Shown here: positions 1 through 64,000 of the stretch, piece by piece
Position numbering within the stretch: position 1 is the stretch's first letter
How the letters are laid out: every line of letters starts with the position of its first letter
Assembly: GCA_050180485.1 (NCBI GenBank)
Contig: JBFXED010000006.1
Span: 42,070 to 106,069 of the forward strand
Length of the DNA: 64,000 nt
Reading direction: 5' to 3'
Source of the DNA: Alphaproteobacteria bacterium
GTDB taxonomy: Bacteria > Pseudomonadota > Alphaproteobacteria > CADEGL01
Made by a program: the position numbers and the translations under genes
Notes under the pieces: generated by a model
What the model was told of the DNA's origin: nothing
What the model saw: only the letters and a program-made list of their open reading frames with translations
Databases searched by the model: none

Positions 1-243
1 GCGAAATAGCTGAGGCAGTGAGAGTGCCACCGCCCTAGGTGACACCATCTGAATAAAACCTGGAATCGTTGCGCATGTGCTCTGCCGCCACTTCTTCCAA
101 CTCAACTCCACTTGCTAAAAATTATCACTCAAGCATTACGCCTGATGCCTCTCACTTAATCCTGTTTAAAGCCATCAATCGCTTTCGCGAACGCTTGGAA
201 CGAAGATGTCAGCACCCTTAACTCAATAAAGGTGAGGTGCTAC

Positions 244-672
244 ATGAGAGTGAGAACTTCTTTCGGATCTGTGAACTTTCCACAATTGGATGATACGACG
301 CTATTGACGTTGTCGGACCTCACTTGCCGCCTTCACGCTGCGGAGAAAGCGAGGGCAAGAGAGAACGCGCGGCAAGCGAAACTCGACCAGGCAAAGCTAA
401 TTGCACTCGGACAGGCTTACCGATTGCTCATGGGTGGGATTCAAATGTCCCACCAACCAGCCGGGGTCACCTCTGAAGCGACTTTAATCAAAGCAATGGT
501 AATTGCCGGACCAAGTGAGAGCCGCATGTTCGCAGAGACCATGCACGGCGCTCGATTGTTGCAGATCCACCCCGACCGGTTTATGGCCGCACTGCAGGCA
601 GGTGAAAGTGACCTGCTCCTTCGATGGCGGCACGCTGCACAAGAGTCCTACAGGAACGATACTAGTAAGTGA
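244..672 (+). CDS. hypothetical protein (island cargo), 142 aa from ATG 244
   Basis: ORF 232..672 in the lower-GC (~50%) left edge. ATG at 244 is preceded by AAGGTGAGG at 229-237. No recognisable motifs. Confidence 0.3.
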   Translation: MRVRTSFGSVNFPQLDDTTLLTLSDLTCRLHAAEKARARENARQAKLDQAKLIALGQAYRLLMGGIQMSHQPAGVTSEATLIKAMVIAGPSESRMFAETMHGARLLQIHPDRFMAALQAGESDLLLRWRHAAQESYRNDTSK

Positions 673-790
673 GGGCAACCAACCGGTGGCGCACTGCGCC
701 ACCGGTTCCCGCCTCTTTTCTCAATCGATTAACGCATTCCCGGCTGCGCCTTTTACACCGCCGTCAACTTTTATCAGAGGAATAAGGACT

Positions 791-1075
791 ATGTGCAGCG
801 CCCCGCTTTTGCCAGCGCTCATCGCATCCCATGGAATTCATTCAGCAATACCGTTGCGAGACGACCTCATCTACGGTCCCGAGGCAATCGCTAAAGAACT
901 CGGCTTGGATAAAGCAATGCCGATTGGAAAGGCCATCCGCCGGGTCTACAAGATGCGCGAACGAGGCAAGGCCCCAATCTTCTATCTTGACGGCGTGGGT
1001 CTGGTCGCGCGGAAATCAGCCCTTGCTGCCTACCTCTTGCAGCGTGAGCTGGACGCCGAAGTTGGCCAGCGGTAG
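791..1075 (+). CDS. small DNA-binding protein, AlpA/excisionase-like (putative), 94 aa
   Basis: C-terminal part of ORF 503..1075. ATG 791 is preceded by AAGGA (784-788). The sequence (IYGPEAIAKELGL...RRVYKMRERGKAPIFYLDGVGLV) resembles an HTH of AlpA/Xis type. It lies immediately upstream of the integrase, a typical excisionase position. Confidence 0.4.
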   Translation: MCSAPLLPALIASHGIHSAIPLRDDLIYGPEAIAKELGLDKAMPIGKAIRRVYKMRERGKAPIFYLDGVGLVARKSALAAYLLQRELDAEVGQR

Positions 1076-1084
1076 CGTCATATC

Positions 1085-2335
1085 ATGCGCATTCGTCCGC
1101 ACCGCTGGACCACGAAGCTAGGCCAGGAGCGGCGTGGGTTCATGCTCGACCTTGGCATCGACAAGGCGTCAAAAAAGCGTATCCGCAAGCTTTTCCCCTC
1201 GCGCCAAGCCGCTAAGTCATGGCTAGAAACCAAGCAAGACGCCAAGGCAACCGTCGCGGCGGAGACGGTGCTGGGCCCTAGGGTAGCCGAGGCTTACAAC
1301 CGCTGGGTCAAGCGTGTGGAGGCCGATGGCCGCGCCCGCTCGACATGGTCCACCTACGCCCAGCGTGCGAACAACCACGCCATACTCGCGCGGGTGAAAC
1401 TGGATAAGGATGGCGAGGAGCGCGTGTTTGGAGAGCTGCGCGTGGCCGAGGTGACGACAACGGCCTGCGTGCTGTTCAAGGCGGCGCTGCAGGCCAAGGG
1501 CCTGTCGCCCGCCATGGTGGGCAAGGTGATGTCCGACCTTCGCATGATGCTCAACGACTGCATCCTGCAGGGTGACCTCAAATCCAACCCCGGCACGCCA
1601 GTCAAGACCAAGCGTGGTGAACGTCACAAACGCAAGGTGGAGATCCCGACACCGGCCGAAATGCGGGGGATACTGGAGATAGTGAACGCCGCGGGAATCG
1701 CCCGACCGACCCGAGGACAAGTGTTTGTAAACTTCCAGCCGCGCACCGGCCTGCGTCCCAGCGAAACTCTGGCGCTAGCTTGGTCGCATATCGCGCTCGA
1801 GGCCCACCAGCCCTTCGTCCGCGTCGAGCGGGCGATTGACGCCTGGGGCAATTTCGGCCCTCCCAAGAGCGCGGCGGGCTATCGCGACGTACCGCTCCCA
1901 GCTGACTTGGTCGAGATACTGCTGGCATGGCGCAAGGTCTGCCCGAAGTCCGAGCATGGGCTCGTGTTCCCGACCTCGGAAGGTCATCCCGATTCGCAGA
2001 GCAACCTGCGCGCACGCGTCTGGCTACCATTGATGCAGGCAGCCGGCCTGGCTATACCGCTCGACAAGCCCTTGCGCGCCTCGATGCGATCGGCCGCGCG
2101 GAACCAGCGCGCCGGCACCGAGACACTATGGAGCCTGCGCTATACCGTCTACGCCATGCGGCATTTCTACGCATCCGCGTTGATCATCGCGCAGGGCCTC
2201 GTACCCAAGAAGGTCCAGGAAATGTTGGGCCACGACTCCATCCAGGTCACCATGGACACCTACGGCCATCTCTGGGCCGACCCGCAAGGCGATGCGACCG
2301 TGGCCAAGCACCTGGCCGCGTTCCTCGCGGCGTAG
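1085..2335 (+). CDS. tyrosine-type site-specific integrase (phage/island integrase)
   Basis: 416-aa ORF. The C-terminal catalytic region carries the R...HxxR...Y signature (...MRHFYASALIIAQG...HDSIQVTMDTYGHLW). It sits 148 bp from the 3' end of a tRNA gene. The alternative start at Met20 (1142) is possible. Confidence 0.85.
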   Translation: MRIRPHRWTTKLGQERRGFMLDLGIDKASKKRIRKLFPSRQAAKSWLETKQDAKATVAAETVLGPRVAEAYNRWVKRVEADGRARSTWSTYAQRANNHAILARVKLDKDGEERVFGELRVAEVTTTACVLFKAALQAKGLSPAMVGKVMSDLRMMLNDCILQGDLKSNPGTPVKTKRGERHKRKVEIPTPAEMRGILEIVNAAGIARPTRGQVFVNFQPRTGLRPSETLALAWSHIALEAHQPFVRVERAIDAWGNFGPPKSAAGYRDVPLPADLVEILLAWRKVCPKSEHGLVFPTSEGHPDSQSNLRARVWLPLMQAAGLAIPLDKPLRASMRSAARNQRAGTETLWSLRYTVYAMRHFYASALIIAQGLVPKKVQEMLGHDSIQVTMDTYGHLWADPQGDATVAKHLAAFLAA

Positions 2336-2482
2336 CATTTGCCAAACGTTTGCCGGATTTCGTGGGGAACGTGGGGAATTCAGGGAAAATAGGAACGAAA
2401 CGCGGACACCGGGAACGGCGCGCGAGAACGCCAAAAACCTGTGTCACGCCTGCATTACTTTGATCTGGAAGGGGAAAAGTAA

Positions 2483-2558
2483 TGGTAGCGGCGGAGGGAC
2501 TCGAACCCCCGACCAAAGGATTATGATTCCTCTGCTCTACCAGCTGAGCTACGCCGCC
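2483..2558 (-). tRNA. tRNA-Met (anticodon CAT; elongator-type, could be tRNA-Ile2 if lysidinylated)
   Basis: The reverse complement reads GGCGGCGTAGCTCAGCTGGTAGAGCAGAGGAATCATAATCCTTTGGTCGGGGGTTCGAGTCCCTCCGCCGCTACCA. It has a 7-bp acceptor stem, a D-loop AGCTGGTAGAGC, an anticodon loop AUCAUAA (CAU), T-arm GGTTCGAGTCC, and an encoded CCA. Confidence 0.9.
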
Positions 2559-2634
2559 AGAATCCCACAACTTGTGCGGAAAGCGCCCCGCATATAGGGC
2601 CGGGCTTCCGCCCTGTCAACGCCGGGCAGCCCCG

Positions 2635-3441
2635 CTACTCGTTATATCCGGCCAGGCTCTCCGAGACATGAATCATGGGCATCTGGCTGACGCGGATAAA
2701 GCCGGCACCTGGCCTGTCGAGATCCTGGATCAAGAGAATCACGCCGGCCACCACAATGCCGGTCACGCAGCGCGGCAGGCGCGAACGCTCGCGGGCGAGA
2801 CCGCTGCCATATCCGGTGAAGCCGGCCGACACCGCGGCGATGCCGTACAACGCGAAAAGCACGATGGGTGGTATGCGGTTCATCACCGCGGCGATCCGCT
2901 TTTCCTGATTGTCGATCATTTCGTTCAAGGCCTGGATGTACAGCCCCGTTGGAACCATGCCGGCATCCTTCGCCGCGACAGCGCGGACCTGTTGCCACAG
3001 CTGTTCCTGAATCTCGCTCGAACGGGCGATGCCCGCCCACAAATCTTCCATCGTCGCCACCTTGCGCGTCAACGCCAGGCGAACCTCCACATAGTCGCGA
3101 AAAAGAGCGATGCTATCGTGGGCATGCGGTGCCGGCAGAAGGCGCGCGCGCAACGCAGCCGTGCCGATGGCATTGGCCTCCTCCACCACGGCTTGGCGGC
3201 GTTCATCGAAGCGCGCCAACGCCATCGCGAACGTGAAACCGATCATGAGCGCCAGAAGACCGAGCGCCGCGCTCTCCATGACCGAGACGTTGCCATGGCC
3301 TTTCGGACCGGCGCGCCGGCCGATCCAATAACCCGCCTCGCCCACGCCCAGGATGGCCACGAGGCTTCCGATGAAGATGACGGGAAGCGGCAGGGAGAAG
3401 AGCTCCATGGCGAAATTCTCAGGCATTCGGTGTGTGATCAA
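2635..3441 (-). CDS. hypothetical polytopic inner-membrane protein
   Basis: 268-aa ORF with about four predicted hydrophobic helices (N-terminal LFSLPLPVIFIGSLVAILGV, C-terminal IVLFALYGIAAVSAGF / GIVVAGVILLIQ). High-GC codon usage. The family was not recognised with confidence. Confidence 0.5.
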   Translation of the reverse strand: MITHRMPENFAMELFSLPLPVIFIGSLVAILGVGEAGYWIGRRAGPKGHGNVSVMESAALGLLALMIGFTFAMALARFDERRQAVVEEANAIGTAALRARLLPAPHAHDSIALFRDYVEVRLALTRKVATMEDLWAGIARSSEIQEQLWQQVRAVAAKDAGMVPTGLYIQALNEMIDNQEKRIAAVMNRIPPIVLFALYGIAAVSAGFTGYGSGLARERSRLPRCVTGIVVAGVILLIQDLDRPGAGFIRVSQMPMIHVSESLAGYNE

Positions 3442-4480
3442 TCCAGCGAAGCATCAGGATATAGGAGACCGATAGGATCACGGGACCGATGAACAGGCCC
3501 ACCAACCCCAAACCCAACAGTCCGCCGATGACTCCGATGAACACGACCCAAATGGGGACGGGCAGCCCCCGGCCGATCAGGATCGGCTTGAGGAAATTAT
3601 CGATCACGTTGACGAAGATCATCCAGCCCAGAAGGAACGCGGCCCAGCTCGGATCGCCCTGGTAGTAAATCCAGGCCGCGGCGGGAATGCCCACGATCAA
3701 TGCACCCACTTGGGCCGTGCAGCTGATGAAGATCAGGAGCGTCAAAAGGACCGGGATCGGCGCGGCCGCGATCTCCAAGCCGACCCACGCCACTTGGGCC
3801 TGGATGATCGCCGTGCCGATGATCCCTTGCGCCACGCCCCGGACGGTGCGCACCACCAGCGCTTGGATACCCGCCGATTCCGGGGCGCCGAGTGCGCGCA
3901 GGAGCTTCGTGAAGAACTGGTCGAGCCGCTCCGCCGTGATGAGGAACGTGGCGGCCAACGCAATCGCCAACAAGGCTTCGAGCACGAGCAGCGTCGAGGA
4001 GACGGTGCTGGACAGGAACCAGAGCAAGGCCGCCCGGAGTTTCGGCCGGATCGTCTCGATCGTGCCGGGCACGTCGACCGCCGCATCGTGCCAGATCTGG
4101 GAAAAACGCCGCCCGACCAGCGGAATCTCAGCAAGCCAGGACGGTGCGTCCGGAATGACGAGCTGCTCGAGCGCCGGAGAGTTCTGAAAAAGATGGGACG
4201 CCTGCACGCCCACCGTCATCAGCAGCATCACGAGAGGGATGAGAAGCACGCCGGCCATGAGCAACGCGATCGCGATGGCCGGGATGACCCGCCGCCCACC
4301 CAGCCAAGATGAGAGGTGCTTCTGCAAGGGGTAGAGAGAGATCGCGATGATCGCGCCCCAGACCATGGCGCTGAGGAACGGCCTTATCAGCCATAGGCTG
4401 ATGCCGACAAGCGAAAGAATGATGAGAAGCGCAACGACACGCCGCACCAGCAGCGCCATTGTCGCCGAATCGTCCGCCAT
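3419..4480 (-). CDS. AI-2E family transporter (PerM/UPF0118-like permease)
   Basis: 353 aa with about eight hydrophobic segments. Length and motif pattern are typical of AI-2E/UPF0118 permeases. Confidence 0.7.
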   Translation of the reverse strand: MADDSATMALLVRRVVALLIILSLVGISLWLIRPFLSAMVWGAIIAISLYPLQKHLSSWLGGRRVIPAIAIALLMAGVLLIPLVMLLMTVGVQASHLFQNSPALEQLVIPDAPSWLAEIPLVGRRFSQIWHDAAVDVPGTIETIRPKLRAALLWFLSSTVSSTLLVLEALLAIALAATFLITAERLDQFFTKLLRALGAPESAGIQALVVRTVRGVAQGIIGTAIIQAQVAWVGLEIAAAPIPVLLTLLIFISCTAQVGALIVGIPAAAWIYYQGDPSWAAFLLGWMIFVNVIDNFLKPILIGRGLPVPIWVVFIGVIGGLLGLGLVGLFIGPVILSVSYILMLRWIDHTPNA

Positions 4481-4556
4481 CGCATGGCCCCCTCTAGGAC
4501 GGCTCCCAATCGGCGATGCTAGTGCATCGCGGCCCTAGCCGCCATTCCGCCGCGAC

Positions 4557-5678
4557 TCAGGCGGCCTGCGCCGCTTCCTCGCGCAGGATCCAGCCACCGC
4601 CAAGGACGCGGTCGCCGTCGTAAAAGACGCATGCCTGCCCCGGCGCGATGCCCTGCTGCGGCGCGTCCAGCGCGACGTCGACACCGCCACCCGGCAACGG
4701 GTGAAGCGTGGCGTCCGCCGCTGGCGCCGTCGCGCGCAGCTTCACCCGCACCCGCGCGCCTTCGGGCGGCGCGTCATGCGCGCCAAGCCAGTTCACCGCG
4801 CCGAGACGCACGCGGTCGCGGCCCAGCGCCGCGCGCGGCCCGACCACCACCCGCCGCCGCGTAGGCTCGAGCCGCACCACGAACAGCGGTTCGGACGACG
4901 ACAGCCCGATCCCGCGCCGCTGGCCGATCGTGTAATGGATGATGCCCTCGTGACGGCCGAGCACGCGCCCTGAAAGATCGACGATCTCGCCGGGTTCGGC
5001 GGCGCCCGGCCGTAGCTTCGCGACCAGCCGCGCATAGTCGCCGTCCGGCACGAAGCAGATGTCCTGGCTGTCGGGCTTGGATGCCACCGGCAGGGCGAAG
5101 CGCCGAGCCAGGGCGCGCGTCTCGTCCTTGGACAGGCCGCCCAGGGGAAAACGCAGGAAGGCGAGCTGCTCGCGCGTGGTGCGGAACAGGAAGTAGCTCT
5201 GATCGCGTGTCTCATCGGCCGCACGGTGCAACTCGGCGCCTTCGGAGCCGTCCGCGCGGCGCACGTAATGGCCGGTGGCTAGCGCGTCGGCATCGAGGTC
5301 GCGCGCCGCCGTCAGAAGGTCGCGGAACTTGACCGTCTGGTTGCACAAGACGCACGGAATCGGCGTCTGCCCGGCGATATAACCATCGGCGAAGGGCGCG
5401 ATCACCTCGTCGTGAAAGCGCCGCTCGTAATCGAGCACATAGTGGGGAATGCCTAGCGCGTCGGCCACCCGCCGCGCGTCATGGATATCTTGGCCCGCGC
5501 AGCAGGCGCGCGATTTCCCGACTGCCTGCCCATGGTCGTAGAGCTGCAAGGTGATGCCGACCACCTCGTAGCCCTGCTCCACGAGCAGCGCGGCCGTGGT
5601 GGCGCTGTCCACGCCACCCGACATGGCCACCACGACCCGCGTGGCAGCCGGCGCCTTGTCGATGCCCAAGCCGTTCAT
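4557..5678 (-). CDS. mnmA: tRNA 2-thiouridine(34) synthase MnmA
   Basis: 373 aa. It has the PP-loop SGGVDS and catalytic-Cys motifs ([17 protein letters not shown]...[15 protein letters not shown]). Colinear with MnmA throughout. Confidence 0.9.
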
Positions 5679-5795
5679 GGCGGGGACTATAGACGCAAGC
5701 CACGCCAGGACAAGCGAGCGGGCGTTGGCGGCGCCGGGAAAGTGCGTAAGATGCGCCGCGCCCGGGCTGGCCCGGGTTTCCGAAGGGGATGCACC

Positions 5796-6077
5796 ATGGG
5801 ATTTTCGCGCCGCCTGGCGGCTTTTGCCCTCGCGGCTGCGCTCGCCGGCTGCACCAACATGAGCGTGCCGCCCGGCACGCCCGCCTTCCAGGCGGGCTAC
5901 AAGGACGGCTGCCGCTCGGCCTGGGCGGATGTCGGCGTGCGCGGCTATAATGAGCGGGTCGAGGACGAGAAGATGAAGGTCAACGCCGAGTATCAGGCGG
6001 GCTGGGGCCGTGGCTACGGCGAGTGCTTCTCGGTCGACCAGCGCACGACCCGCAACCGCGACATGGGCTCTGGATGA
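5796..6077 (+). CDS. small Cys-containing lipoprotein, paralog 1 of tandem family (93 aa)
   Basis: ATG 5796 with AGGGGA upstream. Signal peptide with lipobox LAGC, then [15 protein letters not shown]...[14 protein letters not shown]. The stop TGA overlaps the next start (ATGA). Confidence 0.75.
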
Positions 6078-6358
6078 TCAGGCGTGCCGGCTTCGCATTC
6101 ATATGTCTTCTGGCGCTGACCGCGTGCGACACCGGCCGCGGCGCGCCGTCCTGGGCGCCGCCGGGTTCGCCGTCGTTCAAGACCGGCTATATCGACGGCT
6201 GCTGGACCGGATGGGGCGTCGCGGGCAAACCCAGCTTCGAGAACGCCTACTACAAGGACGATGGGCGGTATTTATCCGATCCAGACTACAAGCGCGGTTG
6301 GGACGAAGGGCAGGCCGATTGCTACCAGCAGCAGATGAGCTCGCCCCAGATGGGTTAG
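6074..6358 (+). CDS. small Cys-containing lipoprotein, paralog 2 (94 aa)
   Basis: [18 protein letters not shown] lipobox, then [20 protein letters not shown]...[16 protein letters not shown]. The start overlaps the paralog-1 stop. Confidence 0.75.
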
Positions 6359-6645
6359 GCCGCGCGGCGCGGCGTATCGGCGCCTTCGCCTTGGCCGCGC
6401 TCCTCTCCGCCTGCGAGGCGGTCGGCTCGATCCCACCACCCGGCTCGGACGCTTTCCAGCGCGGCTATATCGACGGCTGCTGGTCGGGTTGGGGCCTGGC
6501 CGCCAAACCCGGCTTTGAAGCGTTGTTCTACCGCAACGAATCGCGCTTCTCGTCCGATGAGGAGTATCACGCTGGCTGGGTCCAGGGTGAGTTGGAATGC
6601 TATAATCAACAGATGAACTTTCCCACCATGGGCGCCGCGAAATGA
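6319..6645 (+). CDS. small Cys-containing lipoprotein, paralog 3 (start uncertain; possibly decaying)
   Basis: Mature part PPPGSDAFQRGYIDGCWSGWG...EYHAGWVQGELECYNQQ with lipobox LLSAC. No ATG or GTG lies in frame near the signal peptide. The nearest in-frame start is TTG 6319, which overlaps paralog 2 by 40 nt. Confidence 0.5.
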   Translation: MLPAADELAPDGLGRAARRIGAFALAALLSACEAVGSIPPPGSDAFQRGYIDGCWSGWGLAAKPGFEALFYRNESRFSSDEEYHAGWVQGELECYNQQMNFPTMGAAK

Positions 6646-6956
6646 ATGCTTTTCCGTCGAACATGGTCCGCCATATCGCAATCGCGGGCGGCCTTTGCGC
6701 CATGACGATGCTGACGGCTTCCTGCAAGACCACGGGCTCCGGCGAGGTTCCGCCTGGCTCACCCGACTTCCAGGCGGGATATTCCGACGGCTGCGTCTCG
6801 GGCTATGGCGACGCGGGCCGGCGCGGCATGGAAGACGTGTTTGTTAAGAATACCGCCAGGTTCAACGGTAACCAGCAGTACCACGAGGGTTGGTTGCAGG
6901 GTTACGCCGCCTGTTATCAGTCCGAGGCCAGCCAGCCGATGATGGGTATCCGCTAG
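6642..6956 (+). CDS. small Cys-containing lipoprotein, paralog 4 (104 aa)
   Basis: ATG 6642 overlaps the paralog-3 stop (ATGA). Lipobox TASC. PPGSPDFQAGYSDGCVSGYGDAGRRGMEDVFVKN...YHEGWLQGYAACYQSE. Confidence 0.75.
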   Translation: MNAFPSNMVRHIAIAGGLCAMTMLTASCKTTGSGEVPPGSPDFQAGYSDGCVSGYGDAGRRGMEDVFVKNTARFNGNQQYHEGWLQGYAACYQSEASQPMMGIR

Positions 6957-7052
6957 CATGCCTGCCGGCTTTCAGTGTGCTGGCCGTTACGCCCGCCAGC
7001 TTGTACAAACGCTTCTGAACGTCATCTCGAGGAAAACACAGTGACTCAAGCG

Positions 7053-7355
7053 ATGAAGATCCGCCTCCGGCAGGTGGCCGCTGCATGCGCGATTTTTGCC
7101 ATGAGCGCGTCGGTGACCGCGTGCAAGACCACTGGCGCGGGCGATGTTCCACCCGGCCCACCCGATTTCCAGGCGGGCTATTCCGACGGCTGCGATTCCG
7201 GCTACGGCGACGCCGGCCGGCGCGGCATGGAAGACGTGTTCGTAAAGGACAGGGTCAAGTTCAACAACAACCAGGAATACCACGAGGGTTGGCTGCAGGG
7301 TTATGCCGCCTGTTATCAGTCCGAGGAAAACCAGCCGATGATGGGCCAGCGCTGA
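7053..7355 (+). CDS. small Cys-containing lipoprotein, paralog 5 (about 85% identical to paralog 4)
   Basis: MKIRLRQVAAACAIFAMSASVTAC. The alternative start GTG 7041 lies 7 nt after GAGGA. The mature sequence is nearly identical to paralog 4. Confidence 0.7.
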   Translation: MKIRLRQVAAACAIFAMSASVTACKTTGAGDVPPGPPDFQAGYSDGCDSGYGDAGRRGMEDVFVKDRVKFNNNQEYHEGWLQGYAACYQSEENQPMMGQR

Positions 7356-7390
7356 GCTGTCGTAATTCGGTAACACTTGGCATCGACACT

Positions 7391-7413
7391 CCCGCCCCTT
7401 CCAACGGGGCGGG
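7391..7413 (+). other. GC-rich hairpin (CCCGCCCC-N7-GGGGCGGG) between lipoprotein paralogs 5 and 6
   Basis: Perfect 8-bp inverted repeat with a 7-nt loop. No U-tract follows. It overlaps the probable paralog-6 ribosome-binding region. Confidence 0.4.
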
Positions 7414-7418
7414 AACCG

Positions 7419-7712
7419 GTGCGCACTCAAAACAATGTAACGAGGAAGCAGCTTTGCACCGCATGCTTGGTGCTGTCGTTGCTCGCGGGCTGTTCCCATC
7501 AGCCGCCTGGCTCGCTTCTGTTCGAGGAAGGATATACGGCGGGCTGCAGCGACGGAACGTTCGACGCGGGCGGGCCGTCCGACCAGGTCGAATACATGCG
7601 GGACGACACGCTGTACCGCACGAAACCCGACTATAAGAACGGTTGGCAGCAGGGTTACGCCAAGTGCTATCGCGACGCGACGGAGTATCCGGAGATGGAC
7701 AACCGGGGTTAA
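7419..7712 (+). CDS. small Cys-containing lipoprotein, paralog 6
   Basis: The first plausible in-frame start is GTG 7419 (MRTQNNVTRKQLCTACLVLSLLAGC). The start called by the ORF track is TTG 7377. Mature part PPGSLLFEEGYTAGCSDG...DYKNGWQQGYAKCY. Confidence 0.6.
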   Translation: MRTQNNVTRKQLCTACLVLSLLAGCSHQPPGSLLFEEGYTAGCSDGTFDAGGPSDQVEYMRDDTLYRTKPDYKNGWQQGYAKCYRDATEYPEMDNRG

Positions 7713-8005
7713 GACGCCCAGGGGTAAGACGCTCCGGCCTATTCCTATGGTTCGCGCTCGGCTTTGCAGTGACAGGATGTCATCAGGCGCCGGCGGGCAC
7801 ACCCAACTTCCAGGATGGTTATCATGCCGGCTGCGACGACGCGGCCGTCGATTCGCCGGGCGCGCAGACGGGTCAGACGACGTGGATGCGCGACGAAACC
7901 CGCATCGCCGGCCAGCCCGACTACAAGGAAGGCTGGTACCAGGGATACGTCGCCTGCTATCGCAAATGGCTCGAACATCCCTCGATGTCCAACACCGGCA
8001 CATAG
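7664..8005 (+). CDS. small Cys-containing lipoprotein, paralog 7 (start uncertain)
   Basis: Lipobox VTGC, then PAGTPNFQDGYHAGCDD...DYKEGWYQGYVACY. No canonical start lies between the paralog-6 stop (7712) and the signal peptide. The nearest in-frame starts are GTG 7664 and TTG 7643, both inside paralog 6. Confidence 0.5.
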   Translation: MLSRRDGVSGDGQPGLRRPGVRRSGLFLWFALGFAVTGCHQAPAGTPNFQDGYHAGCDDAAVDSPGAQTGQTTWMRDETRIAGQPDYKEGWYQGYVACYRKWLEHPSMSNTGT

Positions 8006-8289
8006 CCGTACGGCTGCTCACGCGCAGTGGCGCGTGGTTGGCGGTCGTGCTGATCCTGGCAAGCTGCTCCCGCATCCCGACGGGTTCGCCCGATTACCAG
8101 AACGGCTACACGGCCGGCTGCTATGACGGGCGCTTCGACGCGGACGCACCCACCACCCAGACGGCATGGATCCGCGATGAGTCCATGTTCGAGGCGAACG
8201 CCGACTACAAGAGCGGTTGGCAGGAAGCGTACGCGAAGTGCTACGCCGACGAGCGCGACTACCCGATCATGGGAACGATCGGACGTTGA
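7966..8289 (+). CDS. small Cys-containing lipoprotein, paralog 8
   Basis: ATG 7966 overlaps the paralog-7 3' end by 40 nt. Signal peptide ...AWLAVVLILASC, then PTGSPDYQNGYTAGCYDG...DYKSGWQEAYAKCY. Confidence 0.6.
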   Translation: MARTSLDVQHRHIAVRLLTRSGAWLAVVLILASCSRIPTGSPDYQNGYTAGCYDGRFDADAPTTQTAWIRDESMFEANADYKSGWQEAYAKCYADERDYPIMGTIGR

Positions 8290-8622
8290 TCAACCCAACA
8301 GCGCGTTGCGCGTGTTCTTGGGCAAGGCGACGGTCAAACCGTCGAGTTCTTCCGTCATGACGATCTGACAGCCGAGGCGCGAGCGGTCGGTGACGCCGAA
8401 CGCCAGGTCGAGCATATCGGACTCGTCCTCGCCCATCTTTGGCAACTTGCCCGCCCACTCCGGTTCGACATAGACGTGGCAGGTGGAGCACGCCATGGCG
8501 CCGTCGCAAGCGCCTTCGATGTCGAGCCCCGCGTCGCGGCCGATTTGCATCAGTGACTTGCCCACGGGCGCATCCAGTTCGCGCCGGGTTCCATCGGGTT
8601 GGATGACGATGATCTTGGGCAT
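8290..8622 (-). CDS. fdx: 2Fe-2S ferredoxin (adrenodoxin/ISC Fdx type)
   Basis: 110 aa with CxxxxxC..C...C spacing (GACDGAMACSTCHV...RLGCQI). Last gene of the suf operon. Confidence 0.85.
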   Translation of the reverse strand: MPKIIVIQPDGTRRELDAPVGKSLMQIGRDAGLDIEGACDGAMACSTCHVYVEPEWAGKLPKMGEDESDMLDLAFGVTDRSRLGCQIVMTEELDGLTVALPKNTRNALLG

Positions 8623-8672
8623 GGGCTACACCGGGCGCGCGGCGCGCCCTTCGGGATCAAACGCGGGCGGCA

Positions 8673-9014
8673 TCAAACGTGGAACGACTCGCCGCAGCCG
8701 CAACGACCCTTTTCCATCGGGTTCTTGAACACGAAGCCGGAGTGGAACTTGTCCTCGGCGTAGTCCATCTCGGTGCCGAGCACGAACAGGATCGCCTTGG
8801 GGTCGATGAAGATGGTGACGCCCTTGTCCTCGACGGTCTCGTCGTGGGGCGCCTTCTGGTCGACGTATTCCAGCTTGTAGGAGAGGCCCGAGCAGCCCTT
8901 GCTCTCGACCGACAGACGCAGGCCCGACGCAGGCTGGCTGCGCTGCGCCATCAGAAAGCGCACGCGTTCCGCCGCCGCATCCGTCAAAGAGATTGCCTTG
9001 GGTCGTTCGGCCAA
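8673..9014 (-). CDS. sufA: Fe-S cluster insertion protein, A-type carrier (SufA/IscA/ErpA, HesB family)
   Basis: 113 aa. The C-terminal CGCGESF motif plus an upstream Cys (GCSG) are diagnostic of A-type carriers. Confidence 0.85.
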   Translation of the reverse strand: MAERPKAISLTDAAAERVRFLMAQRSQPASGLRLSVESKGCSGLSYKLEYVDQKAPHDETVEDKGVTIFIDPKAILFVLGTEMDYAEDKFHSGFVFKNPMEKGRCGCGESFHV

Positions 9015-9054
9015 TGGAGGGCTCCTTCGGTCTTCAATATAAGCGTTTGGAGTC

Positions 9055-9465
9055 TCAGATCAATCCAAGCTCGAGCTTGGCCGCCTCGCTCATCCGGCTC
9101 TGGTCCCAGGGCGGGTCCCAGACCAGGTTGACCTTGGCGTCCATCACGCCCGGGGTCATTTTCACCCGGTCTTCCACCTCGCCCGGCAGCGTACCCGCCA
9201 CAGGGCAGCCCGGCGCGGTCAAAGTCATGTCGATCCAGACCTTGCCCTTGGCATCCACGCCCACGCTGTAGATCAGCCCCAGATCGTAGATGTTCACCGG
9301 GATCTCGGGGTCATAGCAGGTGCGGATGACTTCCTTGACGCCCTCAGCTAGATGCTCCTGCCCTTCGGCCACGCCCTGGCGCGCCTCGGCCCACTCGGCG
9401 TCATCCGCCGCGGCGGGCGCCGTCTCGGGCTTGGGTGTCTCGGTCGGCTGTTCGTTGGCGTCCAT
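9055..9465 (-). CDS. sufT: SUF system Fe-S assembly protein SufT (DUF59/MIP18 family)
   Basis: 136 aa. DUF59 core (IRTCYDPEIPVNIYDLGLIY...TLTAPGCPV) with an acidic N-terminal extension. Confidence 0.75.
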   Translation of the reverse strand: MDANEQPTETPKPETAPAAADDAEWAEARQGVAEGQEHLAEGVKEVIRTCYDPEIPVNIYDLGLIYSVGVDAKGKVWIDMTLTAPGCPVAGTLPGEVEDRVKMTPGVMDAKVNLVWDPPWDQSRMSEAAKLELGLI

Positions 9466-9471
9466 GGCGTC

Positions 9472-9918
9472 CTATTCGGTCGAGACGGCTTCGGCGCGGG
9501 ATTCGAGGGCGGCCACCATCGTGTGCCACGGCAAGGTCGCGCATTTGACCCGCACCGGGTAATCACGCACGCCTTCGAACACGGCCAGCTTGTCCAGCGT
9601 GTCGTCGGGGAACTCGTCCTTGCCCGTGACGAGACGGTGGAAATGCTCGAACAGAGCGCGCGCTTCGGCGACGGTCTTGCCCTTGACCGCTTCGGTCATC
9701 AGCGAGGCCGAGGCCATGGAAATCGCGCAGCCGCGTCCCTCGAAGGAAACATCCTTCACCTTGCCGCCCTCGACGGTCAGGTAAATCGTGACCGTATCGC
9801 CGCATAGTGGGTTGTTGCCGTCGGCATGCTGATGCACGGGCTCGGGCTTGCCGAAATTGCGCGGCCGCTTGCTGTGGTCGACGATCACTTCCTGGTACAG
9901 ATCGCGCAGATCAGACAT
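9472..9918 (-). CDS. sufU: SufU-type (NifU/IscU-like N-domain) sulfur acceptor/scaffold
   Basis: 148 aa. Cys motifs NPLCGD, GCAISMASASLMTE and KCATLPWH match SufU rather than IscU. Its ATG overlaps the sufS stop by 1 nt. The track's 383-aa ORF is an artefactual upstream extension. Confidence 0.8.
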   Translation of the reverse strand: MSDLRDLYQEVIVDHSKRPRNFGKPEPVHQHADGNNPLCGDTVTIYLTVEGGKVKDVSFEGRGCAISMASASLMTEAVKGKTVAEARALFEHFHRLVTGKDEFPDDTLDKLAVFEGVRDYPVRVKCATLPWHTMVAALESRAEAVSTE

Positions 9919-11171
9919 CAGCCGAAGAACCTCTGCACCTTCTGGACCGCGGCGCACAGGGCGTCCACGTCTTCCATCGTGTTGTAGACGCCGAAGGAGG
10001 CGCGCACGGTCGCGACCAGGCCCAACTTGTCCATCAGCGGCTGGGCGCAATGGTGTCCGACGCGCACGGCCACGCCCTCGCGATCGAGGATGGTGCCGAC
10101 ATCGTGCGGATGCACTTCGCCGATGTTGAAGGACAGGATGCTGGCCTTGTCCTTCGCCGTGCCGACGATTCGCACGCTGTTGATCTCGGATAGGCGCTTG
10201 TGCGCGTAGTCCAGGACCTTGGCCTCGTGGCGCTCGATGGCGTCGAGCCCCAGATCCATGACGTAGTCCATGGCCGCCGCCAGACCGATGGTGCCCGCGA
10301 TGTTGGGCGTACCAGCCTCGAAACGGTGCGGCACCTCGGCGTATTCGGTCTTCTCGAACGTCACGCGCCGGATCATGCCGCCGCCGCCCTGGTAAGGCGG
10401 CATGGCATCCAGCAGCTCGCCCTTGCCGTAGAGGAAGCCGGTGCCCGAAGGGCCATAAAGCTTGTGGCCGGTGACGACATAGAAGTCGCAATCCAAATCC
10501 TGCACATCCACAGTCAGGCGCGGCGCGGACTGGCAGCCATCGACCAGCACGAGCGCGCCCTGGGCATGCGCCATGCAGGTGATTTCCTTGATCGGCGGCA
10601 CCGTGCCCGTGACGTTGGAGCAATGGGTGACCGCGACCAGCTTGGTGCGCGGATTCAGAATCTTGGCGTAGGCGTCGATGTCCAGCGCGCCGGTTTCGTC
10701 CACGGGAATCGCGCGAATGACGATGCCCGTGCGGTCGCGCAGCAACTGCCAGGGGATGATGTTGGAGTGATGCTCCAGCTCGGTCAGCACGACCTCGTCG
10801 CCGGCCTTGAGATTGGCCGGGCCCCAGCTCTGCGCCACCAGATTGATGGCCTCGGTGCCGCCGCGCACGAAGACGATTTCCTTCGCTTCGCGGGCGTTCA
10901 ACAGGCGGCGCGCGGTCTCCCGCGCCGCTTCGAAGGCATCGGTCGTCTTCTGCGACAGGTAGTACACGCCGCGGTGGATATTGGCGTATTCGTTCTCGTA
11001 GGTGCGCGAGAGGGTCTCGATCACCGTGCGCGGCTTCTGGGCGCTGGCCGCGCTGTCCAGAAAGACCAGCGGCTTGTCATAGATGGTGCGCGACAGGATC
11101 GGGAAATCGGCGCGGATGCGCGCGACGTCGAAGGGACGCTTCGCCTTTGCCGCCGCAACCGCCGCGTTCAT
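9918..11171 (-). CDS. sufS: cysteine desulfurase SufS (group II)
   Basis: 417 aa from MNAAVAAAKAKRPFD. PLP-lysine region TGHKLYGPSGTGFLYG and active-site Cys region RVGHHCAQP. The start ATG (11169-11171) overlaps the sufD stop. Confidence 0.9.
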   Translation of the reverse strand: MNAAVAAAKAKRPFDVARIRADFPILSRTIYDKPLVFLDSAASAQKPRTVIETLSRTYENEYANIHRGVYYLSQKTTDAFEAARETARRLLNAREAKEIVFVRGGTEAINLVAQSWGPANLKAGDEVVLTELEHHSNIIPWQLLRDRTGIVIRAIPVDETGALDIDAYAKILNPRTKLVAVTHCSNVTGTVPPIKEITCMAHAQGALVLVDGCQSAPRLTVDVQDLDCDFYVVTGHKLYGPSGTGFLYGKGELLDAMPPYQGGGGMIRRVTFEKTEYAEVPHRFEAGTPNIAGTIGLAAAMDYVMDLGLDAIERHEAKVLDYAHKRLSEINSVRIVGTAKDKASILSFNIGEVHPHDVGTILDREGVAVRVGHHCAQPLMDKLGLVATVRASFGVYNTMEDVDALCAAVQKVQRFFG

Positions 11172-12454
11172 GCCGCCCTCCGCGCGCCCTGGGCGTCGTA
11201 AAGCCAATCGCCGACTGCGGCCGTGAAACGGTCGCGGATCGCTTCGTCCGCGATGCCGTCGATCATCTCGGACACGAAGGCCTCGATCAGCATGCCGCGC
11301 GCCTGTTCCAGGCCGATGCCGCGCGCGCGCAGGTAGAACAGCGCCTGTTCGTCGATCTCGCCGGCCGTCGCGCCATGACCGCACTTCACGTCGTCGGCGT
11401 GGATCTCCAACTCCGGCTTCGAGCCGATTTCGGCCCGGTCGGAGAGAAGCAGGTTTTCGTTGAGCTGGTGCGCGTTGGTCTTCTGCGCATCGGGACGCAC
11501 CACGATGCGGCCCTGGAACGCCGCGTAGGCGTGATCGTCCAGCACGCCGCGATAGCGCTCCTCGCTGTCGCAATGGGCGGCCGCGTGGTCGATGGTCGTG
11601 GTGTTGTCGACATGCTGGCGGCCGCGCGCGAGATAGGCACCCTCCAGCTTTACCTTTCCGCCCTCGCCCTTCAGCACGGCGTCGATCTCGTTGCGGGCCA
11701 GCTTGCCGCCAAGCGACAGAACGAAACTGTCGAAGACGCCCTTGGTCGCGACATGGGCCGCGGTGGCCGCCGTATGGAACGCTTCGCCGCCTTCGGTCTG
11801 CAACTTCAGATGCTTGAGCGTCGCTGTGGAAGCGATTGAAACGTCCGTGACCGCGTTGGTCCAATAGCGGCCCGTCCCGGCATAGGTTTCCAGGACCGTC
11901 GCCGAGGCGCCATCGCCCAGCGAAATCCGGTTGCGCATATGGGCAGCGCCGGACGCGCCGAGGAAGATCAGGTGAACTGGCGCCGCCAGCGCGACACCGC
12001 CGGGTATGTCGAGGATCGCGCCATCGGCGGCATAGGCGGCGTTCAACGCGCGCATGGCACCGGCGTCCGCGGCCTCCGCCAACAGATCATTCGGCAGCAC
12101 CTTCGACGCGGACCAGCCCGTCAGGACCACACCCTTGGGCAGCGTGCCAATGCGCGAGAGATCGGCGCGGAAGCGCCCGTCGACGAAGACCAGCTGATGA
12201 TGGGCGTGGCTGGTGGACAGGGCATGGGCGGTCACGGTTGCGGCCGTGACGGCGATCTTGGCGTCCGACGGCGCAAGCGCGGCGTCGTCCAGCGCCTTCA
12301 GGCTGGTGAAATGCCAGGCCTCGAGCTTTGGCGTCGGCACGCCGAGCTTGGCGTAGCGGGTCAGCGCATCGGCGCGCGCGCGCGCATCGCCCGGCAGGCC
12401 GGCCTTGGCGGCCTCGAACCGGTCCAGATGCAGCGCGTGGGTGGTGGCGCTCAT
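11168..12454 (-). CDS. sufD: Fe-S cluster assembly protein SufD
   Basis: 428 aa. Colinear with SufD, with 4-nt overlaps to sufC and sufS. Confidence 0.85.
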   Translation of the reverse strand: MSATTHALHLDRFEAAKAGLPGDARARADALTRYAKLGVPTPKLEAWHFTSLKALDDAALAPSDAKIAVTAATVTAHALSTSHAHHQLVFVDGRFRADLSRIGTLPKGVVLTGWSASKVLPNDLLAEAADAGAMRALNAAYAADGAILDIPGGVALAAPVHLIFLGASGAAHMRNRISLGDGASATVLETYAGTGRYWTNAVTDVSIASTATLKHLKLQTEGGEAFHTAATAAHVATKGVFDSFVLSLGGKLARNEIDAVLKGEGGKVKLEGAYLARGRQHVDNTTTIDHAAAHCDSEERYRGVLDDHAYAAFQGRIVVRPDAQKTNAHQLNENLLLSDRAEIGSKPELEIHADDVKCGHGATAGEIDEQALFYLRARGIGLEQARGMLIEAFVSEMIDGIADEAIRDRFTAAVGDWLYDAQGARRAA

Positions 12455-13206
12455 GCCGCGTCGGCCCCCAGCACGGCATAGCCCTTCTCTTCCAGCTCCA
12501 GCGCCAGCTCCTTGCCGCCGGAGCGGACGATCCGGCCGCCCGAGAGGATATGCACCTTGTCCGGCACGACATAGCCGAGCAGGCGCTGATAGTGGGTGAT
12601 GACGAGCATCGAGCGGTCGAGCCCGCGCAGGGCGTTGATGCCGCTGGAGACGATCTTCAACGCGTCGATGTCGAGGCCCGAATCGGTCTCGTCCATGATC
12701 GCGAGACGCGGTTCCAGGACCGCCATCTGCAGAACCTCGACGCGCTTTTTCTCGCCGCCGGAAAAGCCGACATTGATCGGCCGCTTCAACAGATCGTCGC
12801 CCATCTCCAGCATCTTCAGTTTGGCGCGGACGAATTTCAGGAACTCCATGGCGTCGAGTTCCTTGATGCCGCGGTGCTTGCGCACCTCGTTGACGGCGGC
12901 CTTGAGGAAGCTCAAGCCGCTGACGCCGGGAATCTCGACCGGATACTGGAAACCCAGGAACACGCCCTCGCGCGCGCGCTCTTCCGGCGACATCGCGGCC
13001 AGGTCCTTACCCTGGAACAGGATCTCGCCCTTGGTCACCTCGTAGCCGTCGCGCCCGGCCAGCACATAGGCGAGCGTCGACTTACCTGAGCCGTTCGGGC
13101 CCATCACGGCGTGCACCTCGCCCGCGGCCAGGGACAGGTCGATCCCGTGGAGGATCTCCTTGCCGTCCACCTCGACATGGAGGTTCTTGATCTCGAGCAT
13201 GGGCAC
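12451..13206 (-). CDS. sufC: Fe-S cluster assembly ATPase SufC
   Basis: Walker A GPNGSGKST, ABC signature FSGGEKKR, and Walker B/D-loop ILDETDSGLDIDAL. Confidence 0.9.
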   Translation of the reverse strand: MPMLEIKNLHVEVDGKEILHGIDLSLAAGEVHAVMGPNGSGKSTLAYVLAGRDGYEVTKGEILFQGKDLAAMSPEERAREGVFLGFQYPVEIPGVSGLSFLKAAVNEVRKHRGIKELDAMEFLKFVRAKLKMLEMGDDLLKRPINVGFSGGEKKRVEVLQMAVLEPRLAIMDETDSGLDIDALKIVSSGINALRGLDRSMLVITHYQRLLGYVVPDKVHILSGGRIVRSGGKELALELEEKGYAVLGADAA

Positions 13207-13232
13207 TTCCTTCTAAATCCGTTCTTGAACCG

Positions 13233-14690
<1,458 letters not shown>

Positions 14691-14711
14691 GTTTCCGAGT
14701 CCTCGTTGACC

Positions 14712-15827
14712 TTAAGCCGCGGCAGCGGACGCGTTCGCGCCCAGCCTGCGGCGGAGCGCGATCCACGCTCCGATGAATGCTTCGACCTCGGCGTCCGTCG
14801 TCGACCAGCCCAGGCTGACGCGGATCGCTCCGCGCGCATCAGCCTGCGGCACGCCCATCGCTGCCAGCACGTGCGAAGGCTCGACCTTGCCCGACGAGCA
14901 CGCGGATCCGGCCGACACCGCGAAGCCCGCCAGATCGAAACCCATCACCTGCGTGTCGCTGGCGACATCTGGCATGGCGATGCAACTCGTGTTCGGCAGA
15001 CGCTGGACCGAGGCACCGATCACAACCGCGCCCTCGGCGCCGAGGCGCGTTTCCAGAAGGTCACGAAGGTGCGCCAGGCGCAGCGCATCGTTCAAATCGT
15101 CTTTCGCCAGCGCGGCGGCCGCGCCGAAACCGGCGATCGCCGGCACATTCTCGGTTCCCGCGCGACGGCGGCGCTCTTGGCCACCACCCCGCGAGAGCGA
15201 TTCGATCTCGATGCCAGGACCGAGCACCAAGGCGCCCGCCCCCATGGGCCCGCCGATCTTGTGCGCCGACAACGTCAGCAGATCGGCGCCGAGCGATGCC
15301 ATGTCGAAAGCGATCCGACCCGGCGCCTGCGACGCATCGCAATGAAGCAGCGCGCCATGGCGCTTCGCGATCGCGGCGGCATCCGCCACAGGATGGATCA
15401 CGCCCGTCTCGTTATTGGCCAGCATGACGGAGACGAGCGCCGGTGCGCCCTTCCCCTTCAATAGGGTATCGAGCGCGTCGAGATCGAGACGTCCGTCGCG
15501 ATGCACCGGAATCGTTTCGATGCCGTCCGCGGCCTTCAACACCGACGGATGTTCGGTCGCACCGGCAAAGATTCGCGCCCGGCCGCTGCCGCGCAGCGCC
15601 AGGTTATTGGCTTCCGTGCCGCCGGCCGTGAAGACCACCCGTTCGGATTTCGCACCCACGAGCGCGGCAACGGCCTCGCGCCCATCCTCGACCACGCGGC
15701 GCGCGGCGCGGCCGGCGCCGTGGACCGACGACGGATTGCCGCAAACCCCGAGGGCCGCGGAAACCGCCTCGGCGACGGCCGGCTTCACCGGCGCGGTCGC
15801 GTTATGGTCGAGATAGATCATTTTCAT
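14712..15827 (-). CDS. cysteine desulfurase, NifS/IscS-like (class-V aminotransferase, group I)
   Basis: 371 aa. MKMIYLDHNATAPV start, PLP-Lys motif SAHKIGGPMGAGAL, and catalytic Cys loop SAGSACSSG. A second desulfurase is encoded in the same operon as sufS. Confidence 0.85.
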   Translation of the reverse strand: MKMIYLDHNATAPVKPAVAEAVSAALGVCGNPSSVHGAGRAARRVVEDGREAVAALVGAKSERVVFTAGGTEANNLALRGSGRARIFAGATEHPSVLKAADGIETIPVHRDGRLDLDALDTLLKGKGAPALVSVMLANNETGVIHPVADAAAIAKRHGALLHCDASQAPGRIAFDMASLGADLLTLSAHKIGGPMGAGALVLGPGIEIESLSRGGGQERRRRAGTENVPAIAGFGAAAALAKDDLNDALRLAHLRDLLETRLGAEGAVVIGASVQRLPNTSCIAMPDVASDTQVMGFDLAGFAVSAGSACSSGKVEPSHVLAAMGVPQADARGAIRVSLGWSTTDAEVEAFIGAWIALRRRLGANASAAAA

Positions 15828-16315
15828 TCAGCCGCATTCGCCGCCGCGGCACCGTTGTTGTTGGCCACGAGCGCGTCGCGATGGAGCTGGCCGCTGCGCC
15901 CCAGCACACGGCGCTGGCAAACGTCCTCCAGCGAGACCGAGGCCAGGAACAAACGGATCTGCTGGCCCAGCTCTTCCCACAAATCATGCGTGAGGCAGCG
16001 GCTGCCGTCGGTCGTGCAACCCTTGGGCGAGCCCGGCTTGCAGCGCGTGACCTGCACCGGCTCGTCGACCGCGATGATGATGTCGGAAATGCGCGTGTCG
16101 CGCGGCGGGAAGGCCAGCACATAGCCGCCACCCGGACCGCGCACGCTGCGCACGATGCCTGCCCGGCGCAGCTTGGCGAAAAGCTGCTCCAGATAGGACA
16201 GCGAGATGTCCTGACGCTCGGCGATTTCGGCCAGCGTGGTCGGCTTGGCGTCGTCGCGGCTGGCCAATTCCACCATGGCCATCACGGCATAGCGTCCTTT
16301 GGTGCTGAGTTTCAT
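15824..16315 (-). CDS. Rrf2-family transcriptional regulator (IscR/SufR-like)
   Basis: 163 aa from MKLSTKGRYAVMAMVELA. Rrf2 HTH, and three Cys (CKPGSPKGCTTDGSRC) compatible with Fe-S ligation. First gene of the suf operon, with a 4-nt overlap to the downstream desulfurase. Confidence 0.8.
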   Translation of the reverse strand: MKLSTKGRYAVMAMVELASRDDAKPTTLAEIAERQDISLSYLEQLFAKLRRAGIVRSVRGPGGGYVLAFPPRDTRISDIIIAVDEPVQVTRCKPGSPKGCTTDGSRCLTHDLWEELGQQIRLFLASVSLEDVCQRRVLGRSGQLHRDALVANNNGAAAANAAE

Positions 16316-16400
16316 CGGCCTGTCTCCGTCTTTCTGCGTTCGGCCGTCCCGCCGTCCTGTTGGTGGCCACGGCCTCGTCCGAAGGCCGCCGTCTTGGGTT

Positions 16401-17153
16401 TCATGCTTGCCGTCCGGTACGCTCGCCCATCGCGAGAGGGCGCACCACCGCGGAGCCGCTCTCGTCGCTCCGCCCGTCACCGTTTTCGACTTGCGCCAGC
16501 CGGCCTTTCAGCGCGTCCACTTCGGCGCGCAACGCCTCGATGGCGGCGACCAGGGGATCGGGCACGTCCGCGCCCGGTGTGCCATAGGCCACGAAATCCG
16601 TCTCGGCGCGCCGGTGGTGCGATTCCAGGATGCGGGCCGGAATGCCGGTAACCGTCACGTTCGGCGGCACATCCTTGACCACCACGGCGTTGGCGCCAAC
16701 GCGCGCGCAGCGCCCGACCGTAATGGGCCCCAGAATTTGGGCACCCGAACCGACAATCACGTTGTCGGCCAGGGTCGGGTGGCGCTTGTGGTCGACCTGC
16801 GCGCCGGAATTGATCGAGGGCGCCGTGCCGCCCAGGGTCACGTCGTGATAGAGGGTGACATCGTCGCCGATCTCGGCGGTTTCACCGATCACCGTTCCCA
16901 TGCCGTGGTCGATGAAGAGGCGCTGGCCGACCTTGGCGCCCGGGTGAATTTCGATGCCGGTCAACCAACGGCCCAGGTGGGATATAAAACGGCCGCCCAA
17001 GCGCCAGTGGCGCACCCACAAGGCATGGGCCAGCCGGTGAATCAGCACGGCGTGATAGCCGGGATAGCAAAGCAAGACCTCGAGGCGCGAGCGGACCGCG
17101 GGGTCGCGCGCCTTGATCGAGTCGATATCCGCCAAAATCCCCTTGAACATCAT
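16401..17153 (-). CDS. cysE: serine O-acetyltransferase CysE
   Basis: Left-handed beta-helix hexapeptide repeats ([38 protein letters not shown]...). The start is at the MM pair 17151-17153. Confidence 0.8.
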
Positions 17154-17377
17154 GACCTTGCGAATGATATTAGCGCCGCGCCCTGGACCCCCGGCCCAAG
17201 CGTGCCCGACTGGCGCCCGGGATATAATTTTCCCGACTAGCCCGGTCAAGTAATTCGCCGCCGATTTTTCGCAGAAATCCCTAGTTTTCGAAGGGATTGT
17301 CTCAGCGGCCAGGTCGGATATCGGACGGGCGCCCTCCCGGCGGCGACCGCCCATCAATTGAAAGGCTCGCGACGGAA

Positions 17378-18040
17378 ATGCCCGAAGTGATCATCCCCGG
17401 CCCCGAAGGACGCATCGAAGGCCGCTACCACATCGGAAAGAGCGCCACCGCCCCCATCGCCCTTCTGCTCCATCCTCATCCGGAGCATGGCGGCACCATG
17501 AACAATAAGGTGGTCTACGCCCTCTACCAGGCCTTCGCGCGGCGCGGCTTCGCCGTCCTGCGCTTTAACTTCCGCGGCGTTGGCCGGTCACAAGGCAGCT
17601 TCGCCCGCGGCGAGGGCGAGCTGTCGGACGCGGCGTCCGCGCTGGATTGGCTCCAGACCTATAACCCCAACGCGTCGGCTTGCTGGATCGCGGGCTTTTC
17701 CTTCGGCGCCTGGATCGGCATGCAGCTTCTGATGCGGCGGCCGGAGATCAACGGCTTCATCTCGGTCGCGCCGCCCGCGAACCTATACGATTTCGGGTTC
17801 CTGGCGCCGTGCCCCACCTCGGGCCTGATCGTTAACGGCGACCAGGACCAGGTCGTGCCTCCGGAATCGATCAAGAAGCTGGTGGACCGCCTGTCCAACC
17901 AGCGCGGCATCACCATCGACCACCGCCTGCTGAAAAAGGCCGATCATTTCTTCACCGGGCGGATCGACGACTTGGTCGAGCAGGTGGACAACTACCTCGA
18001 CAAGGCCATCGGTAAGCCGCTGGCCATCGCGTCTTCGTAA
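17378..18040 (+). CDS. alpha/beta-fold hydrolase (dienelactone-hydrolase-like)
   Basis: Nucleophile elbow GFSFGAW and an HxxP region. Start chosen at [10 protein letters not shown] (17378). The ORF track start at 17297 gives a G/P-rich extension that is unlikely to be real. Confidence 0.6.
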
Positions 18041-18044
18041 CGCT

Positions 18045-19118
18045 TCACGCGCGGCGCAACACCCCACCCGTTGTCGGCCGGCCGACCCCGGTCGTTCCCG
18101 GAAAGCTGAGCGGCAGGCCGCGCAAGCTGCGCACGGCCAGGTAGGCGAAGGCCTGCGCCTCCAGCCCATCGCCGTTCCAGCGCGCGGCTTCCACCGGCTC
18201 GACCGTGCCCGGCAGGACGCGCGCCAGCGCCTCCATCAGGGTCTTGTTATGCCGCCCGCCGCCCGTGACCAGCCAGCGTCGCGGCGGCGCGGGGAAATGC
18301 GCGACGGCGCGCGCGATGGCGTGCGCTGTGAATGCCGTCAGCGTGGCTGCTCCGTCGGGGGCGGACAACTTCGCCACCGGAGCCGTGGAGAAGGCGTCGC
18401 GATCGAGCGACTTGGGCGGGCGCCGGACGAAATAGTCATGGTCGAGCAGCCGCGCCAGTACGTCCGCATCGATCCGTCCCGTCGCGGCCATGGCACCGTC
18501 CGCATCGTAAAGACGGCCGTCGTGACGATGGACCCAATCGTCGATCAGCGCGTTGCCAGGCCCGGTGTCGAAGGCGATCAAGCTGGGCTCGGAGGGTGAA
18601 CCGTCGATCCAGGTCACGTTGGCGACGCCGCCGATATTCAGCACGGCCAGCGGGCGCTCCAGTTCGCCGGCCAGCGCGGCGTGATAGACCGGCGCCAAGG
18701 GTGCGCCCTCGCCGCCCGCCGCCACGTCGGCCGAACGGAAATCGTGGACCACGTCGATTCCCGTTTGGCGCGCCAACAGCGCGCCGTCGCCGATCTGCCA
18801 GGTGCGCCGCGCCTCGGGCGCGTGAAGGATGGTATGGCCGTGAAAGCCGATCAGGTCGGCGTTGTCCCGGCCCGCTTCGCGCAGAAGCGCTTTGACCGCC
18901 GCCACGTGAATTCCGGTCAAATCGCGCTCGACGCCGGCGACATCGCCCTTGCCGCCCAGGACGCCGCGCAACCGCGCGCGAAAGGCGGGCTCGTAGGGCT
19001 CGGTGCGAAAGGGACCAAATTCCAGCACGCGGATACCATCCGTTCGGACCAGGGCGGCGTCGACACCGTCGAGCGAGGTGCCGCTCATCAAGCCCAGAGC
19101 CCATAACCCGTCCGCCAT
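18045..19118 (-). CDS. anmK: anhydro-N-acetylmuramic acid kinase AnmK
   Basis: 357 aa. N-terminal [13 protein letters not shown] motif. Colinear with AnmK. Confidence 0.85.
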
Positions 19119-19214
19119 GCCGTCTTCCTCCGCCGGTGCGTGACCGCGCCCGACGCCTATGTTAAGTCAGGCCAGCGCGCACGAAATCCGCGCCGCCTCT
19201 TCAGCCACCCTAGC

Positions 19215-20477
19215 ATGCCTGCCGCCATGACCGTGTTCCGTTCGAGCTTTATGCGCGAGGTTGAAGCCCGCGGCTTCATCCATCAATGCACCGACGCGGC
19301 GGGCCTGGACGCGGCCATGGCCGAGGGGCGGATCGTCGCCTATATCGGCTTCGACTGCACGGCCACAAGCCTGCATGTCGGCTCGCTGATCCAGATCATG
19401 CTGCTGCGCCGCCTGCAGAAGGCGGGCCACAAGCCGATCGTTCTTTTGGGTGGCGGCACGACCAAGATCGGCGATCCGACGGGCAAGGACGAGGCACGCA
19501 AGCTCCTGACCGACGAGGATATCGCGCGCAACATGGAAGGCATCCGGCGCGTGTTCGACAAGTTCCTCACCTTCGGCGACGGCCCGACCGACGCGGTCAT
19601 GGTCAACAACGCCGATTGGCTGGACCGGTTGGGCTATATCGCGTTCCTGCGCGATTTCGGCCGTCATTTCTCGGTCAACCGCATGCTGACACAGGATAGC
19701 GTACGCCTGCGCCTCGAACGCGAGCAGCCGCTGACCTTCCTCGAATTCAACTACATGGTGCTGCAGGCCTATGACTTCGTGGAGCTGGCCCGGCGTCATG
19801 CCTGCGTGCTGCAAATGGGCGGCTCCGACCAGTGGGGCAATATCGTCAGCGGCATCGACCTGGGGCGACGGGTGGACGACCGCCAGCTCTACGGCTTGAC
19901 CTCGCCGCTGATCACCACCGCGTCCGGCGCCAAGATGGGCAAGACCGCGCAGGGCGCGGTGTGGCTCAATGACGACCTTCTGCCGGCCTACGACTACTGG
20001 CAGTTCTGGCGCAACACCGAGGACGGCGACGTCGGCCGCTTCCTGCGCCTGTTCACGGACCTTCCGGTCGCGGAGATCGAAAAGCTTGAAGCCTTGAAGG
20101 GCGCGGACGTGAACGAAGCCAAGAAGCGCCTGGCGCATGAAGCCACCGCGCTGGTGCATGGCGAGGCCGCTGCTTTGGCCGCGGCAGAGACCGCCCGCCG
20201 CACCTTCGAGGAAGGTGGTGCGGGCGATGCGTTGCCAACCATCGAGGTCGCGCGCCAGGAACTCGCCGCCGGCATTCCGGCGTTCGACCTTCTCACCCGA
20301 GCCGGTCTAGCGGCCAGCAAAGGCGAGGCACGGCGGCTGATCCGCAGCGGCGGTGCCCGCTTGAACGATGCGCCCATCACGGACGAGGCGCGCGCCGTGA
20401 CGGGCAGCGATCTGACCAACGGCACGATCAAGCTGTCGGCCGGAAAGAAACGCCACGCGCTGGTGCGGCCGGCCTAG
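19215..20477 (+). CDS. tyrS: tyrosine--tRNA ligase
   Basis: HIGH-type motif region ([16 protein letters not shown]), KMSKS-like KMGKT, and a C-terminal S4 domain. Confidence 0.9.
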
Positions 20478-23400
20478 CGGACGTCAAGATCCGGAGGCGG
20501 CGTGACCGGCGCATCGCTGACCCCGCCCGGACCATCGAAAATCGCGAAGATGTAGCGCAGAAAACCGGGTGCCAAGACCGACAGCGGGTTGACCCCCACG
20601 CCCGGATCGTTGAGAGGTCCGCGCACCGTATAGGTGGCGGCGAACAGCCCGCCGCCGGGACCGCCGAACAACTGGCCCAGAATGGGTATGTTCGCCAACA
20701 GGCTGTTGATCGTATAGGCGGGCACGATCAGCCCCTTGAGGTCCAGCGTCTCCAGAAGTAGGTCGACCTTGCCCTCGACCGTCAGGCCCAGGTCGGCGCT
20801 GCGCGCCCGCCCGTCTCGCAACTCGATCAATTCATCCTGCATGCTGTAGTCGGCGCGAAGCTTATCGAACTGCAGCCCCTTGCCGGTCATCGACTGCAGG
20901 ATGCCGGTGAGCGACGCGGCCGAGAGGATACGCGCCAGGACGGGGGCATTCTGGACCTGGAAATTCTCCACCAGAATCTCGCCCTTCAAGGGCGCCTCGA
21001 CCGACCCCTCGGCGCCCGTCACCTGAAGCGTGCCGCCGATCGCACTGTCCAGCACGCCCAGCATGCGCAGCGTTTCGCCGGCATCGTCCGAATAGACGGT
21101 CAGATCGCGATACGACTTCTTCTGTCCGTAATTGATGCCAAAATGCTTCAGGTTCGGCCCGACCTTGGCCTCGACCTCGACCGTGCGCCAGCCCTCTGGC
21201 TCGCGCAGCAGAGTCGCCGAGACCGTATCGAACCAGCGTTTTTCTCCAAGCCATATCCGGTCGGCAGTTATCTTGATGTTGAGCGGCACCGGCTTGGGGC
21301 GCTCGGCCTTGGGCTTTCGTTCCGTGGGCGGCGGTGTGTCGTCATCGGCACTGAACATGCCCGAGACGTCTATGGCGGCACCTTTCGCGCGGACGACATA
21401 GCCGCCGTCCTTAACCTCGGCGAAGCCTTGAAGGTCGTTGCGCCCCGCGACCAAGCGCTCGAAATCGACGCGCTGGAACTTGCCGCCCGCCATCCGCAGT
21501 TGACCGCGTGCGGTTAGCCCGCTGCCTGAGGCATCGAACGCCACGTCGCTCAAGCGGTGGTCGGCCCCCATCAAACCGGCAACCACAACCTTGGTCGGCT
21601 GGCCGGGCGCCTTTTTCCATCCGAGATCGTCCAGATCGATCTTCATGGCGGTGAAGTCGATGGTCGCGTTCACGCGCGGGTTGCCCGCCCTCTGGAAGTG
21701 CACCGTCGCATCGATAGCCAACGGACCGCTGATGTCTGGTCCCAGATCAAGCCCGAATTCCTTCCGCGCCTTATCGTCAAGCGCGCCGGCGAACTCGATA
21801 ATGCTGGTATCGCCCGACGTGGCCGTGAAGTTTTCGCGCCAATGGAACTTGACCGGCACGCCGCCCAACTGGCCAGCGCCCGCCGCATCCATCTCGGTTT
21901 CACTGACGCGAAGCCGCAAATCCGCGTTGCTGAGCGTCTTCTCCATGATGAGATTCTGCCAGTGGACGTCTTTCAACGTCGCATCGGCGGAGATCTTCAG
22001 CTTGTCGACCGGCAGGTCGTCGATCAGCGGCAGATTGATGACCAGCTTCGTGGACGATTCGCCGCTGACCTGCGCGGGATCGATGTTCATCTTCGATGCG
22101 TACTTCAGCGGCGGATTGTCGATCAGCTTCAGGGCATCGCCGACGGGTCCGATCACCTTGATGCGGATGTCGCCGTATTGAACTTTCTTATCGAAGCCCG
22201 ACAGCTTGATCACGCCTTCGGGGACGGTCAGCGCCAGCCCATCGACCGCTCCGCCTGTAGTCGTAATGTCCATGCCGCCGAGGTTGAACGTCGCGGTCGC
22301 CGCGATGCCGCGCACGATCGGCATCTCCGGCATATAGCGGACGCTCAGCCCATCGGCCTTGATCGTACCGTTGACCGAACCGACGGAGGTTCCCTTGCCG
22401 TCGGCCGGGTTGAGCTGCCCGGACGCGGCCAATTGGACCTCTTGGCCAACGCCTTCGGTCATGTTGGCCAACATCCATTTGCGGCCGCCTTCGGCCACGC
22501 GCGGCGGCCAATAATGCTTCAGCTTACCGAAGGCTACGTCGCGTATGCTCGCCTTGAGGTCGAAGGCGCCGACGCCCAAGGGGTCGTTCACGATGGCGGA
22601 CGCCGACACGGTCGGCCCGTCCAATTGGACGTTCAGGTCGGCAATGGTGAGCCGTGTGAGGCCGTCGGATGCGCTGCCGCGCGCGCCCAGGCTCTTAATC
22701 GCGATGCCGCCGCCTTCCATGCCGGCCATGGCGATCTTGCCTTGGCCGCCGTTAATCTCGAATGCGGCATCGTGGACGGTCCATTCGCGGTCGAGGCTGA
22801 AATTGACATGACCACGCAGCGGCACGGCGACGTCGCGCAGAGCGGCCAGCTCCGGCACGGCCGTGCCCAGCGCGACGAAATCGACATCGTTGAACTTGAG
22901 GACGACTGGCAGCATGCCAGCGGCCTGATCCTCGGTACCCTCGAGGGTGAATCGGGCCGTTTTGCCTTCGGCCACCAGGGCCAAGATGAGACTGAAATCG
23001 AGGCCCGACGAACGCGTCCGGGTGACGGCCGCCTCCGTAATCTCGGCATTCCACGACTTGTTGCTACCGGCGTCCTGAACGGTGACGATCGCTTCGCTGA
23101 TCTGGATGCGGCGCAGATAACCGAAGCGCTTGTCGGGATCAGGCGGCCCTAGAATACCGGACATGAGATTGGGCAGTTGACCGCCGGCCGCGCCTTGTCC
23201 TTCGCCGATGCCGAAGATCAGGTTGCCGTCGGCGTCGCGCTGGACCGCGACCTTGGCGCCCTGCAGGTCGAGGGCGGTGGGCTCGATGCGGCCCGACGCA
23301 AGGGCGCGCAAGCTGAAGCGCACGGCAAGTTCGGGCGCCGAGGCCAGAACGGCACCATCCGCACCGCGCACATGCACGTCGCGCACCTCGACCTCGACCG

Positions 23401-23611
23401 CGCGCCGCCAGCCTTGCCAAGCCAGAACCGTGTTGTGGAATTCGATGCGGACCGAATCGCTGGACAGCGCCTGGGTGACGTAAGGCGTCAGGAAATCGAG
23501 CGGGATGGGCCCGGAGGTGAGCCGCCAGGCGGCAAAGCCTGCCGTCAGCAGAAAGACGCCGACCATCGCGGCGATGATTTCGATAACGATGCGCGTGGTG
23601 CGGCGGATCAC
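20474..23611 (-). CDS. AsmA-family (YhdP/TamB-like) large envelope protein
   Basis: About 1045 aa from GTG 23611 ([31 protein letters not shown]). N-terminal signal-anchor followed by a long beta-rich region. The track ORF extends to 24082 but would run past the divergent glnE start. Confidence 0.7.
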
Positions 23612-23731
23612 GCTCCGCGCCCGGTCCGTGACGCGCGGCTGTCGTCCCGCGCGCCCAGGACCGGCGGCAGGGCGGCCCCTTGATCCCCCAGGGGCCTTCG
23701 ACCAATGTGCAAGAAACCGTCTCGAGCGAGC

Positions 23732-26674
23732 ATGTTCGATCGACTTATAGCCGACCCCGCACGCCTTCCGAAAGCCGGAGATGCGGAGCGCGCCGCGGTC
23801 GGGTTGGAGCGGTGGCGCGAGGTGGGCGCGGGTGATCCCGAGACGCGCCGCTTCGCCGAGGCGGTCGCCAACGACACGACCGGGCGCGCGTGGCTGGACG
23901 GCATCTTCGGCAACAGCCCGTATCTCAGCCAAAGCCTGCTGCGTGAAATCGCTTTCGTGCGCGGACTTTTGAGCGATGGACCCGACCGCGCGGCCACGAA
24001 TCTTCTGGCCGGTTTGCAGGCTGGTCCCGCCGCCGGTTCGGACGCCGACGCTATGCAGGTCTTGCGGACCGCGAAGCGGCAACTCGCGCTCCTGGTCGCG
24101 CTGGCCGACATCGGTGGGGTATGGGGTCTCGAAAAGGTCACAGGCGCCCTATCGGCCTTCGCCGAAGCGGCCTTGCAGTTCACCTGCCGCCGCCTTCTGG
24201 CATCCGTTCCGGACGGCGATCCGGTCCGCCGCTCGAAGCTTATCGTCCTGGGCATGGGCAAATTGGGAGCGCGCGAACTCAACTACTCAAGCGACATCGA
24301 TCTGATTGTCCTTTACGACGGCGACGCGGTTCCGCCCGATGAGCGGCCGGGCCTGCAACGCCAGTTCGTCCGCCTGACGCACAACCTTGTCCGTTACATG
24401 GCCGAGCGAACGGCCGACGGCTACGTCTTCCGCACCGACCTGCGCCTACGGCCCGATCCCGGCTCCACCCCGCCCGCGCTCACGATCGCGGCGGCGGAGA
24501 TGTACTACGAAAGCCTGGGCCAGAACTGGGAACGCGCGGCCTTCATCAAAGCGCGCGCCGTCGCGGGCGACCTGGATACGGGCGCTCGCTTCTTGTCCCA
24601 ACTGAAGCCGTTCATCTGGCGCCGCCATCTGGACTTCGCCGCCATCCAGGACATTCACTCCATCAAACGGCAAATCAACGCCCATCACGGCGGGGGCGAC
24701 ATCGCGGTGGCGGGGCACGACGTCAAGCTGGGGCGCGGAGGCATCCGTGAAATCGAGCTGTTCGCCCAAACCCAGCAACTGATCTGGGGCGGGCGCGAGC
24801 CGCGCCTGCGCACGGCCGGCACCTGCGACACGCTGCGCGCCCTGGCCGAACTGGGCCGCGTCGAAGCCTCGGAGACCGAGCGGCTGATCGACGCCTATCG
24901 GTTTTTGCGCGAGACCGAACACCGGCTCCAGATGGTGGCCGACGAGCAGACCCAGACCCTGCCGGGGGACACCAAAGGGCTGGAACGCTTCGCGCGCTTC
25001 ATGGGCTTCGACGACGCCGATTCGTTTTCCGCCGCCTTGTTGGGAAAACTAAGTGCGGTCGAGGCGATCTACGCCGAGCTGTTCGAGGAGGCACCCGCGC
25101 TCAGCGGGCCGGGCAATCTCGTTTTCACCGGCACCGACCACGATCCCGAAACGCTCAAGACAATCGCGGCCTACGGGTTCGAGGACGCGGCCACCGTGTC
25201 GTCCCTGATTCGCGGCTGGCACCACGGCCGCTACCGCGCCATGCGGAGCACGCGCGCGCGCGAGCTGCTGACGGAGCTGACGCCGGCCCTTCTGGATGCG
25301 CTGGCGAAGACATCGAATCCGACCGCGGCCTTCGTGAAGTTCGACGAGTTCCTGAGCCGCCTGCCCGCGGGCGTGCAGCTCTTTTCGCTGTTCTATTCCA
25401 ACCCCGACCTGTTGGGCCTGGTCGCCGAGATCATGGGCGAGGCGCCGCGCCTGGCCGACCATTTGAGCCGCCGGCCCTCGAGCCTGGAGGCGGTCCTGCA
25501 GAAGGACTTCTTCAACGCCCCGCCGCCGGCGCCCATGCTAGGCAGCGACCTGACGCGCGTGCTGATTCAGGCGCGCGATTATCAGGACCAGCTCGACCTG
25601 ATCCGACGCTGGACCAATGATCGGAAGTTCCAGGTCGGCGTCCAGATGCTGCGCAACAAGATCGATGCGGCGCGCGCGGGCGAGGCGCTGGCCGACATCG
25701 CCGACACGGCGCTGTCGGCGCTTCTGCCCGCCGTCGAGAACGATTTCGCCCGCCGTCACGGACGGATCGCGGGCAACGGGATGGCCGTCGTCGCGCTCGG
25801 CAAGACGGGTGGACGCGAGATGACCATGAAGTCCGACCTGGACCTTCTGTTCATCTATGACGCCTCCGACGAGGCCATGTCGGATGGGGCGCGGCCGATC
25901 GCGCCGAGCCATTACTACACACGGCTGAGTCTGGCCTTTCTCAACGCCGTTACCGCGCTCACCGAGGAAGGCTCTTTGTACGAAGTCGACATGCGCCTGC
26001 GCCCCTCGGGGCAATCGGGGCCCATCGCCTCTAGCCTGGCCAGTTTCGAGAAGTACCATCGCGAAGCATCCTGGACGTGGGAGCATATGGCGTTAACCCG
26101 CGCGCGCGTGATTTGCGGGCCGGGGGAGCTTCCGGCCCGGATCGACCGCGCGATCCGAGACATACTCGCCCGCCCTCAGGATTCGGCGAAGCTGGCCGCC
26201 GACGTGGCCGACATGCGCGCACGCATCGCGCGCGAGCGGCGCGACCAGGGCGAATGGGACATCAAGTATCTGCGCGGCGGCTTGGTCGACATCGAGTTCA
26301 TCGTCCAATATCTGCTTCTGCGCCATGCAGCCGACCATCCGGACATACTGGCCGCGAACACGAGCCGCGCCCTCGACAACCTCAAGGCGGCCGGAGTGCT
26401 GCACGGCGAAGCCGCCGAGGCTTTGTCCGACGCGCTGACTCTGTGGCGCCAGCTGCACAGCCTGCTGCGCTTGACCGTCGAGGGGCGGCTGGACGAGCGT
26501 AGAGCGCCGCCGGGGCTGAAAAACCTGCTCGCAGCTGCGGCTGGGGCGCGCGATTTTAACGACCTAAAGGCGCATATGCGGCGGGCGGCGGAACGGGCCC
26601 GAACCTGCTTCCGCGAGATCATCGAAGAACCCGCCGCGCGCGCAGCCGCGGGCGGCAACAAGGGAGGGGAATGA
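23732..26674 (+). CDS. glnE: bifunctional glutamine-synthetase adenylyltransferase/adenylyl-removing enzyme GlnE
   Basis: About 980 aa. Two nucleotidyltransferase domains (GKLGARELNYSSDIDL... and GKTGGREMTMKSDLDL...). Confidence 0.9.
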   Translation: MFDRLIADPARLPKAGDAERAAVGLERWREVGAGDPETRRFAEAVANDTTGRAWLDGIFGNSPYLSQSLLREIAFVRGLLSDGPDRAATNLLAGLQAGPAAGSDADAMQVLRTAKRQLALLVALADIGGVWGLEKVTGALSAFAEAALQFTCRRLLASVPDGDPVRRSKLIVLGMGKLGARELNYSSDIDLIVLYDGDAVPPDERPGLQRQFVRLTHNLVRYMAERTADGYVFRTDLRLRPDPGSTPPALTIAAAEMYYESLGQNWERAAFIKARAVAGDLDTGARFLSQLKPFIWRRHLDFAAIQDIHSIKRQINAHHGGGDIAVAGHDVKLGRGGIREIELFAQTQQLIWGGREPRLRTAGTCDTLRALAELGRVEASETERLIDAYRFLRETEHRLQMVADEQTQTLPGDTKGLERFARFMGFDDADSFSAALLGKLSAVEAIYAELFEEAPALSGPGNLVFTGTDHDPETLKTIAAYGFEDAATVSSLIRGWHHGRYRAMRSTRARELLTELTPALLDALAKTSNPTAAFVKFDEFLSRLPAGVQLFSLFYSNPDLLGLVAEIMGEAPRLADHLSRRPSSLEAVLQKDFFNAPPPAPMLGSDLTRVLIQARDYQDQLDLIRRWTNDRKFQVGVQMLRNKIDAARAGEALADIADTALSALLPAVENDFARRHGRIAGNGMAVVALGKTGGREMTMKSDLDLLFIYDASDEAMSDGARPIAPSHYYTRLSLAFLNAVTALTEEGSLYEVDMRLRPSGQSGPIASSLASFEKYHREASWTWEHMALTRARVICGPGELPARIDRAIRDILARPQDSAKLAADVADMRARIARERRDQGEWDIKYLRGGLVDIEFIVQYLLLRHAADHPDILAANTSRALDNLKAAGVLHGEAAEALSDALTLWRQLHSLLRLTVEGRLDERRAPPGLKNLLAAAAGARDFNDLKAHMRRAAERARTCFREIIEEPAARAAAGGNKGGE

Positions 26675-27141
26675 CCATGGCACTGAAAGTGGGCGACAAG
26701 GCGCCGGCCTTCACGATGGCGAGCGACGCCGGCGGCACGGTCAAACTGTCGGATTTCAAGGGCAAGACGCTCGTCCTCTATTTCTATCCCAAGGACGACA
26801 CGCCGGGCTGCACCAAGGAGGCCTGCGGCTTCCGCGACTCCTATGCCTCGCTCAAGAAGCAGGGCGCGACCGTCTTGGGCGTGTCCAAGGACAGCGCCGC
26901 CAGCCACGACAAGTTCAAGGCCAAGTACAAGCTGCCCTTCGCGCTGGGCTCCGACACCGAGATCGAGACCGCCAAGGCCTATGGCGTGTGGGTGAAGAAA
27001 AAGAACTACGGCCGCGAATACATGGGGATGGAGCGGTCCACCTTCCTGATCGACGGCAAGGGCGTCATCCGGGGCATCTGGCGCGGCGTGAAGGTCAACG
27101 GCCATGTCGAGGCCGTGATCGAGGCGATCAAGGCGCTCTGA
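26671..27141 (+). CDS. bcp: thioredoxin-dependent peroxiredoxin Bcp
   Basis: YFYPKDDTPGCTKEAC peroxidatic-Cys motif. ATGA overlap with glnE. Confidence 0.85.
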   Translation: MTMALKVGDKAPAFTMASDAGGTVKLSDFKGKTLVLYFYPKDDTPGCTKEACGFRDSYASLKKQGATVLGVSKDSAASHDKFKAKYKLPFALGSDTEIETAKAYGVWVKKKNYGREYMGMERSTFLIDGKGVIRGIWRGVKVNGHVEAVIEAIKAL

Positions 27142-27160
27142 CCGAGAAAGCCACCGCCGG

Positions 27161-28666
27161 TCAGGAAGCCTGCCGCATATTGTTGACGATGAGCCGGCCG
27201 CCGAACCGGGCATAGTTGTACAGCACGGTGGGGTGTTTGACGGCGTCCCGTAGCTTGCGCAGCAGGTAACCCGGGCGCAGGTGATAGCCCAGCAACAACT
27301 TGCGGCGGAATTCGACCAGCTCACCTGGCGTCAGGTGCAGGGTGCCCGTGGTCGCCGCGTGGAAATAATCCTTGCCGATCACGGTATCGGCCAGCACTCC
27401 GGCCTTCTTCGCGATGTGGTAGAGCTCGGTGCCGTAATACGGCACGGCGATATGCAGCTCGATGAAGTCGGCATCGATATCGTAGATATGCCGCGCGGTT
27501 GCCTCGAGATGGCTGTGGTCTTCCCAGGGCAGGCCCACCAGAAAAAACCCATAGAGCTTCAGCCCCGCCGCCTTCGCCAGTTTCGCCGCGCGGATATTGT
27601 CGCTGACGGTCGCGCCCTTGCGGACTCCCTTGAGAGTCTCGGGGCTGCCCGACTCGAAGCCGAATGCGACCAGCCAGCAGCCGGCGTCACGCATGATCTG
27701 CAGAGTGTCGTCGGCCAGGGGGCGGACGCGCGAGTTGGCCACCCATTCGATCTTGCTGGCCAGCTCCGAGCCGTTGATCGCCTCGCAGACGGCTTTGACC
27801 CAGTCGCGGTCGATCGTGAACGTGTCCGATTTAAAGAAGAAATCCTTGATGCCGTACTGGTGATAGCACTCGCGCAGTTCGGCCAGGATGTTCGCCGGAT
27901 CGCGGAAGCGCACGTTCTTGCCGGAGATCGTCGGCGTCAGGCAATACACGCAGGCCGCGGGGCAGCCGCGCGAAGTCGCGATCGTCGCCTGCGGCCGTCC
28001 GGTGTCCGGGCGGACATAGAGCGCGTTGTTGATGACGCTGCGGTCCGGAAACGGCAGCTCGTCGAGGTTGGGATCCCAGGCCGAGAATGCCGTCTTCCGC
28101 CACTTGCCGGTAGAATCCCGATAGAGGATGCCCGGGATGTCCGGAATGGCGGCGCGATTGGTATCGTGCGCGTGCACGAGGTCACCGATGGCGAATTCGA
28201 CCTCGCCGCCAATCAGATAGTCGACCTGCGACAGGTCGAGGTAGGACAGCACCTCGTCCGGCGCGTCGAAGAACAGCGAGCCCTTGAGGATGACCAGCAG
28301 ATTCGGGTTCAGCTGCTTCAGCCGCCCGACAATCTCGAGGTCGTCGAGGATGGTCGAATTGGTGATGCTGAGAAACGTCGCGGTCGAGCGGAACGCGCGA
28401 AAATCCCGCAGCAGGTCGTCGATACCCAGCCGTTCGGTCTGATAGTCGCGAAAGGTGACCGTGTAGCCGCGCGCCTTCAAGAGCGCCGAGGCGTAGCCCA
28501 TGTCGTTCGGCGCGCGCATGACGGTGGCCGCCGAATCGGTGACATTGCCCTGCGAGCGATCTTCGCCGCGCTGATATTGGCGCCCTGGCGGGTAGAACAG
28601 GAAAACCCGCCCCGCCACGGATTCGGCAGGCTTTGCGCACAAGTCGGTACTGGTTGCCAGCGACAC
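27161..28666 (-). CDS. B12-binding-domain-containing radical SAM protein
   Basis: 501 aa. N-terminal Rossmann-like cobalamin-binding region (VFLFYPP...). Radical-SAM CxxxCxxC box (SRGCPAACVYC), and a TIM-barrel glycine-rich segment (VAFGFESGS). Confidence 0.8.
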   Translation of the reverse strand: MSLATSTDLCAKPAESVAGRVFLFYPPGRQYQRGEDRSQGNVTDSAATVMRAPNDMGYASALLKARGYTVTFRDYQTERLGIDDLLRDFRAFRSTATFLSITNSTILDDLEIVGRLKQLNPNLLVILKGSLFFDAPDEVLSYLDLSQVDYLIGGEVEFAIGDLVHAHDTNRAAIPDIPGILYRDSTGKWRKTAFSAWDPNLDELPFPDRSVINNALYVRPDTGRPQATIATSRGCPAACVYCLTPTISGKNVRFRDPANILAELRECYHQYGIKDFFFKSDTFTIDRDWVKAVCEAINGSELASKIEWVANSRVRPLADDTLQIMRDAGCWLVAFGFESGSPETLKGVRKGATVSDNIRAAKLAKAAGLKLYGFFLVGLPWEDHSHLEATARHIYDIDADFIELHIAVPYYGTELYHIAKKAGVLADTVIGKDYFHAATTGTLHLTPGELVEFRRKLLLGYHLRPGYLLRKLRDAVKHPTVLYNYARFGGRLIVNNMRQAS

Positions 28667-28798
28667 GCGGTTTCCCGTCGGTTCAAGTCATAGCATTGGC
28701 GGAACGTTGCGGGGCAACAGCCGTGCCAAATCTAGGCCCGCAGCAAGGCCTATTTCCGCACCGAGCGGACGAGCGAATCCTGCCCGATGGCGAAACGC

Positions 28799-29083
28799 CT
28801 AACGTCCCGCCTTCTTGTCGGCCCGCTTCATGGCCGGAACGTCAAAGCACGGCATGGCGGAAATCGTGCCGTAGCCGGCCTTGTTGAACCACGTGGTCAG
28901 GGCCAACACGACCTCGGCATTGGGCGCGTCGATCGCCTCGATCAGTTCGTACTCGCCCTGGGTGTAGTAGATGGCCTCGACCTTGATGCCGAGCCGCTTG
29001 GTGGTCTCCTTCGACCGGCGCAGCCGCTCCTGATACTTCTTGGCGCCGTAGGCCGAGATTTTCGCCAGCAACATATAGCGCAT
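28799..29083 (-). CDS. GYD-domain protein, tandem paralog 1 (94 aa)
   Basis: MRYMLLAKISAYGAKKYQE...YYTQGEYELIEAIDAPNAE...AMPCFDVPAMKRADKKAGR. RBS GAGAGGAGAG. Matches the GYD (Dabb-like) small-protein family. Confidence 0.7.
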   Translation of the reverse strand: MRYMLLAKISAYGAKKYQERLRRSKETTKRLGIKVEAIYYTQGEYELIEAIDAPNAEVVLALTTWFNKAGYGTISAMPCFDVPAMKRADKKAGR

Positions 29084-29097
29084 GGTCGTCTCTCCTC

Positions 29098-29382
29098 TCA
29101 GCGGCCGGCTTTGACGTCGGCCCGCTTCATCGCGGGCACATCGTGGCCGGGCATGGCCTCGAGCTTGCCGTAGCCAGTCTTGGCGAACCACGTCGTCAGA
29201 GCCAACACCGCCTCGGCGCTGGGCGCATCGACCACCTCGACGAAATCGTACGGCCCCTGGGTGTAATAGATCCACTCCACCTTGATGCCGAGCTTGTCCA
29301 CCATCTTCTTCGCCGCAGGACCGCGCTCTTTGTATTTCTGCGCGCCGTAGGAACTGATCGTGCCCAAGAGTGCGAATCGCAT
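29098..29382 (-). CDS. GYD-domain protein, tandem paralog 2 (94 aa)
   Basis: MRFALLGTISSYGAQKYKE...YYTQGPYDFVEVVDAPSAE...AMPGHDVPAMKRADVKAGR. RBS GGGAGA. Confidence 0.7.
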   Translation of the reverse strand: MRFALLGTISSYGAQKYKERGPAAKKMVDKLGIKVEWIYYTQGPYDFVEVVDAPSAEAVLALTTWFAKTGYGKLEAMPGHDVPAMKRADVKAGR

Positions 29383-29403
29383 ATTGATCTCCCTGCCCCG
29401 CGG

Positions 29404-29697
29404 TTATCGCTTGCCGGCCAAAGCGTCGGCGCGCTTCATCACCGCCGGATCGTGGGCGGGCATCGCGATCATCTTCCCGTAGCCTTGTTTGGCATACCAC
29501 GTCGTGTGGGCCAGCATGACCTCGGCGCTGGGCGCGTCGACAAGCTCGACCAAGTCGTACTGCCCCTGCGTGTAGACCATTTTGATCTTTTCGATGTCGA
29601 AGCCGAGCGACTTGACCTTCGCCAAGGCGCGCGGACCACGCTCCTTGAATTTCTTCGCTCCATATTCCGAAACCTTGACGAGTAAGATGAATTTCAT
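29404..29697 (-). CDS. GYD-domain protein, tandem paralog 3 (97 aa)
   Basis: MKFILLVKVSEYGAKKFKE...VYTQGQYDLVELVDAPSAE...AMPAHDPAVMKRADALAGKR. RBS GGGAGG. Confidence 0.7.
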   Translation of the reverse strand: MKFILLVKVSEYGAKKFKERGPRALAKVKSLGFDIEKIKMVYTQGQYDLVELVDAPSAEVMLAHTTWYAKQGYGKMIAMPAHDPAVMKRADALAGKR

Positions 29698-29762
29698 CGG
29701 CGCCCTCCCTGCGAGGCCATCATCGTTCCGGGGTTTCCAGCGAAAGTCAAAATCGCAGCCGG

Positions 29763-30602
29763 CTATTCCTTACGCGGCGTGCCGTCGAGGTTGAAGCGCT
29801 CGACCTTGGCCTTGCCGCGCAGCTTTTCCAACTGGTCGGCGATGACCTGCCGGGAAAGCTGGTTGTAAAGTTGCTCGCGCACGCTGTCGAACGGCGGCGG
29901 CTGGGCCGTGCGGCGATCCTCGACCTGGATGACGTGCCAGCCGAACTCGGTCTCGACCGGCGTCTTGGTGATCTCGCCCGGCTTGAGCGCGTCGGCGGCG
30001 GCCCAGAACGCCGGAACCACGTCACCCTTGGTGAAGTAACCCAGATCGCCGCCTTCGTCCTTGGAACCGTCGGCCGATTTTTCCTTCGCGATCGCGGCGA
30101 AGTCGCCGCCCGCCTGAAGCTGCTTGATGATGGCCTCGGCCTCTTCCTTCGTCTTCACCACGATGTGGCGCGCGCGAATCTCTTCCTGCTTGGGCATCGC
30201 GGCCACGATCTCGTCATAGCGCTTGCGCAACTCCTGGTCGGTCAGAACCTTGGTCACTTCGCGGTCGAAATAGGCCTCGCGCAGGATCTGGTCCTCGGCA
30301 TTCGCGATCCTGCGCTTTACCTGCGGATCGTTCTGCAGCTTCATGCGGCGCGCTTCCGAGGTGGCCAGGCGGCTGTCGATCATCTCGTCCAGCAGCAACG
30401 GGTAGATCTGCTCGAGCGGCAGGTTGCGGTATTGCGGCGGCAGCAGCTTCTGCGTCTCCAGAACTTCCGAACGCCGGATCGTCTCGCCGTTCACCTTGGC
30501 CACGACCGGATCGGCATCGGACTTGGGCGACTGGGCCGACACGGCGACGGGCGCCGACAGGATGAATGCGATCACCGCCAAGCGGAGCATCGACGCGGTC
30601 AT
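29763..30602 (-). CDS. periplasmic peptidyl-prolyl cis-trans isomerase (parvulin/PpiC-type, SurA-like)
   Basis: Signal peptide. Parvulin domain (RARHIVVKTKEEAEAI...GGDLGYFTKGDVVPAFWAAA...EFGWHVIQVED). Confidence 0.8.
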   Translation of the reverse strand: MTASMLRLAVIAFILSAPVAVSAQSPKSDADPVVAKVNGETIRRSEVLETQKLLPPQYRNLPLEQIYPLLLDEMIDSRLATSEARRMKLQNDPQVKRRIANAEDQILREAYFDREVTKVLTDQELRKRYDEIVAAMPKQEEIRARHIVVKTKEEAEAIIKQLQAGGDFAAIAKEKSADGSKDEGGDLGYFTKGDVVPAFWAAADALKPGEITKTPVETEFGWHVIQVEDRRTAQPPPFDSVREQLYNQLSRQVIADQLEKLRGKAKVERFNLDGTPRKE

Positions 30603-30852
30603 GGAAGGTCCTTTCTAGGGGAAACCGCCCAGACATGGGCGGCGACAGGGGTACGGCAGCTTCCGGGGCCAGACAAGAGAAACTTATCCCAAACCGGCAA
30701 GGCCTCCGGACGCACACTCTCTATTGTCAGAAAACCCCGGCGGACTTACGCTTTTTACACCATGACGGACGACAGGCCCGACAGAGAGGCCCGCGACGCT
30801 GTGGAAACAGGGATCGGGGTCTGCAACCCCCGAAAGACAAGGGAGACGGTAA

Positions 30853-31062
30853 ATGGCGACCGGAACGGTCAAATGGTACAATCCTGCCAAGCGTTATGGC
30901 TTCATCACTCCGGACGAAGGGCCCGATGACGTGTTCGTCCACGTCACCGCCGTTCAGGCCGCCGGCCTGGACACGCTGATGACCGGCCAGCGCATCGTTT
31001 ACGAACTCAAGGCCGGTCCCAACGGTCGACCGGGGGCGAACGAGATCAAACTCGTCGCCTGA
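30853..31062 (+). CDS. cspA: cold-shock protein (CspA family)
   Basis: 69 aa. RNP1/RNP2 motifs (GTVKWYNPAKRYGFI, VFVHV). Confidence 0.9.
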   Translation: MATGTVKWYNPAKRYGFITPDEGPDDVFVHVTAVQAAGLDTLMTGQRIVYELKAGPNGRPGANEIKLVA

Positions 31063-31086
31063 CGGTACGCGGCCTTTCACGATCAG

Positions 31087-31123
31087 CCCCTCCAGCCATG
31101 CGATTCGCGCATGGCTGGAGGGG
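31087..31123 (+). terminator. strong hairpin after cspA (16-bp perfect stem, 5-nt loop)
   Basis: CCCCTCCAGCCATGCG-ATTCG-CGCATGGCTGGAGGGG. Not followed by a U-tract, so intrinsic-terminator status is uncertain. Confidence 0.45.
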
Positions 31124-31183
31124 AAAGTAGTTGCCCTCGCATTAATAAGGGCGCTAACTTTTAGCTTGCTGATCATTTGAAAC

Positions 31184-31678
31184 ATGGCCGCGCGCAACCT
31201 GGACCGGAGTTTCGGTTTTCTGCTGCATGACGTGTCCCGTCTGCTGCGGATCGAGTACAACCGTCGTGTCCGGCATCTCGGGCTGACGCGTTCGCAGTGG
31301 CGCGTGATCGCGCACCTGTCGCGCAACGAGGGCTCGACGCAAACTTTCCTAGCCGATGTCCTGGAAATCGAGAACGCTACCCTGGCGCGCCTTCTGGACC
31401 GGCTGGAGGCCGACGGCTGGATCGAACGCCGTCCCTCGCCAACGGACCGCCGCGCCAAACACCTTTATCTGACCGAGAAGCCCGCGGCGATCATCGACGC
31501 GATGTTCAAAATTTCGGCGCAGCTTCAGCGTGACACGCTGAACGGCATGCCTGCCGCCGAGCGCGAACACCTGATCGATTCGCTGCTGGGCATCAAGCGC
31601 AATCTTCTTCAAATGGCGTCCGCGATCGAATCGTCCGTCGATTCGCTCAGCGAACGCAAAGTGGCTGCGGGGGACTGA
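31184..31678 (+). CDS. MarR-family transcriptional regulator
   Basis: 164 aa. Winged-helix region (LTRSQWRVIAHLSRNEGSTQTFLADVLEIENATLARLLDRLEADGWIERRPSPTDRRAK). Confidence 0.8.
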   Translation: MAARNLDRSFGFLLHDVSRLLRIEYNRRVRHLGLTRSQWRVIAHLSRNEGSTQTFLADVLEIENATLARLLDRLEADGWIERRPSPTDRRAKHLYLTEKPAAIIDAMFKISAQLQRDTLNGMPAAEREHLIDSLLGIKRNLLQMASAIESSVDSLSERKVAAGD

Positions 31679-31683
31679 AGGAC

Positions 31684-32799
31684 ATGACGGCACAGACGCA
31701 ACAACATCCGCCGATACAACACGCGCCCATGGCGAGCAGCCGGCGCTTCACGTTTTCCCGGCGCTTCATCCGCGTGATCCTGCTGGCGGTCGCGCCGGTG
31801 GCGGCGGCTTTGGTCGGCCTTTACTTCTATGCGACGGGCGGACGCTACATCTCCACCGAGAACGCCTATATCAAGTCCGACAAGGTGGCGATCAGCACGG
31901 ACGTCACCGGCCGCGTGATCGAAGTGAAAGTCGTCGACAACCAGATGGTCAAGGCGGGCGATCTTTTGTTCCGCCTGGATCCCGAACCGTTCAAGCTCTC
32001 GCTCGACGAAGCCGAGGCACGCGTGCGCTCCACGCGGACGGAAATCGAAGCCATGCGCGCGCAGTACCGCCAGAAGCAGCAAGAGCTGGCCAAGGCCGAC
32101 ATCGATATCAAGTTCGCTCAGACCGAGTTCGATCGTCAGCAGCAGCTCATCAAGCAAGGTTACGCGTCGCGCTCCAAGTTCGACGCCGCCCAGCACCTCT
32201 TGAACCAGTCGCAACAGCAAGCAAAGGCGGCGCGCGAGCAGATGGCCGAAGTGGCCGCCAACTTGGGCGGCAGCCCGGGCGTTCCCACCGAACAGAACCC
32301 GCGCTATTTGCAGGCCATCTCCAAGCGCGACGACGCGGCGCTCGACCTGCGGCGGGTCGACGTCTATGCCCCCATCGAGGGCATCGTCACGCGCATGACG
32401 TTGCAGCCCGGCGAGCATGTCGAGCGCGGCACCCCGGTCTTCAGCGTGGTCAAGACCACGTCCATGTGGGTCGAGGCCAACCTGAAGGAAACCGAACTGA
32501 CCTACGTACGCGTCGGCCAGCCCGCCAAGGTCACCGTCGACGCCTATCCCGGCTATTCCTGGGATGCCAAGGTCGAAAGCATCAGCCCGGCGACGGGTGC
32601 CGAGTTCTCGCTGTTGCCGCCGCAGAACGCCACCGGCAACTGGGTAAAAGTGGTTCAGCGCGTGCCCGTGCGCCTGTCGATCGAGCCCCGGACCGACGCG
32701 CCGCCGCTCCGCGCGGGCATCAGCGTCGTCGCCGAGATCGATACCGGCCACGAGCGCAAGATGCCGGCGTTCATCAGCTGGATCTTCAAAAGCGAGTAA
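31684..32799 (+). CDS. HlyD/EmrA-family membrane-fusion (periplasmic adaptor) protein
   Basis: 371 aa. N-terminal TM anchor, coiled-coil and beta-barrel segments typical of EmrA. Adjacent to the MarR gene. Confidence 0.8.
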   Translation: MTAQTQQHPPIQHAPMASSRRFTFSRRFIRVILLAVAPVAAALVGLYFYATGGRYISTENAYIKSDKVAISTDVTGRVIEVKVVDNQMVKAGDLLFRLDPEPFKLSLDEAEARVRSTRTEIEAMRAQYRQKQQELAKADIDIKFAQTEFDRQQQLIKQGYASRSKFDAAQHLLNQSQQQAKAAREQMAEVAANLGGSPGVPTEQNPRYLQAISKRDDAALDLRRVDVYAPIEGIVTRMTLQPGEHVERGTPVFSVVKTTSMWVEANLKETELTYVRVGQPAKVTVDAYPGYSWDAKVESISPATGAEFSLLPPQNATGNWVKVVQRVPVRLSIEPRTDAPPLRAGISVVAEIDTGHERKMPAFISWIFKSE

Positions 32800-32813
32800 A
32801 CGACGATTCTCAC

Positions 32814-34352
32814 GTGACCGAAGCCGCGCCGGCGGCGGGCCCGGAAACCCGCCGACTTTTGGTCAATTGCGCGGTGATGTTGCCGACCATCATGCACTCG
32901 GTCGACATCACCATCGCGACCGTGGCACTACCCAGTGTCCAGGGCGCCTTGTCGGCGACGCAAGACCAGGTGGCCTGGGTCCTGACGGCCTACGTCATCG
33001 CGGTCGCCATCGTCACGCCGGCCACGGGATGGCTGGCTGGGCGACTGGGACGGCGCAGGCTGTTTCTGATCGCGGTCACCGGCTTTACGCTGACCTCGAT
33101 GCTGTGCGGCGCGGCGCAGAGCCTCCCGGAATTGGTGCTATTCCGCTTGTTCCAGGGTGGCTTCGGCGCCGGCTTGATCCCCCTCTCCCAGGCCGTCGTG
33201 CTGGACACCTATCCGCCGCGCGAGCATGGGCGGGCCATGGCCATCTGGGGCATCGGCGTGATGGCGGGGCCCATCATCGGCCCCACGCTCGGCGGCTATC
33301 TGACCGAGTTCTACAACTGGCGCTGGGTCTTCTATATCAACCTGCCGATCGGCATCCTGGCACTGTTGGGAATCCTGGCTTTCGTGCCGGACACGACGCG
33401 CCACAACCGCGCGCTCGATCTGTTCGGCTTCGGCGCGTTGGCGCTTTCCATCGCCTGCCTGCAGATGGTTCTAGACCGCGGCGAGCGGCTGGATTGGTTC
33501 GATGACCCGGAGATCGTCATCGGTTTCGTCTTCGCGGTCGTGGGCGCCTATTTCTATATCGTCCATTCCTTCACCCATCATCGGCCGTTCCTCGATCCTC
33601 AGCTGTTCCGGGACCGGAATTTCATCGCCGGACTGATGCTGGGTTTCAGCGCCCATGTCTGCCTCTATTCGACCGTCGCGCTGCTGCCGCCTTTTCTGCA
33701 GAATCTGCTCGAGTATCCGGTCGTTACCTCAGGCTTTCTCTTCATTCCGCGCGCCATCGGTACGCTCATCGGCATGTTCATCGTCAGCCGGATTGCTGAT
33801 TGGGCGGATCCGCGCGCGATGATCCTGGCTGGATTGCTGATCGCCGCGTACGGTTTGTGGCAGATGACCGGCTTCACGCTCGAGGTCGAGCCGCACGAGA
33901 TCGTCATCAGCGGACTTTTGTTGGGCATCGGTCTCGGCCTGATCTTCGTGCCCGTCAGCACGACCGCATTTTCCAGCCTACCGCGCGCGCTGCGCACGGA
34001 AGGCGCGGGCATCTACGCCGTCGTGCGCAGCCTGGGCGCGAGCCTGGGCATTTCCGTGTTCGTGACCCTGTTCGTGCGCAACGCCCAGGCCAACCGCTCG
34101 GCCCTGGTCGAGAACGTGTCGCCCTACAACAACCTGTTCCGCGCGCCCTATCTGCCGCCGCAATGGAGCCTCGGGCATTCCGAAGGCCTGTCGTCGCTCA
34201 GCCGCGTGGTCGACCGGCAAGCGGAGATGATCGCCTATGTCTGGGACTTCCAGGTTTTGATGTTGTTGACCTTGGCGGTGATCCCGCTGGTCTTCCTGAT
34301 CACCCCACCCAAGAAGGCCGCTAAGGGCGAGCCGCCGGCCGCGCGCGAATAG
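32814..34352 (+). CDS. MFS drug-efflux transporter, DHA2/EmrB family (14-TMS)
   Basis: GTG 32814 start (MTEAAP...). MFS signature GWLAGRLGRRRLF. About 512 aa. The upstream part of the track ORF 32466.. lies inside emrA and is rejected. Confidence 0.8.
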   Translation: MTEAAPAAGPETRRLLVNCAVMLPTIMHSVDITIATVALPSVQGALSATQDQVAWVLTAYVIAVAIVTPATGWLAGRLGRRRLFLIAVTGFTLTSMLCGAAQSLPELVLFRLFQGGFGAGLIPLSQAVVLDTYPPREHGRAMAIWGIGVMAGPIIGPTLGGYLTEFYNWRWVFYINLPIGILALLGILAFVPDTTRHNRALDLFGFGALALSIACLQMVLDRGERLDWFDDPEIVIGFVFAVVGAYFYIVHSFTHHRPFLDPQLFRDRNFIAGLMLGFSAHVCLYSTVALLPPFLQNLLEYPVVTSGFLFIPRAIGTLIGMFIVSRIADWADPRAMILAGLLIAAYGLWQMTGFTLEVEPHEIVISGLLLGIGLGLIFVPVSTTAFSSLPRALRTEGAGIYAVVRSLGASLGISVFVTLFVRNAQANRSALVENVSPYNNLFRAPYLPPQWSLGHSEGLSSLSRVVDRQAEMIAYVWDFQVLMLLTLAVIPLVFLITPPKKAAKGEPPAARE

Positions 34353-34364
34353 GCGCGGACGCGC

Positions 34365-34802
34365 TCAGTCGTCGCGGTGGGTGCGCTCGATGCGCTCGTG
34401 ACGTTCCTGCGCCTCGATGCTGAGGGTCGCGATCGGGCGCGCCTCCAGCCGGCGCAGGCTGATCGGCTCGTTCGTCTCGACGCAGTAACCGTAGGTGCCG
34501 TCCTCGATCCGCCGCAGCGCCTCGTCGATCTTCGCGATCAGCTTCCGCTCGCGATCACGCGTGCGCAGTTCGATCGAGGTATCGGTTTCCAGCGAGGCGC
34601 GGTCGGTCAGGTCGGCTTCGTGCATGCCGCCCGTCTGCAGATGATTGAGGGTTTCATGCGACCCATCCAGGAGCGACTGCCGCCACTGCAAAAGCTTCTG
34701 GCGGAAATACTCCCGCTGACGGGGATTCATGAACTCTTCTTTGTCCGAGGGCTTGTAGCTGGATGACGTTTTCGAGCGGGGCATGTTCGCAGCGATTCGC
34801 AC
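34365..34802 (-). CDS. dksA: RNA polymerase-binding transcription factor DksA
   Basis: Coiled-coil with DxxDxA-type acidic tip (HEADLTDRASLETD). Note the C-terminal zinc finger is degenerate (CVETNEPISLRRLEARP, a single Cys). Confidence 0.8.
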   Translation of the reverse strand: MRIAANMPRSKTSSSYKPSDKEEFMNPRQREYFRQKLLQWRQSLLDGSHETLNHLQTGGMHEADLTDRASLETDTSIELRTRDRERKLIAKIDEALRRIEDGTYGYCVETNEPISLRRLEARPIATLSIEAQERHERIERTHRDD

Positions 34803-34965
34803 TCAGTGGTCAACGCAAAGGGACCTCGAAGGGGCGACATACTATGCAGGACGAGGGTGGGCCGCAATCGAGACGCGAGAGCCGAAAAACCTCGGTTTTT
34901 CCTGTCCGAATGGGGTCTCTGCCGGTAGGCTTGCGCCCCATGCCGCGGCAGGGGGCGCTTGGGAA

Positions 34966-35844
34966 ATGGTCCGGAAAGGCATCGTTTTAGCCGGCGGTTC
35001 GGGCTCCCGCCTGCGCCCGGCGACCCTCGCGGTCAGCAAGCAACTCCTGCCTGTCTACGACCGGCCGATGATCTACTACCCGCTGGCCTTGCTGATGGAG
35101 GCAGGCATCCGGGACATCCTCATCATCGCGGCGCCGGATCAGATGCCGCTTTACCGCCGGTTGCTGGGCACGGGCACCGGGTTCGGCATCAGACTGTCCT
35201 ACCGCGCCCAGGTAAAACCACTCGGCCTGCCGGACGCGTTCCGCGTGGGCGCCACCTTCGTTGGACGCGAGCCGGTGTGTCTCGTGCTCGGCGACAACGT
35301 GATGTTCGGCCCGTCGCTGACCAAGACGCTGGCGCGCGCCGTGCGGATGGAAGACGGCGCGCGGATCCTCGTTCGCCGCGTGCCGGACGCGCGCCCCTTC
35401 GGCACGGTCGCCTTCGACGCGGATGGACGGCCGCGGCGGCTGGTCGAAAAACCCGCGGCCAAAAAACCCGGCGACGCCGTGCCGGGCGTTTACTTCTTCG
35501 GCCCCGACGTGGTCATACTGGCGCGGCGGCTCAAGCCGTCGGCCCGCGGCGAGTTGGAGATCATGGATCTTCTGCGCGCGTACCTGGAGCGCGGCGCCCT
35601 GACGATCGATCGCCTGCCCGCGGACGTCAGCTGGTTCGACATGGGCGTACCCGATTCCCTTCTAGACGCGGCCCGCGCCATCCGCGACCGCGAGCGCAAG
35701 CGCGGCGACAAGGTGGCATGCCCGGAAGCCATCGCCTGGCGGCAAGGCTGGCTCGGCGCAAGCGCCCTGCGCCGCCGTGCGGACGCGCTGGTTGGCACCG
35801 CGTACGGCCGCTACCTGGCCCGCTGCGCGGCGCGGCGGTCCTGA
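34966..35844 (+). CDS. rfbA: glucose-1-phosphate thymidylyltransferase RfbA/RmlA
   Basis: GIVLAGGSGSRLRPAT nucleotide-binding motif at the N-terminus. ATG 34966. Confidence 0.85.
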   Translation: MVRKGIVLAGGSGSRLRPATLAVSKQLLPVYDRPMIYYPLALLMEAGIRDILIIAAPDQMPLYRRLLGTGTGFGIRLSYRAQVKPLGLPDAFRVGATFVGREPVCLVLGDNVMFGPSLTKTLARAVRMEDGARILVRRVPDARPFGTVAFDADGRPRRLVEKPAAKKPGDAVPGVYFFGPDVVILARRLKPSARGELEIMDLLRAYLERGALTIDRLPADVSWFDMGVPDSLLDAARAIRDRERKRGDKVACPEAIAWRQGWLGASALRRRADALVGTAYGRYLARCAARRS

Positions 35845-35885
35845 CTGAATCCTTTCCGCAACTGTTCCATCGGGAGACATCCACA

Positions 35886-36653
35886 ATGCGTCTGAAGAAC
35901 AAGGTCGCCGTCATCACCGGCGGCGCGCGCGGTATCGGCGAAGCCTATGTGCGGCGTTACGTGCAGGAAGGCGCCAAGGTCGTCTTCGGCGATCTATTGG
36001 ACAAGGAAGGCGCCGCGCTGGCTAAGGATCTGAGCGGCAACGCGCGCTATGTGCGTTGCGACGTGACCAAGGCCGGCGACGTCGAGGCCTTGATGGACGA
36101 TGCCGTGACCGCTTTCGGCGGCCTCGACGTATGCATCGCCAACGCGGGCGTCGTCGATTCCGGCAGCATCATGGATGTCTCGGAAAAGACCTTCGATCAC
36201 GTGATGGCGGTCAACGTCAAAGGCCCGCATCTGACCTGCCGCGCGGCGGCGAAGCGGATGATCGCGGCCAAGAAGGGCGGCGTGATCATCAACATCAGCT
36301 CCACCGTCGCGGTCTTGGGCGAGGTGGGCGAAGGCTGCTATCCGCTCAGCAAGGGGGCCGTGACCGCTCTGACCCGTACCCTGGCGGTCGAACTGGCGGA
36401 CCACAATATCCGTGTCGTCGCCATCGGCCCCGGCGGCACGCGCACGGGCATGATGGCCGACGCCCTGCCCGGCACACCGCGCGGCAAGCGGATCGCCATG
36501 CGCACGCCCCTACGCCGCATGGCCGAGCCGGAGGAGATGGCGGGCGTGGCGGTGTTCCTGGCCTCATCGGATGCCAGCTACATCACCGGCCAGACCATCT
36601 ATGTCGACGGCGGCCGCCTGGTCCTGAACATGATCATGCCGGACAAGGGCTAG
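35886..36653 (+). CDS. SDR-family NAD(P)-dependent oxidoreductase
   Basis: TGGARGIG cofactor motif, NAG, and a YxxxK-equivalent region. 255 aa. Confidence 0.8.
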   Translation: MRLKNKVAVITGGARGIGEAYVRRYVQEGAKVVFGDLLDKEGAALAKDLSGNARYVRCDVTKAGDVEALMDDAVTAFGGLDVCIANAGVVDSGSIMDVSEKTFDHVMAVNVKGPHLTCRAAAKRMIAAKKGGVIINISSTVAVLGEVGEGCYPLSKGAVTALTRTLAVELADHNIRVVAIGPGGTRTGMMADALPGTPRGKRIAMRTPLRRMAEPEEMAGVAVFLASSDASYITGQTIYVDGGRLVLNMIMPDKG

Positions 36654-37285
36654 CGCGGGCCGACGCCCTCGGCGATCAGCCGCTCGGCCGCAGCCTCGTC
36701 CTCGGGGCTGTTGACGTTGAGGAACGGATCGAACGGCTCGACCGGATAGGCGACCGTGGCGACCCGGTGGCGCGCGGCCCAAGCATCGACCTTGCGCGCG
36801 CCGCCCTCGACCAGATCGCGACGAAGCGAATCGGCCAAGGCGACCGGCCACAAGCCGAAGACCGGATGGGCACGGCCGCCGGATTCGGCATAAGCCATTT
36901 CGGCGCTCCGCGCCGCGCGCGCGGCCGCCAGACGCTCCACCAGATCGGCCGGGAAGAACGGCACGTCTGTCGGAAACGATGCGACCCAGGCCACGTCCGG
37001 GTGATGCGCGCGCGCCCACAAGAGGCCGGCCAGAATACCCGCGAGAGGACCCGCGAAGCCTCCGACCGGGTCGGCGGCGACCGGCAGGCCGAAAGCCGCG
37101 AAACGCACCGGATCGCCGTTGGCGTTGAGGACCAAGGGGCCGACCTGCGGCCGGGCGCGCGCGATTGCCCGCGACAAGACCGGGCGGCCGCCGAGAAGGC
37201 GCAGGCATTTGTCGCCCCCACCCATCCGGCTCGACCGCCCGCCGGCCAAAAGCACTCCGGCGATCGCTGATAGCCCCTTCATCAT
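36650..37285 (-). CDS. mobA: molybdenum cofactor guanylyltransferase MobA
   Basis: LAGGRSSRMGG-DK signature at the N-terminus. Start at the MM pair (37283-37285). Confidence 0.8.
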   Translation of the reverse strand: MMKGLSAIAGVLLAGGRSSRMGGGDKCLRLLGGRPVLSRAIARARPQVGPLVLNANGDPVRFAAFGLPVAADPVGGFAGPLAGILAGLLWARAHHPDVAWVASFPTDVPFFPADLVERLAAARAARSAEMAYAESGGRAHPVFGLWPVALADSLRRDLVEGGARKVDAWAARHRVATVAYPVEPFDPFLNVNSPEDEAAAERLIAEGVGPR

Positions 37286-37418
37286 CGCTTGCACTATGGC
37301 GTCCGCTGCCCGGCCAGACCATAGAGGGCTGGACAGGACGGAAGCACCCTCGCATCCTCCGCATTGAACCGGCCCCTCCGGGACATATGTTTTCATACGA
37401 AGGGGTTGCAGGAACGCG

Positions 37419-38465
37419 ATGCCTGACGATTTGACCATCACGCCGCCCGGACGGCCCGCGACGGAGCATGGACCTCTGGTCGATCCGTTCGCGCGCACCA
37501 TCAGCTATCTGCGCGTCTCGGTCACCGACCGGTGCGACTTCCGCTGCGTCTACTGCATGTCCGAGGACATGACGTTCCTGCCCAAGGCCGAGATCCTGAC
37601 GCTGGAGGAGCTGGGGCGGTTGTGCGGTGCCTTCGTCGACCTGGGCGTGCGCAAGCTGCGCCTGACCGGGGGCGAGCCGCTGGCGCGGCGGAACATCATG
37701 TCGCTTGTCCGTGCGCTCGGCCGCCATCTGCCGGCTGGACGCCTTGACGAGCTGACACTCACCACCAACGGCAGCCAGCTCGCGCGCTATGCGCAGGAGT
37801 TGCGCGACGCCGGCATGCGCCGCATCAACGTCTCGCTCGACACGCTCGATCCGGAAAAATTCACCGCCATCACCCGCTGGGGCAAACTCGACAAAGTGCT
37901 GGACGGGATCGCCACGGCCGAAGCCGCCGGCCTGGCCGTCAAGATCAACGTCGTCGCGCTCAAGGACGTAAACATCGACGAGTTGGACCGCATGGTGGCT
38001 TGGTGCGGCGAGCGCGGCTTCGACATGACGATCATCGAAGTGATGCCGATGGGCGACGTCGGCGAGCAGCGAACGGATCAGTACTATCCGCTCTCCATGG
38101 TCCGCGCGCGGTTGGCGCGGCGCTGGACGCTCGACGAATCCGACCACCGCACTGGCGGGCCCGCGCGCTATGTGACCGTGCGCGAGACCGGCGCGCGGCT
38201 GGGTTTCATCACGCCGATGACCCACAATTTCTGCGAGTCGTGTAACCGCGTGCGGCTGACCTGCACCGGCATGCTCTATATGTGCCTGGGCCAGGAAGAC
38301 GCAGCCGACCTGCGCGCGCCGCTGCGGCAAAGTCCGGACGACGGAATGCTGCGGGCCGCCATCCGCGACGCCATCGCGCGCAAACCGAAGGGCCATGACT
38401 TCGTCATCGACCGGCGCCGGCAGGCGGTTTCGGTGCCGCGCCACATGAGCGTGACCGGCGGCTGA
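37419..38465 (+). CDS. moaA: GTP 3',8-cyclase MoaA (radical SAM)
   Basis: CDFRCVYC radical-SAM cluster and a C-terminal CxxCxxxxxxxxxxxxxC auxiliary cluster ([18 protein letters not shown]). Confidence 0.9.
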
Positions 38466-38588
38466 AGCGCCCGCCAGGGCGGGAAATCGCTTTAAAATCA
38501 AGGGCGTTCAGGCTCGATTCTTGCATGGGCTTACCCTTGCGGCCAAAACCTGCCCTGCGCTTCATGTAGATAACCCCCCGATCGCGCG

Positions 38589-40823
38589 ATGTCTTCGACG
38601 ACGGCAGATCCCATCCCCCCGCTCATCGGACCGCTGCGCACTCTGCCTCGGACGGCGGAATGGGCGTCCGTCGACGGCACGTCCGCGCATTGGTCGCTGC
38701 AACCCATCGAGCCGGACGATCTCCCGCTGCCGCCCACAACCCGTGCGACGAAGCTTAGTGCAGCGCTATTTTGCTCGATTGGATTGCATTTCGCAGCCGT
38801 GACGCTGGTGGCGGCGGGCCTGCCCCATGTCGATCTGGATTGGCTCAAGCTGCATGACGCGCCCATCAAGCGCGTGGACGTCGTCTTTTACGATCCCACC
38901 GCCCCCGAAGAGGTGGCGCCGGGATCGGGCGTCGTCGCCCAGGAGCAAGCAAAACTCGGCTTGGGAAGCGCACAAACGCGCGGCCGCGATGCCGGGCGCA
39001 ACCCGACATCCTCGGAAGCGGATATGGCCCGGCCAAACGCACGACGCGTGGCGCACGGACAAGGGAAAGCCGGAGAAGGCGAATCCGCGCAGGCCAGCAG
39101 CGCGAAAACGGCGGCAAACGCCGCCACCGCCGCGAAGTCCAATTCGTCTCAGGCAATGGATGGAAAGGTCGACCGCAGCGAAAAAGCTGCCAGCGCGCGA
39201 AGCGAGCAGCCCCCCTCGGAAGCTGCCGCGACCGCGCAACCAGCATCGCGTACCGAATCCGGCGGCGCGGCCGCGAAGGGACAACCCGAAGGCACGGGCA
39301 GGGAGGACCGGGAAACGGCGATTCAGAAGCAGACCACGGGCGCACCGGAAAATGCCCCGCAGGTCTCCGGCGCAGCGGCCAGCAAAACGCAGGCACGCCC
39401 ATCCCCCCTCCTGGCATCGTCCCTGCCCATTCTCAACGAGCAGGAGTCCGGCAAGCCGAAGCAGGAGTCCGCCAAGGCGAAAGAGTCCATCAAGGAACCA
39501 CCGGAGTACGTCGTCGTAGCACGACCCCTGACCGCCGAGGATCCACCGCAGCAACCGCCTACGCCCAAGGAACAACAAACCGTGCCGCAGGCCTCCGATT
39601 CGACCGCGAAGCTTCAGAAGCAGTTGCAGGATCTGCGCGAGGACGGCGGGCCGTCGAATTTGAAATTGGCGGTGAAGACATCCGCGGGCGATGCGCTGTT
39701 ACCGGCAACAGGTGCAAGCAGCAGCAATAACTCCGGCGCGGCATCCGATGCCGCGCCCAATGCCAGCACCATCGCGCCCATCCGAGCGGCGCAGGCGATG
39801 CCGCCAGCGCCCGCGGAAAGCTCGTCGAATATCGCCATGAAGCTGATGCTCCAGACCATGCCCGGCCTGGACAGCACGCTGGCGGCGGCGATGGCCCATC
39901 CGAACACAGCGCCCGTCTCGCCGCCCACGCCGCGTCGCGAACAGGTCATCGCGCGGATGCAGAAAGCCGCCGACCGGGGTTATGCCCATGCCCAGTACGG
40001 CGTCGCGCGCCGCGAGCTGATCGGCCAGGGCGTTCCGCGTAATCCCGAGGCGGCGGCGGATCTGTTGGAACGGGCTGCACGCCAGGGGCATGCGACGTCC
40101 CAATTAGCCCTCGGCTACATGACGCTGAAGGGCTATGGCGTGAAGCAAGACAAGGCAGAGGCCCTGACCTGGCTGACCCTGGCGGCCCATCAGGGCAACG
40201 AAGACGCCGCGCGTGCGGCGGCGCTGATCGAACCCACCCTGACCGCGCAGGAATTGATCGCCGCCCGCCGTTCGGTCAGCGACTGGAAATCGGTGATGGA
40301 GCCGGCCACGACGCCCGCGGCAACGGAAGGCAAGACCGCACCGGAACGCGGCCCTCTTCAAGACGCTATCGCCCATGGCGACGTGGCCGCCGTCCGCGCC
40401 CTGATCGCGCGCGGCGAGGATGCCAATGGCCGCGACCGCGAGGGCCGCACGGCGATGATCAACGCCGGCTGGCGGGGCGACAGCGCCATCGTCGACAGCC
40501 TGCTCGAAATGGGCGCCGATCCGGATATTGTCGATAACGAAGGCCGCACGGCCATCATGTGGGCGGCCGGCAATGGCTATCCCAACGTCGTCGAGAAGCT
40601 GGCCAAGGCCGGCGTCGAACTGAATCTCAAGGACAAGGAAGGCCGCACGGCCCTTACCAGCGCGGCACTCAACGGCCACACCGACGTGGTGAAGGCGCTG
40701 ATCTCCAACAAGGTTGACCTGAACGCGCGAGACGACCGCGGCAAGACGGCGCTGGATTACGCGCTCAGGCAGAATTATCCGGACATCGTCCAGATTCTGG
40801 AAAAGGCCGGCGCGAAGCGCTGA
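38589..40823 (+). CDS. membrane-anchored Pro/Ala/Ser-rich protein with C-terminal Sel1 and ankyrin repeats
   Basis: 744 aa. One N-terminal TM segment (LSAALFCSIGLHFAAVTLVAAGL) and a ~350-aa low-complexity linker. Sel1 repeats (YAHAQYGVA..., HATSQLALGYM...). About 4 ankyrin repeats (GRTAMINAGWRGDSAIVDSLLEMGADPDIVDNEGRTAIMWAAGNGY...). Confidence 0.65.
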   Translation: MSSTTADPIPPLIGPLRTLPRTAEWASVDGTSAHWSLQPIEPDDLPLPPTTRATKLSAALFCSIGLHFAAVTLVAAGLPHVDLDWLKLHDAPIKRVDVVFYDPTAPEEVAPGSGVVAQEQAKLGLGSAQTRGRDAGRNPTSSEADMARPNARRVAHGQGKAGEGESAQASSAKTAANAATAAKSNSSQAMDGKVDRSEKAASARSEQPPSEAAATAQPASRTESGGAAAKGQPEGTGREDRETAIQKQTTGAPENAPQVSGAAASKTQARPSPLLASSLPILNEQESGKPKQESAKAKESIKEPPEYVVVARPLTAEDPPQQPPTPKEQQTVPQASDSTAKLQKQLQDLREDGGPSNLKLAVKTSAGDALLPATGASSSNNSGAASDAAPNASTIAPIRAAQAMPPAPAESSSNIAMKLMLQTMPGLDSTLAAAMAHPNTAPVSPPTPRREQVIARMQKAADRGYAHAQYGVARRELIGQGVPRNPEAAADLLERAARQGHATSQLALGYMTLKGYGVKQDKAEALTWLTLAAHQGNEDAARAAALIEPTLTAQELIAARRSVSDWKSVMEPATTPAATEGKTAPERGPLQDAIAHGDVAAVRALIARGEDANGRDREGRTAMINAGWRGDSAIVDSLLEMGADPDIVDNEGRTAIMWAAGNGYPNVVEKLAKAGVELNLKDKEGRTALTSAALNGHTDVVKALISNKVDLNARDDRGKTALDYALRQNYPDIVQILEKAGAKR

Positions 40824-40829
40824 TCGGGC

Positions 40830-41309
40830 CTATTTAATGTCGATGCGGTGCGCGAAGTTGCGCCCGTCGCTGACCGTGATCTGGGTGAAACCCAAAAGCT
40901 TCGCCAGATCGAAAAAAGTGAAATAATCCTCGACACCCACCTCGTTGAAGAACGGCGTCATGCGCGCGCTGGCCGTCAGCATGGCCAGCAGACCGCGCAT
41001 CCGGTACAGCGTGTTGTACGAGTTCTCGTACAGGCCGACGATGATGAGTTTCTCGGCGTCATCGCCCTTGGCGAAGACCGCGAAGGGCGGAGGATAGGGA
41101 TTCGACATCATCTGCGCCGTCATCGCGGTGACGAAGCCGAGCCGGCGCTTCCGATCGGAATCGGGCAAGGTCTTCGCGCGCGCCACATAGGTCTCTTGCG
41201 TCTTCGGTGGCGGGTAATAGTAGCCCGCATGGCGTTCTTCCGCGCGCGCGGGACCCAGGGCGCACAGAACAACGAGCGCGAGTCCGAACAAAGCGACCTT
41301 GTTGGCCAC
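40830..41309 (-). CDS. hypothetical secreted/periplasmic protein
   Basis: 159 aa with a cleavable signal peptide ([23 protein letters not shown]). No recognised domain. Confidence 0.5.
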
Positions 41310-41455
41310 GGCATCCCTCCTTCGCGGCGGCTAGGCCCGCACGATGGCCGATGGTCATGGGTTTGGCAACGCGGGCGGCTGGCGTCCCGTTCCCCGTCGG
41401 CTATACTCGCGCCGTCACGCGCGAAACCCCCGCGGAGCGTACGAAAAGCCGGTCC

Positions 41456-42223
41456 ATGCCGAGCAAACGGATAGCTTTTGTCGCGGCCGACACCGAGCCC
41501 GCCCAGTGCGCGCTCGCGCTTTTGCGCGCGCGTTATGCCTCGGTCGAGCCCGAACGAGCGGAGATCGTGGTGGCGCTCGGCGGCGACGGTTTCATGCTCG
41601 AGACGCTCCACCGCTTCAGCGCGCGCCGCGTGCCGATCTACGGCATGCATCGCGGCACGGTCGGCTTCCTGATGAACGAGTACCGGGAGGACGGGCTAGA
41701 GCAGCGGCTGGAGAAATCGACCGCCACGACCCTCTATCCGCTGCGCATGGAAGCGCGAACCATCGACGGCAAGACGCACACGGCGCTGGCCATCAACGAG
41801 GTCTCGCTTTTGCGCGAAAAGCGCTTCGCGGCCAAGATCAGGATCACCGTCGACGGCGTCGTCCGCATGGACGAGCTGATCTGCGACGGTATTCTCATCT
41901 CGACCCCCGCCGGCAGCACGGCCTACAACCTGTCGGCGTTCGGCCCCATTCTCCCGGTCGGTTCGAACGCGCTCGCGCTGACCCCGATCAGCGCGTTCCG
42001 CCCCCGGCGCTGGCGCGGCGCCATCCTGTCGCACGCGGCGAAAGTTGTGTTCGAGATCAAGGACGCCCAGCACCGCCCGGTCAGCGCCACGGCCGACTTC
42101 ACCGAAATCCGCGACGTGACGCGGGTCGAGGTGCGCGAAGACCGCACGAGCGCGCATACGATCCTGTTCGACGCCGAGCACAATTTCGAAGAACGCATCC
42201 TGAAAGAACAGTTCATTTCCTAG
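41456..42223 (+). CDS. nadK: NAD kinase
   Basis: GGDG motif ([12 protein letters not shown]) and NE/D motif (AINEVSL...[23 protein letters not shown]). ATG 41456. Confidence 0.85.
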
Positions 42224-42234
42224 GGGATTAGCGA

Positions 42235-43410
42235 ATGGCCCGCCGCGACCTGAAAAGCCTCGACATGATCCGCACGCTGATCTCCTACGACACGACCAGC
42301 CGCGACTCGAATTTGGCCCTGATCGATTACATCAAGACCTATCTGTCCAAACTGGGCGTCGAATCCGAACTCGTCTACGACGACGAGAAGCGCAAGGCCA
42401 ATCTCTACGCCACGCTCGGCCCCAAAGACCGCGGCGGCATTTGCCTGTCCGGCCACACCGACGTGGTGCCGATCGACGGCCAGGAATGGTCGACCGATCC
42501 GTTCAAGGTCGAAGAGCGCGGCGGCAAGCTTTACGGGCGTGGCACCTGCGACATGAAAAGCTGGCTGGCGGTGGCCCTGGCCTATGCGCCCGAGTTCCTG
42601 GAGCGCGGCCTCGACATTCCGATCCATCTGGCCTTTTCCTACGACGAAGAGGTCGGCTGCATCGGCGTGCGCCGCCTGATCAGCCAGATCAAGGACCGGC
42701 CCCACCGCCCGACCATGTGCATCGTGGGCGAGCCCACGGGCATGAAGGTCGTGCGCGCCCACAAGGGCAAGCGCAGCTATTACTGCCGCGTGCGCGGCTT
42801 CGAGGCGCACTCGTCCCTCACCCCGCGCGGCGTCAACGCGATCGAATACGCGGCCGAGATCGTCCTGAAGCTGAAGGAGATGGGCAGGCGCCACCGCGAC
42901 GGCGGGCCCTACGACGACGAGTTCGACGTGCCCTACACCACCGTCCATACCGGCGTCATCCACGGCGGCACCCAACTCAACATCGTGCCCAAGGATTGCG
43001 TCTTCGAGTTCGAGTTCCGCCATCTGCCCGGCGACGATCCGCTCGCCATGTACGAAGAGGTCAAATCCTTCGCCGAGAAGGAGCTGGTGCCCCAGATGCA
43101 GGCGGTGGCCGCCGACACGGGCGTCGCCTTCCAATTGCGCAGCGAGTTTCCCGGCCTCGACATGTCCGAGGACGACGAGGCCACCGCGCTCGTCAAGCGC
43201 CTGACCGGCGCCAACTCGACGGCCAAGGTGGCCTTCGGCACCGAGGCCGGCTTGTTCCAGAAGGGTGGCATCCCGACCGTCATCTGCGGGCCGGGCGAGG
43301 TCGATCAGGCGCACAAGCCCGACGAGTTCGTCTCGCTCGACCAGATCGCGCTGTGCGAAGACTTCATGGCGCGCATCATGGACCATGTCTGCCGCCGCCC
43401 AGGAGCCTAG
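42235..43410 (+). CDS. argE: acetylornithine deacetylase ArgE (M20 family)
   Basis: SGHTDVVP, GRGTCDMKS and EEVG metal-binding motifs. Confidence 0.8.
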   Translation: MARRDLKSLDMIRTLISYDTTSRDSNLALIDYIKTYLSKLGVESELVYDDEKRKANLYATLGPKDRGGICLSGHTDVVPIDGQEWSTDPFKVEERGGKLYGRGTCDMKSWLAVALAYAPEFLERGLDIPIHLAFSYDEEVGCIGVRRLISQIKDRPHRPTMCIVGEPTGMKVVRAHKGKRSYYCRVRGFEAHSSLTPRGVNAIEYAAEIVLKLKEMGRRHRDGGPYDDEFDVPYTTVHTGVIHGGTQLNIVPKDCVFEFEFRHLPGDDPLAMYEEVKSFAEKELVPQMQAVAADTGVAFQLRSEFPGLDMSEDDEATALVKRLTGANSTAKVAFGTEAGLFQKGGIPTVICGPGEVDQAHKPDEFVSLDQIALCEDFMARIMDHVCRRPGA

Positions 43411-43420
43411 CACCCACCCC

Positions 43421-44362
43421 ATGAGCCATCGTGTCGAACTGACCCCGCCCGATATCACCCCTTACCGCAAGGGCAACACCGGCATCGAGTACGTCACCAG
43501 CTTCAAGGCCGGGGTGCCCGGACCGCATGTCATGGTCAACGCGCTGATCCATGGCAACGAACTGTGCGGCGCCATCGCGCTCGATTTCCTGTTCAAGCAC
43601 GAGATCAGGCCCAAGCGCGGCACGCTTACGCTGTCGTTCTCGAACGTCGCGGCCTACCAGTCGTTCGACGCCAAGAACCCCACGGCCTCGCGCTTCGTCG
43701 AGGAGGACATGAACCGGGTCTGGTCGCCGGACAAGCTGAACGGCGGCCGCGACAGCATCGAGCTGCGCCGCGCGCGCGAACTTCGGCCCATCGTCGAGGA
43801 GATCGACTATCTGCTCGACATCCATTCCATGCAGCGCCTGTCCGCGCCATTGACGCTCGCCGGCATGACCCAAAAAGGCCGCAAGCTCGGCCGCGCCATC
43901 GGTGTGCCCGAATATGTGGTCAGCGACGAAGGCCACCAGGCCGGCGTGCGCCTGCGCGATTACGGCGCCTTTTCGGACGAGAGCAGCCCGAAGACCGCGG
44001 CCTTGGTCGAATGCGGGCAGCATTGGCTCGCGGGCACCGCGGACGTCGCGGTTGAAACGGCGCTGCGTTTTCTAGCCTGCCTCGACGTCGTCGAGCGCGA
44101 CACGATCGCGCCGCACCTGAAAGCCGCTCCACCGCCCCAGACCTTCATTGAGGTCACCCATGCCGTCACCATCGCGCATGAGCCCTTCGTCTTCACCGGC
44201 GAGTTCCAAGGGTTGGAAGTGATCGACAAGGCGGGCACCACCATCGCTCATGACGGCAGCCAGGAGGTGCGCACGCCCTATGACCGCTGCGTGCTGGTGA
44301 TGCCGTCCCAGCGTTTGAGCAAGGGCCTGACCGCGGTGCGCCTTGGCCGGTTCGTGCAGTAA
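43421..44362 (+). CDS. succinylglutamate desuccinylase/aspartoacylase-family zinc hydrolase
   Basis: HGNELCG zinc motif and DIHS. 313 aa from ATG 43421. AGGAGC sits 13 nt upstream. Confidence 0.7.
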   Translation: MSHRVELTPPDITPYRKGNTGIEYVTSFKAGVPGPHVMVNALIHGNELCGAIALDFLFKHEIRPKRGTLTLSFSNVAAYQSFDAKNPTASRFVEEDMNRVWSPDKLNGGRDSIELRRARELRPIVEEIDYLLDIHSMQRLSAPLTLAGMTQKGRKLGRAIGVPEYVVSDEGHQAGVRLRDYGAFSDESSPKTAALVECGQHWLAGTADVAVETALRFLACLDVVERDTIAPHLKAAPPPQTFIEVTHAVTIAHEPFVFTGEFQGLEVIDKAGTTIAHDGSQEVRTPYDRCVLVMPSQRLSKGLTAVRLGRFVQ

Positions 44363-44365
44363 TCC

Positions 44366-45457
44366 ATGACGGCGGCCACCGGCGAGCCTACCCTCGGAAT
44401 TTACGTTCAGCGGGTTTCTCTCGCGCTCGCCGTCGGTGCCGTCGGCGGCGCCATCTTCAACCAACTGGACATGCCGCTGGCGTGGATGATCGGCGCCATG
44501 GTGGCGACCACATTCGCCGCGCTGAGCGGCGTCAAAGTGGCCATGCCGATTCCGCTGCGCTCGTTCATGGTCGCGGTGCTCGGCGTCATGCTGGGCAGCG
44601 CCTTCACGCCCAATATCCTCGGCCGTGTCGCCGAATGGGGCGTGACCCTGGCCTCTCTCTTTGTCTATTCCATCACCGTCGGCGGCCTCTGCTTCGCGCT
44701 TTTCCTCAAGATCGGCCGCTGCGACCGTGTCACGGCCTATTTCGCGGCCGCGCCCGGCGGACTCACCGAGATGACCGTGGTGGGTCAGGCGATGGGCGGC
44801 GACGACCGCGTGATCTCCCTCGTTCACACGCTGCGCGTGCTTCTGATCGTCCTCACGATCCCATTCTGGTTCCGCGCGCTCGATGGTTACGACGCTGCCA
44901 AGCGGGCCGTGGCCGACGTCTCCATTCTCGCGACACCCTTGTCCGAGCTCGCGCTTCTGACCGTCATCGGCCTTGCGGGCGCGCTCGCGGCACGGCTCAT
45001 CCGCCTGCCCGCGCCATATCTGACCGGCCCGATCTTTTCCAGCGCGGCCGCGCACTTGACCGGTATCAGCGAATTCCGCCCGCCGTACGAACTGGTCGCC
45101 ATCGCGCAGGTGGTGGTCGGCGCCGGCATCGGCTGCCGCTTCGCCGGCCTCCACGTCCGCAAGGTGCTGCACACGCTGGGCCTCGCCGCCTGCGCGACCG
45201 CGATCATGCTGGCCGGTACGGTCGCCTTCAGCCTGCTGCTGCATGGCGCGGTCGACATTCCCGTTCCCGCTCTCGTCCTGGCGTTCGCGCCGGGCGGCCT
45301 GGCCGAGATGAGCCTGGTCGCCCTGGCACTCGGCGCCGACGCGGCCTTCGTTTCGACGCACCACATCATGCGCATCGTCTTCGTGGTCGTGATCGCTCCC
45401 TGGGTCTTCCAGACGATGGAACGCCGCCGCGCGGCGCGCGGGAGCGCGGTGTCGTGA
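44366..45457 (+). CDS. AbrB-family membrane protein (duplicated AbrB/putative permease domain)
   Basis: 363 aa with about 10 TM. Internally duplicated, with a GGLAEM/GGLTEM motif in each half. Confidence 0.65.
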   Translation: MTAATGEPTLGIYVQRVSLALAVGAVGGAIFNQLDMPLAWMIGAMVATTFAALSGVKVAMPIPLRSFMVAVLGVMLGSAFTPNILGRVAEWGVTLASLFVYSITVGGLCFALFLKIGRCDRVTAYFAAAPGGLTEMTVVGQAMGGDDRVISLVHTLRVLLIVLTIPFWFRALDGYDAAKRAVADVSILATPLSELALLTVIGLAGALAARLIRLPAPYLTGPIFSSAAAHLTGISEFRPPYELVAIAQVVVGAGIGCRFAGLHVRKVLHTLGLAACATAIMLAGTVAFSLLLHGAVDIPVPALVLAFAPGGLAEMSLVALALGADAAFVSTHHIMRIVFVVVIAPWVFQTMERRRAARGSAVS

Positions 45458-45555
45458 AAGATAAATCGCGAAGCGGAAGAAAGCGCCTCATGCTGAGCCC
45501 GTCGAAGCATGAGGTCCGCGGACCCCATGGAAGTTCACCCTTCGACAAGCTCAGC

Positions 45556-47799
45556 GTGAGGATTCTTTTTAAAGGTTTTTTCACTGCCTTTTTTTTGACT
45601 GTGTCGATGGCGCTTGCCGCGCCCACCGCCGCCGGTTACGACGACGGCCAGGCTGCGTTCGAGCGCGGCGACTTCGCCACCGCGCGGCGTGAGTGGGAAC
45701 CCTTGGCCAAGGCCGGCGACGCGCGCGCCCTCTACAGCCTGGGCATGCTGGAGTTCAAGGGGTTGGACGGTCCGCGCAACTATGCGCGCGCGGCCGACCT
45801 GTTCCAAATTTCGGCGGGCAACGGCAACGTGCGCGCGCAGCTCATGTTGGGTCTGCTCTATGCCGAGGGCCAGGGCGTGCCGAAAGACGCCGTGCGCGGC
45901 GCGCGCCTGGTGACACAAGCCGCCAACAAGGGCGACGCCGACGCACTCTACGCCCTCGCCGTGTTCTACGACGAAGGCCGCGGCGTGACGCAGGATCCCG
46001 CGCGCGCGGCCGAGTTGTTCCGCCAATCGGCGGAATTGGGCAACGCCGCGGCGCAGTTCGGCCTGGGCGCCCTCTACGTCTATGGCCGCGGCGTGCCGCA
46101 GGATTATGCGGCGGCGGCCAAGTTGTTCCAGTCGGCCGCCGACTCCGGCCAGTCCGAGGCGCAGGTTAGCCTGGCGCGGCTCTATTTGGCCGGACTTGGC
46201 GTGAAGCGCGATCCGGTACGCGCGGCGCAACTTCTCGAACGCGCGGCGGCGCAGGGCGACGCCGAGGCCGCCGAGGATCTGGCCAAGCTCCTGCTCGCAG
46301 GCGACGGCGTGCAGCGCGATCCCGATCGCGCTGCACTTCTTCTGGCCCAGGCCGCGGAGGGCGGCCGCGCCTCGGCAGTGACCAAGCTGGAAGAAATGGG
46401 CATCAAGGACGCGGGCCCACCCAAACCGCAGCCGCAACCCTCGGCGCCGCCCTTGGCCCAGCCGCCGTCGCAAAAGCTGCCGCCGCCGCAGGCGCAAGCG
46501 GCACCCCCAGCGCCGCCGGCTGATAGAACTTCGCCGCAGGCCGAGAAAGCATCATCGCCTGCCGACAAAACTTCGCCGCAAGCCGAGAAGGCCGCGGCAA
46601 CCGCCGACAAGTCCACGGCGCCCGAGACACGCGCCGATGTGGCCGAGCCGGTACGTTCGTCCGCGCCGCCGATTCCCGTGCCCATCCCCGCGCCCGCGTC
46701 CAAACCCCCAGCGGCGCAGGCCGCGCAGGCTCCCGCACCGGGCAAGGCGCCGACGGAGCTGAATCCCGCCAAGGCCAAGGCCGCCGATGCCGCCGCCCTG
46801 GCCGCGCTGCGGAAAGAAGCCGAAGGCGGCAACGCCGAGGCGCAGTTCAACCTGGGTGTCGCCTATCTGGAAGGCGCGGGCGTACCGGCCAGCCCGGAGA
46901 CGGCCATGTCATGGTTCCGCAAGGCCGCCGAAAAGGATCTGGCTAAAGCCCAACTTTCGCTCGCGGGCGGCTATCTGGAAGGACGCGGCGTTCCCAAGGA
47001 CCACAAGCAGGCCGCCATCTGGCTGCGCAAGGCCGCCGACCAGGGCTATGCACCCGCGCAATACAATCTGGCGCAGATGTACCGGCGCGGCGACGGCGTG
47101 TCCGCCGATCCCGCCGCCGCCGCACGCTGGTACGAGGAAGCCGCGAAGCAAGGCAACGTGCCGGCGCAATATAGCCTGGGCCTGATGCGCTATCAGGGCC
47201 AGGGCGTCGAAAAGAATTTACCCGAGGCCATGCGCTGGTTCCGCGCGGCGGCCGATTCCGGCGACGCCCAGGCCGCCTTCAACCTGGGCGTGATCTACGC
47301 CAAGGGTGAGAACGTCAAACCCAACCTGCTGGACGCCTATGTCATGTTCGACCGCGCGGCGCGCCGCGGTTTCACGCCCGCGATCAAAGCCCGCGACGGG
47401 CTCTTGGAGACGCTGAACGAGGACGAGATCAACGTCGTCAAAGCCTATGCCGACCTCTTCGCCCACGCCGAACAGGGCGATCCCAAGGCGCAGCTCGAAC
47501 TGGCCAACGCCTACGAGCCGAACGGCGCCTTCAACTTCGACTACACGCAGGCTGCGGCATGGTATCAGCGCTCGGCCTCGCGCGGCGAGCCCATGGCGAT
47601 GTTCAAGCTGGGCGAGTTGTATGCGAAGGGCGACGGAGTCATACGCGACGACCGCGAGGCCTATTTCTGGCTCACCCTCGCCGCGGAGCGGAAGGTGCCC
47701 AAGGCTGCCGAGGCGCGCGAGAAGATCGGCGAGCGGCTCACCATGGCCCAACGCAACGAGGCCGACGCCCGCGCCAAGAAATGGAAGCCCGAGATTTAG
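45556..47799 (+). CDS. secreted Sel1-repeat (TPR-like) protein with central Pro/Ala-rich linker
   Basis: GTG 45556 gives the signal peptide MRILFKGFFTAFFLTVSMALAAP. The alternative start is ATG 45490. At least 12 Sel1 repeats (A..YxLGxxYxxGxGVxxDxxxAxxWFxxAA) flank a PQPQP/APPAPP linker that contains an imperfect tandem repeat (TSPQAEKA x2). Confidence 0.7.
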   Translation: MRILFKGFFTAFFLTVSMALAAPTAAGYDDGQAAFERGDFATARREWEPLAKAGDARALYSLGMLEFKGLDGPRNYARAADLFQISAGNGNVRAQLMLGLLYAEGQGVPKDAVRGARLVTQAANKGDADALYALAVFYDEGRGVTQDPARAAELFRQSAELGNAAAQFGLGALYVYGRGVPQDYAAAAKLFQSAADSGQSEAQVSLARLYLAGLGVKRDPVRAAQLLERAAAQGDAEAAEDLAKLLLAGDGVQRDPDRAALLLAQAAEGGRASAVTKLEEMGIKDAGPPKPQPQPSAPPLAQPPSQKLPPPQAQAAPPAPPADRTSPQAEKASSPADKTSPQAEKAAATADKSTAPETRADVAEPVRSSAPPIPVPIPAPASKPPAAQAAQAPAPGKAPTELNPAKAKAADAAALAALRKEAEGGNAEAQFNLGVAYLEGAGVPASPETAMSWFRKAAEKDLAKAQLSLAGGYLEGRGVPKDHKQAAIWLRKAADQGYAPAQYNLAQMYRRGDGVSADPAAAARWYEEAAKQGNVPAQYSLGLMRYQGQGVEKNLPEAMRWFRAAADSGDAQAAFNLGVIYAKGENVKPNLLDAYVMFDRAARRGFTPAIKARDGLLETLNEDEINVVKAYADLFAHAEQGDPKAQLELANAYEPNGAFNFDYTQAAAWYQRSASRGEPMAMFKLGELYAKGDGVIRDDREAYFWLTLAAERKVPKAAEAREKIGERLTMAQRNEADARAKKWKPEI

Positions 47800-47816
47800 A
47801 GGCGTCTTTACTCCTC

Positions 47817-47921
47817 GTCACCCCGGCCTCCGAGCCGGGGTCCAGTCGCGCGGCAGCGCGCGGAAAGTCTTTTGTCGGCCTGACAGCCTCCACTAGACCC
47901 CGGCTCGGAGGCCGGGGTGAC
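47817..47921. repeat. nested palindromic element (MITE/REP-like), 26-bp perfect inverted arms
   Basis: Arm 1 is 47817-47842 (GTCACCCCGGCCTCCGAGCCGGGGTC). Arm 2 is 47896-47921, its exact reverse complement. Each arm is itself a hairpin (CCCCGGC..GCCGGGG). The 53-nt spacer contains another palindrome (GCGCGGCAGCGCGC). It is intergenic between the Sel1 gene and the acyl-CoA synthetase. Confidence 0.55.
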
Positions 47922-47994
47922 GGGCCTTGTTGATTTTCGCGCGCAGCGCCGCGTCTGATTTGCCCGCGTCGTACCCCGCCATTATCCTCGCGCC

Positions 47995-49626
47995 ATGAGC
48001 GCGGGGAATCCGTTCGAGCAAGGCCTGGACCGTGTCGCGGCCAATCATGTGCCGCTGACACCTTTGACCCAATTGGAGCGCGTGGCCTCGACCTGGCCGG
48101 ACAAGATCGCGGTCATCCACGGCGCGGGCCGCACCAGCTACGGCGAGTTCTATGCGCGCTGCCGGCGGCTGGCCTCGGCGCTCACGCGGCGCGGCATCGG
48201 CCCGGGCGACACGGTCTCGATCATGGCGCCCAACACGCCGCCGTTGCTCGAAGCGCATTTCGGCATTCCCATGACGGGCGCGGTGCTGAACGCGCTCAAC
48301 ACCCGCCTTGACGCGGCCACCATCGCCTTCACGCTCGGCCATGCCGACAGCAAGCTTCTCATCACCGACCGAAGCTACAGCGCCGTGATCAAACCGGCGC
48401 TGGCGCAGCTGGGCCGAAGCATACCGGTCATCGACATCGACGATCCGTTGGACCCATCCGGCGAGTTGCTCGGCGAAAAGGCTTACGAAGCGTTCCTGCG
48501 CGAGGGCGATCCCAACCATACCTGGCGTATGCCCGGCGACGAATGGAACGCCATCGCGCTCAACTACACCTCGGGCACGACCGGCAATCCCAAGGGCGTG
48601 GTGTTTCACCATCGCGGTGCTTCACTCAACGCCATGGGGCAGATCTTGGCCTTCGGCCTGCGTCTCGACACGGTCTATCTCTGGACCCTGCCGATGTTCC
48701 ACTGCAACGGCTGGTGCTACACCTGGGCCGTCACGGTCGCGGGCGGCACCCATGTTTGCCTGCGCAAGGTGGAGCCCAAGCGCATCTTCGAACTGATCGT
48801 CGAGCACGGCGTCACCCATCTGTGCGGCGCGCCCATTGTGTTGAACATGCTGGTCCACGCGCCGGAGGCCGATCGCAAAGCGTTGCCCCGGCCCGTGCAG
48901 GTAGCGACCGGCGGCGCGGCGCCGCCCAGCGCCGTGATCGAATCGATGGAGCGCATGGGCTTCCGCGTCCACCATCTTTACGGCCTGACCGAAACTTACG
49001 GCCCCGCCACGCTCTGCGCCTGGCAGGACGACTGGAACGACCTGCCCATGAAGGGCAAGGCGGAGAAGATGGCGCGCCAGGGCATCGCCTATCCCACGCT
49101 CGACCGTGTGATGGTGGCCGACCCGGAGACCCTGGCACCGCAACCGTCCGACGGCGCGCATCTGGGCGAGCTGATGGTCCGCAGCAACACGGTGATGAAG
49201 GGCTACCTGAAAAATCCCAAAGCCACGGCGGAAGCCTTCAAAGGCGGCTGGTTCCACACGGGTGACCTGGCCGTGCGGCACCCCGACGGCTATGTCGAGG
49301 TGAAGGACCGTTCCAAGGACATCATCATCTCCGGCGGCGAGAACATCTCGAGCCTGGAGGTCGAGGAAGCGCTTTACCGCCATCCCGAGATCATGGAGGC
49401 CGCCGTGGTGGCGCGCCCCGATCCGAAATGGGGCGAAAGCCCCTGCGCGTTCGTGACCCTCAAGCCCGGCGCGCGCCCGGTGACGGCGGAGCAGATCATC
49501 GCCTATTGCCGCGAGAACATGGCGGCCTACAAGATTCCGCGCACCATCGTGTTCGGCCCCTTGCCCAAGACCTCCACGGGCAAGATCCAGAAATACGTGC
49601 TGCGCGACCAAGCCTCGAAACTCTGA
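47995..49626 (+). CDS. AMP-dependent acyl-CoA synthetase/ligase
   Basis: 543 aa. AMP-binding motif YTSGTTGNPKGV, YGLTET, and C-terminal PKTSTGKIQK. Confidence 0.85.
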   Translation: MSAGNPFEQGLDRVAANHVPLTPLTQLERVASTWPDKIAVIHGAGRTSYGEFYARCRRLASALTRRGIGPGDTVSIMAPNTPPLLEAHFGIPMTGAVLNALNTRLDAATIAFTLGHADSKLLITDRSYSAVIKPALAQLGRSIPVIDIDDPLDPSGELLGEKAYEAFLREGDPNHTWRMPGDEWNAIALNYTSGTTGNPKGVVFHHRGASLNAMGQILAFGLRLDTVYLWTLPMFHCNGWCYTWAVTVAGGTHVCLRKVEPKRIFELIVEHGVTHLCGAPIVLNMLVHAPEADRKALPRPVQVATGGAAPPSAVIESMERMGFRVHHLYGLTETYGPATLCAWQDDWNDLPMKGKAEKMARQGIAYPTLDRVMVADPETLAPQPSDGAHLGELMVRSNTVMKGYLKNPKATAEAFKGGWFHTGDLAVRHPDGYVEVKDRSKDIIISGGENISSLEVEEALYRHPEIMEAAVVARPDPKWGESPCAFVTLKPGARPVTAEQIIAYCRENMAAYKIPRTIVFGPLPKTSTGKIQKYVLRDQASKL

Positions 49627-49648
49627 TCCGCCGGAAAGGAAACCACCC

Positions 49649-50407
49649 ATGCGCCTCGCGGGAAAAGTCGCCGTCGTCACCGGAGCCGGCTCGGGCTTCG
49701 GCGAAGCCATCGCCCATCGCTACGCCGAGGAAGGCGCCAAGGTGATCGTCAACGACCTGAACGGCGACGCGGCCAAGCGCGTGGCCGGCGGCATCGCGCA
49801 GCAGGGCGGCCAGGCCACGGCCAACAAGGGCGACGTCACGTCATCCAAGGACGTGAAGGCGATGATCCAGGCGGCGCTCGACACTTACGGCCAACTCGAC
49901 ATCGTGGTGAACAACGCCGGCTACACCCACCGCAACCAGCCCATGCTGGACGTGGATGAGGAAACCTTCGATCGCGTCTATGCCGTGAACGTGAAGGGCA
50001 TCTATCTCGCCGCCGTTCACGCCGTGCCGGTGTTCAGGAAGCAGGGCCGCGGCGGCTGCATCATCACGACGGCATCCACCGCAGGGCTGCGCCCGCGTCC
50101 CGGCCTCACCTGGTACAACGGCAGCAAAGGCGCCGCGATCACGCTGACCAAATCCATGGCCGCGGAACTGGGCCCGGAAAAGATCCGCGTCAACTGCATC
50201 TGCCCCGTCGCGGGCGACACGCCGCTCCTCCCCATGTTCCTCGGCGAGGACACGCCCGAGCGCCGCGCGAAATTCATCGCCACCGTGCCCATGGGCCGCC
50301 TGTCAAAGCCGATGGACATCGCGAACGCGTGCCTCTACCTCGCGTCCGACGAGGCCGAGTTCATCACGGGCGTGGCGCTGGAGGTGGATGGGGGGCGGTG
50401 TATTTAG
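49649..50407 (+). CDS. SDR-family oxidoreductase
   Basis: TGAGSGFGEA, NNAG, YxxSK (YNGSKGA). 252 aa. Confidence 0.8.
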   Translation: MRLAGKVAVVTGAGSGFGEAIAHRYAEEGAKVIVNDLNGDAAKRVAGGIAQQGGQATANKGDVTSSKDVKAMIQAALDTYGQLDIVVNNAGYTHRNQPMLDVDEETFDRVYAVNVKGIYLAAVHAVPVFRKQGRGGCIITTASTAGLRPRPGLTWYNGSKGAAITLTKSMAAELGPEKIRVNCICPVAGDTPLLPMFLGEDTPERRAKFIATVPMGRLSKPMDIANACLYLASDEAEFITGVALEVDGGRCI

Positions 50408-50438
50408 AAAAACTCATAATTTTTTGGAGTGATTTTAA

Positions 50439-51323
50439 GTGAGAAAGAAAAATCCTCGGTACTTAAGATTCGGTGTTGTCGCGTTTATTGACCTACTCGG
50501 TTTTTCCTCACGTGCAGAAGCTTTGGGCACGGAAGACGATATCAAGAACCTTGAACGAGACATCAAGCGAATTCAGGCATGGTTTGATCACAAACCGTCA
50601 GATGATCTCACCAAACAAGTTCAGAAAATAACGGCAAAGTCGGTAATCGCATTTTCGGACTGTATCATTCTCTCTGTGCCATTCGAATCAGACCTTGCTC
50701 GATCTGGAGGTCATTTCGACGTAGTGATGAGCGAGCTTACAAACGTCGCGTACGCGCAAGGGCGTTGTGCAGTAAATGGAATCTTTCTTCGGGGCGGAAT
50801 TGATTATGGAATTTGGTATCGGCGTGGGGATGTTTTAATTAGCCCAGCGATGATCAAGGCTTACCATTTAGAACGAGAGGCGTGCGTTCCAATGATCGCC
50901 CTAACAGATAGCTTGCTTACATATCTGTCGGAACATCGACATCGCAAATTCTATCACAAATCTATTGATCCGATTGAGAGCACTTTTCGGAAGTTCGAAA
51001 ACTTGCCAAACGATAGCACTCAGCATTTTGTTGATTATATACCGATTTGTTTGGAGTCACTTGAAGGCTCTATTCCAAAAGAGGCCCAGGAAATCTATGC
51101 GACTTCCTCTTCGGAAGAAAAAGATCGTATGAGAAATGAGGCGTATGAGTGTGCTTGCAATGTATGGATTAGCCAACATCGCAAAGAAATCATAAAGGCG
51201 CACGAGCGAGCAACGGTCGAGTCAGTTCGAGCTAAATATGTATGGCTCGCGCGCTATCACGATGACGCTGTTTCACGCTTCTTTAAGAGACCGACGCGAG
51301 ACATGTTAATTGGCGAACTTTAG
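50439..51323 (+). CDS. horizontally acquired hypothetical protein with class-III nucleotidyl-cyclase-like N-terminal motifs (294 aa)
   Basis: GTG 50439 with GGAG 9 nt upstream. GC is about 42% against about 67% in both flanks, and the flanks are AT-rich. Motifs: VVAFIDLLGFSS (cf. F-x-D-I-x-GFT), AFSDCII, and RGGIDYGIWYRRGDVLISPAMIKAYHLERE (cf. RIGIHxGxVxxGxxG...GDTVNxASRxE). The C-terminal half is unrecognised. Confidence 0.6.
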   Translation: MRKKNPRYLRFGVVAFIDLLGFSSRAEALGTEDDIKNLERDIKRIQAWFDHKPSDDLTKQVQKITAKSVIAFSDCIILSVPFESDLARSGGHFDVVMSELTNVAYAQGRCAVNGIFLRGGIDYGIWYRRGDVLISPAMIKAYHLEREACVPMIALTDSLLTYLSEHRHRKFYHKSIDPIESTFRKFENLPNDSTQHFVDYIPICLESLEGSIPKEAQEIYATSSSEEKDRMRNEAYECACNVWISQHRKEIIKAHERATVESVRAKYVWLARYHDDAVSRFFKRPTRDMLIGEL

Positions 51324-51499
51324 TATCGGCATTTTGTTTAACTTCTCTCAGAAGTCGCTCGAATTGTTTCCAGCTTCTAAGTCAAATTTTTGTGGTTTGG
51401 TCCCCGTTGGCCCCGCCCCCACCCCCCTGCTAGGCTTCCATCCAGGCACGTATCTTGCAATTTTGGCCTGGATAACCGTCTTTCCGAGAGAGCCCAACA

Positions 51500-52438
51500 A
51501 TGGCCGAGAATAAACCGCCCCGCCCCGCGCCCCGCGCGGCCGCCGCCAAGCCGGCCCAGGCGCCGCGCCCAGCGGCCGCCGCCGCCCCGGCCCGGCCCAC
51601 CGCGCAAGCGGCTCCGGCGAACCCCGGCATCCAGCGCCCAGCGGAGCAGCGGCCCGGCCTGCCCCTCTTCTATAAAGACCCGCGCCCGCTCGCGCGCGAC
51701 CGGCACGCCAACAAAAGCCTCAAGACCGCGGCCAGCATGTCCTTCGCGGCGAATTCCAACGCCGTGCCGCTGACGCTCGAGGAATTCGGCACCGCTTCGC
51801 GCCACTATCCCATCGTCTTCAGCATGGAGAAGCCTGCCATCGCGGTTGCCGTGCTGGGTTTCCGCCGCGGCGAAAACCTGTTCATCGACGGCCAGGGCCG
51901 CTGGGCGCCCGAGTCCTATATCCCCGGTTATATCCGCCGCTATCCCTTCATCTTCATGGAGATGAAGGAGCGCAACCAATACATGCTGTGCGTGGACGAG
52001 GCCGCGAACCTGCTGGAGGACAACGGCACGCGGCCCTTGTTCGAAGGCAACCAGCCGTCGGAACTGACCAAGAAGGCGCTGGAGTTCTGCGCGGCCTATC
52101 ACCGCCAGTCGGTTCTGACGCAACGCTTCGCCGAGGCGCTCGAAGCGCACGGGCTTCTGTCCGACAAGGGCGCCAACGTCACCGTGCCCGGCGGCCAGGC
52201 CATCGCGCTGCAGGGCATCCGCCAGATCGAGCAGGACAAGTTCCGCACCCTGCCCGACAGCGTGATCCTGGAGTGGCACAAGAACGGCTTCCTGTTCGCC
52301 TGCCACGCGCACTTCATCTCACTGGGCAACTGGGCCAGCCTCGGTCAACGCCTCGGCCGCCTGTTGCGCACGGTGAAGCCGACCGTGGCGCCCGCGAAGC
52401 CGGCGGCCCGTCCCACCGCCCCCGCCGGACGCGCGTGA
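51500..52438 (+). CDS. SapC-family protein with Ala/Pro-rich N-terminal extension
   Basis: Core RHYPIVF...YIPGYIRRYPF is typical of SapC (PF07277). 312 aa. Confidence 0.7.
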   Translation: MAENKPPRPAPRAAAAKPAQAPRPAAAAAPARPTAQAAPANPGIQRPAEQRPGLPLFYKDPRPLARDRHANKSLKTAASMSFAANSNAVPLTLEEFGTASRHYPIVFSMEKPAIAVAVLGFRRGENLFIDGQGRWAPESYIPGYIRRYPFIFMEMKERNQYMLCVDEAANLLEDNGTRPLFEGNQPSELTKKALEFCAAYHRQSVLTQRFAEALEAHGLLSDKGANVTVPGGQAIALQGIRQIEQDKFRTLPDSVILEWHKNGFLFACHAHFISLGNWASLGQRLGRLLRTVKPTVAPAKPAARPTAPAGRA

Positions 52439-52911
52439 AGGGCAACTACTTCGAGCATTTCGCGGAAGGCCAATTCTACCGCACGGGCAGCCGCACACTG
52501 ACCGAAGCGGAGATCATGAATTTCGCGCGCAGCTACGACCCGCAGCTCATTCATACCGATCCCAAGGCCGCCGCGGAGTCGCACTATGGCGGCATCATCG
52601 CGAGCGGGCTTCAGACGCTGGCCGTCACGTTCTTGCTGTTCTTCGACGCCGACATCTTCGGCCAGGCGTTCGAGGTCGGCGTGGGCGCCGACGAGCTGCG
52701 CTGGAACAAGCCCGTGCGCCCGGGCGACAGCCTGACCGCCGAGGTCGAGGTGATGGAAGCGCGGCCCTCGCGCTCCATGCCCCATTGCGGCGTGGTGAAA
52801 ACGCGCATCCGCACGCTCAACCAGCACGGCGAAACGGTGATGTCGCTGATCTCGGTCGATCTGGTGAAGCGCGATCCGGCCGCGCTCAGCGCAGCTTCCG
52901 CCGCTCGGTGA
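52435..52911 (+). CDS. MaoC-like (R)-specific enoyl-CoA hydratase / hot-dog fold dehydratase
   Basis: GTG 52435 overlaps the sapC stop (GTGA). Hot-dog motif region (DPQLIHTDPKAAAESHYGGIIASGLQT). Confidence 0.7.
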   Translation: MKGNYFEHFAEGQFYRTGSRTLTEAEIMNFARSYDPQLIHTDPKAAAESHYGGIIASGLQTLAVTFLLFFDADIFGQAFEVGVGADELRWNKPVRPGDSLTAEVEVMEARPSRSMPHCGVVKTRIRTLNQHGETVMSLISVDLVKRDPAALSAASAAR

Positions 52912-54088
52912 ACACCACGCCGTCCTTCACGAGGCCGTCGATCTCGGCATCGGAATAGCCCGCTTCCTTCAGAATGGTCTGGCCGTCGGCCGCGAATTGC
53001 GGCGGCTTGCGGCGGACGCTGCCGGGCGTGCGGCCAAGCTTGGTTGGAATGCCCGTGCCCTGATAGCCGTCGAGCTCCACCACCATCTCGCGGTGCTTCG
53101 TGTGCGGATGGTTGACCACCTCGGGCATGGCCTGCACCGCGCCCGCCGGCACGCCCGCCGCGAGCAGGCGCTTGCACAGCTCCTCCGGGTCGGCCTTGAG
53201 GAACAAAGCGCGCAGGGTCTCGTCCAGATCCTTGCGGTTCTTGAGCCGGTCGGAGTTGACGCGGAAACGCGGATCGTCGGCCAGCTCCGGCACGCCCAGC
53301 TCCTGGCACAGGATGCGGAACTGCCGGTCGTTGCCGGCGCCGACGAAGACGTTGCGCGTCTTGGTCTTGTACTGGTCATAGGGCGTCAGGTTCGGATGCG
53401 AATCGCCCGTGGGCACGGGCGTCTTGCCCGACATGAAGAAGTTCGCCGCGTGCGGGTGCAGCAGCGCCACGCCCGTGTCGTAGAGCGAGACTTCGAGGAA
53501 CTGGCCCTTGCCCGATTTCTGCCGCTCGTAAAGCGCCATCAGCACGCCGATGGCGGCGTTCATGCCCGCGCAGAGATCGATGATGGGAATGCCCACGCGC
53601 ACCGGCCCGCTCTGCGGCGTGCCGTTGATGCTCATCAGGCCCGAGAGCGCCTGCGCCACCGCGTCGTAACCGGGGAAGCCGCCGAACGGCCCGTCGGGGC
53701 CGAAGCCCGTGACGCGGCAATGGATCAGACCGGGGAATTTCTTCGAGAGCGCGTCGTAGCCGATGCCCCATTTCTCCATCGTGCCGGTCTTGAAATTCTC
53801 GACCAGGACGTCGGCGCCTTCGAGCAGGCGGAACAGGACCTCCTGCCCCTTCTTGCTGCCGAGGTCGAGCGCGACCGAGCGCTTGTTGCGGTTGAGGCCG
53901 CTGAAATAGGCGCTGATGCCCTCCTTGAACGGCGGGCCCCATTCGCGCGTGTCGTCGCCCTGGGGCGGCTCGACCTTCACCACGTCCGCGCCGTGATCGG
54001 CCAGGATCTGCCCGCAATAGGGTCCGCCCAGAACACGCGAGATGTCCACGACCTTGAGGCCCGCGAGCGCGCCGCCGTTCTTGCTCAT
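52886..54088 (-). CDS. family III CoA-transferase (CaiB/BaiF/formyl-CoA transferase family)
   Basis: LAGLKVVDISRVLGGPYCGQILADHGADVVKVEPP N-terminal signature. 400 aa. Confidence 0.85.
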   Translation of the reverse strand: MSKNGGALAGLKVVDISRVLGGPYCGQILADHGADVVKVEPPQGDDTREWGPPFKEGISAYFSGLNRNKRSVALDLGSKKGQEVLFRLLEGADVLVENFKTGTMEKWGIGYDALSKKFPGLIHCRVTGFGPDGPFGGFPGYDAVAQALSGLMSINGTPQSGPVRVGIPIIDLCAGMNAAIGVLMALYERQKSGKGQFLEVSLYDTGVALLHPHAANFFMSGKTPVPTGDSHPNLTPYDQYKTKTRNVFVGAGNDRQFRILCQELGVPELADDPRFRVNSDRLKNRKDLDETLRALFLKADPEELCKRLLAAGVPAGAVQAMPEVVNHPHTKHREMVVELDGYQGTGIPTKLGRTPGSVRRKPPQFAADGQTILKEAGYSDAEIDGLVKDGVVFTERRKLR

Positions 54089-54834
54089 GCCCGATTCTCC
54101 TTGGCTTCGGCGCCGCGCAGGATCGTGGCGGCAAATTGTGGATAGGTTTCCGCGACCTCGTCGCGCACGGAGCCGCGCAGAAGCGCGAGGATCTCCGGTT
54201 CCGGCGCCGCCGTCTGCCCGACGCGGCTGGCTTGGTCGAATTCGAATCCCGTCGCGGCCACCACGTCCTCGACCGAGAAGCCGGGATGGACGCTTTCCAG
54301 CCGGAAACGCTGGCGCGCCTTGTCGAAGGCGAACAGCGCCTTGCCGGTGAGAAGTGCATAGGGGCCGCCCGGCCGGTAGACGCCCGGCGCGCTCACGCCC
54401 GGCGCGCTGACGAAATCGACCTTGGGGACGAAAACGCGCGGCGTATGCTCCTCGCGAAACAGGATCACGCGCGGCACCAGGAAATAGAGATAGGCCGAGC
54501 CGAACGAACCGGGCCAGCGCACATCCGTGCGCGGATAGGTGCCCGTTCCCACCAGGTTGATGTTGGCCTGGCCGTCGATCTGGCCGCCGCCCAGGAAGAA
54601 CGCATCGATGCGCCCCTGCGCCGCGCAGTCGAACAGCTCGCGGCCGCCGTCGGTGAAGAAGTTGTTCTTGCGGCTGCCCAACACCGAGACGCGCAGATGC
54701 CCGCCCGAGAGCCGGCGCGCCGCCAGCGCGGCCGCGCCAGGGATCGGCGACGAGGCGCCGACGGCGACATGGTTCAACCCGCGCAACATGCGCGCGATGG
54801 ACGCGATCAGAAGTTCCTGCGGCGTGAAATCCAT
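54085..54834 (-). CDS. family I CoA-transferase, subunit B
   Basis: 249 aa from MDFTPQELLIASIARML. The upstream 180 codons of the track ORF are rejected as they are low-complexity and lie in the subunit A frame region. Confidence 0.7.
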   Translation of the reverse strand: MDFTPQELLIASIARMLRGLNHVAVGASSPIPGAAALAARRLSGGHLRVSVLGSRKNNFFTDGGRELFDCAAQGRIDAFFLGGGQIDGQANINLVGTGTYPRTDVRWPGSFGSAYLYFLVPRVILFREEHTPRVFVPKVDFVSAPGVSAPGVYRPGGPYALLTGKALFAFDKARQRFRLESVHPGFSVEDVVAATGFEFDQASRVGQTAAPEPEILALLRGSVRDEVAETYPQFAATILRGAEAKENRA

Positions 54835-54844
54835 ATCGGTGGGA

Positions 54845-55675
54845 TCAGGCGGCGCGGCGGCCCGCCAGGACGTGCTCGGCGAGATAGGCGCGGAAGCCAT
54901 CCTCGCTGCGCGCCGTGCGGACGTAATCGGCAATGTGGGCGGTGTCGGGTTCGTAGCGGCCTTCGAGCCCGATGGGCCACGCGCCGCGTTCGGCCTCGGC
55001 GATGGCAGACACATAGAGCGAGGGAATGACGCCCGCGGCCAGCCGCTCGTCCTCGAGCAGATTGCCATCTTGGATCGTCTCGGCGGTGACCAAGGTGCGC
55101 TTGGCGGCATGGGCCATGGTGACCAGTTCGCGCCGCCTTCCAACCCAGACATTCCCCTCGCGGTCGGCCAACGCCACGTGGAACAGCGCGATGTCGGGCT
55201 GGATCGCGGGCAGCAGAACGATCGGATCGTCGCCTTCGGCCAGCGGATTCTGGACTGTCCGCCAGTCGGTGCGATGGCGCAGGATGTCGGTGCCGATGAT
55301 GCCGCGCAGCGGCATGAAGGGGATGCCCTTCTCCGCCGCCTGGAGCGCCGCATGGATGGCGGGACAGGTGGCATCGCGGATGCGCACCGCGCCGCTTTTG
55401 ACCGCGGCGGAAAAACGCGGCGCAGGCCCGGCCTCGCCCAGCGTGATGGCGGCGGCCTCGATGGTCTCGACGCAGCCGGCGCCGATCAGAAGCTCGGTCT
55501 GCAACCCGCTGGTCGGCACGGCGACCAGATGCAGCCGTTTGACGCCGCGGCGGATGAGCGCGCGCGTCGCCGCCATGGCGACGCCGGAATAGTCCGGCGG
55601 CACGGCCAGGAGCGCGCCGTCCGGCACTTGCGCCGCCAGCGCGTCGAGGGAAACGATGGGTCCGGAATCGGCCAT
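54845..55675 (-). CDS. family I CoA-transferase, subunit A
   Basis: 276 aa. Colinear with glutaconate/3-oxoacid CoA-transferase A subunits. Confidence 0.7.
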   Translation of the reverse strand: MADSGPIVSLDALAAQVPDGALLAVPPDYSGVAMAATRALIRRGVKRLHLVAVPTSGLQTELLIGAGCVETIEAAAITLGEAGPAPRFSAAVKSGAVRIRDATCPAIHAALQAAEKGIPFMPLRGIIGTDILRHRTDWRTVQNPLAEGDDPIVLLPAIQPDIALFHVALADREGNVWVGRRRELVTMAHAAKRTLVTAETIQDGNLLEDERLAAGVIPSLYVSAIAEAERGAWPIGLEGRYEPDTAHIADYVRTARSEDGFRAYLAEHVLAGRRAA

Positions 55676-55747
55676 GGACGCAGTGATAGCCGATTTTCCG
55701 GCCGCCGGTAAGGGCGCGGCAGGCTTCTGCCCGCGCCCTTTGTGCGG

Positions 55748-56566
55748 TTATTCGAACGGCTTGAACTGTGCGTCGCGCCACTTCATGGCCGGGCCTAGCC
55801 CCTCGCCGTAGCGGATCTCGTTGAACTTGGTTTTCTCGGGCGTGTCGGTGGCGTCCAGGATGGTCGCCGCCTCGGCGCCGTATTGGAGCGCCGCCGGCAT
55901 GCCCATGGAAGCGTAGGTGTTGTTGATGGCGCGCTTGTTCCACTGGAGGCAGGCCAGCGCCACGCGCGACATGCGCTTGGCGATCTTGGTCACCTCGGCC
56001 TGCAACGCCGCCTTCGGGAACACGCGGCTGACCAAGCCGATGCCGAGCGCCTCCTCGGCCCCGAACGTGTCGCCGGTGAAGATGTATTCGCGGCAGCGCT
56101 GACCAACGACCCACGGCATCGACAGGCACGAGATGCCGGTCGAGAAGCGCGTTTCGACCACGCCGAACTTGGCGTCGTCGGAGCAGTAGCGGATATCGCA
56201 CATCTGGACCAATTCCATGGCGCCCGCCAGGCAATAGCCGTCGATCATCGCGATCACCGGCTTCGAGCAGCGCCAGACGCAGGAATTGTAGTCGAGGTCC
56301 ATGTGGATGCGCTTGGTCCAACCCTCGATGCTCTTGCGAAACTCCGCCTGCCGCGGATCGTTCAGGTCGTAGCCGGCCGAGAAAGCCTTGCCGCCCGCAC
56401 CCGTCAGGATCAGGACACGAACCTCGGGATCGGCGTCCGCCTTGGCGACAGCGTCCTTCACCTCCGCGCAAAGCTCGAGGCTCATCGCGTTCAATTGCTT
56501 GGGCCGGTTCATGGTGATGGTCGCGACGCGGTCGTCGACTGCATAAAGAATGTGCTGATAGCTCAC
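55748..56566 (-). CDS. enoyl-CoA hydratase/isomerase (crotonase) family protein, copy 1
   Basis: Crotonase fold motifs (ILTGAGGKAFSAGYDL, IAMIDGYCLAGAMEL). Confidence 0.85.
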   Translation of the reverse strand: MSYQHILYAVDDRVATITMNRPKQLNAMSLELCAEVKDAVAKADADPEVRVLILTGAGGKAFSAGYDLNDPRQAEFRKSIEGWTKRIHMDLDYNSCVWRCSKPVIAMIDGYCLAGAMELVQMCDIRYCSDDAKFGVVETRFSTGISCLSMPWVVGQRCREYIFTGDTFGAEEALGIGLVSRVFPKAALQAEVTKIAKRMSRVALACLQWNKRAINNTYASMGMPAALQYGAEAATILDATDTPEKTKFNEIRYGEGLGPAMKWRDAQFKPFE

Positions 56567-56641
56567 GGTCTGCTCCGCTGGCGCTTCGGGTGGGCGAAAA
56601 GAAAACCCCCACGCCGGACGGCCGGCGCGGGGCGTATAGCG

Positions 56642-57463
56642 CTATTCGAACTTCTTGAACTGATCGTCGCGCCACTTCATGGCCTCGCCCAGGCCGACCG
56701 TGTGGCGCAGGCGGTTGAACTCCTTCAACTCCGGCGTCTCGGTCGCGTCCAGGATGGCGCCGGCCTCGGCCCCGTATTGCAGCGCCGGAATCATGCCCAT
56801 GGAATGATAGGTGTTGTTGATGGCGCGCTTGTTCCACTGCAGGCACGCCAGCGCCACGCGCGACATGCGCTTGGCGATCTTGGTGACCTCCTTCTCCAGA
56901 TCGGCCTTCGGGAACACGCGGCTGACCAGGCCGATGCGCGCGGCCTCCTCGGCGCCGAAGGTGTCGCCGGTATAGATGTATTCGCGGCAACGCTGGCCCA
57001 CCACCCACGGCATGGACAGACAGGCGATGGCGGCCGAGAAGCGCGTCTCGACGACGCCGAACTTGGAATCGTCCGAGCAATAGCGCACGTCGCACATCTG
57101 CACGAGCTCCAGCGCGCCGGCCAGGCAGAAGCCGTTGATCATGGCGATCACGGGCTTCGAGCATTTCCACATGCTCTTGTTGTATTCGAGGTCGTGATTC
57201 ATGCGCCAATGCCAGCCCTCGATGCCCTTGTCGCGGTAGACCTTGCCCTCGGGGTCCAACAGGTCGTAGCCGGCGGAGAAGGCCTTGCCGCCCGCGCCCG
57301 TCAGGATGACGACGCGCACCTCGGGATCGGCGTCGGCCTTGGCCACCGCGTCCATCACCTCGCGGCAGGTCGCCAGACTCATGGCGTTCATCTTCTTGGG
57401 CCGGTTGAGCGTAATGGTCGCGACGCGATCGTCGGTCGAGTACAGGATGTTTTCGTAGGCCAT
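56642..57463 (-). CDS. enoyl-CoA hydratase/isomerase family protein, copy 2 (tandem paralog, about 75% identical)
   Basis: Same motifs as copy 1. Long identical stretches (CSKPVIAMI.G.CLAGA.ELVQMCD.RYCSDD.KFGVVETRFS). Confidence 0.85.
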   Translation of the reverse strand: MAYENILYSTDDRVATITLNRPKKMNAMSLATCREVMDAVAKADADPEVRVVILTGAGGKAFSAGYDLLDPEGKVYRDKGIEGWHWRMNHDLEYNKSMWKCSKPVIAMINGFCLAGALELVQMCDVRYCSDDSKFGVVETRFSAAIACLSMPWVVGQRCREYIYTGDTFGAEEAARIGLVSRVFPKADLEKEVTKIAKRMSRVALACLQWNKRAINNTYHSMGMIPALQYGAEAGAILDATETPELKEFNRLRHTVGLGEAMKWRDDQFKKFE

Positions 57464-57501
57464 GGTCTTCCTCCTCTTGGAAGTGCGGGTGAGCTTGTGC
57501 C

Positions 57502-59601
57502 CTAGTGGCTTTTCGTGCCGCGCGGCTCCAGCACCACGTCGACGCCGAAGGCGCCCTTCTCTAGGACGATGAGCGGATTGATCTCGATGGCGGCGAACAG
57601 ATCCGCCGTGCCGAGCGCGAAGCGCGACAGGGCGGCCACGGCGCCCGCCGCGGCTTCGACGTCGTAAGGCCCCTTGCCGCGCGCGCCGGCCAGGATCTTG
57701 CCGAGCGCGCCGCGTTGCAGCATCTCCAGCGCCTCCTCGCGCCCGATGGGCGCCATCCGCAAGGACGCGGCCTTGAAGATCTCGACATAGGTGCCGCCCA
57801 AGCCGACCACGATGGCGGGTCCGAAGCCCGGATCGATGCGTGCCCCCAGGATCAGCTCGACCCCGGGTCCGATCATCGGCTGGATGAAGACGCCGCCCTT
57901 GCCGCCCACCTTGCCCGCCAACTCGTCATACGCCTTGCCCACGGCGGCCGAATCGCGCAAGCCCAGCTTCACCAGGCCCATCTCGGTCTTGTGCAGGATG
58001 TCCGGCCCGCCGCCCTTGAGCGCGACGGGGAAACCCAATTCCTTGGTGATCTTCTCGGCATCCGCCCTGGACGAGATCGCGCGGCACGGTGCCATGGGAA
58101 CGCCCGCGTCGGCCATGAGCTGGAACCGCTCGGCCTCGTTGAGCGTACCGGCCTTCGCCGCGCGCGCGCGAAGCGCGGGCGCCAGCGGTCCGGCTTCGGC
58201 CGACTTGGATCGCGGCTTGGCAAGCGATGCCCAGGCGCCGAGCGCCGCGCAGGCATGGCCCATGCCGGCCAGGTAGGGAATCCCCGCCGCGTCCAGCACC
58301 TGCCGCGTGCCGGCATGAAGCCCGCCTGCGGCGCTGTTGTTGAGGAAAACGAAGCGCGGATGCGCCGTCGCCTTCAGGCGCGCGCAAATCTCCGCGGCCT
58401 GCTGCGCCCAGGTGCCGTCGCCGCCGCCCGATGCCGGCGCATCGAAGGCCAGCGCGACCGTGCCGATGGCCTTGTCCGCGGCCAGCGCCGTCAGGATCTG
58501 CTCGATGCGCGGCAAGTCCCAGCCCAGGCCGTAAGCATCGAGCGGATTGCGCGGCGTCTGCCAGGCCGGGAAATGCGGTTGCAGCTTGGCCGTCGTCTCC
58601 GGCGAGAGGTCCTGCAAGGTCAGGTTGTGCTTGGCCGCGAGGTCCGCCAGCAACGCGGCCTCGCCGCCCGACAGCGTCATCAGCACGACATTCGGATTGG
58701 CCGGCGCATCGCCATAGGAATCGAGCAGGACCGCCAACTCCAGCATCTGGTCGAGCTCGTCGACGACCAGGATGCCGTGGCGCGCGAAGACCGCGTCGTA
58801 GAGCGCATCCTCGCCCGCGAGCGCGCCCGTGTGGGCCGAGACCGCGCGGCTGCCGAGGGCACTGCGTCCGACCTTCAGCACGACCACGCGTTTACCCGCC
58901 GCGCGGGCGGCATCCGCGGCCTTGGCGAACTTGGCCGGATCGCGAATCGTCTCCAGGAACATCAGGATGACGCGGACATTCTCGTTGGTCGCGAAATAGG
59001 CCAGATAATCCGCCGCGTTCAGGACCGTTTCGTTGCCCGCGCTGACCAGATAGGCCAGGCCGATCTTACGCTCGTCCTGGGCCAGCACGATGCCGACCGA
59101 ACCGCTTTGCGTGATGACGGCAACCCCGCCGGGTTTCGGCGCCCCCGGCATGGGCGAAGGCCAGGAGACGGTTTTCTCGTGACCCGAGATGTAGCCGATG
59201 TTGTTGGGGCCGCAGAGCGCGATGCCGTGCTTCTCTGCCGTCTCGCGGATGCGCTTCTCGAGCGCGGCACCTTCCGCGCCACTCTCGCCATAGCCACCCG
59301 AGGCGACCTCGATCGCCTTCACACCGAGCTTCGCGCACTCGTCTACGACGTCGGGCGTACGCGCCGCGGGAATGGCGATGAAGACGAAGTCCGGCACCTC
59401 CGGCAGATCCGAGAGCGAGCGATAGCATTTGTCGCCGTCGAAACTCTCGTTCTTCGGATGGATCGGATAGAGATTGCCGGGATAGTTGTAGCGCCTCAGG
59501 TTGCGGTAGGTGCGCGTGCCGATCAGCGGCCGGTCAGGCGAGGCGCCGACAACAGCGATGGATTTGGGCCGAAACAGCTTGTCGAGATCGTAGTCCGGCA
59601 T
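57502..59601 (-). CDS. ADP-forming acyl-CoA synthetase (fused alpha/beta: CoA-binding + succinyl-CoA-synthetase-like + ATP-grasp)
   Basis: 699 aa. N-terminal CoA-binding Rossmann (KSIAVVGAS), phospho-His loop region (SAHTGALAG), and a C-terminal ATP-grasp (GFPVALKGGGPDILHKTE). Confidence 0.8.
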   Translation of the reverse strand: MPDYDLDKLFRPKSIAVVGASPDRPLIGTRTYRNLRRYNYPGNLYPIHPKNESFDGDKCYRSLSDLPEVPDFVFIAIPAARTPDVVDECAKLGVKAIEVASGGYGESGAEGAALEKRIRETAEKHGIALCGPNNIGYISGHEKTVSWPSPMPGAPKPGGVAVITQSGSVGIVLAQDERKIGLAYLVSAGNETVLNAADYLAYFATNENVRVILMFLETIRDPAKFAKAADAARAAGKRVVVLKVGRSALGSRAVSAHTGALAGEDALYDAVFARHGILVVDELDQMLELAVLLDSYGDAPANPNVVLMTLSGGEAALLADLAAKHNLTLQDLSPETTAKLQPHFPAWQTPRNPLDAYGLGWDLPRIEQILTALAADKAIGTVALAFDAPASGGGDGTWAQQAAEICARLKATAHPRFVFLNNSAAGGLHAGTRQVLDAAGIPYLAGMGHACAALGAWASLAKPRSKSAEAGPLAPALRARAAKAGTLNEAERFQLMADAGVPMAPCRAISSRADAEKITKELGFPVALKGGGPDILHKTEMGLVKLGLRDSAAVGKAYDELAGKVGGKGGVFIQPMIGPGVELILGARIDPGFGPAIVVGLGGTYVEIFKAASLRMAPIGREEALEMLQRGALGKILAGARGKGPYDVEAAAGAVAALSRFALGTADLFAAIEINPLIVLEKGAFGVDVVLEPRGTKSH

Positions 59602-59779
59602 CCGCCCGTCCCCACCTGTCGCATTCGCGCCCTGGGCGGCGCGGCGAGCGAAAGCTTAGCCATTCGGCCTAGACCCTGTCACGGGGCGCGGCCAGAGCGG
59701 AGATTGGCATGCAATGACGACGGGGAAGTGGCCACGATGATGGTCGACTTCGCGTTATATCCGCATGTATATATCCGTC

Positions 59780-60547
59780 ATGCGAGTCATTCGTATTGTT
59801 CTCACCACGGCATTGTCCGTGCTCTGGCTTTGGGCCAGCGCCGCGCGGGCCGAGGACGTGGTCGTCTTCGCGGCCGCCAGCCTGAAGGAATCGCTCGACG
59901 AGGCCGCGCGCCAATATCAGGCGAGCGGTCTGGACAAGATCCTGGTTTCGTACGCTGCCAGTTCGGCTCTGGCCAAGCAGATCGAGGCGGGCGCGCCGGC
60001 GGACATCTTCATCTCCGCGGATCTGGAGTGGATGGACTATCTGGCCGCGCGCAACCTCATAAAACCCGCCACGCGCGCGAATCGGCTGGGCAATAGCCTG
60101 GTTCTGATCGCACCCAAGGACAGCATGGTTTCATTGAAACTGGCGCCGGGCGCCGACTTGGCGGGCGCACTCAAGGGCGGCAAGCTGGCCATGGCTGATC
60201 CGGACCACGTGCCGGCGGGCAAATACGGCAAGGCCGCGCTGGAGAAGCTCGGTCTCTGGGCTTCAGTTCAGAGCGGCGTAGCCCGGGCCGAGAACGTCCG
60301 CTCGGCGCTGGCCTTCGTCGCACGCGGCGAGGCGCCACTCGGCGTGGTCTACGGCACCGACGCCGCGGCGGAGAAGGCGGTCAGGGTCGTCGACGTGTTT
60401 CCGGCCGGCAGCTACCCGCCGATTACGTATCCCGTGGCGGAAACGGCATCCAGCACCAAGGCCGGTGCCGCGCGCTTCTTGACCTATCTGCACTCGGCCG
60501 AGGCCAAGGCCGTCTTCCAGCGCTTCGGCTTCGTCCCGCTCCCCTAG
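59780..60547 (+). CDS. modA: molybdate ABC transporter substrate-binding protein ModA
   Basis: Signal peptide, then ModA-like oxyanion-binding residues (AASLKESL...SYAASSALAKQIEAGAPADIFISAD...VVYGTDA). Confidence 0.8.
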   Translation: MRVIRIVLTTALSVLWLWASAARAEDVVVFAAASLKESLDEAARQYQASGLDKILVSYAASSALAKQIEAGAPADIFISADLEWMDYLAARNLIKPATRANRLGNSLVLIAPKDSMVSLKLAPGADLAGALKGGKLAMADPDHVPAGKYGKAALEKLGLWASVQSGVARAENVRSALAFVARGEAPLGVVYGTDAAAEKAVRVVDVFPAGSYPPITYPVAETASSTKAGAARFLTYLHSAEAKAVFQRFGFVPLP

Positions 60548-60619
60548 AGATCGGCGGCGTCGCGCGACCCGGCGCGGCCTCCTATGCTAGGCTTCGGCCA
60601 CGCAGCAAGGAGGTCCGCC

Positions 60620-61546
60620 ATGCCGGTCAACTGGAGCCGCGTCTTTCCCGCCCTTACCAGTCAATTCAAGGACGACGATTCACTCGATCTGGCGGCGGTC
60701 GAGAACCATGTCGAAACACTGGTCGCGGCCGGCATCGGCGGCCTGACCATGTGCGGCAGCGTGGGCGAGAACTATGCCCTCGAACCCGACGAGAAGCTGG
60801 CTTTGGTGACGGCGTGCGTGAAGACCGTTCGCGGGCGCGTGCCTGTCTTGGCGGGCGTGGCGGAAACGACCACCAAATTCGCCTGCCGCTTCATGAAGCA
60901 GTGCGAGGATGTTGGCGTCGACGGCTTCATGGTTCTGCCATCGCTGATCTACAAGACCCAACCCAATGAGACGATGCTGCATTTCCGCACCGTCGCCCGC
61001 GCCACCAAACTTCCAATCATGATCTATAACAATCCCGTGGCTTATGGCGGCGACGTGACACCGGCCATGTTCCATCAATTGATGGACGAGGAGAATCTCG
61101 TCGCGCTGAAGGAATCCTCGACCGACATCCGGCGCGTAACCGAGATCAAGCTTCTGTGCGGCGACCGTTACGCGATCTTCGCAGGCATGGACGATATCGG
61201 CGTCGAAAGTGTCTTGGGTGGCGCGCGCGGCTTCGTGGCCGGTATCGTCAATGTCTTTCCGCGTGAAACCGTGTGTCTGTTCGACTTGGCTATGGCCGGG
61301 CGCTACGACGAAGCCATGGCGATCCAGCGCTGGCTGGCGCCATTGACCAAGTTCGACAACGATCCGCGCTTCGTCCACTACATGAAATTCATGTTGGGCG
61401 CCGTGGGTATGGGCGCCGAACGCATGCGGCTGCCGCGCCTGCCCATCGCGGGCGAGGAGCGTGCGCGGGCCAAGGAGCTGGTGGAAACGGCTTTGGCCAC
61501 GCGCCCCAAGCTGCCGGACGTTTCGCCGCAGAAGGCCGCGGAATAG
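60620..61546 (+). CDS. dihydrodipicolinate synthase/N-acetylneuraminate lyase family (DapA-like) protein
   Basis: Class-I aldolase motifs (GLTMCGSVGENYAL, Schiff-base Lys region ALKESS). 308 aa from ATG 60620. Confidence 0.75.
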   Translation: MPVNWSRVFPALTSQFKDDDSLDLAAVENHVETLVAAGIGGLTMCGSVGENYALEPDEKLALVTACVKTVRGRVPVLAGVAETTTKFACRFMKQCEDVGVDGFMVLPSLIYKTQPNETMLHFRTVARATKLPIMIYNNPVAYGGDVTPAMFHQLMDEENLVALKESSTDIRRVTEIKLLCGDRYAIFAGMDDIGVESVLGGARGFVAGIVNVFPRETVCLFDLAMAGRYDEAMAIQRWLAPLTKFDNDPRFVHYMKFMLGAVGMGAERMRLPRLPIAGEERARAKELVETALATRPKLPDVSPQKAAE

Positions 61547-61593
61547 CCGGAAATCGTTTCCGGCGGCGCAACAATGCACCGCGGCTAGGCGCG

Positions 61594-61905
61594 TTGACGA
61601 TTCTGTTGAACGGCACGGACGTGCCGGATGGAATCGACGCCACGGCGTTCTTCCGGCCGCACGATCTAGAATTGGCATCGGGCACAGAGGCCAAGAGCAT
61701 TCGCGCCACAGTGCGTCATATCTCGGTGTTGGGCGCCAACGTGTGCATCGACTTGGCGGCGGGAGACCTGCCGCTCGAGGCCGAGATTCCCCACGGACAG
61801 TTCGACGAACCCACGATCAAGCAGGGCGACCGGGTCGCAGTGGTCCCCAACGACCCGAAGATCTTCAGCGGCGCGCTGCCAAAACCCATACCGCCTGCCA
61901 GTTAG
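61594..61905 (+). pseudogene. TOBE-domain remnant of an ABC-transporter ATPase (ModC/CysA-like C-terminus)
   Basis: The ~100-aa frame contains the RPE-type TOBE motif (FFRPHDLELAS) and an OB-fold-like C-terminus. There is no ATPase domain upstream, only a TTG start. modA is nearby without modBC. Confidence 0.35.
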
Positions 61906-63599
61906 GCCGGCTTGGGCACGTCGCCGAAGGCGTAATCCACCATGCCGCGGGCAATCTCGCGCTCGCCCATGATAACGCGCTGGGCGCCGAGCTTGGACAG
62001 ATGCTCGACCTCGGCGTCGGAGTGGGCGCGCGCCACGATCTCAAGCGCGGGATTCGCCTGGCGCGCCTCGACCACGATCTGGCCGGCTTCGAATCCATTG
62101 GGCACCGCCACGAACATCCAGCGCGCCTGCGCCACGTTCGCGGTCTCGGCCAGGGCGGTTGGCGGCAGCGGCCCCAGGATGGCTTCGACGCCGCGGGCGC
62201 GCAGGGCATCGACGATCTCCTTGCGCTCCTCGACCACCAGAAAAGGCTGGCCACGCTCAGCCAGCGCCTCGCCCACCGCACTGCCAACCCGGCCGTAGCC
62301 CACGATGACGGCATGGTGCGCAAGCGCCGAACGCGCCACCGCATGCGTCTCGGGTTCGGCCTCGGCGGACGCCGTTCTCTCGCCCACGCCGTCGCGCCGC
62401 GCGATCCAGGGCTTCAGCCGGTCCAGAACGGCGAAAGCGAAGGGGTTGAGGAAGATCGAAAGGATGGCGCCGGCCAGGATCAGGTCTCGCCCGGCATCCG
62501 GCATGAGGCCGAGTGCCACACCCAATCCCGCCAGGATGAAAGAGAACTCGCCGATCTGCGCGAGACTGGCCGAGATAGTCAGGGCGGTACCCGTGCCATG
62601 GCCGAACGCGCGCACGATCAGGAAAGCCGCGACCGATTTGCCCAGGACGATGATGAGCACGGTGGCCAGCACCGGCCACCAGTCACGCACCACGATCATG
62701 GGATCGACCAGCATCCCGACCGAGACGAAGAACAGCACCGCGAAAGCGTCGCGCAGCGGCAGCGTTTCCGAGGCAGCCTGCGAGCTCAATTCCGATTCAG
62801 CCAGCATCATGCCGGCGAAGAAGGCGCCGAGCGCGAAGGAGACGTCGAACAGCAACGCCGCGCCATAGGCCACGCCCAAGGCGATGGCCAGCACCGACAG
62901 GCGGAACAGCTCGCGCGAGCCCGTGTGGGCGATATAGTGCAGCAGCCACGGGATGACGCGGCGTCCCACGATCAGCATGAAGGCCACGAAGGCCACGACC
63001 TTGCCGATGGTGATGGCCAGCACGATCGCCAGTTCCTTCGTGCTGGGTTCGGTCGGCCCGCCCTCGCCCGGGACCAAGAACCCCGCCATGCCCGGCAACA
63101 GCACCAGCGCCAGCACCATGGCCAGATCCTCGACGATCAGCCAGCCGACCGCGATGCGCCCACGCTCGGTATCGATCAGGCGGCGATCCTGCAGCGCACG
63201 CAAAAGGACGACGGTGGAGGCGACCGACAGTGCCAAGCCGAAGACCAAGCCCGCACCAAGCGACCATCCCAGCGCATAAGAGAGGCCGACGCCGAGCAAA
63301 GTCGCGATAGCGATCTGGACCACCGCGCCCGGAATGGCGATGGCCTTCACCGACAGAAGATCCTTGAGCGAGAAATGCAGCCCGACGCCGAACATCAGCA
63401 GGATGACGCCGATCTCGGCCAGCTGGTTGGTCAGCTCCTGATCGATGACGAGGCCGGGCGTCGCCGGGCCCACCACGACACCCGCCAACAAGTATCCCAC
63501 CAATGGCGAAATGCGTAACCGGTTCGCGATGGCGCCCAGCACGAAGGCCAGTACCAGACCGATGACGATGGCGGCGATGAGGGGCGCATGGTGGGGCAT
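61902..63599 (-). CDS. monovalent cation:proton antiporter-2 (CPA2) family K+/H+ antiporter with C-terminal RCK/TrkA-N domain
   Basis: 565 aa. About 12 TM plus a C-terminal Rossmann (VIVGYGRVGSAVGEAL). Confidence 0.85.
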   Translation of the reverse strand: MPHHAPLIAAIVIGLVLAFVLGAIANRLRISPLVGYLLAGVVVGPATPGLVIDQELTNQLAEIGVILLMFGVGLHFSLKDLLSVKAIAIPGAVVQIAIATLLGVGLSYALGWSLGAGLVFGLALSVASTVVLLRALQDRRLIDTERGRIAVGWLIVEDLAMVLALVLLPGMAGFLVPGEGGPTEPSTKELAIVLAITIGKVVAFVAFMLIVGRRVIPWLLHYIAHTGSRELFRLSVLAIALGVAYGAALLFDVSFALGAFFAGMMLAESELSSQAASETLPLRDAFAVLFFVSVGMLVDPMIVVRDWWPVLATVLIIVLGKSVAAFLIVRAFGHGTGTALTISASLAQIGEFSFILAGLGVALGLMPDAGRDLILAGAILSIFLNPFAFAVLDRLKPWIARRDGVGERTASAEAEPETHAVARSALAHHAVIVGYGRVGSAVGEALAERGQPFLVVEERKEIVDALRARGVEAILGPLPPTALAETANVAQARWMFVAVPNGFEAGQIVVEARQANPALEIVARAHSDAEVEHLSKLGAQRVIMGEREIARGMVDYAFGDVPKPA

Positions 63600-63686
63600 C
63601 GCGAATGTGCCCCTCCTAAGGCACCGTTTATGAAGATGCTATGCGCTTAATGTAAAAGCCACCCGCCGAGCCGCATAGAAATTTTC

Positions 63687-64000
63687 TCAATACCGCCGGT
63701 CAATTCGGTACGGAGTCATGTCGATGGGCATCTGTTGTCCGCTCATCAGCTGCGCCATCAGCCGTCCGGTGATGCCGCCCGTGGTCAGGCCCATGTGGCT
63801 GTGGCCGAAAGCGTAGAAGACGTTCTTGTGGTGCGGCGAGCGGCCCATGACCGGAATCGAATCGGGCGTCAGCGGCCGTTCGCCGAACCATTCGGTCATG
63901 CCGTCGGTGTTGAGGTCGGGTAGCACGCGTTTGCCCCAGGCCAGCACCATCTTGGCCTGGCTCCAATCGGCGGGCGCATCCACGCCCGGAAACGCCGAGG
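63687..64000 (-). CDS. FAD-dependent oxidoreductase (DAO family), C-terminal fragment; the gene continues beyond the window
   Basis: The C-terminal region GERPLTPDSIPVMG...AFGHSHMGLTTG is typical of D-amino-acid dehydrogenase/glycine-oxidase-like enzymes. The N-terminus lies beyond 64000. Confidence 0.55.
   Translation of the reverse strand, partial: SAFPGVDAPADWSQAKMVLAWGKRVLPDLNTDGMTEWFGERPLTPDSIPVMGRSPHHKNVFYAFGHSHMGLTTGGITGRLMAQLMSGQQMPIDMTPYRIDRRY

Follow-up and report, generated by a model that had tools for sequence, protein, structure and literature searches.

What do the eight small, consecutive genes that separate mnmA from the suf genes encode in this alphaproteobacterial genome, and what might their products do in the cell envelope? 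The ORF map of the window (the whole 64-kb stretch of DNA analysed) contains eight same-strand (+) ORFs at 5796-8289, and the family HMM matches exactly these eight copies in the window, with E-values from 1e-23 to 1e-30. The initial annotation was right both in reading eight tandem genes here and in placing them between mnmA and the suf operon. At the DNA level, a 51-nt motif is repeated 8 times along the array at a spacing of 278-399 nt.

Organization and reality of the eight genes

The locus comprises the following features.

mnmA, 4557-5678, minus strand: flanks the array on the L1 side
Region upstream of the array, 5679..5795, no strand: divergent intergenic region from the mnmA start (5678, minus strand) to the L1 start; presumed array promoter region
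L1, 5796..6077, plus strand: 93-aa predicted lipoprotein precursor; LAGC, Cys19; mature part 75 aa; HMM E 3.6e-23
L2, 6074..6358, plus strand: 94-aa predicted lipoprotein precursor; LTAC, Cys18; Asp at +2; HMM E 1.3e-28
L3, 6319..6645, plus strand: 108-aa precursor if started at TTG 6319; LSAC, Cys32; Glu at +2
L4, 6642..6956, plus strand: 104-aa precursor; TASC, Cys28; identical to NCBI protein AB7M05_19955
L5, 7041..7355 (or 7053-7355), plus strand: 104 aa from GTG 7041 or 100 aa from ATG 7053; VTAC
L6, 7419..7712, plus strand: 97-aa precursor; GTG start; LAGC, Cys25; HMM E 4.6e-27
L7, 7664..8005, plus strand: 113-aa precursor from GTG 7664; VTGC, Cys39; long n-region
L8, 7966..8289, plus strand: 107-aa precursor from ATG 7966; LASC, Cys34; identical to NCBI protein AB7M05_19935
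fdx-sufA-sufT-sufU-sufS..., 8290 onward, minus strand: flanks the array on the L8 side

The overlap map packs these genes into one or two coupled units, which supports the translational coupling proposed earlier. The ATGA overlaps at 6074 (L1 stop/L2 start) and 6642 (L3 stop/L4 start), as well as the 40-nt overlaps of L2/L3 (6319-6358) and L7/L8 (7966-8005), had been located correctly, and a further overlap of 49 nt between L6 and L7 had been missed. The stop codon of L8 abuts that of the convergent ferredoxin gene. For L3, L7 and L8, the gap holds no canonical start codon, and each start sits inside the preceding gene. In L3, TTG 6319, 40 nt into L2, is the sole canonical start that yields a full signal peptide; the L2 Asp codon creating this TTG is GAT in all five genomes, and the gene callers are split between 6319 and 6391. 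The GTG 7664 of L7 lies 49 nt within L6, and the ATG 7966 of L8 lies 40 nt within L7; the L7 ortholog P0018 has an equally long N-terminus that begins with ATG instead. The signal peptides from the L3 and L7 starts are unusually long, at 32 and 39 residues, respectively. Shine-Dalgarno-like sequence is present 7-13 nt upstream of the L1 ATG 5796 (AAGGGGA), and GAGGAA lies 7-12 nt upstream of the L5 GTG 7041. The sole sigma-70-like match in 5679..5795 faces mnmA, and Rfam, promoter and terminator scans of the region returned nothing linked to the array.

The eight genes are real. Their in-frame GC3 ranges from 0.68 to 0.86 (0.86 in L1), whereas that of the long antisense ORF is 0.61. Spurious long ORFs are common in GC-rich DNA, and this locus does carry several ORFs that are out of frame and one of 362 aa on the antisense strand; however, the reading of the array as repeated DNA or chance ORFs was rejected on the coding-like pattern of GC by codon position and on dN/dS values far under 1, and has practically no chance of being correct in view also of the hundreds of independent homologs matched by the HMM, the confident AF2 models and the concurrent NCBI and Logan calls for most copies.

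A family of small predicted lipoproteins

Each precursor carries a signal peptide that ends in a lipobox. The eight lipoboxes had been read correctly, and all of them match a PS51257-like rule (an uncharged hydrophobic stretch before the Cys), as do 219 of the 242 family members shorter than 150 aa. By this rule, the array proteins share their signal peptide and lipobox with bacterial lipoproteins in general (PS51257; Lgt/LspA/Lnt pathway). A positive n-region with the lipobox Cys at residues 15-35 is found in seven of the eight copies; the exception is L7, whose lipobox Cys stands at residue 39 with the sole canonical start. The n-region of L3 has a net charge of 0 overall, yet RAARR lies beside its h-region. 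Cleavage by signal peptidase II and lipidation, as predicted from these signals, would leave the proteins facing the periplasm.

The mature part spans 73-77 residues, in which two long helices are predicted behind a short tether rich in Pro (PPGxP). As proposed before, all eight copies share one mature architecture after the lipobox: the lipobox C, P..G, GY..GC, Y..GW, the second C and a C-terminal M are invariant among them, although this Met is not conserved across the whole family. The helices bear two related half-motifs, [FY]xxG[YW]xxGC and YxxGWxxG...C. Our working definition of the family combines a lipobox, a P.G tether, the two half-motifs and a two-helix hairpin, and its sequence motifs are present in 8/8 copies. 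The initial annotation also saw an internal duplication in the mature domain. There are indeed two related halves with one invariant Cys each; however, support for the duplication itself is modest (N-terminal and C-terminal halves aligned with hhalign: probability 79%, P 1.6e-5, 13 columns), and the Cys offset differs between the halves.

Structure modelling of L5 and L8 by AF2 predicted a helical hairpin. The L5 model has a mature core at pLDDT 88-98, and the L8 mature domain has a mean pLDDT of 84 and a pTM of 0.72. The two independent models agree on a helix / short helix / helix arrangement with a core pLDDT >90. The two invariant Cys, about 40 residues apart, lie on different helices of the model, and counting along the antiparallel register puts them about one helical turn from each other. 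Family-wide motif conservation was computed on 295 sequences, and both Cys are present in 292 of the 293 complete ones. We infer that the two Cys would form a disulfide stapling the hairpin; their invariance fits a reactive thiol pair and a structural disulfide equally well. The scaffold would be made up of the Gly, aromatic and Cys positions that are conserved, and the paralog groups would differ in the loop of ~20 residues between the helices, in the helix faces that are exposed and in the tail at the C-terminus. The eight mature domains are acidic (pI 4.4-6.1), with 0-3 His and 2-3 Met each, whereas the Campylobacterota-type repeat proteins are strongly basic. As net charge varies to this extent, the conserved feature of the family is structural.

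Database searches indicated that the array genes belong to an undescribed, widespread family of small bacterial proteins with predicted lipoprotein signals. At E<=1e-3 the family counts 913 representatives, of which 150 remain at E<=1e-10, and its named members, from Rhizomicrobium, Parvibaculum (Plav_0866) and Alphaproteobacteria MAGs, are all annotated as hypothetical proteins. The same domain also occurs as 4-10 tandem repeats in one polypeptide, including one multi-repeat relative with a His-rich stretch, or fused to ankyrin repeats or coiled-coil tails. No Pfam or NCBIfam family scored above threshold for the eight copies or 143 relatives; the relatives gave the ankyrin repeats of two fusion proteins and otherwise weak matches to Alvin_2107 and DUF2799. 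Scans of the eight proteins against PADLOC and PHROGs gave nothing significant, and neither did a profile search of PDB sequences (top match a DUF1911 protein, E 0.37). Thus, the family that the initial annotation did not recognise is absent from these curated libraries. A phage or plasmid origin was rejected; tblastn with L5 and a central family member detected no copy on 72,556 plasmids and 50,697 phage genomes. A literature search on Alvin_2107, DUF2799 and paralogous lipoprotein arrays found nothing usable.

One comparison with a described family is with NF049856 (Alvin_2107 family globule sulfur oxidation protein), which has in common a local motif like the second half-repeat (Y..GW..GY..C); residues 51-74 of L1 correspond to profile positions 3-26. 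On the whole profile the likeness fails: L1 is the best copy at 26 bits against a cut-off of 60, L4 and L5 reach E 0.3-0.9, the other five give no match and the relatives also stay below threshold. The second comparison is with PF10973 (DUF2799, proteobacterial lipoproteins), which has the lipoprotein context in common and presumably resembles the array domain in its repeated motif of the aromatic-xx-G-xx-DG / [WY]..G..DG type. One of 143 relatives matches it at E 2.4e-4, and none of the eight copies does so even at E<=1 in the Pfam scan; moreover, DUF2799 is itself uncharacterised.

Paralog groups, array history and genomic context

Percent identities divide the copies into four groups instead of the three (1-3, 4-5, 6-8) described earlier: L1 alone, the most divergent copy (31-42% to all others), L2-L3 (51%), L4-L5 (83%) and L6-L8 (42-49%). 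The 83% between L4 and L5 refers to the mature domain, and the pair shares 224 nt at 86% DNA identity. Paralog dS is ~0.7-3.7, i.e. synonymously saturated, except for L4/L5 at 0.54. Compared to orthologs in two genomes, every copy has a dN/dS of 0-0.23 (L1, 0.15 and 0.23; L3, 0.04 and 0.11; L5, 0.05 and 0.18; L6, 0.014; L7, 0.09; L8, 0.19), and the RBC064 MAG encodes a mature L2 protein with 100% identity, a dS of 0.21 notwithstanding. This combination of low ortholog dN/dS and saturated paralogs argues that the array is old and conserved copy by copy, and does not support the "diversifying" function once suggested for it.

In one alphaproteobacterial lineage, the array is fixed at a single position on the chromosome, with mnmA on one side and fdx-suf on the other. 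Five genomes have the same flanks and contain 8, 7, 7, 5 and 5 copies, respectively, the fourth having a pseudogene and the fifth a remnant in addition, so that copy number ranges from 5 to 8; L4 is missing from three of the four related arrays. Old tandem duplications gave rise to the array, each copy is kept under purifying selection, and copy number has changed through loss, pseudogenisation and one younger duplication or conversion of L4/L5. In the L1 copy of LacPavin, a selenocysteine reading of the in-frame stop was rejected, as the stop takes the place of Tyr and not of Cys. In two relatives, a HigBA toxin-antitoxin pair is inserted at the same intergenic site.

Around the array are mnmA, an AI-2E transporter, ferredoxin, suf genes and housekeeping genes. 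Among distant family members, the gene is present once in 6 contexts, and copy number does not exceed two, a pair being found at 7 of 39 soil loci. Across the 6 distant contexts and the 39 loci from metagenomes, no neighbour was conserved family-wide. Outside the lineage, the neighbours are unrelated (Coq4/sulfotransferase, DUF2336, kdpDE, ABC transporters, class A PBP), and in Parvibaculum (L009) and MAG contig L023 the homologs are each followed by small genes that show no relationship between the two loci. In Rhizomicrobium-like genomes, Coq4 directly precedes the family gene, and one soil clade has a class A PBP and UbiD in its vicinity; each of these patterns resembles shallow synteny. 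A functional tie to mnmA or suf is likewise unsupported, because only one lineage keeps the array at this position, the genes on either side lie on the opposite strand and have cytoplasmic products, and distant members have unrelated neighbours. The location beside suf and mnmA is probably a historical accident.

Possible functions and significance

We propose, at about even confidence, that these eight real, co-oriented and largely coupled genes encode subfunctionalised, membrane-tethered binding modules, which would serve different envelope partners as adaptors or inhibitors and would not be enzymes. A conserved scaffold whose loop, helix faces and tail differ between paralog groups makes such a role the most likely one. 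No conserved neighbour gene indicates the partner. The sequences, Pfam and the model revealed no CXXC, thioredoxin-type fold or Met/His-rich motif in the eight copies, and no toxin gene, defence-system model or phage/plasmid copy was found for the array.

Alternatively, the copies might be thiol-based periplasmic carriers or redox proteins, with the Cys pair as an active site for Cu(I) or other metal, persulfide/polysulfide or oxidant buffering, and tied to mnmA and suf. The invariant Cys pair, the position of the array between mnmA and fdx-suf in five genomes, the His-rich stretch of the multi-repeat relative and the sub-threshold NF049856 matches of the second half-motif (L1, 26 bits, E 9e-6; 14 of 143 relatives, best 1e-7) are all in line with this. 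However, that match covers only positions 3-26 of 59, under half of the profile and far under the 60-bit cut-off; the mnmA and suf products are cytoplasmic and their genes are on the opposite strand; and beyond this lineage the family members adjoin unrelated genes. Nor do the motifs fit, with Cys ~40 residues apart and none of the CXXC, thioredoxin-fold or Met/His-rich features, and with a C-terminal Met that is not family-wide. We therefore consider a thiol carrier unlikely. Its narrower form, a new periplasmic carrier distantly related to Alvin_2107 whose Cys pair would bind sulfane sulfur or metal, is very improbable. The function assigned to Alvin_2107 was itself deduced from expression, and the one paper located cites a homolog in a figure legend (PMC8269255). 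If the narrower form were nevertheless true, the array beside mnmA and suf would mark an unrecognised envelope branch of sulfur/Fe-S homeostasis in these Alphaproteobacteria.

A structural role in the envelope is similarly unlikely: the copies would be Lpp-like tethers or fillers, or Lpo-like regulators of peptidoglycan enzymes, amplified for dosage or for several partners. Braun's lipoprotein (Lpp) is likewise small, with an all-helical mature part, and the multi-repeat polypeptides and the convergent class A PBP that adjoins the family gene at 6 loci of one soil clade also point this way. However, paralogs at 30-50% identity do not suggest dosage amplification, and no C-terminal Lys/Arg is conserved for cross-linking, the copies ending in G, G, K, R, R, G, T and R. 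The array proteins have no sequence similarity to Lpp or Pfam lipoprotein families, and Lpp is a trimeric coiled coil, whereas the array domain is a predicted hairpin with an invariant Cys pair. In addition, the PBP orthologs of the six loci are 77-99% identical, so this synteny is shallow, and the PBP and family genes are convergent and hence not co-transcribed.

Also unlikely is an orphan immunity or decoy array, one copy per attacker, directed against periplasm-acting toxins (T6SS amidase/lipase effectors, bacteriocins) or phage receptors. By analogy, T6SS immunity proteins of the Rap/Tai4 type are small, helical, disulfide-bonded and arranged in paralogous tandem sets, and the array encodes small, predicted periplasm-facing lipoproteins in tandem that vary in copy number among close relatives and include pseudogenes. 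The HigBA insertion suggests a permissive hotspot, and the non-significant top PDB match was to a DUF1911 protein. However, HigBA is a cytoplasmic toxin-antitoxin pair and not a periplasmic toxin, and no sequence or fold match to such immunity proteins was obtained. Immunity arrays are expected to have effector or T6SS neighbours and diversifying selection; here, no effector, T6SS or bacteriocin gene was found in the window or any related locus, selection on every copy is strongly purifying and the paralog divergence is old. The lack of PADLOC and significant PHROG matches, the absence of copies from the plasmids and phages searched and a family that is mostly a single-copy chromosomal gene also speak against it.

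With at least 913 clusters at 50% identity, related domains found in Campylobacterota too, and no Pfam/NCBIfam model, name, solved structure or fold relative, the family forms a sizeable gap in the alphaproteobacterial envelope proteome. Even if its function were trivial, the practical yield would be a new domain-family definition and corrected starts for three genes. In the array, one tiny, confidently predicted scaffold occurs naturally in several versions that have diverged and yet are each conserved, which is handy for identifying what it binds, and the single-copy homolog Plav_0866 belongs to a cultivable strain, Parvibaculum lavamentivorans, so that the function is open to genetic testing. 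To our knowledge, no Lpo-type regulators have been described in Alphaproteobacteria; should the copies act on envelope enzymes as adaptors or inhibitors, this gap could in part be filled by them.

Organization and coding status of the array

Eight consecutive open reading frames (ORFs) occupy window positions 5796-8289 on the forward strand and encode predicted small lipoproteins that can be aligned end to end:

5796-6077, + strand, L1
6074-6358, + strand, L2
6319-6645, + strand, L3
6642-6956, + strand, L4
7041-7355, + strand, L5; GTG start with GAGGAA upstream, alternative ATG at 7053
7419-7712, + strand, L6; GTG start
7664-8005, + strand, L7; GTG start
7966-8289, + strand, L8

The family HMM, run over the 64-kb window, matched exactly these eight copies, and a 51-nt DNA motif occurs eight times at a spacing of 278-399 nt. 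The lipobox Cys, P..G, GY..GC, Y..GW, the second Cys and a C-terminal Met are invariant in all eight. The lipoboxes listed in the initial annotation were recovered, all eight fitting a PROSITE PS51257-like rule. Its junctions were recovered too, with ATGA overlaps at 6074 and at 6642 and overlaps of 40 nt between L2 and L3 and between L7 and L8; a further overlap, of 49 nt, joins L6 and L7. No canonical start codon lies in the gap between the preceding stop and L3, L7 or L8, so each of the three requires a start inside the preceding gene. These starts (6319-6321, 7664-7666 and 7966-7968) sit at or just past the conserved [DK]-C-Y codons of that gene, in the contexts gaTTGc, aaGTGc and aaATGg; each upstream gene's conserved protein motif thus provides the start codon for the gene that follows. 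The TTG at 6319 is created by an L2 Asp codon that is GAT in 5/5 related genomes, which strongly favour G or C at third positions and yet retain GAT here. An L7 ortholog (family protein P0018) has the same long N-terminus with an ATG start, and the L8 ATG at 7966 is the start in the NCBI annotation (P0002).

The proposed frames have GC3 values of 0.68-0.86, with 0.83-0.87 for mnmA, fdx and sufA, and a 362-aa antisense ORF (6987-8075) has a flat codon-position GC of 0.68/0.56/0.61. Every copy has orthologs in related genomes, with dN/dS of 0-0.19 against those of the RBC064 MAG and 0.11-0.23 against those on a more distant contig; the L2 protein is 100% identical to its ortholog although dS is 0.21. 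L1-L8 are real genes, and an artefactual array can be dismissed with near certainty. The paralogs share 31-51% identity with saturated synonymous sites, except for L4 and L5 (83% identity, dS 0.54; 86% DNA identity over 224 nt in common). The array is therefore old, with each copy maintained, and is not diversifying rapidly; the diversifying function initially suggested is not supported. Identity and a rough neighbour-joining tree gave four groups, namely L1, L2-L3 with a solo paralog, L4-L5 and L6-L8, which keeps two of the three subgroups first proposed and breaks up L1-L3.

Several further features were observed. An imperfect direct repeat (GGGGTTAAGACGC / GGGGTAAGACGC) at 7705-7731 covers both the L6 stop and the signal-peptide region of L7, and could be a relic of the duplication behind L6-L8. 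At 8287-8292 the L8 stop adjoins the stop of the convergent ferredoxin gene (8290-8622, - strand) with zero intergenic bases, and no terminator-like site was found at this junction; convergent transcripts would therefore collide or overlap. Four of the eight n-regions (5796-8100) carry a loosely Tat-like Arg-Arg pair (SRRL, IRRA, ARRI, VRRS). The remainder of the twin-arginine consensus is absent, and the pairs probably reflect no more than the high Arg content that comes with a GC-rich genome.

Family relatives and predicted structure

None of the eight proteins passed a model threshold in Pfam, NCBIfam, PADLOC or PHROGs; falling below every Pfam and NCBIfam model, they bear out the first impression of an unfamiliar family, and the curated libraries and searchable literature contain no description of it. 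When 1.84 billion cluster representatives were searched exhaustively with a profile, 913 relatives reached E<=1e-3 and 150 reached E<=1e-10; almost all have 85-130 residues and a lipobox. The named ones are "hypothetical protein" (in UniProt, "Lipoprotein") from Rhizomicrobium, Parvibaculum (Plav_0866) and unclassified alphaproteobacterial MAGs. A scan of 143 relatives found ankyrin repeats in two fusion proteins, a single weak DUF2799 match (E 2.4e-4) and 14 proteins that match NF049856, the Alvin_2107 family globule sulfur oxidation protein, weakly and in part. L1 scores 26 bits against its cut-off of 60, over profile positions 3-26 of 59, a resemblance that we treat as a common motif rather than membership.

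In an alignment of 295 family sequences, the GC of DGC and the second Cys are conserved in 100%, the lipobox Cys in 97%, the Gly of G[YW] in 95%, Y..GW in 96-99% and the Gly four residues beyond in 91%. Of the two Cys in the mature domain, one is missing in just a single full-length sequence. Other architectures include ankyrin fusions, Pro/Ala-rich linkers and coiled-coil tails after the domain, and 4-10 tandem domain repeats per polypeptide, as in six strongly basic proteins of 266-787 aa from outside the window (P0041, P0046, P0093, P0096, P0103 and P0142). One multi-repeat polypeptide has a His-rich N-terminal stretch, and a Campylobacterota MAG is the source of at least one.

AlphaFold2 (AF2) confidently predicted a two-helix structure. 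The L5 model (32-sequence alignment) has pLDDT 88-98 over residues 31-90, with helices at 37-54, 67-72 and 74-92; for the mature L8 domain, modelled independently from 141 sequences, mean pLDDT is 84 and pTM 0.72, with helices at 9-25, 39-44 and 46-65. Both share the same topology with one invariant Cys per long helix; the two Cys may form a disulfide that staples the helical hairpin. Profile-profile comparison of the two halves paired "..s..F..GY.dG" with "..D.DYr.GW..G" (probability 79%, P 1.6e-5), lending modest support to the internal duplication noted initially; the Cys offsets after the aromatic residue differ (8 residues in the first half, 11 in the second). Each mature domain is acidic (pI 4.4-6.1), with 9-17% Gly, 11-16% aromatic residues and exactly three Cys including the lipid-anchor Cys.

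Locus variation and genomic contexts

L4 and L8 are identical to the NCBI proteins AB7M05_19955 and AB7M05_19935, and a ninth, solo and L2-like paralog (AB7M05_09250, P0019) lies elsewhere in the same genome; the solo paralog of this lineage sits after kdpD-kdpE. The order mnmA (-), array (+), ferredoxin-sufA-sufT-sufU-sufS-sufD-sufC-sufB... (-) was seen in four further assemblies:

Array content in the window and four related assemblies
Window: L1 to L8
RBC064 MAG: L1, L2, L3, L5, L6, L7, L8
SRP292972_co2_151 MAG: the same seven as the RBC064 MAG
LacPavin MAG (L021): L1 with in-frame stop, L2 3' end only, L3, L5, L6, L7, L8, then HigB/HigA
SRR6877285 contig (L007): L1 to L5, frameshifted L8-like remnant, then HigB/HigA

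With the same flanks and varying content, the site is fixed in the lineage and holds between 5 and 8 copies. The decayed copies are LacPavin L1 (L021 9690-10010), whose stop replaces the Tyr of GY.DGC, LacPavin L2 (10083-10409), which still bears the TTG start of L3, and the SRR6877285 remnant (L007 2009-2207). These two genomes also carry an insertion between array and ferredoxin, a toxin-antitoxin pair of the HigB/HigA type (L007 2462-3063; L021 about 11745-12373), which is missing from the window and the two other relatives.

Elsewhere, six distant contexts each hold one copy with unrelated neighbours: directly downstream of Coq4 and sulfotransferase genes in Rhizomicrobium-like genomes (12 nt past the Coq4 homolog), beside DUF2336 in Parvibaculum, and beside ABC-transporter or IS elements in the remainder. 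Another subfamily, at 39 soil or peat metagenome loci, has one copy in 32, a tandem pair in seven and never more than two. Its only recurrent neighbours, Ada, a hexapeptide transferase, a convergent class A PBP and UbiD, belong to one shallow clade. There (L030 5944-8520, L031, L037, L039, L041, L044) the PBP, with transglycosylase and transpeptidase, adjoins the family gene with UbiD beyond, and the PBPs are mutually 77-99% identical. These PBP/UbiD and Coq4 neighbourhoods are shallow synteny and possible leads, and no link of the family to conserved neighbours or known families was found. As tblastn also found no member on plasmids or phages, the array is the extreme of a normally single-copy chromosomal family, and its placement next to suf and mnmA is particular to this lineage.

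Outside the array, the window has ordinary chromosomal content (AnmK, TyrRS, a YhdP-like protein, a SurA-like PPIase, MoaA, NAD kinase, CoA-transferases and others); genes for secretion systems, toxins or sulfur oxidation are absent. A 416-aa ORF (1085-2335, + strand) resembling by eye a tyrosine recombinase (phage integrase) adjoins tRNA-Met(CAT) (2483-2558, - strand), and over the first 1 kb GC drops to 0.50-0.56; the stretch 1-2558 probably marks one border of an element that integrated at this tRNA gene. At 38589-40823 (+ strand) lies a gene for a 744-aa protein that combines Sel1 and ankyrin repeats; ankyrin fusions also occur in the distant family members P0133 and P0174.

Proposed function

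It is highly probable that these conserved lipobox-precursor genes form an undescribed family with a predicted two-helix structure and an invariant Cys pair, in an old tandem expansion with copy gain and loss. A function as membrane-tethered binding modules is tentative, and description and function taken together stand at about an even chance. Among the alternatives, a thiol-based metal, sulfur or redox carrier, which the invariant Cys pair and the suf genes alongside bring to mind, is improbable, with the NF049856 matches weak and partial and the suf position lineage-specific. A structural or PG-enzyme-regulating lipoprotein, which overlaps with the binding-module reading and for which the PBP neighbour of one shallow clade is a possible lead, is about as improbable. 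Much the same holds for orphan immunity proteins or decoys, in favour of which stands HigB/HigA beside the array in two relatives and against which stands the absence of toxin genes from the window.

The precursors are probably exported and lipidated. In a binding module, the residues that are conserved (Gly, aromatic and Cys) would make up a scaffold, its hairpin stapled by the putative disulfide, and each paralog may engage a separate partner through its variable loop, helix faces and tail. The domain's occurrence in repeat proteins and ankyrin fusions, together with its unconserved charge, fits such a scaffold role. Small lipoproteins, and arrays of lipoprotein paralogs, are already familiar; the new elements are the domain family, its small fold and the unusual eight-copy array.

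Follow-up and report, generated by a model that had tools for sequence, protein, structure and literature searches.

The window (the whole 64-kb stretch of DNA that was analyzed) contains, in its open reading frame list, a native SDR gene (49649..50407, plus strand; GC3, 0.893) and a native SapC-family gene (51500..52438, plus strand; PF07277 in all homologs). Between them lies a foreign low-GC islet of 988 bp (50408..51395, unstranded; GC, 0.437), delimited by composition profiles and by alignment to a sister locus (L028) and an empty site (L031). The islet holds a single 294-aa ORF (50439..51323, plus strand) with its own GTG start and a GGAG Shine-Dalgarno sequence 9 nt upstream (50426..50429, plus strand), both read directly in the sequence, as the initial annotation had reported. 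That annotation had also described a low-GC segment of about 1.1 kb in high-GC DNA, and composition and codon analyses upheld its foreign origin. The GC content of the ORF was 0.451, against 0.655 ± 0.026 in 885-bp sliding windows over the rest of the 64 kb (z = −7.8), and no other deep drop in GC was seen in the window. GC3 of the ORF was 0.434, compared with 0.86 to 0.91 in the four adjoining genes, and its codon choice was clearly foreign.

Alignment to L028 defined the borders. L028 and the window are identical through ...GGCGGTGTATT and then diverge at the SDR stop codon, the left breakpoint already proposed for the insert. The right border had been placed at 51500 but instead falls at about 51392-51396; the last ~105 bp upstream of sapC (51396..51499, unstranded), where GC rises, are native, GC rich, and homologous to L028 positions 7890-8000. 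No convincing target-site duplication or terminal inverted repeats were found at the islet borders. A 13-nt inverted pair at 50392-50404 and 51509-51521 is close to the chance level, which we estimate at roughly 0.5 such pairs. No sigma-70-like promoter or terminator inside the islet rose above shuffled expectation, and the 72-bp 3′ tail had no significant structure (z = −0.27). Because the islet lacks a sigma-70-like promoter, the gene is probably transcribed by read-through from the upstream operon.

The same junction differs among related genomes. In the window it carries the cyclase-fold gene described below, at L028 and L029 an E2/E1/JAB operon, and at L031 nothing. The cyclase-fold gene is thus missing from sister genomes at this locus, and a sister genome carries a different, defense-type gene cluster at the same spot. 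On these three occupancy states, the SDR-sapC junction is a local hotspot for accessory cargo, and entry would most likely have occurred by recombination through the conserved flanks. It offers a clean, small case of an accessory gene hotspot without an integrase. An integron gene cassette had been suggested by a VCH_CASS14 neighbor in the locus scan and was rejected: no attC-like inverted repeats were found in the 3′ tail, elsewhere in the window, or in L013, and L013 has no repeat array.

A structure model of the 294-aa protein (pLDDT, 96; pTM, 0.92; AlphaFold run from the single sequence gave an unusable pLDDT of 40) has a class III cyclase-type palm fold, with canonical adenylyl and guanylyl cyclases as its best structural matches. 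The cyclase homology domain spans about residues 9 to 200 (50463..51038, plus strand, as are all codons below). The motifs noted initially (an F-x-D-x-x-GFT-like strand, AFSDCII, and an R-x-G strand) are present and, in an alignment of 169 homologs, strongly conserved. D18 (50490..50492; F-I-D-L-L-G-F-S; 96%) is the putative first metal-binding Asp, and its motif aligns to FADIVGFT of Rv1625c-type cyclases in the PDB profile alignment. D74 (50658..50660; A-F-S-D-C; 99%, preceded by S73 at 95%) is the putative second and lies in the β2-β3 turn between model strands 68-72 and 75-81; both Asp residues occupy the expected structural positions. R118-G119-G120 (50790..50798; 98%, 99%, and 89%), at the start of model strand 117-129, is the counterpart of the R-x-G-x-H-x-G phosphate-binding strand. 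In the S135-E145 helix (SPAMIKAYHLE; 50841..50873), which corresponds to GDxVNxAxRxE of helix α4 in profile alignments to PDB cyclases, the catalytic Asn and Arg positions are taken by I139 (V/A/I in the family) and H143 (K/E/R/D). Of the substrate-specifying pair (Lys/Asp in adenylyl cyclases, Glu/Cys in guanylyl cyclases), the Lys is likewise absent: the position 4 residues before D74 is Leu in 65% of homologs, and K67, 7 residues before, is only 70% conserved.

The fold resemblance to class III cyclases inferred initially for the N terminus therefore stands, whereas significant sequence homology does not. Neither the 294-aa protein nor 80 other members matched PF00211, and sequence searches of Pfam, NCBIfam, PADLOC, and the PDB with the single protein, 45- and 36-member sets, and profiles returned nothing usable. 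The best PDB profile match (E = 0.07) was not significant, nor was hhalign against an alignment of canonical cyclase domains (probability, 1%). The C-terminal ~150 aa had been called unrecognizable; the C-terminal region does lie outside the cyclase domain, but it is not an unrelated 150-aa domain, since the palm fold runs to about residue 200 and the terminal helix belongs to the conserved core of the family. Residues 201 to 294 (51039..51320) form helices (214-222, 225-257, and 261-281 in the model) with conserved H247, K266, Y267, W269, Y273, and H274 (85 to 96%). Residues ~207 to 243 are confined to this long form of the family, and the K266/W269 helix is shared with a short-form sister family.

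The replaced residues raise the possibility of a noncatalytic pseudo-cyclase, a sensor or regulator whose ligand would be an NTP or a nucleic acid end. Nucleotide-binding cyclase-like domains are known to exist, and the transition-state Asn/Arg and base-specifying Lys are indeed missing. However, conservation across highly divergent long and short forms is 96 to 99% at the two metal-binding Asp positions, at the phosphate Arg, and in the glycine loop, which is typical of retained catalysis, and a DNA-binding or output domain is absent. We consider this reading improbable.

One homology search with the 294-aa protein gave 90 homolog clusters and an identical protein in an Alphaproteobacteria metagenome-assembled genome; another gave 81 representatives at E < 1e-30 and 1,899 at E < 1e-3. 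A genome locus scan queried with 16 closer sequences revealed an extremely patchy distribution. The family has copies on 54 plasmids, some of them conjugative or mobilizable; IS elements border the copies at L004 and L006; and relatives occur in prophage accessory loci and in a PHROG family. These contexts would suit a gene that serves mobile elements rather than the host, as an addiction toxin, an anti-defense enzyme such as one able to destroy or mimic immune nucleotides, or a plasmid competition weapon. Such a role is nevertheless unlikely, to about the same degree as a pseudo-cyclase. No conserved antitoxin-like neighbor was found at 23 loci, and in the window chromosome the gene stands alone, with no mobile-element genes beside it in the ORF list. 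Phage carriage of the long form was also considered and rejected, as it appeared neither in 50,697 phage genomes nor in a pattern-limited scan of IMG/VR contigs. A literature search returned no description of this cyclase-fold family, and it matched no catalogued defense family (PADLOC 2023, PADLOC-DB v2.0.0).

No partner effector gene is present, as initially observed, and no TIR, TM, or CNB-domain effector gene recurred near the long form at 23 loci. The immediate neighbors are heterogeneous: about half of the loci have housekeeping neighbors only, and defense-type neighbors are seen at others, so that the association of the long form with defense is anecdotal. A conserved ATPase partner was considered and discarded. 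The 983-aa ATPase in question is limited to one module, 90 to 92% identical across Paracoccus, Phaeobacter, and Labrenzia, and matches Ppl, a defense protein in its own right (PMC13223576).

The lack of a recurrent neighbor bears on whether the gene could provide the signal in a Pycsar-like pathway, making a cyclic mononucleotide that switches on an effector whose gene lies elsewhere in the genome or comes from a different element. Described immune cNMP cyclase clades are all genetically linked to effectors (bioRxiv 10.64898/2026.08.12.744502; PMC11224242), and when a gene moves by itself in a 1-kb islet, its receptor would usually be left behind. PycC models in PADLOC-DB v2.0.0 gave zero matches to the 294-aa protein and its relatives P0085, P0088, and P0405. 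The likeness to Pycsar or CBASS suggested initially thus found no support, the protein also lacking the cGAS/DncV-like Pol-beta nucleotidyltransferase fold of CBASS, and we judge a signaling role of the Pycsar type very unlikely. A role as a standard cAMP/cGMP cyclase in host physiology, although canonical cyclases are the best structural matches, is largely refuted by the absence of a PF00211 match in 81 members scanned, of a sensor domain, and of the canonical catalytic and specificity residues, together with the foreign composition, the absence from sister genomes at the locus, and the patchy distribution.

We favor a reading with three joint parts, which as a whole we would give an even chance: the family is an undescribed, divergent class III cyclase fold; the islet arrived recently as a self-contained module with a single gene; and its gene is a credible candidate for a new one-gene antiphage or antiplasmid system. 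D18 and D74, the β1 glycine loop, and R118 most likely bind Mg2+- or Mn2+-NTP, and catalysis is predicted to proceed by attack on the α-phosphate with release of pyrophosphate. Q107, S135, Y142, Y200, H247, K266, W269, Y273, and H274 are predicted to complete the active site in place of Asn, Arg, and Lys. Loss of these three residues in canonical cyclases greatly lowers activity, and because they are absent here, catalysis is not assured. Because no effector gene is linked at any locus, we infer that the protein plays a direct part in conflicts with phages or other mobile elements: on being triggered, it would convert or deplete nucleotides, or make a toxic nucleotide, and the infected cell would be arrested. 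The activity itself, its substrate and product, its trigger, and a defense role are thus all put forward as inferred properties.

To our knowledge, every described immune system with a cyclase fold (Pycsar, Pucsar, type III CRISPR, and Panoptes) couples an enzyme that synthesizes nucleotides to a separate effector. If our reading is correct, a cyclase-fold protein that spreads and persists as a lone 1-kb gene, has retained the part of the active site that handles metal and triphosphate, and has exchanged the remainder would imply a different immune logic, in which nucleotides are directly converted or depleted or a new product is made, and would add to the defense catalogue a family that current HMM tools miss. 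The hypothesis is cheap to test because the family is compact (294 aa, without a partner gene) and offers clear candidates for the catalytic residues to mutate.

Compared with class III cyclases (Rv1625c, mammalian AC C1/C2, and sGC), the 294-aa protein shares the palm fold but lacks the transition-state Asn and Arg, the substrate-specifying Lys, and sensor domains; it has its own conserved residues (the Q107-to-H274 set above) and adds a C-terminal helical region. Pycsar systems (PycC; PDB 7R65, 8JSZ, 8JSF, and 6YII) join a cyclase to an adjoining TM or TIR effector, unlike the 23 loci here, and the Asp pairs of two Pycsar cyclases (D102/D146 and D62/D106) are 44 residues apart (PMC11224242), against 56 in the 294-aa protein. 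GGDEF, mCpol (minimal CRISPR polymerase, Panoptes OptS), and Cas10 palm domains showed lower structural similarity, over about 110 to 120 aligned residues; the family has A-F-S-D-C and not their GG[DE]EF or GGDD motif, the protein matched no GGDEF profile, and Panoptes requires a partner effector, whereas the long form has none linked. The short-form sister family (~225 aa; phrog_23933; for example, Planococcus P0088 and Reinekea P0405), itself uncharacterized, is clearly homologous to the long form from end to end (hhalign probability, 99.8%; E = 4.7e-28). It shares the signature residues of the long form, down to the terminal K..W helix, and likewise has no Pfam domain; it lacks roughly residues 207 to 243 and lies in defense-type neighborhoods at the P0088 and P0405 loci. 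At both of these loci its translation is coupled to that of a ~355-aa ParA/CbiA-type ATPase, a partner absent from all 23 long-form loci. A more tentative extension, which we think possible but doubtful, is that the long form and the ParA-ATPase-linked short form make up a previously unrecognized superfamily of effector-free class III cyclase-fold immune enzymes. A Lys/His/Tyr/Trp cluster would replace Asn/Arg/Lys and support a noncanonical reaction (an unusual nucleotide product or NTP depletion) that itself aborts phage infection, and in the long form the helical insert (~207 to 243) would take over the regulatory role of the ATPase partner.

The cyclase-fold ORF (50439-51323) has a GC content of 0.451, against a mean of 0.655 (sd 0.026, 885-bp sliding windows) across the remaining 64 kb (z = -7.8), and the islet that carries it is the single deep trough in the GC profile of the whole window. 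Third-position GC is 0.434 in the ORF versus 0.86-0.91 in the four adjoining genes. Codon usage is clearly unlike that of the neighbors, with 5% versus 50% of Leu codons as CTG and 38% versus 88% of Ile codons as ATC. The ORF is intact and encodes 294 aa from a GTG start, with GGAG nine bases 5′ of it. No sigma-70-like promoter or terminator was detectable within the islet; since the gene is co-oriented with the flanking genes, we infer expression by read-through. The initial annotation had described a sharply bounded low-GC islet, probably foreign, whose one ORF has its own Shine-Dalgarno sequence, and these data bear it out.

The low-GC tract starts directly past the stop codon of the SDR gene on the left flank (49649-50407). 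The window and L028, a contig from a sister genome, are the same in sequence through ...GGCGGTGTATT and diverge from the SDR stop codon; homology returns at ~51392-51396, ~105 bp 5′ of the sapC ATG. The islet was therefore assigned to 50408-51395 (988 bp), in which the ORF is preceded by a 31-bp leader and followed by a 72-bp tail. The left border thus lies where it was first drawn, and the right border, first drawn at 51500, had to be moved. Flanking direct repeats had been suggested as a mark of insertion; neither a target-site duplication nor a terminal inverted repeat marks the islet, and it has no attC-like element and no structured tail. A 13-nt inverted pair (12/13 complementary) brackets the islet at 50392-50404 (SDR 3′ end) and 51509-51521 (sapC 5′ end); by a rough estimate, ~0.5 such pairs are expected by chance, and by eye the pair is weaker or missing at the junctions of L028 and L031, an empty-site contig. 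The sapC 5′ end (51512-51600) has imperfect GC-rich direct repeats and codes for a low-complexity N-terminal extension rich in Ala and Pro. Most SapC homologs cover just ~71-81% of the query, a shorter length of ~240-270 aa being common among them. Elsewhere in the window, the first ~1.1 kb of positions 1-2335 has a GC content of 0.52-0.55 versus 0.655 and is followed by a 416-aa ORF (1085-2335) with C-terminal motifs that by eye resemble a tyrosine recombinase/integrase; an integrated element may have its edge here.

For comparison of the SDR-sapC junction, SapC relatives were searched and their contigs fetched. In L031 (SapC 64% identical), the genes for acyl-CoA synthetase, SDR, SapC, MaoC dehydratase, and CoA-transferase lie in the same order as in the window, and because SDR and sapC are just 21 bp apart, the site is empty. 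The sister genomes L028 and L029 (SapC 87% identical, same gene order) carry at the junction an unlike 4.5-kb insert on the opposite strand, with a GC content of 0.47-0.56 versus 0.64-0.72. This insert (L028 3463-7890, minus strand; L028 is from GCA_026400755.1 JAPLOM010000035.1) is a six-gene operon encoding an E2 (PF26395 E2-CBASS), a 175-aa protein, a ThiF-type E1, a 303-aa JAB-containing protein, a 277-aa protein with weak matches to PDC-M48B, RTasMBL, and LmuA models, and a 222-aa unknown. Its proteins match the PADLOC CBASS-type E1-E2, E2, and JAB models, and the operon resembles ubiquitin-like conjugation defense operons; no cyclase gene accompanies it. Three occupancy states of the hotspot were sampled (window, L028/L029, and L031). 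Conservation of the cyclase-fold gene in this syntenic position across the family would have spoken against horizontal acquisition; the junction is instead variable, and the islet is foreign DNA inserted there. Since the two unrelated cargos have one left breakpoint, where a conserved gene ends, cargo swapping by recombination through the conserved flanks would fit better than site-specific integration.

Searches with the window protein, 80 other members, and family profiles against Pfam, NCBIfam, PADLOC, and PDB sequences returned nothing, and the family is missing from Pfam 2025, NCBIfam 2026, and PADLOC 2023. Homologs are rare (90 clusters at 90% identity); a representative library of 1.84 billion proteins contained 81 at E<1e-30, a number that rose to 1899 at E<1e-3. 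AlphaFold2 with a 45-sequence alignment gave a very confident model (pLDDT 96.0, pTM 0.92). The top 50 Foldseek matches of this model in the PDB were all class III adenylyl/guanylyl cyclases (best E 2.6e-6; 77 matches at E<1e-3). The predicted structure therefore has the class III cyclase fold first proposed from motifs. The C-terminal ~150 aa had been called unrecognizable; the cyclase-like domain in fact spans residues ~9 to ~200, and the terminal helix (K266/W269) recurs in a sister family. In a Kapaibacterium MAG (L027 9974-11470), a ~498-aa ORF has the homologous region as its N-terminal part and may be a cyclase-fold domain fused to a different C-terminal region.

Conservation was computed over 169 near-full-length homologs. 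Conserved positions are D18 (96%), G21 (97%), S73 (95%), D74 (99%), Q107 (97%), R118 (98%), G119 (99%), G124 (96%), S135 (96%), A141 (93%), E145 (98%), P151 (100%), Y200 (96%), H247 (96%), K266 (95%), Y267 (92%), Y273 (96%), and H274 (93%). The best seven PDB matches of a broader family profile were class III cyclases, at sub-significant E values of 0.07-0.3, with V-A-F-I-D-L-L-G-F-S aligned on V-L-F-A-D-I-V-G-F-T and S-P-A-l-v-r-A-y-r-l-E on G-D-A-V-N-V-A-S-R-M-E. hhalign against canonical AC8/AC9 domains gave the identical register, again without significance. This register and the residue conservation indicate that the family retains the two putative metal-binding Asp residues, the β1 phosphate loop, and a putative phosphate-binding Arg. 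The canonical second half-site is absent: the family has V/A/I in place of the transition-state Asn, varies among K/E/R/D where the Arg would be, and has Leu in place of the base-specifying Lys. From the alignments, the metal-binding half of the cyclase site looks to have been kept and the other half swapped for family-specific residues; K266, H247, and H274 may lie at the metal site. In validated Pycsar cyclases, as in this family, the two aspartates are constant, and specificity residues and C-terminal elaborations vary by clade (PMC11224242). Loss of the canonical residues thus makes classical cyclization less credible, yet the protein may still be catalytic. Set between the lost residues and the constant aspartates, a pseudo-enzyme acting as a sensor seems unlikely.

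The weakest matches of the first homolog search, P0085-P0090, are members of a short form of ~225 aa (279 clusters). It has no Pfam domain, and some members carry the UniRef label "Guanylate cyclase domain-containing protein." Homology between the two forms extends over their entire length (hhalign probability 99.8%, E 4.7e-28), and they have the whole signature in common, K266/W269 corresponding to short-form K199/W202; the long form has an additional helical stretch at about residues 207-243. phrog_23933, of unknown function, matches the window protein at E 2e-20 and the Planococcus short-form representative, P0088, at ~1e-41. In Planococcus and Reinekea, a ~355-aa ParA/CbiA/AAA_31-type ATPase gene lies directly 5′ of the short-form gene, its stop codon abutting or overlapping the short-form start (L035 4935-6678, L037 4934-6681). 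One locus adjoins an SLFN-type helicase and the other BstA and HigB, and the pair looks like an undescribed two-gene module in defense-type neighborhoods; in PADLOC it gave just weak P-loop matches (PDC-M28B). More distant relatives are found at the end of P2-like Burkholderia phages, next to the integrase and attP. One of them, the 314-aa GP47 of phage phiX216 (L038 4845-5789), follows these two elements directly, together with a 157-aa ORF. In P2-like Burkholderia pseudomallei phages this spot is a typical accessory-cargo position.

The long form was found at 18 loci among 185,579 species genomes in a pattern-limited scan, including Alpha- and Gammaproteobacteria, Chthoniobacterales, Nitrospirota, Desulfuromonadaceae, Geobacteraceae, Thermosulfurimonas, Acidobacteriaceae, Gracilimonas, and Kapaibacterium, a very patchy distribution. 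Gene GC is below that of the flanks at 22/23 loci, and at several (the window, L018, and L023) the gene and the low-GC tract are of similar length. A frameshift near codon 85 splits the copy in Mesorhizobium sp. YIM 152430 (L017 9980-10895), which reflects either pseudogene decay or an error in the assembly. The Bradyrhizobium japonicum homolog is preceded, on the same strand and at a distance of 253 bp, by a complete PADLOC candidate system, PDC-M21 A/B/C (L001 3966-5748; E 1e-85, 1.5e-96, and 9e-61). A 983-aa ATPase resembling Ppl, an established defense protein (PMC13223576), is encoded directly upstream of the cyclase-fold gene at three loci (L004 2990-6915, L033 3985-7882, L032 3984-7849), on a Paracoccus chromosome beside IS66 and on Phaeobacter and Labrenzia plasmids. 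These form one module, and the 90-92% identity of the ATPases across three genera indicates recent intergenus spread of a two-gene block. Other defense or mobility neighbors are IS elements, IS110 among them, with an Mrr-type nuclease; a HATPase_c_3/PAPS-reductase cluster; an AAA_21/AAA_15 ATPase, DUF3644, and a tyrosine integrase; AbiEii; and, in a batch scan, PDC-S06, PDC-S65, GmrSD, and SLOG proteins. Housekeeping neighbors are secDF/yajC, purH, PmbA/TldD, methylmalonyl-CoA mutase, and rpoA/L17. Locus by locus, defense or mobile neighbors are frequent, not universal. Homologs occur on 54 plasmids; none were found in 50,697 phage genomes or, by a pattern-limited scan, on IMG/VR contigs. A gene that serves the mobile elements themselves seems unlikely.

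Clustering of all neighbor ORFs yielded no family recurring across loci; the long form has no linked partner gene, in agreement with the initial annotation. A Pycsar-like signal generator would accordingly need an unlinked effector and is more doubtful still. An ordinary signaling cyclase, for all the fold, is very improbable beside the loss of the canonical residues. We give an even chance to the joint reading of the protein as an active enzyme that converts NTPs in a metal-dependent way and has a role in conflict with phages or other mobile elements; with no effector gene, it would act directly, either converting or depleting nucleotides or making a toxic product. No description of this family was found within the literature collection searched. 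Recent surveys of immune cNMP cyclases cover effector-linked clades only (bioRxiv 10.64898/2026.08.12.744502). The window gene is best called a candidate cyclase-fold conflict gene without an effector and without the canonical catalytic complement.
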